39,849 bases of DNA from Octopus bimaculoides (lineage: Eukaryota). The stretch's first letter is position 1. Each line of letters begins with the position of its first letter. The DNA is taken from positions 10,457,103 to 10,496,951 of the forward strand of contig NC_068983.1 in the NCBI RefSeq assembly GCF_001194135.2, given 5' to 3'. Made by a program: the position numbers and the translations under genes. Under the pieces are notes generated by a model. It worked only from the letters and a program-made list of their open reading frames with translations. It had not been told where the DNA came from and did not search any database. Of the stretch, positions 1 to 39,849 are shown piece by piece.

Positions 1-310
1 GTGCAAGTGGCTGAGCACTCCACAGACACGTGTACCCTTAACGTAGTTCTCGAGGGATATTCAGCGTGACACAGTGTGACAAGGCTGACCCTTTGAGTTA
101 CAGGCACAACAGAAACAGGAAGTAAGAGTGAGAGAAAGTTGTGGTGGAAGAGTACAGCAGGGTTCGCCACCATCCCCTGCCGGAGCCTCGTGGAGCTTTT
201 AGGTGTTTTCGCTCAATAAACACTCACAACACCCGGTCTGGGAATCGAAACCACGATTCTATGACCGCGAGTCCGCTGCTCTAACCACTGGGCCATTGCG
301 CCTCCACAGG
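1..310 (-). mobile_element. tRNA-derived SINE (family C), reverse strand, running off the window edge
   Basis: The reverse complement starts gtggaggcgcaatggcccagtggttag...ggtttcgattccc (A and B boxes). Nearly identical to 9903-10221. Confidence 0.88.
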
Positions 311-1233
311 TCAATAAAATAACAAGTAACTAAATATGAGGGTGAAGGAATTTTAGTGGTCCTACCCTTCTCCAAAGTTTGTGATCGATACACATGTTAG
401 GAATCATTATTGGACAATGAATGAGTTCCTACGATGAGTGATTACCAACTGAATTACCTCGTCATACAGATAATTGATTGATTTCATGTAAGGAGGGGGG
501 GGGTGATAAATATAATTTACAATACAAATTTGCATTTTCATTTTAGAAGCTATCCTCATAGACAGACTAGGGCCCCAAATTAACAACAGGCTGGAAATTA
601 GCAATCAATATATTATTTAGCTACAGCTGGATGCATGTAAGTTCCTTTCTGGTAACATGCTCATGTATTATAAAAGAGAAAAAAAAGATTATAGCAGTGA
701 CTCGATCAATTCCTAGCAATATCTGAAGAAGGAATTTTTATATTCCAAAATATTATATCAGACTATGAATAATTAAATTATAACAGTTATTATAGTCCAC
801 TCTGCATTGCTGAGCCATTCAAGACATGTTATATTTCACAAACAATACACAATGCTTCCAGCGAACTACAATACTCTCCTATATATAATTATATAATTGG
901 ATGTAAGTGAAGGTGCATTGCTTAGTGGTTAGGGTATTCAGAAGGTCAGGAGTTCAATTCCCGGCAGCATGCTGTGCATTTGAGCAAACACTTTATTTCA
1001 CGTTGCTCCAGTCCATTCACCTGGTAAAAAGAAAAATGAGTTGTACCTGTAATTCAAAGAGCAAGCCTTGTCATACTCTTTGTCATGCTGAATCTTCCTG
1101 AGAACTACGTTAAGGATACGCACATGTCTGTGGAGTTCTCAGCCACTTACATCTTAATTTCACAAGTAGGCTGTTCTGTTCCATTGTACAGATCAACTAG
1201 AACACTTGTTGTCATAAACAATGAAAAGTCAGG

Positions 1234-1234
<1 letters not shown>

Positions 1235-1288
<54 letters not shown>
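1235..1288. repeat. (AT)n microsatellite
   Basis: Uninterrupted AT run. Similar AT, CA or TAT runs lie near 2130-2177, 3427-3460, 3676-3740, 21243-21410, 23360-23420, 32985-33030, 33091-33125, 38715-38735, 39083-39117 and 39815-39849. Confidence 0.97.
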
Positions 1289-1289
<1 letters not shown>

Positions 1290-2080
1290 CCACTCCACAC
1301 TCTTTAATCACACTTCCTTCACAATATCCTGCCACCTATATTATAGCATTTGAACCTCAATGGTATGCCATGACACTTGCCACCATCTATATCTCTCTTT
1401 TCCTTTACTCAATCATCCCATTTATATTCTGATCCCTTGTGAGTATGCCCAGCATTTTTCCACCATCTTTATCCTGCTGTCTCCCACTCTCTCTTTCTCT
1501 CCTGCACTTCCCTCAGGTTGGGTAACCATGTATTTCATTTGCGGTAGCACACCTGTTTCTGTCTTCATTCCTGAGATCTCTCTCTCTCTCTCTCACCGGC
1601 CGGGTAACCTTGTATCTCCTCTACAGCAAGACACCTGTTTCTGTCTCTCTGTCTCACTATAACCTTTCATCATCTGACAAAAGATCACCTCCTCCAATTC
1701 CCCCTTCCCTATCAAAAGTGATCTTTTTTGTCTTGCAAGTACTTGGTGACCTTGTCAGTGCAGGTGCCACATAAAAGCACCCAGTCCACAGTGTAAAGTG
1801 GTTGGTGTTCAGAAGGGCATCCAGCTGTAAAAACCTTGCCAAAACTGACCTCACCTGGGCTTGTGCCACATGAAAAGCACAATTCCCCTCACCTGTGCTT
1901 GTGCCACGTAAAAAGCACTAAGTCCACTCTGCTGAGTGGTTGGTATTAGGAAGGGCATCCAGCTGTAGAAATCCTGCCAAAACAGTCACAGAAGTCTGGT
2001 GCAGGCTTCTGCCAGGCTGGCTCTTGTGAAACCATCCCACCCATGCTAGCATAGAAGGGGGACGTTAAACGATAATGATG
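1290..2080 (+). mobile_element. LINE 3' UTR-like repeat ending in the RTE-type tail
   Basis: The tail matches 11500-11668. The pyrimidine-rich 5' part resembles 11980-12540 (+) and 5041-5460 (-). Confidence 0.6.
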
Positions 2081-2235
2081 ATATATATGTATACATGTAA
2101 GATATTATTATATTATATAATATAATGATACATATACACACACACACGCACACATACACACACACACACACACACATCAAACTGTTTGTAAAACCTTATT
2201 TGTTAAATTCTTGTATGATATATTTTTCAGGAATA

Positions 2236-2736
2236 ATGTCTACAGATTCACGACTACTGGTCATCTTATGTATTGCTATCATTACCATTGTCTTCAAGGC
2301 AAGTGAAGCCACTGAAACTCATTCAACGGACATAAAAATAGAACCATTTCCTCATCCTCAAGAACAAGGGAAATCTTTAAAATACGAATGCAGCCTCCCA
2401 CACAAAGAAAACATTACATGGCTTTTACCAAATGGTACCAGGGTTGATGAATTTGACGGTAATCATATTGAGCAGATCTCAAACACATTATTCATAAGAA
2501 ATGCTACTGTTCAGGATTCTGGTTCCTACACATGCCTGCAGGCGGAAACTATGATTAAGGCCACTGTTAATGTGATCATTTACATCAAATATGACTATTT
2601 TAAAGAAGGTTTAATCATTGTTGGTATAAACTGTTCTTTATTACTTATAATTTTTACTTGTTATATTGTTAGATTTATCAGGTCTTATAGAAGGAAATAT
2701 CAACAAGCACCCACGGATTTAAATGAAAATATTTGA
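2236..2736 (+). CDS. Single Ig-domain type I transmembrane protein (166 aa), one coding exon
   Basis: Acceptor tttttcag ends at 2230 and ATG is at 2236. Hydrophobic N-terminus (LLVILCIAIITIVF). Ig hallmarks: C52, W62, L85-x-I87, D94-S-G-S-Y-T-C100. N-glycosylation sequons NIT, NGT, NAT. TM segment GLIIVGINCSLLLIIFTCYIV followed by basic RFIRSYRRK and a short tail. AATAAA near 2858. Confidence 0.85.
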   Translation: MSTDSRLLVILCIAIITIVFKASEATETHSTDIKIEPFPHPQEQGKSLKYECSLPHKENITWLLPNGTRVDEFDGNHIEQISNTLFIRNATVQDSGSYTCLQAETMIKATVNVIIYIKYDYFKEGLIIVGINCSLLLIIFTCYIVRFIRSYRRKYQQAPTDLNENI

Positions 2737-3057
2737 ATGCCCTGAGACAAAAAGAAAGACATGGAAGGGACAAACACTAATTACTAAATTGTTAGGACAA
2801 TGGCATTCATAGAAAGAAAGAAAGAAAAAAAAAAAAGCAATATTTAAAAATTACAGAAAATAAATTCTCACAAGAGGATTTGTTGATATTAAGAAGGTTA
2901 ATATAAATACAGGATTTATCTTCATTTTCATAAATTTACTTTGTTTTAATTTATCTAGCTTTACTTTCTTGTATTTTCTTTTATTTTTTTTACATGTTTC
3001 AGTTATAACACTCTGGTCTTCCTGAGGCAAAGCTTTGAAGGATTTTAGTTGATCATT

Positions 3058-3286
3058 TTGAACCCTCTAAGCATTCAGGTTAATCTGTCAAATGTAATGC
3101 TTATTTATCCACATTGTTTTGAATTAATCACGCATTATCTCATATCCTTGCGATTTCGATATGCAAATGTTTATTTTTAGAATGACATAGTAGGGTAGGT
3201 GTGAGAGGCAAGATCTGGTCAGTCCAAACATTAAATAGGTAGAATACCTTGGCTGGATATGGCCAGTTTAAATGCTAAAGGGTCAA
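3058..3286. mobile_element. MITE-like element with ACCCTTTAGCATT-type terminal inverted repeats
   Basis: Left end ttgaaccctctaagcatt, right end aatgctaaagggtcaa. A related short element lies at about 6598-6700. Confidence 0.6.
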
Positions 3287-3422
3287 GTCTGGCTCTTATT
3301 TTAATCCATTTCTTTTCAAACTGCTAACTTACAGAGGACATGAGCATAGAGCATTGTTTTACGAGCAGTATCAACAGAGACACTTGAACAAGCATACACA
3401 ACACAACTCAAATATGATTGCA

Positions 3423-3465
<43 letters not shown>

Positions 3466-4113
3466 AATGTATAGATATATGCATATATCCATACATATAT
3501 GTACATACCTACATCTATATGTATACATACATGCATATATGGGTACAGGACATCAAAAAAACGTTAAACACAATGAGAAACGAAAAACGAAAACAGAAAA
3601 CAAACTTTTTTCAAACAACGAAAAAAAACAAACAAAGAAACGAGACATGCAACAAAGAGTATATCCCTTTGTCATATATATATATATATATATATATATA
3701 AGTCCGTCGTATATATATATATATGTATATGTATATATATGTGTCTGTGTTTGACTCCCCCAACATTGCTTGACAACGATGCTGATGTGTTTATGACCCC
3801 ATAACTTAGCGATTCGGCAAAAGAGGCCGATAGAATAAGTACTACGCCTACAAAGAATAAGTCCTGGGGTCGATTTACTCGACCAAAGACGGTGCTCCAG
3901 CATGGCCACAGTCAAATGACAGAAACAAGTAAAAGAGTATACATATATATATGTATATAATTAAGACATCATAATGAAGAATGGAGAATAATACATCTTC
4001 CAAATTTACTTATTGAAGAATTTTCTTCATATTCCACTCCGACATGTGTTTCTGCTGGATAAGTGTCCCACTGTCCTTCGATATAGCAGTAACATGCATT
4101 CAGTTGATTTATA

Positions 4114-4139
4114 TTAAATCAATTGCAACTCATTCAAAT
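4114..4139 (-). CDS. Candidate terminal exon of the coiled-coil gene (H-LNELQLI*)
   Basis: Acceptor ccaccttcag with a compatible phase. An alternative candidate lies at 4966-4997 (P-SVYKRLSTS*). Not resolvable from sequence. Confidence 0.3.
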
Positions 4140-5883
4140 CTGAAGGTGGACAATCCTAAGCAGTTTTATTTGAGGTGTTACTCACACAGGTAATTTCACT
4201 TCACTCACCTGTAAGGGTAACACACACACACACACACATCATAACTAACATAAATGTGGGTTGGCTGATTTCTCCCGTTATACTTTACATCATATGAAGA
4301 GAGGGGAGAGAGAATTAAAGAGGGATACATCCAATGAGTAAAGAAATGCTACACACACACACACACAGAGACATGAGAGAAGGATGAGAAGCCTAGATGA
4401 CAAAGTAGTTATACTGGAGGAAATGGCAGATAAATATGCATGTACATGAATACAGAGGTGACATTGGAACTGGGCGTGGCCCTGTGTTTTCAGATCCTGT
4501 CGAATCACCCAACCCAAGCAAGCATAAAAAACAGATGTTAAATAATGAGGATCACACATAAACACGCACACACGAAGAGAAGTTTACTCACTAATATTTT
4601 CACATTTCATATCCAAATTAACAGTATATTTGTACTTCTCTATAACATCATCATCATCATCATTGTTTAACGTCCGCTTTCCATGCTAGCATTAGGCATG
4701 GGCATGGTTGTTTGGTTAGGAAGCTTGCTTCCCAGCTACATGGCTTCGGGTTCAGTCCCACCGCGTGGCACCTTGGGCAAGTGTCTTCTGCTATAGCCCC
4801 GAGCTGACCGAAGCTTTGTGATTGAATTTGGTAGGCGGAAGTTACTGCCACATGTGTATATGTCTGTGTATGTGCTTGTGCCTCTCCGAAAGAGAGAGAG
4901 AGGGAATAATACTAATTAATAATTATCTTCACAGATAATTATCATAACATCTAATTTCTTTCTTTTTATGATGTGGAAAGTCTTTTGTAAACGGATGCTG
5001 ATTAAACATTGACCAATTTAGCTGCTTAATTAAGCTTATTGGTGTTCAAGCATGCCAAGTGGTCTCACAAAAGGCACAAAAATTTATATTTAAACTTGAA
5101 GGTTTGTCATCACCAGCAGCATCCAACCCATGCCAACATCCATCCAGGTTGGTATGGGTTGGATGGTTTGATAGGTTTCGAAATACAGGAATGTGCCAAG
5201 TTTCAGTGTCTGGTCCAATTAATGCCAACTACTTTACAGAGTGTTCTGGATACATTTTTGCGCTGCTTATACAAGTGAGGTTGCCATGGTAACTCACAAG
5301 AGAAAAGAGACTACTTCACTGAGGAGGAGGGCAGGTTTATGCCTGGTGTTGGGAGGTTAATATGATAGACAGGAAAAGGTTTCCTGCTCTACAGAAGATA
5401 CATGGCTACCTAGTGTTATATAAGGATAGAAAATGGCATGACAATCAGAGCTACTGTCTCTCAGTATACTTTAGAAAAATTACTTATTGACAATTCCTTG
5501 TCAATAAGCCTTGTGAATGGATTTAGTAGACGGAAACTGAAAGAACCCTGTCATATATGATTATATATGTTTGTGTGTCTGTGTTTGTCCCCTCCAACAT
5601 CACTTGACAACCAATGCTGGTGTGTTTATGTCCTCGTAACTTAGCGGTTCGGCAAAAGACACTGAAAGAATAAGTACTAGGCTTACAAAGAATAAGCTCT
5701 GGGGTCTATTTGCTCGACTAAAGGCGGTGCTCTAGCATGGCCACAGTCAAAATGACTGAAACAAGTAAAAGAATAAAAGAAAATTCCAGTTCTGTAAGGG
5801 TTAAAATTCAAAACTGATAGCACTAAAATATAATGAAAAAGAAAATGAAAACAAAATAGAATGTTAAAAAATTATAAACTCAC

Positions 5884-5921
5884 GTGTTAACACTTTAATC
5901 CGCTTGTCTTTCTTCTCAATG
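5884..5921 (-). CDS. Coiled-coil gene exon 7 (N-IEKKDKRIKVLT+C)
   Basis: Acceptor atttctgttgcag, donor C|GTGAGT, phase 2 to 1. The seven exons total 424 nt in one continuous frame. Remembered similarity to CCDC152 (KMVETN..., ECATL..., LVSE...Y...I, IEKKEMEI) is tentative. Confidence 0.75.
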
Positions 5922-7602
5922 CTGCAACAGAAATCACAATTATTTTTATTATGAACAATAGAACATACAGAACAACAATATATTTTTAATCCATAACATC
6001 AAACGTTTATTTTATTGAATATCCTGTCAATATTGTGCATTTTGAATCCCAATTCTTTACAGTTTTACACCAGATGTCCATTGTAAAAGAGTTCTGAGCC
6101 ACCAAGGAAGCATATACAGGGTAACTTGATACACTAGAAACTGCAACCAAATCTCCCTCAAATCACATCCTATCATCACCATCATCATTTAATGTCAATT
6201 TTTTTACATGCTTGTAAGAGTCAGATGGGGATTTGTTGAAGATTTTTTCTATAACCAACCCTCACCTGTTTCCCAGCAAGGTAATATTCCACTTTCTGCA
6301 AAAACATCTCTGGCCATGGAGAAATGTTACCTTGCTTGGAAGCAGGTGAGGGTTGGCGATAGAAAGGGCATTCGACCATAGAAAACTTGCCTCAATAAAC
6401 TCTGTCTGATAGATGCAAGTATGTAAAATGGATGTTAAAATGATGAAGAGGAATTTAAATTCTAGAACTTATCTCCCCTGCCTTTCATAAGTTAATACAG
6501 TTAGCCATTAAGAAAATGATTAGTTCATTTCACTATTAGGACAATTCTAATTAAAATTTATTGGCACTGCAGCATGAAGTATGGTATCACCTACTTATTA
6601 ACCTTTAGCACACTGCAGGTGCATAATGTCACCATGTGAGTTTTCTCCCCTGTTGTAACAGGGGAAACAATTGTAGAGATAATGCAGTGTTAAAGGTTAA
6701 AAAGACATGACTGAAATACAATATTTTCAGTCTGAATATGTTAGTAAATATGTTAATAAAACATGGTGAGAAGGTAGAAAAAATTCAGTGATGAGTAAAA
6801 TGTATGACAAGTATTCGAAGTGCAGATATGGCTGTGTGGTTAAGAAGTTTGCTTCAGAACGACATGGTTAGGGGTTCAATTCCACTACATGAACATTCTT
6901 GGCTAACATTCTACATTGTAGCTATAGTTCGATCAATACCTTGAGAGTAAAACTGATAAACACAAACTGACAATGTGTGTGTGTGTGTGTGCGTGTTTGT
7001 GTGTGTGCGTGCTTACATATGTTTGTGTAATTTTGTATTTCTCCTTGTTTCACTGACTGTAAACAAACAACAGCATCACTATGAACACAAGCAGTGTTGT
7101 TTGTTTATAGTCACACACAAAAGCACATCAGGATTTCTCAACATGTTATGTCACCTTTGCAAACAAAAAGTCCATAGCTGTCCTCAGTAGTATAGTGGTA
7201 AGTAACTCTGCTTGTCAAACAGGAGACTGGGGTTCGATTCCCCATGAAAGAGGTCCATTTTTTTGGCACTTGTGGTGCTCCAGCATGGCCACAGCCTTAG
7301 GGCTGAACTGTATAAAAGAATAAAAGAATTCCTTGCTTTGAAACATGTGATGGCTAGCAACAGAAAGGGAATCTGGCCATAGAAAAAACAAACTCAAAAT
7401 ATTCCTTCTCATCCAGTAAGCATGGGAAAGTGGACATTAAAAAGACAATGGTGATGATGATGATGAGTTAACCGATGATCAAAATATAAATTCTAACCAT
7501 GGCCACCCAGTTGTTTTTCCATTTTTTTTTTTCAGGTTTAGTGTATCAAAGAACACATTATCCAATGGTCTTTTTTTTTCCTAAGATGATGTGATGATCA
7601 TC

Positions 7603-7945
7603 ATCATCATTGTTTAACGTCTGCTTTCCATGCTAGCATGGGTTGGACGATTTGACTGAGGACTGGTGGACCAGGAGGTGACACCAGGCTCCAATCTGAT
7701 TTGGCAGAGTTTCTACAGCTGGATGCCCTTCCTAACACCAACCACTCCGAGAGTGTAGTGGGTGCTTTTACGTGCCACCAGCACGAAGGCCAGTCAGGGG
7801 GTACTGGCAACAGCCACGCTCAAAATGGTGTATTTTACGTGCCACCTGCACAGGAGCCAGTCCAGTGGCACTAGCAACGATCTCGCTCGAATGTCTTTAC
7901 ACGTGCCACCAGCACAAGTGCCAGGAAGGCGACGCTGGGCACAGG
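7603..7945 (-). mobile_element. RTE 3' UTR-derived copy (reverse strand)
   Basis: Starts with catcatcat and is the reverse complement of the tail at 11420-11668. Confidence 0.8.
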
Positions 7946-8199
7946 TGCCATCACGATTTGGTTGCTATTTCTTGAAGGTTGAGTAACTGTGTAGAGGCTC
8001 CCTTGTTGACTTCGTGGTTAATATGTGGTTACTGTAGTTTGAACAGCAAGAGTAATTAAGATGTGGTGGTGGTAGAAGTGTGTGTGAAAGAGAGAGTACG
8101 ACTGAAGTTATGTCATCAGAAGCAAAGAACAAAAAAATGACTTCACTCAATACAATTCACAGAAATATGAATAAATGCACAATAAAAACTTCAACTAAC

Positions 8200-8309
8200 T
8201 TTAATAAATATTTTTTCTCAGCAAGCTCCTTCTGCGAGACCAACTCCTTTAGTTTGCTCTTTTCAGCAAAATAGGCTTCAGATGATTCACGGAAGATCTT
8301 ATTTTCACT
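8200..8309 (-). CDS. Coiled-coil gene exon 6 (SENKIFRESSEAYFAEKSKLKELVSQKELAEKKYLL+AA)
   Basis: Acceptor catttttctacttcag, donor AA|GTTAGT, heptad-like charged sequence, phase 0 to 2. An extra exon hidden in the gap 9288-9902 cannot be excluded. Confidence 0.8.
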
Positions 8310-9036
8310 CTGAAGTAGAAAAATGAAAAGTCAAGTTATAAATTAGGCATAGCTTTGGGGTTAAGAAATTTACTTAGCAAATTTTCACTTTTCAGTTTCA
8401 ATACTGGTGTGGAGTCATGTGTGAGTGTCTATGACCGTCACCTCAGATTAACGAATGTCTTGTGAGTGAAATTTGGTAAATGGAAACAGTGTGGAAGCCT
8501 ACTGGAAAGTTGTTTCTATTATCAGTGTGGTGGATTTGATCTGTTGCCTGGTTTAACACCATCATCTGGGCCATGGTCACCTTGACAAAAGTACATTTTG
8601 TTGCAAGCATTCAAGCCAGATTTCGAACCTGAAGATGACCTCTCCCTTTCTCACACCAGTCTTGGAGCCCCTGAAAAGGGTTATGAATACTGAAATTCCT
8701 TTTCTGACTTAGCCATTAAAATTTTTTCTGGCATGACTGTATGGTTGAGAAACTCACTTTGCAACCGTATGGTTTCAGGTTCAGTCCTACTGCCAGCACC
8801 ATGGGCAAGTGTCTTCTACTACAGCCCCAGGACAACCAATGCCCTGTAAGTGAATTTTGTTGAGGCAACTTTTCTACAGCCCAATGTCCTTCCTGTTACT
8901 AACCCCACCTGTTTCCAAGCGAAGTAACTTTTCTCCATGACCAGATGTTTTCACAGAAGAGTGGAAGCAAGAGACACTGCCTGCATGATGGGCTTTTCTT
9001 CCAGTTTCCCAACAGGAACAATGACATTTGTTTCCA

Positions 9037-9287
9037 GGAGTGGCTGTGTGGTAAGTAACTTGCTTACCAACCACATGGTTCCGGGTTCAGTCCCACTGCG
9101 TGGCACCTTGGGCAAGTGTCTTCTACTATAGCCTCGGGCCGACAAAAGCCTTGTGAGTGGATTTGGTAGACGGAAACTGAAAGAAGCCCGTCGTATATAT
9201 GCATATATATATGTGTGTGTGTGTGTTTGTGTTTGTCCCCCCACCATCGCTTGACAACCAATACTGGTATGTTTACGTCCCCGTAAC
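9037..9287 (+). mobile_element. Family A SINE, truncated by an N gap
   Basis: Near-identical to 18703-18930. Confidence 0.9.
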
Positions 9288-9902
9288 NNNNNNNNNNNNN
9301 NNNNNNNNNNNNNNNNNNNNNNNNNNNNNNNNNNNNNNNNNNNNNNNNNNNNNNNNNNNNNNNNNNNNNNNNNNNNNNNNNNNNNNNNNNNNNNNNNNNN
9401 NNNNNNNNNNNNNNNNNNNNNNNNNNNNNNNNNNNNNNNNNNNNNNNNNNNNNNNNNNNNNNNNNNNNNNNNNNNNNNNNNNNNNNNNNNNNNNNNNNNN
9501 NNNNNNNNNNNNNNNNNNNNNNNNNNNNNNNNNNNNNNNNNNNNNNNNNNNNNNNNNNNNNNNNNNNNNNNNNNNNNNNNNNNNNNNNNNNNNNNNNNNN
9601 NNNNNNNNNNNNNNNNNNNNNNNNNNNNNNNNNNNNNNNNNNNNNNNNNNNNNNNNNNNNNNNNNNNNNNNNNNNNNNNNNNNNNNNNNNNNNNNNNNNN
9701 NNNNNNNNNNNNNNNNNNNNNNNNNNNNNNNNNNNNNNNNNNNNNNNNNNNNNNNNNNNNNNNNNNNNNNNNNNNNNNNNNNNNNNNNNNNNNNNNNNNN
9801 NNNNNNNNNNNNNNNNNNNNNNNNNNNNNNNNNNNNNNNNNNNNNNNNNNNNNNNNNNNNNNNNNNNNNNNNNNNNNNNNNNNNNNNNNNNNNNNNNNNN
9901 NN

Positions 9903-10221
9903 CGGAACAGCCTGCTCGTGAAATTAACGTGCAAGTGGCTGAGCATTCCACAGACACGTGTACCCTTAACGTAGTTCTCGAGGATATTCAGCGTGACACA
10001 GAGTGTAACAAGGCTGACCCTTTGAATTACAGGCACAACAGAAACAGGAAGTAAGAGTGAGAGAAAGTTGTGGTGAAAGAGTACAGCAGGGTTCGCCACC
10101 ATCCCCTGCCGGAGCCTCGTGGAGCTTTAGGTGTTTTCGCTCAATAAACACTCACAACACCCGGTCTGGGAATCGAAACCACGATCCTATGACCGCGAGT
10201 CCGCTGCCCTAACCACTGGGC
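9903..10221 (-). mobile_element. Family C SINE, reverse strand
   Basis: Near-identical to 1-295. A related copy at 907-1200 (+) shares the 3' half. Confidence 0.88.
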
Positions 10222-10533
10222 ATACATATTTATGTCATTGGCAGATGAAAATCATCTGCAACAGGCACCAAAACTGCCAAATCACATAATTTTGACCTAC
10301 TCGGTTTCCTCAACGGCAGACATCCAGTAGCCACACACCAGCCAAATCTCACTGCCAAAACAATATATATAATTTCAGTGCCATTTCTGAAACTGGTGTT
10401 ACAAATAGCCAGCAGGCTCATCCAATAATAATTATTAAGAACCAAAGCAGTATTAATACCAAAAGGCAATCTTTACATCCAACTGGCAACCATAACAGAT
10501 GATTCTCATCTGCCAATGATATAAATATGTGTG
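10221..10533. repeat. MITE-like element with 38-bp inverted termini
   Basis: 10221-10258 and 10496-10533 are reverse complements at 35/38. Confidence 0.8.
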
Positions 10534-10707
10534 CTTTTATGCACCATGTATCCATAGGGATCCTCTCAAGGTAAATAACACACTATTTGGTGTTCTAACA
10601 AAACATCCACTTTAAGATAGATAAGAAGAAAACAGTACCCCACCATGACTACAGACAAATGGCTGAAACCATTAAAAGAATAAAAGATATAGAATTGTCT
10701 GCTTTAC

Positions 10708-10771
10708 CTTCTTATTGAGTTCAGGTACCTTGAGAAGATTATTGACTTGTGAACGCAGTTCTTGAGAAGTC
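10708..10771 (-). CDS. Coiled-coil gene exon 5 (R-TSQELRSQVNNLLKVPELNKK)
   Basis: Acceptor ttttctctttgtcag, donor AAG|GTAAAG, phase 2 to 0. Confidence 0.8.
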
Positions 10772-10845
10772 CTGACAAAGAGAAAACAATCAGCTCCAGA
10801 GAAAGAAAATAAAAGTATTGAAGAACAGACAACAAAATATTGTGG

Positions 10846-11668
10846 CATAAGGCAGACTGTATGACGCATGTGTGCGAACAGCCATGCTACATGGCAGTGA
10901 AACATGGGCTGTGACTGCTGAGGACATGCGTAAGCTCGCAAGGAATGAAGCCAGTATGCTCCGCTGGATGTGTAATGTAAATGTGCATACCCGTCAGAGT
11001 GTAAGTATCTTGAGAGAAAAGCTGAACATAAGAAGCGTCAGTAGTGGTGTGCAAGAGAGACGATTGCGCTGGTTTGGACATGTGGTGAGAATGAATGAGG
11101 ATAGCTGCGTGAAAAAGTGCCACTCCCTAACAGTTGAGGGAACCCGTGGAAGAGGNNNNNNNNNNNNNNNNNNNNNNNNNNNNNNNNNNNNNNNNNNNNN
11201 NNNNNNNNNNNNNNNNNNNNNNNNNNNNNNNNNNNNNNNNNNNNNNNNNNNNNNNNNNNNNNNNNNNNNNNNNNNNNNNNNNNNNNNNNNNNNNNNNNNN
11301 NNNNNNNNNNNNNNNNNNNNNNNNNNNNNNCACCGAGGCGATGACTACTGACCGAGACCTTTGGAAATGTGCTGTGCGTGAGAAGACCCGGCAAGCCAAG
11401 TGAGATCGTTGCCAGTGCCCCTGGACTGGCTCTTGTGCGGGTGGCACATAAAAGACACCATTTCGAGCGTGGCCGTTTTCGTGTGGGTGACACGTAAAAG
11501 CACCCACTACACTCTCTGAGTGGTTGGTGTTAGGAAGGGCATCCAGCTGTAGAAACTCTGCCAAATTAGATTGGAGCCTGGTGTAGCCATCCGGTTGCAC
11601 CAGTCCTCAGTCAAATCGTCCAACCCATGCTAGCATGGAAAGCGGACGTTAAACGATGATGATGATGA
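10846..11668 (+). mobile_element. 5'-truncated RTE LINE 3' end (ORF2 C-terminus, 3' UTR, (GAT)n tail), interrupted by an N gap
   Basis: MLHGSETW...RRLRWFGHVVRM...RGR...DRDLWK..VREKTRQAK*, then a 3' UTR ending in cggacgttaaacgatgatgatgatga. Confidence 0.9.
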
Positions 11669-12769
11669 AGTGGTAAGTAAGAAGAACTGACATGAGAAAG
11701 AGCATCCGGCTACGAAACACTGCCTCAAAAAATCTTGTCCATCTATGCCAGCATGGATATGTTACCAGATTATATGTTGGGGCTCATGGAGGAAATGACA
11801 GTAGACTGGGATGTTTGGTCTTCCTAGGGAAGACCTGTCCATAAAACTGAGTGCTAGAAGAGTTGTGTCCCACCCACATGTAACAACACACTTCTCACCC
11901 TCTCTACTCTAAGAAATCAAACAATAACTCCTTTTCTAATTGCATCTTTCTCTTCCTCACATTTCCTCCTCATACATCATGATTGCTTTCCAATCCCCTT
12001 TCTTGACCACACTGCCATGCTCACTGTATCACCGCTCCCCACTTTCCTAACCAGGTTCTATGCTCATATTCCTGTTACTTGTGAGTAACACCACACCATC
12101 TCTCTTCTGCTGTTTCCTACTCCCGCTCATTCCCTTTGGTCACTCTCTCTCTCTCCTTCTCTTGTTTATCCTCTGACTAGGTAACCAAGTATCACCTTTA
12201 TATCAGCACACTTGTTTCTGGCCTCTTTCTGTACCTCTCTCTCTCTCTCTCTGGGTAACCATGTGCCTCCTCTATAGCAAGACATTTCTGCCTCTCTATT
12301 TCCCTATTACACTCTAACCTTTCATTTGATACCTCCTCAAATGACTCCTCTGTTGTGGCAAGACACCTGCTTCTGTCTCTTCGTTACACTAACTTTCATC
12401 CTCTAACACAAATGCCCTGCCCCTCTCATAATTCCTTGTCTTGTGAGTTACTTGGTTACTCTGCCAGTGCTGGCGCCACATTAAAAGCATCTAATCCACA
12501 CTGTAACATGGTTGGCATCAGGAATTGCTCTACTACTGCCAGGTAAGTAGAGAACCAAGGGTTCATATTTCATCTATGGTACAACAGAGCCCAGCATCAA
12601 GGATGGCATATAAACCTGCAACTATTCCATACCCCGTCCGCTTGGCTACTTATATAGCTTGCCATGCTCCAGTACATCAAGTCTTTCATGCAAATGAGAT
12701 TTAGCAGAAAAAAATAATTACAGAAACAGCACAAATAAAACGCAGTTAAATATATTATATCATACAAAC

Positions 12770-12830
12770 CTTTCTTTTTGCTTTAAACACTCGGCTAAAT
12801 TCTGCAACTTTTTCTTAAGAAATGCTGACT
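12770..12830 (-). CDS. Coiled-coil gene exon 4 (E-SAFLKKKLQNLAECLKQKE+AG)
   Basis: Follows the U12 AC acceptor. Donor AG|GTTTGT, phase 1 to 2. Confidence 0.8.
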
Positions 12831-13234
12831 GTGAAAACTGTTAAGGATTATCTTAATTGGTAAAGACATTTTTAAAACCAAACCAAGTTTTAGCTCAGGA
12901 CGAACACAATAACATGGTAAAAATAGAACCACAAACATAGTGGGGCTATAAGGGCGGTCCACCTTGGGCAGCACTTTTCATTCTGTTGTAGGTAATATAT
13001 GGTCTTTGTGGGGTCTGGGGGTGGCACACACTCTAGCTACGCTAGTGAACAGAACACAACAGTTTGTGTAACACCAAAAACAACAATACCATATAATTAT
13101 ATTTCTAAAAATCACAAAATATAATATGTTAGAATTCTTATTCCATTTATTACCTTTACACAATCCTACATTTTCTAAACATTGCTCTGTGTGTGTTGTG
13201 TGTGTGTGTGCATGCGTGTGTAGGAAAACAGACA

Positions 13235-13468
13235 GGCGGCGATCTGGCAGAAACGTTAGCACGCCAGGCGAAATGCTTAGCGGTATTTCGGCAGCCGTTA
13301 TGTTCTGGGTCCAAATTCCGCTGAGGTCGACTTTGCGTTCCATCCTTTCGGGGTCGATAAATTAAGTACCAGTTACGCACTAGGGTTGATGTAATCGACT
13401 TAATCCCTTTGTCTGTCCTTGTTTGTCCCCTCTATGTTTAGCCCCTTGTGGGCAATAAAGAAATAAGA
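13235..13468 (+). mobile_element. Family B SINE, inside the U12 intron
   Basis: Near-identical to 34057-34279. Diverged copies lie near 20750-21110, 25230-25340, 26640-26760, 31690-31800(-), 35640-35780, 38280-38720 and 39125-39345. Confidence 0.9.
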
Positions 13469-13606
13469 CAGGTAGATAGATACACCTGAAACTGAAAAAT
13501 AATACAAAAGCAAAAAGCTTTCAAAGTCAATTTGGTACTCAGGTTCCATGCATAATATTTCACAAAGCTCGAGCACCATAACAATTATGGGGTGGGTAAC
13601 TTTTTC

Positions 13607-13985
13607 AGCTGTGTGGTATGAAGTTTGCTTCCCAACTGCAGGATTCCAGATTCAGACCCACAGCGAGGTACCTAGGGCAAGTGTCTTGTAGTATAGCCTT
13701 AGGCTGACCAAAGCCTTGTGAGTGGATTTGGTAGAAGGATACTGAAAGAAGCCCGTCATGTATGTGTGTGCCTGTGTTTGTGCCCCACCACAACTTGACA
13801 AGCAGTATTGGTTTGTTTACATTCTCATAATTTAGCAGTTTGGCAAAATAGACCAATACAATAAGTACCAGACATAAAAAAAATAATAAATACTGGGGTT
13901 GATTCATTTGATTGAAATTCCTCAAGGTGGTGCTCCAGCGTGGTCACAGTCTAATGACTGAAACAAGTAAGAGATACAAGATAAA
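13607..13985 (+). mobile_element. Family A SINE (diverged), inside the U12 intron
   Basis: Colinear with 18703-19068. Confidence 0.85.
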
Positions 13986-14186
13986 AGATATATAGACACA
14001 CACACATTCACTCTGCATAACATGTTGAGTACTTTTTTCTCCAATTTGTAAATCTAAATGCACCTACTTTATATATGTTCATGTATGTACATGCATGCAC
14101 ATAACCACAAACAGACATGAATAATTCATACAGCAAATTAAAAAGCAAACAATGTGATATTATCTCAAAAAGCAGATAAAGGATAT

Positions 14187-14221
14187 CATTTGTCTTGGTC
14201 TGAAGTAGCTTCATGATTTTA
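14187..14221 (-). CDS. Coiled-coil gene exon 3 (D-KIMKLLQTKTN+G), ending at a U12 donor
   Basis: Acceptor ctctctttttttcag. The phase-2 entry completes GAT (D). The exon ends at G|ATATCCTTT, the U12 AT-AC donor consensus. Confidence 0.8.
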
Positions 14222-14553
14222 CTGAAAAAAAGAGAGAAAAAAATTACAAGTACTAGAATAAAAAATATATAAAACAAAAAATTCAAAAATGATTTTCTTT
14301 TAGATTAAAGCTATCATGTTAGTGTGTGGAGGCACGTGGCTTAGTGGTTAGGGAGTCAGCATCATGATCATAAGATTGTGGTTTCGATTCCTTCGTATGC
14401 CTAATTCTGCAGCAAGTCAAAATATATACAGACACTTAGTATGGGGTGACAGCATTAGGCAGTGATGTAGATAAATACAAACTTGCTAACAGTTCAAATA
14501 TGCTTGAGACATATTCAAATTTGTAAGAAAGCAATTCGCTGTGTTTTCTCATG

Positions 14554-14812
14554 GAGAAAATTTCTCACTGTTGACAAATGGGTGTAAATACAATGATTCA
14601 GCTCAGGGTGTTACCAGTCATTGAACGATAACAGGAATATCATAAGAAAAATACGGTCTCTTGTGTCAGCTTGCATTGCCATCTTGTCTGGTTTCTGTGG
14701 CTAAAGAGGAAATAACTACTCTGAAATGTATGCATCCCACAGTCTGGTCAGATGGTACAGCAAGCTGAATTGGTGTACTTACACCAATTTGTCAACAGCA
14801 AGAAATTTTCTC
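14554..14812. repeat. MITE-like element with 37-bp inverted termini
   Basis: 14554-14590 and 14776-14812 are reverse complements at 33/37. Confidence 0.8.
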
Positions 14813-15785
14813 TGTAACATAATGGATGGCTTTATTGCAGGTTCGAATATGCCTCAAGCATATTTGAACTGGTACCAAGTTTGTATTTAGATACTTAGTA
14901 TATATATTCTTGAAGGCATGTGGCCTGGTGGTTAGACTGTTGCAATCACATTCATAAGATCATGGTTTTGATTTCCAGACCAGATAGTATGTTGTGTTCT
15001 TAAGCAAAACACTTCATTCCACCAGTCCACTCAGTCATAAAATGATTTCAACCAATAGCTCAAAAGTTAACCCCTATAACAGACCAACGTCCTATTCAGT
15101 GAGGAGTGTTGCAGTCTCAGTCATTTATACACAACAGAAACTAGGCTAAGGTCTGGCCTTATGAGTCTTTGGGCTCATGAAAAAAAATTCATTAACACAC
15201 ACACTATATTGGCACTATAATAATTATTGATTTTGCAAACTGATCACTTGTCTACTAATAACAGTTAAGCCAAGTCTTAATTAGTTTTTTTATTTGTTCT
15301 TTTAATTCATGGGGAGGAGAAGTTCGAATTCTAAAAGGTGTGGCTTTTGTAGTTTCTGTTTCAAACACTGTCAGAGTTGATTCTGACTTTCATCCCTCTA
15401 AGGTCAATAAAGTAAATACCAGCCCATATTGAGTACATATGGATGATAGTGTAGTTAACTGAATTGACCACACCCTCATTATTATACTTTTCTTAAATAT
15501 TAAACATCATATAACAGTTAAATAGAACATATTGTGGATTCAGGTGCAAATCAAAAGGTCCAATTAGATAATCGTTGTTTAATTTTGATCCACAACTGTA
15601 AGAGATCGAAGATAAAATATTCTAACCAAAGATAATGTTGTATCATACCTGTATAATTTTGCATTACACAAGTTGGAAAGTACTGACATAATTTTTTTAG
15701 AAATGCATGTACTATATCCCATTTCCCATCTACTATAAAACCTTAAAACCTGGTGTCCAAGAAAAAGAAACCAGTATTTACTTAC

Positions 15786-15844
15786 TCGGATGATATGATT
15801 TTGTCTTTCAAAGATTGCAACAGTGAATTCTTTTCAATAAATTT
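15786..15844 (-). CDS. Coiled-coil gene exon 2 (KFIEKNSLLQSLKDKIISS+GA)
   Basis: Acceptor tttctcttttcag, donor GA|GTAAGT, open frame, phase 0 to 2. Confidence 0.8.
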
Positions 15845-16184
15845 CTGAAAAGAGAAACATAGATCAAATAACACAAGACAAAAATATCTTTCGACATCAT
15901 ACAGCTTTCAATTGGTCCTGGTTTTATCATACTACACCTCAAATTTTAATATTGATCAGTAAATTAAACTGTCCATTATAATTTATGAAAGAAATTTTTT
16001 TTTTTAATTATGTTCCTGAATAATAATGGAAAAGTGTTATTTAACTAAATCCTGCATAATTTTTTTTTTTCAATAATTAAAAAATATGAACCATGTATTT
16101 CATAAATATGATCAGAAAAGTGGATGTTAATATAATGAATCAAGAAATTTGAATTATATTACAAGACAAAAATTTAGAGATTTA

Positions 16185-17481
16185 CTAATGGGAGCTTTTG
16201 ATGAAAGAGAGAAAGAGTTGGGGATAACTGGAAGTTCCTGCAGGACAATCTACTGAGGGCTATGGATGAAATCTGTGGTTGGTGCAGAGTCCCGGCTAGA
16301 CCAAGGGTGACATGGTGGTGGAGCAAGGTTGACAGTGTTATAAAAGCAAAAAGACAAGCCAGGAGAGACTGGAAAAACAGTGGAAGCAGAGAATTATATC
16401 AGGTAGCCAAAAGAGTAGTTAGGCGTCAGGTATACATAGCAAAAGGAATAGCTGAAGGTAAGAGGTTCGCAAATGTCCTACAATGTGAGGATCAGAGGTG
16501 TGAGGTGAACAGGATTGCAAAGTATGGTATCAGAGGAAATAGTGATGTGGTAGGTGAGAAATGTGTGTGAATGGATAACGGTATGCTTGCACTTAACAAC
16601 TCAGAGAAGAAAGATGCATGGAAGTGTCACCATGAACGGTTACTAAACATAGAAAATGAATGGGAGAAGGAGAGTTTACCAAACATCAAACAAATTGAGG
16701 GACCAGCCATCAGAGTTGATAGCAGCATAATAGATAAGGCAATTAAAGACAAGAAGACAGGGATAGCCCCTGGGCCATCAGGAATCACTGCCGAGATGAT
16801 TAAAATTTCTGGTGGTGTAGGATACAGCTTAGTCACCTGTATAGTTAATTACGTTATTCAGGAAGGCACCATCCTCAATAACTGGTGTAGTAGCATTATA
16901 GTTGGCTGCTACAAGGGTAAAGGTGATGCCTTAGACAGAAACAACTACAGAGGTATTGAACTGCTAGACCAAGTCATGAAAATTACTGAGAGGATTATAG
17001 CTCAACTGATTAAAAATGGAATTAAACTAGATGAACTACAGTTTGGTTTTGTACCTGGGAAGAGTACCACAGATGCCATCTTTCTAGTGAGACAGCTGCA
17101 GGAAAAGTACTTGACCAAAAGTAAGCCATTGTACCAGGAGAAAGCTTTCGACAGAGTTCCCCGCTCTGTTATATGGTGGTCTCTAAGGAGGTTAGGAGTG
17201 GCTTGTTAGAGCTGTACAGTGGTGCAGTCAGTAAGGTGAGAGCTGGCCATGAATATGGTGATGAATTCAATGTTCAGGGGTTCGCCAGGGCTCAGTTCTC
17301 ATCCCACTCTTATTCAGTATAGTCCTCCAGGGCATAACAGAGGAATTCAAGACTGGGTGCCTGTGGGAACTGCTATATGCTGATGACCTTGCCCTTTTTG
17401 CAGAATCTTTAGCAGAATTGGAGAAGAAATTCCAGGAATGGAAACAAAACCTGGAATCAAAGGGCCTTAAAGTTAACCTAC
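16185..17481 (+). mobile_element. Degenerate RTE-clade LINE, ORF2 reverse transcriptase fragment
   Basis: APGPSGI, NYRGIELL, QFGFVPGKSTTDAIF, EKAFDRVP, QGSVL and YADD (17376-17387). In-frame stops and deletions are present. Confidence 0.92.
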
Positions 17482-18702
17482 TCTATCACGGTTTGTAAAT
17501 TATGAACTCCTGATTCAAAATTATGAGATTACAACCAAACCAACGTGATGTTTATTATTATCAAATTAACTTCGTTAAGTCGAGAAATCTTAATCTTAAG
17601 CTTCGTTATCAAAGAGGAGATAAATCTTGTAACAATCAATGCTGTTATCTCCCTGTATTCTGAAACGCCTAACTTGATCTGGGTTCGCCAAGTTTGTGCA
17701 TTCTTTAATGAATGTTGACGTCCACAAACACACTACAATGAAGACATAACATCGAATAACACTACAATTCTACAACTCATGAATAACACACAACCAACAC
17801 TGAATATCTCTGTCAATTTTCAGTAATCTTGTCATTATGCTACCTAGTTTAATGCCACTACCTAGCACCTCCAGTGCCTTTAGTGGATACACTGTGTTGC
17901 AAACACCTCAGGTTACGTCTCTAGTTTGAGGATGCACACACTCTCTCTCTCTCTCTCTCCCACTAGTCGCAGAGGCCCTGTGAAGGGTCATTAGCACTAC
18001 TTTCCCTCCTGAATAAAAGCTTGTAGAAATCTTTGATGGATAACCCATCATTATTCACCCAGCCAACCGTTTTCACAAAAGCTGACCTTCTGTTTCAAAA
18101 CCTGAAAATATTTGAGCTGAAGACCGTTTTAGACTTCCTCAGACTAAAAGATCAAAATAATTGGGTGAAGTCAGACCAGTTTTAAGCTTTTCTTGTCAAT
18201 CAATATTAATTGTTCAGCAGGAAAACATGGATAAGAAAACTGTTCCAGAAGTATATAAGTCCAAAAAGGGTTTAGCAGGTAGCGGGGGAGGTCAATTAAT
18301 CAAGAAAGAACAGTGTTCATTCCAGACTGACGAAACTGAAGGGGCTGATGTTAAGTTTGACCATCTGAAGATTGATGTCTGAAGGAAAACCCTGTAGAAG
18401 AGGAGGAAATTCCATAGGGCTGCAACATTGGGATGAAAGAATTAGGTAAGTATTTAGTATACAGGAATCTGGACTGTAATGCAATTAGAGTGACTGGAGG
18501 AGAAGGTGGAAGACATGCATTACGTCATGTATATCTTTGTAGTCCAGAGAAGCAGAGGCTATTCGTATAGTAGATAGAAGAGAAAGTGTGTCCGTGGGTC
18601 AGTGATTATAGTGCATTGGTGAGTGAGTCAACCAAATGACCCTTTATCTCTTATGAAATAAATAAAATAATCCAGTTTCATATTTTAAAAGAATCCTACA
18701 TA

Positions 18703-19068
18703 GGCGGAGGAGTGGCTGTGTGGTAAGTGGCTTGCTTACCAACCACATGGTTCCGGGTTCAAGCCCACTGCATGGTACCTTGGGCAAGTGTCTTCTACTA
18801 TAGCCTCGGGCCGACCAAAGCCTTGTGAGTGGATTTGGTAGACGGAAACTGAAAGAAGCCTGTTGTGTCTGTGTTTGTCACCCTAGCATTGCTTGACAAC
18901 CGATGCTGGTGTGTTTACGTCCCCGTAACTTAGCGGTTCGGCAAAAGAGACCGATAGAATAAGTACTAGGCTTACAAAGAATAAGTCCCGGGGTCGATCT
19001 GCTCAACTAAAGGCGGTGCTCCAGCATGGCCGCAGTCAAATGAATGAAACAAGTAAAAGAGTAAAGAG
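18703..19068 (+). mobile_element. Full-length tRNA-derived SINE with CORE-like segment (family A)
   Basis: A box TGGCTGTGTGG, B box GGTTCAAGCCC (18756-18766), and ccttgggcaagtg resembling the MIR CORE. A-rich 3' end. Many other copies in the window. Confidence 0.9.
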
Positions 19069-19797
19069 GTTGTTTATTTCAAAACCATAAGGTTTTAGGT
19101 TAGGTCCCACCTCTTGGCACCTCAGACAAGTGTTTTCACCATAGTTCTGATCTAATTAAAGATTTACAAATTAAATTCAGTAGATAAAAACTGTGTGGAA
19201 GCCTGTCATATGTTCTTTTGAAGGTTTCAATTTTTGGGCTGTGTCCATGAGTCCGTTACTTTCAAGAGTTTTTTTGTAGCTCATTTCTAAACTATTTACT
19301 TCAGTCTTTATTGAATTGTCAAATTAGACATTGCAACACATCATTACTTTTTTACTAATCAACAGTGTTGTATCAAACACATAAACACACACACACATAC
19401 ATACATCTCCACTCACAAGGTATTGGTTAGCCTGTGGCTACAGTTACAATACATGCTTAAGGTGCCAAGCAATGGGATCACAACCAGAACCAAATGGTTA
19501 GGGTTAGACCTCAAACCGTCCAACACATGCCAGCACGGAAAACGAATGAAGATGATGAGCGTAATGGTTAAACTGCTGCTTCTATAGGTCTAAAGAGACA
19601 CTGCAGATTCAAATTTGAAAGCAGACAAAATTTCTTCCCGAAGAGGTTTTACCATCCCTGATGAAAATGATCATGTCAAAGTTTGAGGTAGAAGGAACTG
19701 TCAACAACATCTTACACTACTACTCTTGTTAGATATTACTACTGTCCCCATTTCAGCCAAAAGCATTCCATAAGGTGCCCATAGCGTCATTTTCGAG

Positions 19798-20040
19798 ATG
19801 TGGTTCTCAACCAGGGCCCATATAAGATTTTCTTGTAAAAATTAATGTGTATTAAATAAGTTATACTTGTACAATACACAAAATATTTTAACAGTATTTT
19901 AAACAGTTCTTAATAATATTTAATTATAAAAATATAATAGAATTTTTTAAACATTGAATGGCTATGATGAACGGAGGTGCAGTTAAGTAAAATAGGAATC
20001 AAAAGGATACCATAGTCAAAAAAATCGTTGAGAACCACTG
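19798..20040. mobile_element. hAT (Charlie-like) MITE
   Basis: Termini atGTGGTTCTCAAC and GTTGAGAACCACTG. Flanking 8-mers ttttcgag and ctttagag match at 6/8, consistent with a decayed 8-bp TSD. Confidence 0.7.
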
Positions 20041-21482
20041 CTTTAGAGGAACATACAACTGCATTTTCTAATGCGTCCCTTCATTATTTAAGACGGTAGG
20101 GAGTGATCTGATGGGGGTTTGGCTGCTGTTTCAAAAGGTCGAGCGACTACATAATAAGAAGCCTTCGTCGCAAAAACGAAAGCGAACGTTTCATGCTTAC
20201 TTTTATCGATTCATTCATTTTAATACAATAGATGATAGCGTATTGTAAGAATGAAAACGAAGGCAAAAAATGGGTGATGGGGGTAAAAATTTTCATAACT
20301 TAATTGTTATTAAAAGAAAACAAGACATTTTCAGTGGGGAAAAAGAGGTTCACAAACAATTGAGAAAGTTTAGCAACTTTATAACTAAATAGAGAAAGAG
20401 ATAACGATGGGACCTAAACGCTCAACCTGCTAAAAATACCAGCTAAAATTTAACTCAAATCATACTCTGTGATCTTAAAAAGGAAAACGAAGGATATTTT
20501 GAACAATGTAGGTTCTGATATTCAAAAATGCGAGATGGTCATGTCTTGAATATCTTCATGCAAGGATCTGCTCAATCAAGATTGACTGGGGGCATAACAA
20601 CTATCAAAGGAGAAAGGGACTCTAAAGCGGTAAATTTAAACATGACGTAAGAAAAATAACATTTCATAAATATATTCCCGAGACTGTATATTTATGAAGT
20701 GGAATATATATTGGGGCTTATATACATTCGAGTCCCTGACGGAGTAAAATCTTCGTTTGTTCTGGCTCTTTTAGTTCTGCGTTCAAATCCTACATTCTGA
20801 GTTCAAATCCCGAGTCAATAAAAGTACTAGTTAAGTAGTTTTTATGCTCGACTGTTCTCCTAAACTTTTTGCCATTACACACAATTTTAGAAAATGAAAT
20901 TTATTTTTAAATACAGTAGGGACTAGTGAGAAAATTCACTACTAGGACTCGGGAAAAATTACTTGGCAGTATTTTTTCGGTTCTTTACGTTCCGATGTCA
21001 ACTTTGTTTTCCGGGGTCGATAAAGTACCACTCAAGTAACGAGGTTGAAATAATGCAGTCTAATCCCCTACCCTTAAAAATTACTAGCCTTCTGCTGAAA
21101 TTTGAAATAATTATTATATTTTCTTATATATATATATGTGAATGCTATACCGTAGAATTACTGTTTACACACACACCTCAAACAGGCACATAGCTTTACA
21201 CGCGCACATACAGACATATAACATTAACCGAAAGAATGCCACATATATATATATATATATATANNNNNNNNNNNNNNNNNNNNNNNNNCACATATATATA
21301 CACACAAACACACATATATAGTATATATATATATATATACACACACACAAACACGTGTGTACAGATTTACATCAATAACTGTACATATATGTGTGTGTGT
21401 GTGTGTGTGTGTTTACGTTACAGCTGAATAAAACGTGTGTATGCGAGTATCTGGAATACACAAGACAAGTTTATGTACTTAC

Positions 21483-21539
21483 CTGGGAGTCATTCTGATA
21501 GTTAGAGTCAAACCAAGAGCTCAGGTCGTCCATGTCCAT
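21483..21539 (-). CDS. Coiled-coil gene, putative first coding exon (MDMDDLSSWFDSNYQNDSQ)
   Basis: ATG at 21539 with an in-frame upstream stop. Strong donor CAG|GTAAGT at 21482. Phase 0 matches the next exon. Confidence 0.65.
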
Positions 21540-21823
21540 GTCGTTAACTTCCAAATTATCAAGAAAGAAGCAGAAATTGGTGGGAATGAGGATTTTTCAT
21601 TCACCACGGGACACAATATATATTCCTTGACCGTTGCAATATCCGGACGGAAGGCGTTTCTTCAAACCACCGAACAAGATACTATTGTTTTGTTCGTTCA
21701 TAGTTAGTATTAAGCAGTATTTAATACTTGCATTTATACAACCGTGCAACACACCGGGTAGAAAGTATAGGGAACAATATCGGTCTTTCCTCTATCGCTC
21801 CCTATGTACCATGTGGGTCTGAA

Positions 21824-21832
21824 ACCGGAAGT
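21824..21832. promoter_or_regulatory. ETS-family motif ACCGGAAGT, candidate promoter element of the minus-strand gene
   Basis: Exact ETS consensus in a locally CpG-richer patch about 285 nt upstream of the ATG at 21539. Confidence 0.45.
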
Positions 21833-23377
21833 TGGTATATAGCGATAAATGATGCGCGATAAATGCGTCATTCACTTAATTAAGAATAATTACATGCATT
21901 TATAATTACCTTTATTATTTATTAATAGCTAATTTTTTTATGAATTAAAACACTCAATACATCAAACACAGGTTACCATGAGAATAAAAATACGAAGCAA
22001 ATTTACGACACAACCAGTGAGAAAGCCACATGGTTTATTAAATACAAAACGTATGGTTGTAAAATCATAGGCAATCTAATTACCATGTTGCATACAATAA
22101 TACAAAGTTTATAAATTTTACATAAAAGTATTATAAAATTAGTTAGTAAAATATAAATTAACATTGCATTTTTAATTATTTTCTGTTGTTTTACTATCAA
22201 TTATTTATTAGTTTATTGAGTCTATTGCTGTAAATATCTTACCGGTCGTTCATTTCTCGATTAACGGTGATATAAACACAATATTTTTTCTTCCGCATGG
22301 CGTGAGTCGGATATTTTGTGAAAGAGCTTTGAGAGCCAAAGTCACCACCCGGCTTCGATTCCTGTTAGTAACCAGTTCATTTATGTTGTTTATCCCTTTT
22401 CGTACCTTACAATCTTTCAAGTCATTTAAAATCAGAATCAGTTATAATATAATTTTTATAGAAAATAACAGAAACAATGAATTTATATTTTTACATATTG
22501 GTTATATATTTTCTGCATTATTTATACATATATATATATATATTCTGTTTCTTGTTTCAGTAATTTGACTGCGGCCATGCTGAAGCACTGCCTCTAGTCG
22601 AACAAATTGATACCAGAAGTTAATCTTTGTAACCCTATTACTTATTCTGTCGGTCACTTGCCGAGCCGCTAGGTTACGCTTACGTAAACACACCAGCATC
22701 GGTTGTCAAGCGATGGCTGATAGACAAACACAGACACATAAATACATACATACATGTGTGTGTAGTTGTGTCTAGTGAGAGTCATTCTCTTTTGGTGCCT
22801 TATAATTTAACACACACACCGATAAAATTTTCAATTATTTTTTAAATATTTTTATAAAATTTTCGTTACGTCTTGCAACCTTTTCAATACTCTATATATG
22901 TATATATACAATATGCGACAATTAGTTGGTTGTCATAATAAAACACAGTGTTTCAAATGCCGGGACTGAAGTCTACTCCGGCATTTCATAAGTTATTAAG
23001 ACAAACAAAAAACGATATGAAAAAAAAACGTTGAATAAAGGGAAATTACTCCAATAGGCATGAAGAAAGTAAAACTTCGTTCATCTGCATATGCACACAT
23101 ATACACACACATACATGTACGCGCACACACACACACGTATGCATATAGAGGGTACGGAAGAAATACCTGCTACATTTTAAACTTTCACCTATGTGTTGCT
23201 AATGCAAGTGCCAATGAACAAAAACTGTAACCCTTTGTTTAAACAACAGTAAAATTAATTTTTCATAAATGTTGTTTCTTTTTCCTTTTCTCAACATTTC
23301 AAATGTGGGAGGTATTTCCGCCGCACACTGTAAGTCTGTATACATACTCACACACACACACACATATATATACTCAT

Positions 23378-23420
<43 letters not shown>

Positions 23421-24309
23421 CTCTTTTACTTGTTTCACTCATTTGACTGTGGCCATGCTGGAGCACCGCCTTTAGTCGAGCTAATCGACCTCAGGACTTA
23501 TTCTTTGTAAGCCTAGTACTTATTTTATCGGTCTCTTTTGCCGAACCGTTAAGTTACGGGGACGTAAACACACCAGCATCAGTTGTCAAGCGATGTTGGG
23601 GGACAAACACAGACACACAAACACACACACAAACACACATATGATGGGCTTCTTNNNNNNNNNNNNNNNNNNNNNNNNNNNNNNNNNNNNNNNNNNNNNN
23701 NNNNNNNNNNNNNNNNNNNNNNNNNNNNNNNNNNNNNNNNNNNNNNNNNNNNNNNNNNNNNNNNNNNNNNNNNNNNNNNNNNNNNNNNNNNNNNNNNNNN
23801 NNNNNNNNNNNNNNNNNNNNNNNNNNNNNNNNNNNNNNNNNNNNNNNNNNNNNNNNNNNNNNNNNNNNNNNNNNNNNNNNNNNNNNNNNNNNNNNNNNNN
23901 NNNNNNNNNNNNNNNNNNNNNNNNNNNNNNNNNNNNNNNNNNNNNNNNNNNNNNNNNNNNNNNNNNNNNNNNNNNNNNNNNNNNNNNNNNNNNNNNNNNN
24001 NNNNNNNNNNNNNNNNNNNNNNNNNNNNNNNNNNNNNNNNNNNNNNNNNNNNNNNNNNNNNNNNNNNNNNNNNNNNNNNNNNNNNNNNNNNNNNNNNNNN
24101 NNNNNNNNNNNNNNNNNNNNNNNNNNNNNNNNNNNNNNNNNNNNNNNNNNNNNNNNNNNNNNNNNNNNNNNNNNNNNNNNNNNNNNNNNNNNNNNNNNNN
24201 NNNNNNNNNNNNNNNNNNNNNNNNNNNNNNNNNNNNNNNNNNNNNNNNNNNNNNNNNNNNNNNNNNNNNNNNNNNNNNNNNNNNNNNNNNNNNNNNNNNN
24301 NNNNNNNNN

Positions 24310-24745
24310 AATTTGACATCGCTGCCCTAAACTGTGTCTCATTTCGAGCCATCGGTTCGTCTGGTATCGTGGATAGAATAGTGTCGAGTTTTGTTTTGAA
24401 GACCTCTACATCCATGTCTTGCAGGTCTCTCAATTGTTTTGGCAGGGCATTAAAGAGCTGAGGTCCTCTGAAATCGAGGCTGTTGCAATACCTCGTTCTT
24501 ATGTGAAATGCAGTGGACCTTGGTACTATGCAGTGGCAACCTGTGCGGGCATTCTAGATGCCAAAGTTTGGTACCAATCCTTCCAGTATTTTCCATTTGT
24601 ATATTATTACATATCTCTACCGCCTGCGTTCCAGGGAGTAGAGACTTAGTGCCTTCAGTCGCTCCATGTAGTTCATCTACTGGACTGTGGCGATCTATTT
24701 TGTATAGTGACGCTGAATTGCCGCGAGTTTTGCTGTCATGATATC
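24310..24745 (-). mobile_element. CR1-like non-LTR retrotransposon ORF2 C-terminal fragment (pseudogenised)
   Basis: Minus-strand translation YMERLKALSLYSLERRR*RYVIIYKWKILEGLVPN...FNALP...FKTKLDTILSTIPDEP...SN, with in-frame stops. Confidence 0.8.
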
Positions 24746-27485
24746 ATGCGGAGGAAGTAAATTTTTCATTCGGATAAATGTATGTATGTATGTATGGGTA
24801 AGATGTGTTGTCTCAATAAAAGCTCCCACCGCCCACGGCAAATCATCCATTCGCCTCTGTCTTGTCTAATTCTATCTCTTTATTATAGATCTCTATCTTT
24901 TTCTTAACTCGAAAACTGGGTTTTATGCTAAATCTATTTCTTTTGGAGACTGTACTCTGGGGGAAATCTCAATCTTCCGACTTTCAACTGGGGTGACATG
25001 ATTCGGAACAACCACGAAGAACAGAAATTAAGAGAATTTTTGCCATTGTTAACCTATCAATAAATTAACATGCATCTAATCCACACACACATTAGATCTA
25101 ATCCACACACACACGCACACGAAAAAAGCAAAACCATTTCGTACTTCAAAAAATTTAACTGATGATAATTCTCTGATCATTTTGTGTGTGTGCGCGTGTT
25201 GAGAGCATTAAAAATAATTCTATTTCTATTCCTAAGTCGTTGGTGCCGGACAAAATGCTCAGCGGCATTTCGTCCGTCTTTATGTTCTGAGTTCAAATGC
25301 CGCCGAGGTTTACTTTGCTTTTCATCTTTTAGGGGGTTTTAGCGAGGTAGAAAAGATGCATGTGGCTAAGGCTCTGGTATTATTATAATCTTCTGGTTTA
25401 ATAAGAGTCATGATGAAGAACATCAAGAAATACGAAGACAAGTTAAAGTTGACTGCCGGTTATTTCGCCGCTAAAAGAAAATACAGCAACTGGTGTACAT
25501 GGATATTTCTGTTAATTAAAATACATAGGTTCCTTGTGCTTCTTGAAGATGGAGATTTACACAGGAAAAACACAAAAAAAAAAAAACAGAGACAAAAATA
25601 TCTCCACTGAAATCTCAAAAGCAATCCTTTATTTTTATAGCCATCGGGTAGCTTCAGACAGGCTATATTTTTGGCTGTGGTGAGGAAAGGTTTGATTAAA
25701 CGGTACGCACAGGTATGGTCATGTGACCACTTGCAGAAAAACCCTTGTAAGAGCCAAATTAGGACTATTTAACGCGAAACCGCCGAAATACAGACTGTTC
25801 TGTTGATACTACAGGGTCAATAAAATAATTACCAGTTGAACACTGAGGTTGATGTAATTGATTAGCTCCCAATCTAACAATTTCAGGCTTTGTGCTTATT
25901 GTAGAAATNNNNNNNNNNNNNNNNNNNNNNNNNNNNNNNNNNNNNNNNNNNNNNNNNNNNNNNNNNNNNNNNNNNNNNNNNNNNNNNNNNNNNNNNNNNN
26001 NNNNNNNNNNNNNNNNNNNNNNNNNNNNNNNNNNNNNNNNNNNNNNNNNNNNNNNNNNNNNNNNNNNNNNNNNNNNNNNNNNNNNNNNNNNNNNNNNNNN
26101 NNNNNNNNNNNNNNNNNNNNNNNNNNNNNNNNNNNNNNNNNNNNNNNNNNNNNNNNNNNNNNNNNNNNNNNNNNNNNNNNNNNNNNNNNNNNNNNNNNNN
26201 NNNNNNNNNNNNNNNNNNNNTTTTTTCTTTCTTTGTCTTTCTTTTGTAATATATATGTATTATATACATCTTATATATGTAATAAAATTTGTTTTGTCTC
26301 CAGAAATCATTTCCCAATTTGTACCAGATACTGAAAAACTGCACAAAGGACAACGGAAATTCCATTCAAAATATATTTTTCTAAGAGGAAAAAAAGAAAA
26401 ATTTATGAACAACCACATCCCCATATGTGTTCTCTCTCCACGCTTCGTAATTGGGATTATTTATTTATTTCATATGTAGTGGAGTCACCAAAATGTGGTA
26501 TGTTTTTGTTTAGTGTCGGTGCGATAGGCATGTATTTGCCTGTGAAATGACAAAATGATAACTGGTTCAACTATAACATTTTTTGTTAATTTTTACACAT
26601 ATATATTTCCTTTATTTTAATTCATCTGCAGTTTGGCAGAATTATAATTCTTTACGTTCTGAGTTCAAATCCTGTCATAGTTAATTTTGAGTTTCATACC
26701 TTCTGAGGTGTCGATAAATCAAAGTTTACTCTCAAATGCCTGGATTTCTTCCTATTTTTGAAACAGTTATTACTTCTGTCGTCACTATTCTTTTATAATT
26801 CCCTTGGTGGACAAGACAAAAACTTACTGCTTTTCTTTTCCTTTCTTGTTTCCGTTTTAAAATAAATAAATTTCCAGTATTCTACAATAAACAGTGCAGG
26901 AGGGTGGGACGTTTGTACCTTTTACAAGGTCGTAAGTAACACAAGTGAAGTGAAACAGCCTCAACCTAGAATCGAACCTATTTCACCGGCTTAGCAAGCA
27001 GGAATTTATTTATCGTTCTGAAATGCTTATCATGCTTGTAAATATTAAAAATAAATAAAAATCTGTCATATAACTTCAGGTGATTAGTCCAGTTTTGCTT
27101 TATTTCAGTAAAATAATATATATTTGGAAACGGTTGGCGTGAGAGGAGTATAATTTACGAAGACATTTGGAATCGTAACTTGTAACTTCTAACGTTGTCC
27201 AATTATTTAATGTACAATTAAATTGACGTAGTTGAACAAGTGTTCAGCTGTTTTCACTTTCAAATTCGTAGATATACGATGATTTATATGTAACTTGTTT
27301 TTAAAATAAATTTATATATAACATGAACAACTTTATTTAATTATGTGAATTTCAAAATATGATTTTTTAAATAATAAAAAATATAAATTTATTCAATTTT
27401 CGTCTCATGCTTTTCTCAACGATATTACACGAGCGAAACACATTTCAAGTTTTAGAAGCAACTCATTCCTGACTTTCTTAAAAGA

Positions 27486-27968
27486 ATGTCCGTCCGCACA
27501 ACTTCTACTGTTCCTACCTTAACTACTGTGTTATACAGGTATGTTATCCAGTGTCACAGGAAAGCAAGAAGATTCCCAGCTTTGTTATTATTCACAAATA
27601 ACAACGGAAAGAAATGCTGGTCGTCGTTTGTTAAAAAGTGGAACACATGTGAAGCATTGACATTGCGTGTGTCCCTGGCGACTCCTCCAGCATTAATCGA
27701 AACGGGCTTAATTCAAAAGAAATTACTCAGCAATCAAACACCCATCGATTACAACACACAATGCTGGAAATGTCATAAAACTAGAAGTCCGAACAAAGAT
27801 ATTTTCTTCTGCTTTTGTGGTGCTATTCTTTCGCCTTCCAAGAACCTCACATATTTCAAATTACTAGGACTTGAGGAAGGTTTTGAAATCGATAGTGACA
27901 TCCTGACACGACGATATAAAGATTTGCAAAGAATTCTTCACCCTGACAAGTTCAGTCAAAAATCAGAG
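27486..27968 (+). CDS. HSCB: Fe-S cluster co-chaperone HscB/HSC20, exon 1 (161 aa: presequence, Cys knuckle, J domain)
   Basis: CWKC...FFCFC cysteine motif, YFKLLG start of the J domain, YKDLQRILHPDKF with the HPD motif. Donor GAG|GTATTA, phase 0. Confidence 0.95.
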
Positions 27969-30129
27969 GTATTATTGATCTCCTTTGAGATTTATTCATT
28001 TGTTTGTTTACTTTCGCTGTTGTTACGTAATTCAGAAATGTCCCCATGTGTTTAAACACTTCCGAACAGGATGGAAAAATTACTGACGTTGTTTTATAAA
28101 TAGTATTGTAATTAAATGATCAAATATTATGGACTTTCTCGAGATTGCATTTTTTAATGTTCTATTCTTTTGGTGACCACCCTAAAATAGTAATAAGTTT
28201 ATGGGCAGTTGCGATCGAGCTCCGGTTCAGAATCTTAGACGTAGACAGCTTTTAAATGTTTATTGAGGCATACTTACACAAGTATGCCCCGTCTTTGTTT
28301 TCCTCGTAACATCCAGGAAATGTATAACTTATGAAATTTCCTACAAATATGCTTCAGGTGGTGTAGATGACGATTATATCGAATTTGTTGAGAAAATGCT
28401 TTCCGATGAGTTTCGGAAAATTCACATGAGTCGAATTTGTTTTCTCACAACTCTCAGAAAAAAGGGTGTTTTTTTAATGAAATTTTCTTCAAATATCTTT
28501 CAGATGGTGTAGATTACGATTATACCGGAATTTTATGTGCAAAATAAAATTGGGCGGACCTGGCGCACAGTCAACCCCGACCTTTCCGATTTTTTTCCAC
28601 CAGATTCCTGTGTTTTCGATGATGGAGCAGGGTCGGTTTTGGGGGTGGTGAGTGAGCGCCAGGTCACGTACTGACATCATAATTTTTTTTTAGAAATTTC
28701 AAGTTTCATTTTGTAGATATATGTGATGTGTGTCTGTATGTGTGCGAGTCCACCAATTCTTCTAACATTAAATTCCGATATAATCGTAATCTACACAATC
28801 TGAAATATATTTGTAGAAAATTTCATTTTTCTGAAAGTTCCGAAGAAACAAAAGCCGACACATGTGAATTTTCCAAAACTCCTCTCCCCACCCTGAGAAA
28901 CATTTATTTTCACAACAAATTCCAATATAATTGTAATCTAAACTATCCGAAGCGTTTTTATAGAAAATTTCTCTGGAAGTTATGAAGAAACAAAATCGGT
29001 GGGGCGCACTTGTGTATGTAAGCCTTTATTAATACGTATAAGAGCTGTAGATTTCATTTTGTTTTGTTTCCTTCTATGTGACCTTTTTGCCCATATTATT
29101 TAATAATTAGCTAAATTGGTTTGATGTATTTCTCGCCACGTTGTCTATTACTGTTTATTATGTTACATGTGTTATATATCATTTCAATATCACATGGTCT
29201 CATCATATTGCAACCTCTCCGGAATTACCACCGTGCCTGCCAAAAATCAAATTAATTTTTCTCTTCATCTTCTATCTTTTTTCAATTTTAATTAATTAAG
29301 ATTTCCTTGTAGCTAACCTATTTCGATTTTTTTTTCTTCTTGTTCTGGAGTCGTTGCTCTTTCCTATTTTGAGTTGAATTAAGGTTTCGATGGAGTATAT
29401 CTATGGATTTTAGCCAACATATATGTGTAAATATCTTATCTTTATCTTTTACTTGATTCACTCATGAGACTATAGCTGTGCTTGAGCGCCGCCTTGAAGA
29501 GTTTAAGTAGAGCGAATTGACGCCAGTATTTTTGTTAAAGCTTCGTAGTTATATCGATCACTTATATCGATCACCCCGATAGGTTACGGGGACGTAAACA
29601 CGCACCAATACTGTCGAACGGTGGTGGGAGACAGACAGGAAAACCTTCCGCCCGTCCCTCCCCCCATTTTCTCCCAAATTTGTTTATTTAAAAAATTATT
29701 TTTGCCCAAAATCCCCTTTTCGGATACCGGAACCTCCGGAAAATTGTCAAAAATCGGTATTGTGAAATTCCCTCACCTTTCCACCCCAACTTCTTCTCCA
29801 ACACTAACACTAACCCTAACCCTAACCCTAAAACTGTAACCGTAAGTACAGAAATATTTTGAAATTGTTGTCCGAATCATAATGTCCGTATTTTTCCGCA
29901 TACTTAGAAAAAAAAAATTTTTACGAATGTTTTTGGAAATTTTTTCAAGAATCATAATCTCCGTATTTTTCCGCATATTTTGGGAAAAGAAAATTCTGAA
30001 AAAAGTTTAAAATGAAGGAAATGGGGGTGTGATAATTTTAAAATGTCGACTTTTGTCAATTTTTTTGCAGATTCGTATTCCCCGTAGCCGCAAAGCGGAG
30101 TTTGTGTGGAAAAAAAATTTCTTAAGAGT

Positions 30130-30483
30130 GGTTTGGTGGTGGTGGGGGTGGTGGGGGGTCTTGCTGGAGCACTGCCTTTAGTCGAACAAATTGACCCCAA
30201 GACTTATTCTTTGTAAGCTAAGTACTTATTCTAGCAGTCTCTTTTGCCAAACTGCTAAGTTGCAGGGATGGAAACACACCAACAACAGAGACAAACACAG
30301 GCACACAAACATATGTGTGTGTGTGTGTATATATATATTTATATACACGATGGGCTTCTTTCAGTTTCCATCTACCAAATCAACTCGCAAGGCTTTGGTT
30401 GGCCCAAAGCTATAGTAGAAGACACTTCTCCAATGTGCCACACAGTGGGACTGAAATCAAAACCATGTGGTTGGGAAGCAAGC
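30130..30483 (-). mobile_element. Family A SINE (reverse strand)
   Basis: Reverse complement of the 18703 element. Further partial copies lie near 3730-3940(+), 4700-4850(-), 5508-5780(+), 8735-8870(+), 22545-22745(-), 23420-23653(-), 29440-29640(-), 33040-33335(+) and 39715-39849(+). Confidence 0.85.
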
Positions 30484-30628
30484 TTCTTACATCATCATCA
30501 TCGTTTAACGTCCGCTTTCCATGCTAGCATGGGTTGGACGATTTGACTGAGGACTGGTGAACCAGATGGCTACACCAGGCTCCAATCTGATTTGGCAGAG
30601 TTTCTACAGTTGGATGCCCTTCCTAACG
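30484..30628 (-). mobile_element. Short RTE tail fragment (reverse strand)
   Basis: catcatcatcgtttaacgtccgctttccatgctagc... is the reverse complement of the 11668 tail. Confidence 0.8.
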
Positions 30629-32398
30629 CGTAAATTTTTCAACACTTTTTTTATATTCCTTATCAAAACTTATAAGAGAAATCAATCACTGATGTGATGT
30701 TTATTCTAGAAAGAAGCAAATTGTAGTAAAATGAGGAAGGTCAAGGTTTCTGTTGCTGCTGAGTCCCTGGTCAGCTCTGAGTGACCAAACCTATTATCAG
30801 AAATGTTCCAACTATAACCATCCAGTGTGTTTTTTCCATGCACAACACAGCCAGGGCTCAGTCAAATGTCTTGTTTGATTTTAAAACAAAAGGATATGAT
30901 TTGAGGAAGATTTGGCTGTTATTTTTAGGTTGAGTGACTGTATAAGGTTTATTTCCATAATTTGAGACAGGGATTTATTGTTCTTGTTGTTTAGCTTTAG
31001 GTCAACCCTGATCAATGTCCTTCCGTTCGTGGCCATCCAGTATTTTTAGTGATATGTCTAGGGTTACTTTATCCAATATGTCTGTTCCCTATTTAGGTAG
31101 TATGATACAATTTGTGAGAGATTTGGCCATGTTTTCCCCCACACACATAAACTGGTTACCATAATCTGTCCTTGAAATGAAAATTTGGGCTAGGCAACGC
31201 ACTCGGAATGGACAAGGATGACCAAAGAATACTTGGTGTAGAACTGTTAAAGGAAAGCTGAAAGAAATGCCCCTTCCATGCAACAAAGCACTGAAAATTG
31301 CTAAAGACCTGTTTGAATGATGTCAAATTAATCGACGCTTGTATATTTTGTCAGATTCCTTATATAACCTATTTATCTGTGCTAAGAGACAGTAATCCAC
31401 GTTGATCTGTAATATAATAGGTAATCTAGCTGTCTGGCAAGTGTTGGTACATCATTTTTGACTTGTCCGAAGACCTGTTCTTCTTTTCCTGTCTCAAATT
31501 GGAAATAAGAGAATAAAGTAAGAAATAGCACTGTATTGTATTGTATTTTTAAAAACAAAACTAAAGCCGACCATTTCCCAGTGCGCGAAATGGTTTGATT
31601 TATATTAACGTAATTTTGTATTATTGTGAGCTGTTACTTTTAAACTGATATCAATGACTATAAGGGAGATAAGTCTTGCCTAGTGTAGATGGACAGCGGC
31701 TTTGACAAAGTCGACCTCGGCAGAATTTGAACTCTGAACACAAAGACGGATAAAATACCGCTAAACATTTTTCTCCACATGCTAACGATTCTACTAGTGT
31801 GCGGCCCTAACTTGGTAAATTATAAATAAATATTGGTAGAATATTTAGGTGTGAAGTATATTAGACAGGAAACAGAAAACGAAAGTTTTGGTGAAAGGAA
31901 GTTTCAAAAATAACTCCTTTCTATCATATACTTTGTCAGATTCCTTATATAACCTATCCATCTGTGTTAAGAGACAGTAATCCATGTTGATCTGTAATAT
32001 AATTGGTAATCTAGCTGTCTGGCAAGTGTTGTTACATCATTTTTGACTTGTCAGAATACCTGTTCTTTTCCTGTCTCAAATTGGTGTTTATAATCATAAA
32101 CAGGAATCATCATAGCCAAAAAGATACAGCAAACTATGTATTTGATATACACTTATTTATGAATGGTGTGAATATATCAGTCTTTTCGTGATAAACTTAA
32201 TCCTTTGTGTGGTTTAGTATCACTGCCTGACCTTGCTGGCCTTTGGCAGAACCCTCTCTAAGCATTAGAATATTGTCCCTGGAATTGTAATTTCTGTCTT
32301 CTTTTGCAACTACCAATCCTGAACCCCTTAAAAAAAAAAACATTGCATCCCCCTCTCCCATTTTCACTAATATTAATGTCTGTATTATTCTCTTTCAG

Positions 32399-32776
32399 AT
32401 GGAAAGAACATTTTCAGCTGAACAGTCTTCCCTGGTCAATCTTGCATACACCACTTTGCTCAAGCCATTATCTCGTGGTCAGTATTTGTTGGACATAAAC
32501 GGGACTTCTCTAGATGAAACCACACAAAGTAATGACTTTGATTTCTTATCCAATATCATGAAAACCAATGAAGATTTGGAGAATGTAACTAATGTTGAAG
32601 AGCTTCAGATTATCGAAGATCTTAATATACGGAATTTGAACCAGTGCTATGAGATTTTATCTGAAGCATTCCGTCAAAAGGACTTAGTTGGTGCCAAAGA
32701 GGTTCTGATGAAGTTGAAATATTTCGTAAACATAGATGATAAAATTAAAGAAATGGAACTGTATGAAAGTTTATGA
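32399..32776 (+). CDS. HSCB: HscB/HSC20 exon 2 (125 aa; end of J domain and C-terminal IscU/LYR-binding domain)
   Basis: Acceptor tctctttcag ends at 32398, phase 0. SSLVNLAYTTLLKPLSRGQYLL and AF...AKE.L.K.KYF.NI..KIK match the HscB family. Total protein 286 aa. Confidence 0.95.
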   Translation: MERTFSAEQSSLVNLAYTTLLKPLSRGQYLLDINGTSLDETTQSNDFDFLSNIMKTNEDLENVTNVEELQIIEDLNIRNLNQCYEILSEAFRQKDLVGAKEVLMKLKYFVNIDDKIKEMELYESL

Positions 32777-32983
32777 TTAATAGTTTCAAATAGAATTTCT
32801 CTTTCAAAAAATGTTACATAGTCTTCAAAGGAACATTCATAATTTCAGTTACCACTTCAAGATGTTTATTCAGAATAGTGTTGTTTTGAAAGCTAACTCA
32901 CATTCTCATTGTAGGAGATGTATAAAGTGGTATTCCAATAATCATGTAATCTATCATTCTAAATATTACTCTTTCAATTTGGG

Positions 32984-33035
<52 letters not shown>

Positions 33036-33090
33036 TATATATAAAGCTTTGTGAGTGGATTTGGCAGATGGAAACTGAAAGAAGCCCATC

Positions 33091-33132
<42 letters not shown>

Positions 33133-33692
33133 ATTTGTGTGTCTGCGTTTGTCCCCCCACCATCGCTTGACAACCGATGTTAGTGTGTTTACATCCCGGT
33201 AACCTAGTGCTTTGGCAAAAGACACTGAGGAAATATGTACTAGGCTTACAAAGAATAAGTTGTGGGGCTGATTTGTTCAACTAAAGGTGGTGCTCCAGCA
33301 TGGCCACAGTCACATGACTGAAACGAGGAAAAGAATAATATATATAATATATATACACACACATACATGAGTATGTTATATGTACTTAGTATTGATTTAA
33401 TTAAAAATTTTATCATAATTATTGATCATTTAGTAATTTAATACATGGAGCATACATGTAATCATATGCATACATATATGAAATCTGTGTACTTTTATTT
33501 TCTGTATATAATCGAAACATTAAATATATAACATAGATGTAAATCACATGTAATTCATATATGTATATAATGAACATACTTGTCATCCCTCTCCATATGT
33601 ATTCCCCTCCCTCTCCATATGTATTCCCCTCAAACACTTTTTTCCTAATATATAATCTAATATCTAATCTATATATGTGTTAGCTTGTAAAA

Positions 33693-33795
33693 TATAGATG
33701 TTTTCAATCTAGTTTGGATTCTTTGCCATCAAATTTGATTACAAAGAATTCAAATTTGATGGCAAAGAATCCAAACTAGATCGTAAACATCTATA
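33693..33795. repeat. Hairpin with a perfect 32-bp stem
   Basis: 33707-33738 is the exact reverse complement of 33750-33781, with an 11-nt loop. An outer 11-bp pair adds to the stem. Confidence 0.95.
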
Positions 33796-34056
33796 ATTTT
33801 TAACTTGCTAGCTTTAAAAATTGCAATTTATTAAATTTACCAATTTATGTGTAATATTCCATAGTTTAGACTAGTCCTCTCGTTCCATTACTATTCTTAT
33901 TCAATCTTGCACCTTTCTATTTTTCAAAACAAGGAAGGATGCAATATAGAGAGATTTGACTGCAATTAGGGAAACCTCGTATATCTTTCCTCATATACTT
34001 ATACTTATATCAGTTGAGTCAATTACTTCTGAATAACAGATATTGTTTTCAAGTGA

Positions 34057-34279
34057 AGGTGGCGAGCTGGCAGAACCGTTAGCACACCGGGCGAAATGCT
34101 TAGCAGTATTTCATCTGCCATTACGTTCTGAGTTCAAATTCTGCCGAGGTCGACTTTGCCTTTCATCCTTTCGGAGTCGATAAATTAAATACCAGTTATG
34201 CACTGGGGTCGATGTAATCGACTTAATCCCTTTGTCTGTCCTTGTTTGTCCCCTCTATGTTGTGGGCAATAAAGAAATA
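34057..34279 (+). mobile_element. tRNA-derived SINE with Deu/Nin-like domain (family B), flanked by a 19-bp TSD
   Basis: A box, B box GAGTTCAAATT, and gactttgcctttcatcctttcg..gtcgataaattaa.taccag. TSD agatattgttttcaagtga at 34038-34056 and 34280-34298. Confidence 0.92.
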
Positions 34280-36539
34280 AGATATTGTTTTCAAGTGATT
34301 CGCTTCTACTGTTACTCTTATATTTCAAACAGCTGATCGATTTTCAAAAAGTAGTTTACTGTGCATGCTCACTGGAGGTTTATCTTAGGTTTCTTCTTCT
34401 ATATTCTGTTCAGTTTCCATATGAGATAATCCACAATGTAAGAGATGCTGTACACTCGCCATTGGTCAGTCTGCTTTTACTACTGTCCATGACAAAGTCA
34501 GCAGCTTCACTATCTCTTGCTAGACTATTATCAGGTTGTGATAGTTGTCTTTTATAAAGCTCCTCCCCCAGTATGAGAGAGCAATTGGTCATTAAAAACA
34601 TCATCTCAGATTAAGTCATTGTTTAGTGTCCGATCATCCCCAATTGAGGTGGTCTCTGATTAGACATATTTCAGCAGTGATATTCTCATCTACGGTATAA
34701 CTAGAACTACATTATCCAATGTTTTCCATTTTTAAGATGAAATCACATGATTTAAGTATGTCAAGCAGCCATGGAGAGCTTTTTTGTATTTTTTTGTAGC
34801 TCATTCAAATGAAGTGTGTAGTGCTATGTATTAAGAGTGGAAATTATAAAGCAAAATGGTTAAGTTAGATATGAGGAATTTGGGTCTCGTAAATAAAATG
34901 ACATGGAATTGAGATTAATTTACAATATGTTCTGTTATAGATCTGGCCAGCCCATAGATGTTAAAAGGCTGATTAGAATGATAATACTATAATGCACAAC
35001 ATTCAAAAATATAATAGTTAAACTACATTTATCACAATAGTAAGACCAACTTCTCAAATTGTCTTAAGTGGATCTCATCCTACAGATTTATGGGTTTTTT
35101 TTTAACAATACATCATATAGTAAATGATGGATGATTTAAATGAACTACAAAAAACAATTATGGAAAGATACTGTGTGGAGACATGAAGGGACAGGCTCTG
35201 ATTATTTGGAGCATGCAAAGGAAAGGCTGCATGTGAAAAATCCTTTTTGAGTATGATGCAAATCTGTAACTAAATCACAGAGAAGATATGGGCCCTTTCT
35301 TGCCCACTTCGAGATTTGAATTATTCATGAACACTTTCAGGACAGATTATACACTGTACCTAAGTGAGATAGGGAGAGGGTGGGGGACTAGGAAGATTAT
35401 CAGAATTGGGGAGAGACCTGATCTAACCTTGTAGGTTGTGAATTGTCTTTGTTTATATATTCATTTAATTATTTTGTGTAGTTAAAGAATCATTAACGTG
35501 CTTCTTTACCCCTCTACTTGTTTTATATAACTTTTCTTTGTTCATCCCAATGTTTTTGTAATACTCAGTGTACATTTTATTGTATGCATGATTGAGCCTT
35601 AGCAACTGAACTGAAAAATTATTATTAGAGCAGTAAAGAAGCACTGGATTGGCAGAATAAAATACCTTGTTGTATTTGTTCTAACTCCTTGTGTTCTGAG
35701 TTTCAATTTACCTTTCATGTTTCCAAGTTTTCATAAAATAAAGGACCAGTCAAGTACTGGGATCAATACACCCATCAAAATTATTTACAACACTTGGTTT
35801 TCCTAAGCAGTTATCTGTTTAAGTACAAGTTCAAACGTTGCCTAACTTTGGTGTTTGCCTTAAGGACTGAGAAATAAAGAAAAGGTTTCTCAGAAACAGT
35901 AGCATTTTTGTTACATTTTTTTTTTTTTTTTTTTTTTGGCAAATGGGCTTTGACAAAACTATCTGATTGGGGCATTAACCAAATAATTAATCAAGAAACC
36001 AGTTAGTTAATTGGTTAAATGGTTAACCGAATTACTAATAAAATGAACTACAAAAAACAATTATGGAAAGATACAGTGTGGAGACATGAGGGGACAGGCT
36101 CTGATTATGTGGAGCATGCAAAGGAAAGGCTGCATGTGAAACAGAACCAGTGCGTGTTTTTTTTATTGGCATAACAACCCTTCCAAGATATAATGAAACA
36201 CCTAATCGAAGAGGAAACTTCAATAAGTACGATCTCTCTGTAGAGTGTAGGATTTAATTTTTCAGGTCCTTTTTAATCAAAAGTGAAAAAGAGTGAGAAG
36301 AGTGATGTTCTTGAGTTGTAGGAAAATGCAAGGGAAATTGAAATGGGCAAAGAAACAAAGAAAATGCACACTAGGTATAACAGTAATGGCTTTTTTAAAA
36401 TTAAAACAAAGATATATGCATACAAATAAATGATTTGATAGAAAGTCATAAGGGTTTCGTCATCGCTGTATGACTTTCTATATTGACTCATGATAATGAT
36501 TTTTATACTTCTTAATTCCGCTTCAAATCATTTATAGCC

Positions 36540-37080
36540 CACTTATGCGTACCTTTCCTTCATTGGACACTAAACTCTGCTTGCGAAGACCTGTTGAGGC
36601 AAGTGAAATCAAAATCAAATTCGATGACAGCACCACATGACTGGCATTCATGATAGTGGAGCACCAAGAGTACCATCCGAGTGTGATCGTTGCCAGGACT
36701 GCTGACTGGCTCCGATGCTGGTGGCACATAAAAAGCACCATTCAAGCTTGATCATTACCAGCGTCGCCTTACTGGCACGTGAAAAACAGTATTTGAGCAA
36801 GGTCACTGCCAGTGCTGCTGGATTGGCTCTTGTGCAGGTGGCACATAAAAAAACACCATTTGAGCATGGCCATTGCAAGTACCACCGGACTGACCCTCGT
36901 ACTGGTGGCACGTAAAAGCACCAATTACACTCTCGGAGTGGTTGGTGTTGGGAAGGGCTTCCAGCTGTAGAAACTCTGCCAGATCAGATTGGAACTTGGT
37001 GCAGCCATCCGGTTCACCAGTCCTCAGTCAAATCATCCAACCCATGCTAGCATAGAAAGCGGACATTAAACGATGATGAT
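36540..37080 (+). mobile_element. RTE 3'-end fragment (3' UTR with subrepeats and GAT tail)
   Basis: gaagacc...caagtga matches the ORF2 stop region at about 11380-11403. Same tail as 11500-11668. Confidence 0.8.
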
Positions 37081-38737
37081 GTATGTATATAGCTGTTTTT
37101 ATATTAAAAAAAAGCCATTATTTTTATACCTAGTGTGCATTTTCTTCGTTTCTTTTTACTTTTCCCCTATATACATATATATATACATATCAGTGACTGA
37201 ATATCTTTAAAATGATGTATTTAGCTCTTAAATTTTTGTAAATGAATGGAGCCATAATGGTTAATACATCAAGCTGCCCTCCTGTGATCTGTGGGCTCAA
37301 TTTTTTTTGATTATTTTGGTAATAATATTAGGGAACATATTTTGTTTGCCAATTACATTTACACACACACACACGTGTGTGCATAAATGTAATTGGCAAA
37401 CAAAGATGTTCCCTAATATTACTACCAATTAATCTAGATTTAGTTTTAATTCGAATATTCATAATGCCTGAATACACACCACGTATTAAAATAATCAAAA
37501 TAATAGCCGAAAGAAATTGAACCTACAAATCGCAGGAGACAGCTTGATGTATTAACCATTATAGATCCATTCATTTATAAAAGTTTAAGAGGTAAAAACG
37601 TCATTTTGTAACGATATTCAATAATGGCTATTTTAACGTCTTAAGATTGTTATCTCCCTTTAGTTTTGAGCAAATTTTAAAACCAAGTTTCCATTCTCTG
37701 TTAAGTCTTCCATATCAGAATCTATTCACTTCGTTTAGAATATGATTTTAGATTCGTCCCCACTCCTCCCCCTTTTTTTTAGTTGATTTCTTTTTGAAAT
37801 GGTCAATTTTGGAATTTTATTAGCTTAGTGATAGAATTATATTAAAACCATTCATAATGAAGTTTAATTTTGAGAGTTTATATTTTTCACACTCTTGTTC
37901 ACCCCTTTCAAATTCATGATTGACAGCAATCAAAAGCCTTCATACAATTTCTGTCAAATAAAATTTGAAAATGTAACAGTTGTCGCTCACAAATATAGTC
38001 AACACCTCCCCTCTCTCTCTCTTTCTCTTCTCACGATTATTATCCTTTTTCTTATTTCCTGTTTTTTCATACCTTTCACCCTGTTCCATAAACAATCTCA
38101 CTCTTAAAAATCCCACAATATTACTATTTTAAACTCACGTATACACGTTTTTTGGAATAAATATTTTACACACCATTTTTGTTGTAGAGCTATACATGAC
38201 TTCTGACATGTATAGCTGGTCACAGCCTAAAAAACTAGCAAAAAATGAAATCATTATTGAGTGAGAGAATTGTTTGTGCCGAAAAGATGTTTATGGTATT
38301 TGTTCTGAGTTCAAATCCTGCTGAAGTCAACTTTGCTTTTCATCTTTTCTGTGTCAATGCAATAAAGTACCAATCAAATATTGGAGCCAGTGTAACCATC
38401 TAACCATACCTCGTCGAAAGTTGCTGTCTTAGTGCTGATTAAGAAGCAATTATTAATTAACAGTCTGGAGGATGGATTGACTGAATCATCAGAGTGTCAA
38501 ATGAAATGTCTTGCAATTTTTGTTCTGGGTCTAAGACAATGATCTCGCAAAAATCATTAGCACACCGGGCAAACAGCTTCACAGTATTTTGTTTGTATGT
38601 TCTGTGTTCAAATTCAGCTGAGGTTGACTTTGCTTTTCATCCTTTCAGGGTTGATGTAATTGACTAACCAGCCTCATCCCAAATTTCAGGCCTTGTGCCT
38701 ATAGTAGAAAGGATTATTATTATTATTATTATTACTA

Positions 38738-39085
38738 CGTCTGCCTGACATGCCAGGTCCGCCTGAGTGGCTCCCATGCTGGTGGCACATAAAAAGCACC
38801 ATCCAAACGTGGCCAATGCCAGTGCCCCCTGACTGGCTCCCATGCCGGTGTTACATAAAATTCCCTATCCGAACGTGATCGATGCCAGTGCTGCCTGACT
38901 GGCCCCTGTGCCGGTGCTACGTAAAAAAGCACCCACTACACCCTCAGAGTGGTTGGTGTTAGGAAGGGCATCCAGCTGTAGAAACATTGCCAGATCAGAT
39001 TGGAGTCTGGTGCAGCTGGCTTTCCAGACCTCACTCAAACCATCCAACCCATGCTCGAATGGAAAACAGACGTTAAACGATGATT
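38738..39085 (+). mobile_element. RTE 3' UTR-derived copy
   Basis: Three copies of an approximately 65-bp subrepeat plus the gagtggttggtgttaggaagggcatccagctgtag...gacgttaaacgatg tail. Confidence 0.8.
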
Positions 39086-39812
39086 ATTATTATTATTATA
39101 ATTATTATTATTATTATAAAAAAAGGTGGTGATCTGGTAGAATTGGTAGCACACCAGACAAAATGCTTAGTGGCATTTTCATCTGTCTGTATATTCTGAG
39201 TTCAAATTCTGCCAAAGTCAACTTTACCTTTCATCCTTTCAGGGTCAATAAATCAAGTACCAGTGAAATACTGGAGTTAATGTAATCAATTAGTCTCCTC
39301 CCCCAAAATTTCAGGCCCTGTGCCTTTAGTAGAAAGGATTATTATTAAATTGCAAAAACTGGGATTAACTTGCACCATATTCCACCATATAAATACTGTT
39401 AATACTTGTCCATTCTCAAGTGAGTGTATTTCTTTATAGCAGCTGAAGGTTGTAAGTGTTAAAAGAGAATTTTCTTACAAAATATGAAGAACTTGCAAGT
39501 GAGGAGTGTCAGCTGCCTCAACAAATCAGCGAAACTCTATTCATGAGTATAAATATAAAACATGATTTAAAAAACAGAAAACAGTAACTCCCATTCCTTT
39601 GATATTCTTGAGCAATAAATATCTGAACGGAGCAAAATATAATGAACATTATTCTGTCTTTTATTATGAGTTGTATACGTTATATTGTGAATGTAAATAT
39701 AAAACTGATTAAAAGACATGTAGTTGAGAAGCTTGCTTCCCAAACTATGTGGTCTTGGGTTCAATTTCACTGTGCAGTAGATTTGGCAGATGGAAACTGA
39801 AATAAGCCCATC

Positions 39813-39849
<37 letters not shown>

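Follow-up and report, generated by a model that had tools for sequence, protein, structure and literature searches.

A probable U12-type AT-AC minor intron in a likely octopus orthologue of ICE1

How are the third and fourth coding exons of a coiled-coil gene on the minus strand of an Octopus bimaculoides contig joined to each other, when the third of them contains no GT dinucleotide? The initial annotation of this stretch of DNA (39,849 nt, hereafter referred to as the window) had read the intervening segment as a U12-type AT-AC minor intron. Based on the sequence comparisons described below, we assign a probability of about 0.9 to the reading that positions 12831–14186 of the window are a genuine U12-dependent AT-AC minor intron in the octopus counterpart of ICE1, which encodes little elongation complex subunit 1.

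Gene model and splice signals in the window

Repeats were masked by self-comparison of the window, about 28% of which is repeat or N, and open segments bounded by AG and GT were scored as candidate exons. Seven exons on the minus strand can be linked in a single reading frame and encode a heptad-like, 141-residue coiled coil rich in Lys, Glu, Leu, and Gln, starting with MDMDDLSSWFDSNYQNDSQ (Table 1). Exon 6 (81 nt in Argonauta hians; LKA...KISYIE in the orthologues) was not found anywhere in the window, which is interrupted by five runs of N. The remainder of the coding sequence of ~2,000 residues lies past the low-coordinate end; no exon was found downstream of position 5884 within the window, in agreement with the length of intron 8 in Argonauta (15.6 kb). 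The eight N-terminal exons are tiny (35–110 nt). Intron 3 alone differs from the other introns of the model, all of which have GT at the start and a pyrimidine-rich ...CAG at the end.

Table 1. Exons of the gene model and predicted signals of intron 3 (window coordinates; a slash marks a splice boundary)
Feature	Positions	Strand	Remarks
First coding exon, MDMDDLSSWFDSNYQNDSQ	21483..21539	-	Donor CAG/GTAAGT; 18/19 residues identical to O. sinensis
Exon 2, KFIEKNSLLQSLKDKIISS(D)	15786..15844	-	Orthologue match
Exon 3, (D)KIMKLLQTKTN(E)	14187..14221	-	35 nt; U2-type acceptor upstream, putative U12 donor downstream
Intron 3, ICE1-like gene	12831..14186	-	Predicted U12-type, AT-AC subtype; 1,356 nt; phase 1
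U12-type 5' splice-site box, ATATCCTTT	14178..14186	-	Intron +1 to +9; outside repeats
U12-type branch-site box, TCCTTAAC	12840..12847	-	Presumed branch A at 12841
Terminal AC of intron 3	12831..12832	-	C at 12831 is the last intron base
Exon 4, (E)SAFLKKKLQNLAECLKQKE(R)	12770..12830	-	61 nt; donor AAG/GTTTGT
Exon 5, (R)TSQELRSQVNNLLKVPELNKK	10708..10771	-	Orthologue match
Assembly gap (run of N)	9288..9902	.	615 nt; probably conceals exon 6
Exon 7 (orthologue numbering), SENKIFRESSEAYFAEKSKLKELVSQKELAEKKYLL	8200..8309	-	Query that retrieved the orthologues
Exon 8, (N)IEKKDKRIKVLT	5884..5921	-	Orthologue match

On the minus strand, the 5' side of intron 3 reads ...ACC AAG ACA AAT G/ATATCCTTTATC, with 14186 as the first intron base, and the 3' side reads ...GATAATCCTTAACAGTTTTCAC/AG TCA GCA. 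The 5' box ATATCCTTT is a perfect match to the consensus /ATATCCTT from +1, and TCCTTAAC near the 3' end conforms to the branch-site pattern TCCTTRAY, with its second A located 10 nt away from the final base of the intron (expected range, roughly 10–15 nt). The letters, the two boxes, the 10-nt spacing, and the AC end are all exactly as claimed in the initial annotation. The terminal dinucleotides AT and AC are present; boundaries shifted by one base (TA-CA) yield the identical mRNA AATGAGTCA, and AT-AC is the conventional reading of the two. Between –22 and –4, the fraction of pyrimidines amounts to 0.58, compared with 0.79–1.0 in introns 1, 2, and 4, and no polypyrimidine tract precedes the AC, although this is a soft criterion, since the fraction in intron 7 is also 0.58. 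Interspersed repeat sequence accounts for ~45% of intron 3 (13234–13438 and 13608–14007).

Splicing of 14187 to 12830 keeps the frame, giving ...LLQTKTN-E-SAFLKKKLQNLAECLKQKE with an mRNA junction of AATG-AGTCAGCA. The restored peptide proposed at the outset, TKTN-E-SAFLKKKL, occurs verbatim in the predicted O. sinensis orthologue and as TKTNESKFLSKKL in that of A. hians, and the reported lack of a usable GT donor is borne out by the absence of GT from all 35 nt of exon 3. With the nearest GT or GC sites downstream, the reading frame is either stopped or shifted, or else 12 or more hydrophobic residues are inserted. When all GT-AG, GC-AG, and AT-AC pairs around exons 3 and 4 that keep the frame open through exon 5 were enumerated, the orthologue sequence was reproduced by only one of the 54 frame-preserving pairs, namely 14187/12830. 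The stop-free, frame-preserving GT-AG or GC-AG combinations number 38, and every one adds at least 12 hydrophobic residues (DILYLLFEIISH...), an insert present in neither orthologue. Retention of intron 3 adds 59 codons followed by a stop.

The motifs themselves occur in the window at close to chance frequency: four copies of ATATCCTT were observed (1.9 expected), two of TCCTTAAC (1.5 expected), and seven of RTATCCTT (3.4 expected). In a simulation of 1,000 windows of the same first-order composition, at least one subtype-consistent set of 5' splice site, branch site, and terminus within 20 kb was found in 65% of the windows, and an AT-AC set in 48%. The possibility that the motifs are significant by themselves was therefore rejected, with counts near expectation and pairs frequent in the simulation. 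The window contains several decoy pairings, among them one with GTATCCTT at 13742, which was discarded as an alternative donor because it sits in a repeat family inside the intron. Since single 8-mers occur at chance frequency, it is the coding context that bears the case: beyond chance are the presence of both perfect boxes at the single position pair that joins real coding exons in frame, and the same arrangement in the orthologue. For one given frame-restoring position pair, we estimate the probability of bearing both boxes by chance at about 1e-8, from per-position frequencies of about 4e-5 and 2e-5.

Octopod orthologues and identity of the host gene

An exhaustive HMMER search of 1.8 billion sequences with the 36-residue exon at 8309–8202 as the query retrieved two proteins (E = 5e-7 and 1e-6; 2,141 and 1,972 residues; 86–89% identity at residues 120–155). 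One of the two is an O. sinensis RefSeq protein and the other is from A. hians. Both begin with MDMDDL..., reading ...DKIMKLLQTKTNESAFLKKKLQNLAECLKQKERTSQELRSQVNNLLK in O. sinensis and ...QTKTNESKFLSKKL... in A. hians, and ...QTKTN-E-S... runs uninterrupted over the junction in these two predicted orthologues. With tblastn, all seven exons of the window were placed in order on both of them. The automatically assigned name of the two proteins, "probable serine/threonine-protein kinase DDB_G0282963", is misleading. When the peptide encoded by exons 2–4 plus exon 7 was used to query a word-indexed protein set, zero matches were obtained, despite 40 consecutive residues shared with O. sinensis; this result is due to the sensitivity limit of the index and does not count as evidence of absence. 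Nothing significant was found for the 141-residue model in Pfam or in the PDB sequence set. A profile of the cephalopod and presumed human N- and C-termini was scored against 8,000 generic candidates, none of which passed; a profile search of PDB retrieved no ICE1 chain, and a metagenome scan for the pattern of exon 3 plus the 5' splice site gave no matches.

Argonauta (Argonautidae) and Octopus represent separate families of incirrate octopods. A gene model built on the Argonauta genomic DNA (L001) reproduces the A. hians protein exactly. Its first 196 codons are interrupted by eight introns, seven of which are GT-AG. The remaining one, intron 3 (L001 6433–8184; 1,752 nt), starts with atg/ATATCCTTTA and ends with TCCTTAACCATGATTAC/ag (in longer form, atg/ATATCCTTTAACTG...TTGATCCTTAACCATGATTAC/agt). 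Every intron position and phase common to Argonauta and the window is identical. A look at mollusc orthologues for a U12 intron at the same codon and phase had been suggested in the initial annotation; when carried out on Argonauta, it revealed the same codon, phase 1, ATATCCTTT, TCCTTAAC, and the 10-nt spacing. The first 20 bases of the intron are identical at 18 positions between the two species, and at the 3' end the 9-nt block ATCCTTAAC and the terminal AC are conserved; the 10-nt spacer and the sequence upstream of ATCCTTAAC are essentially randomised. The pyrimidine fraction before the end of the Argonauta intron is 0.63 (0.58 in the window). Exon 3 shows 94% nucleotide identity, compared with 70–81% in the other exons. 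Synteny is also shared, with the first exon of HSCB located upstream on the opposite strand (head-to-head) and an Ig gene of one exon lying in antisense orientation within intron 8. Altogether, the consensus boxes, the frame-restoring junction, and the recurrence of both boxes at this codon in Argonauta speak for the U12-type AT-AC reading with which the locus was originally annotated.

Other parts of that description are only partly correct. In O. bimaculoides, the model XP_014791215.1 starts at ...NFEGNKQ and is without all eight N-terminal exons; the gene is thus "unannotated" here as far as these exons are concerned, although they are present in the O. sinensis and A. hians models. The truncation fits the prediction that programs limited to GT-AG introns would mis-model the gene, but an assembly gap or an intron of at least 5.9 kb may instead be the cause. 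Likewise, "poorly documented" applies to the incomplete O. bimaculoides model, but not to what is probably ICE1, which in mouse and human is catalogued among the minor-intron genes.

ICE1 is the scaffold of the little elongation complex (ELL/EAF/ICE2/ZC3H8) acting at snRNA genes. The gene in the window is probably its octopus orthologue, as suggested by profile matches and domain order. The Pfam ICE1_C model, whose match lies beyond the window, gives 24.9 bits (E = 2e-5) for O. sinensis and 22.3 bits (E = 1e-4) for A. hians, both below the 27-bit cut-off, and XP_014791215.1 carries a precomputed match to PF25817 (ICE1_C). In the orthologues, a coiled coil at the N-terminus is followed by a long region of low complexity and, at the C-terminus, by a putative ICE1_C domain, which is the architecture of ICE1. 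For comparison with the vertebrate protein, we relied on a presumed human ICE1 sequence, the C-terminus of which matches the ICE1_C model over its full length at 315 bits; this score indicates that the presumed sequence is good, the N-terminus being thereby checked only indirectly. In BLASTP, the window model aligns with the presumed human N-terminus at E = 0.001, with 30% identity over 81 residues and no gap over the site. That alignment sets octopus LKDKIISSDKIMKLLQTKTN-E-SAF on what we take to be human LKQKIINTDNLLTEYQKKCD-E-LQF.

Ice1 has been named among minor-intron genes by Olthof et al. 2021 (PMC8034651). In Table S2 of MIDB (Olthof et al. 2019, PMC6717393), the minor-intron genes of mouse and of human both include ICE1, with the 5' splice site ATGATATCCTTT (scores, 96.7 and 99.7), the branch sites TTTTCTTTAACA and TTTTCTTTAATA, and intron lengths of 2,466 and 2,780 nt, respectively. 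The 12-mer ATG/ATATCCTTT (AAT G/ATATCCTTT) of octopus and Argonauta is identical to ATGATATCCTTT, a 12-mer that is not unique to ICE1 and is also found in other minor-intron genes such as ZDHHC17 (PMC6717393). The aligned D-E pair (GAT G/Ax) agrees with the exonic ATG listed in MIDB. Molluscs are relatively rich in minor introns, and O. sinensis is included in the conservation matrix of Larue and Roy 2023 (PMC10639083), according to whom AT-AC introns make up about 26% of human minor introns and the phase preference is 1 > 2 > 0. The mollusc orthologues of human minor introns are mostly minor too (Olthof et al. 2024, PMC11347168). It is likely, as judged from the alignment against the presumed human sequence, that intron 3 is positionally orthologous to the minor intron of vertebrate ICE1.

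Alternative explanations of the locus

It is conceivable that the major spliceosome joins the two exons via nearby GT-AG or GC-AG sites, for example AAA/GTAGGT at 14068 with TTTTCACAG/ at 12829, and that the U12-like boxes are coincidental. A canonical-looking CAG does overlap the AC end (...CAC/AG being read as CACAG/), stop-free and frame-preserving combinations exist as enumerated above, and pairs of U12-like motifs are frequent by chance. Nevertheless, each such combination adds from 12 to about 60 hydrophobic residues, and some trim exon 4, neither orthologue being so constituted; exon 3 is without a GT and the acceptor without a polypyrimidine tract; and the U12 boxes are conserved in Argonauta, whereas the candidate GT donors are not. 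We consider this route very improbable. Removal of the AT-AC intron by the U2-type spliceosome, as in the rare U2-type AT-AC class, appears extremely improbable. AT-AC ends do not fix the type of spliceosome, and SCN4A and SCN5A contain both types; in introns of the U2-type class, a polypyrimidine tract is present and the 5' consensus is GT-AG-like from the second base onwards, whereas the locus has perfect ATATCCTTT and TCCTTAAC at the canonical distance, no pyrimidine tract, and both boxes kept as blocks in Argonauta. That the gene is a decaying or mis-assembled fragment, whose signals are relics and currently unspliced, might be suggested by the absence of one coding exon from the window, the runs of N, and the empty word-indexed search with window peptides. 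The missing exon, however, coincides with the 615-nt assembly gap, the seven detectable exons are open, in frame, and about 90–95% identical to O. sinensis with intact flanking splice sites, and synteny with Argonauta is intact, all of which make a relic highly improbable.

A different question is whether a true cephalopod U12 intron is also that of vertebrate ICE1, as it would not be if it had arisen independently, lay at another position, or resided in a gene other than ICE1. Such non-orthology would accord with the ICE1_C scores below the curated cut-off, the weakness of the positional alignment (E = 0.001, against the presumed human sequence), and the occurrence of the common 12-mer in unrelated minor-intron genes. 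On the other hand, the order of N-terminal coiled coil, low-complexity middle, and putative C-terminal ICE1_C matches; the subtype (A at +1) and the last three exonic bases are the same; the ungapped alignment sets D/N-E on D/N-E, in agreement with xAT G/; and gain of minor introns is rare, mollusc–human conservation being the rule (PMC11347168). We regard non-orthology as unlikely, and intron 3 most probably corresponds to the ancient intron kept in mouse and human ICE1.

Proposed mechanism, significance, and comparison with known introns

Based on established knowledge of the minor spliceosome, and presuming that intron 3 depends on its snRNPs, the intron would be recognised as a unit by the U11/U12 di-snRNP, with U11 snRNA pairing with ATATCCTTT and U12 snRNA pairing with TCCTTAAC, the branch adenosine being bulged. 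The 3' splice site would then be chosen by the short fixed distance to the AC without a polypyrimidine tract, and U4atac/U6atac.U5 would displace U11 and catalyse both steps, so as to join ...AAT G and AG TCA... into N-E-S. A retained intron adds 59 junk codons followed by a stop, so that the protein output can be limited by how efficiently minor splicing proceeds.

Intron 3 is very probably a real minor intron, yet it resides in what is probably ICE1, a gene already catalogued with the same kind of intron in mouse and human, and the O. sinensis and Argonauta models already include the junction. Its value for annotation is that the ICE1 identity and the U12 junction would mend the truncated O. 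bimaculoides model and the misleading product names. In terms of evolution, it adds one more case of molluscs keeping most of the minor introns shared with vertebrates, and provides a clean two-species octopod example of an intron that has diverged except for the U12 boxes and their spacing.

The complex scaffolded by ICE1 is the driver of snRNA gene transcription by Pol II, and the genes of the minor-spliceosome snRNAs are among its targets. One may speculate that the U12 intron of ICE1 acts as a feedback sensor, whereby low minor-spliceosome activity lowers ICE1, or regulated retention tunes the snRNA supply, although we hold this to be unlikely. The constraint on exon 3 is a hint in this direction, and the conservation of the first ~20 bases of the intron also fits. 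Exon 3 and these intronic bases could serve as cis-elements, either in regulation of this kind or in exon-definition cross-talk linking the two spliceosomes. A new question would be opened only if the feedback between ICE1 and snRNAs is true.

Among known introns, a close counterpart is intron 3 of Argonauta, which is alike in codon, phase, boxes, 10-nt spacing, AT-AC ends, flanking exon structure, and synteny, and differs in length (1,752 nt vs 1,356 nt) and internal sequence, the intron of the window containing SINE-like repeats. The RefSeq model of O. sinensis implies the same junction as that in the window. The minor intron of mouse and human ICE1 (human chr5:5437115–5439894, ENST00000296564) probably belongs to the same family, with A at +1 and ATG/ATATCCTTT, and is likewise located close to the 5' end of its gene, within the part that encodes the coiled coil; it is 2.5–2.8 kb long, compared with 1.4–1.8 kb in octopods, and has weaker branch boxes (TTCTTTAACA and TTCTTTAATA), unlike the full consensus TCCTTAAC of octopods. 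The classical AT-AC U12 introns, such as those of P120/NOP2 (intron F), SCN4A, CDK5, and MATN1, share with the octopus intron the 5' splice site /ATATCCTT, TCCTTAAC at 10–15 nt from the 3' end, the lack of a polypyrimidine tract, and the situation of one minor intron amid many major ones; they would differ from it in the host gene only, the presumed mechanism being no different.

Conservation around exon 3 of the ICE1-like gene

Exon 3 (35 nt), lying just 5′ of the U12 donor of the AT-AC intron, shows 94% nucleotide identity between positions 14187-14221 (-) and the Argonauta hians genomic DNA carrying the orthologous gene (L001, 6398-6432), the remaining exons being 70-81% identical. Roughly the first 20 bases of the intron are also retained, extending far past the 9-nt U12 box. 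With so short an exon, this conservation of the exon and the intron start may stem from a constraint imposed by splicing enhancers or by exon definition. Further inside the intron, one of the repeat copies carries a decoy GTATCCTT at 13742.

Missing exon and orthologous proteins

The window lacks one coding exon of the ICE1-like gene (exon 6), whose Argonauta counterpart is an 81-nt segment (L001 9736-9816) and which is matched by residues 93-119, LKADHELALTKKDSIIEDLKLKISYIE, of the Octopus sinensis protein. The missing exon most likely sits in the assembly gap between the flanking exons (Table). The O. bimaculoides model (P0003, XP_014791215.1) lacks the entire N-terminal coiled coil. The automatic names found among this model and the Argonauta (P0001) and O. 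sinensis (P0002) proteins, ‘probable serine/threonine-protein kinase DDB_G0282963’ and ‘putative uncharacterized protein DDB_G0282133’, are artefacts arising from asparagine/serine/threonine-rich tandem repeats (NNPETKF... units) in the central part of the proteins, and no kinase domain was found. A word-indexed protein search did not retrieve the O. sinensis orthologue despite 40 consecutive identical residues, whereas an exhaustive HMMER search with a 36-aa exon as the query did; a negative from this word index should not be equated with absence for short, multi-exon, coiled-coil queries.

Repeats and neighbouring genes

Fragments of non-LTR retrotransposons are located within the introns and upstream of the ICE1-like gene, one with an RVT_1 match (E = 1.7e-5), another with an ORF containing the motif ...RRLRWFGHVVRM..., and the third containing ...FKTKLDTILSTIPDEP.... 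The tRNA match probably represents a SINE derived from a tRNA. Repeat families resembling SINEs occur repeatedly throughout the window, 28% of which is self-repeat or N.

Features mapped in the window
Feature	Position	Strand	Remarks
Single-exon ORF with Ig_3 domain	2125-2736	+	Ig_3, E = 1.4e-7
tRNA match	7181-7252	+	Rfam, 33.1 bits, single match
N run (assembly gap)	9288-9902		between exons at 10708 and 8309
Further N runs (n = 4)	11156-11330; 21264-21288; 23655-24309; 25909-26220		
Non-LTR retrotransposon fragments	16262-17209; 10872-11153; 24330-24553	+; +; -	
Repeats within U12 intron	13234-13438; 13608-14007		
HSCB gene (iron-sulfur cluster co-chaperone)	27486-28055; 32399-32776	+	two ORFs

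The HSCB gene is arranged head-to-head with the ICE1-like gene, and a common promoter region would lie at about 21.6-27.4 kb. Its first ORF includes ...LHPDKF... and has no match in Pfam, but over its first 48 amino acids it shares 92% identity with the beginning of the Argonauta neighbour; the second ORF matches HSCB_C (E = 3e-14). The Ig_3 ORF has what looks like a signal peptide and a transmembrane segment. It lies nested, in antisense orientation, within the intron 3′ of exon 8 of the ICE1-like gene, and Argonauta has the same nested Ig gene (L001 14084-14557; identity, 58%; E = 1.6e-60).
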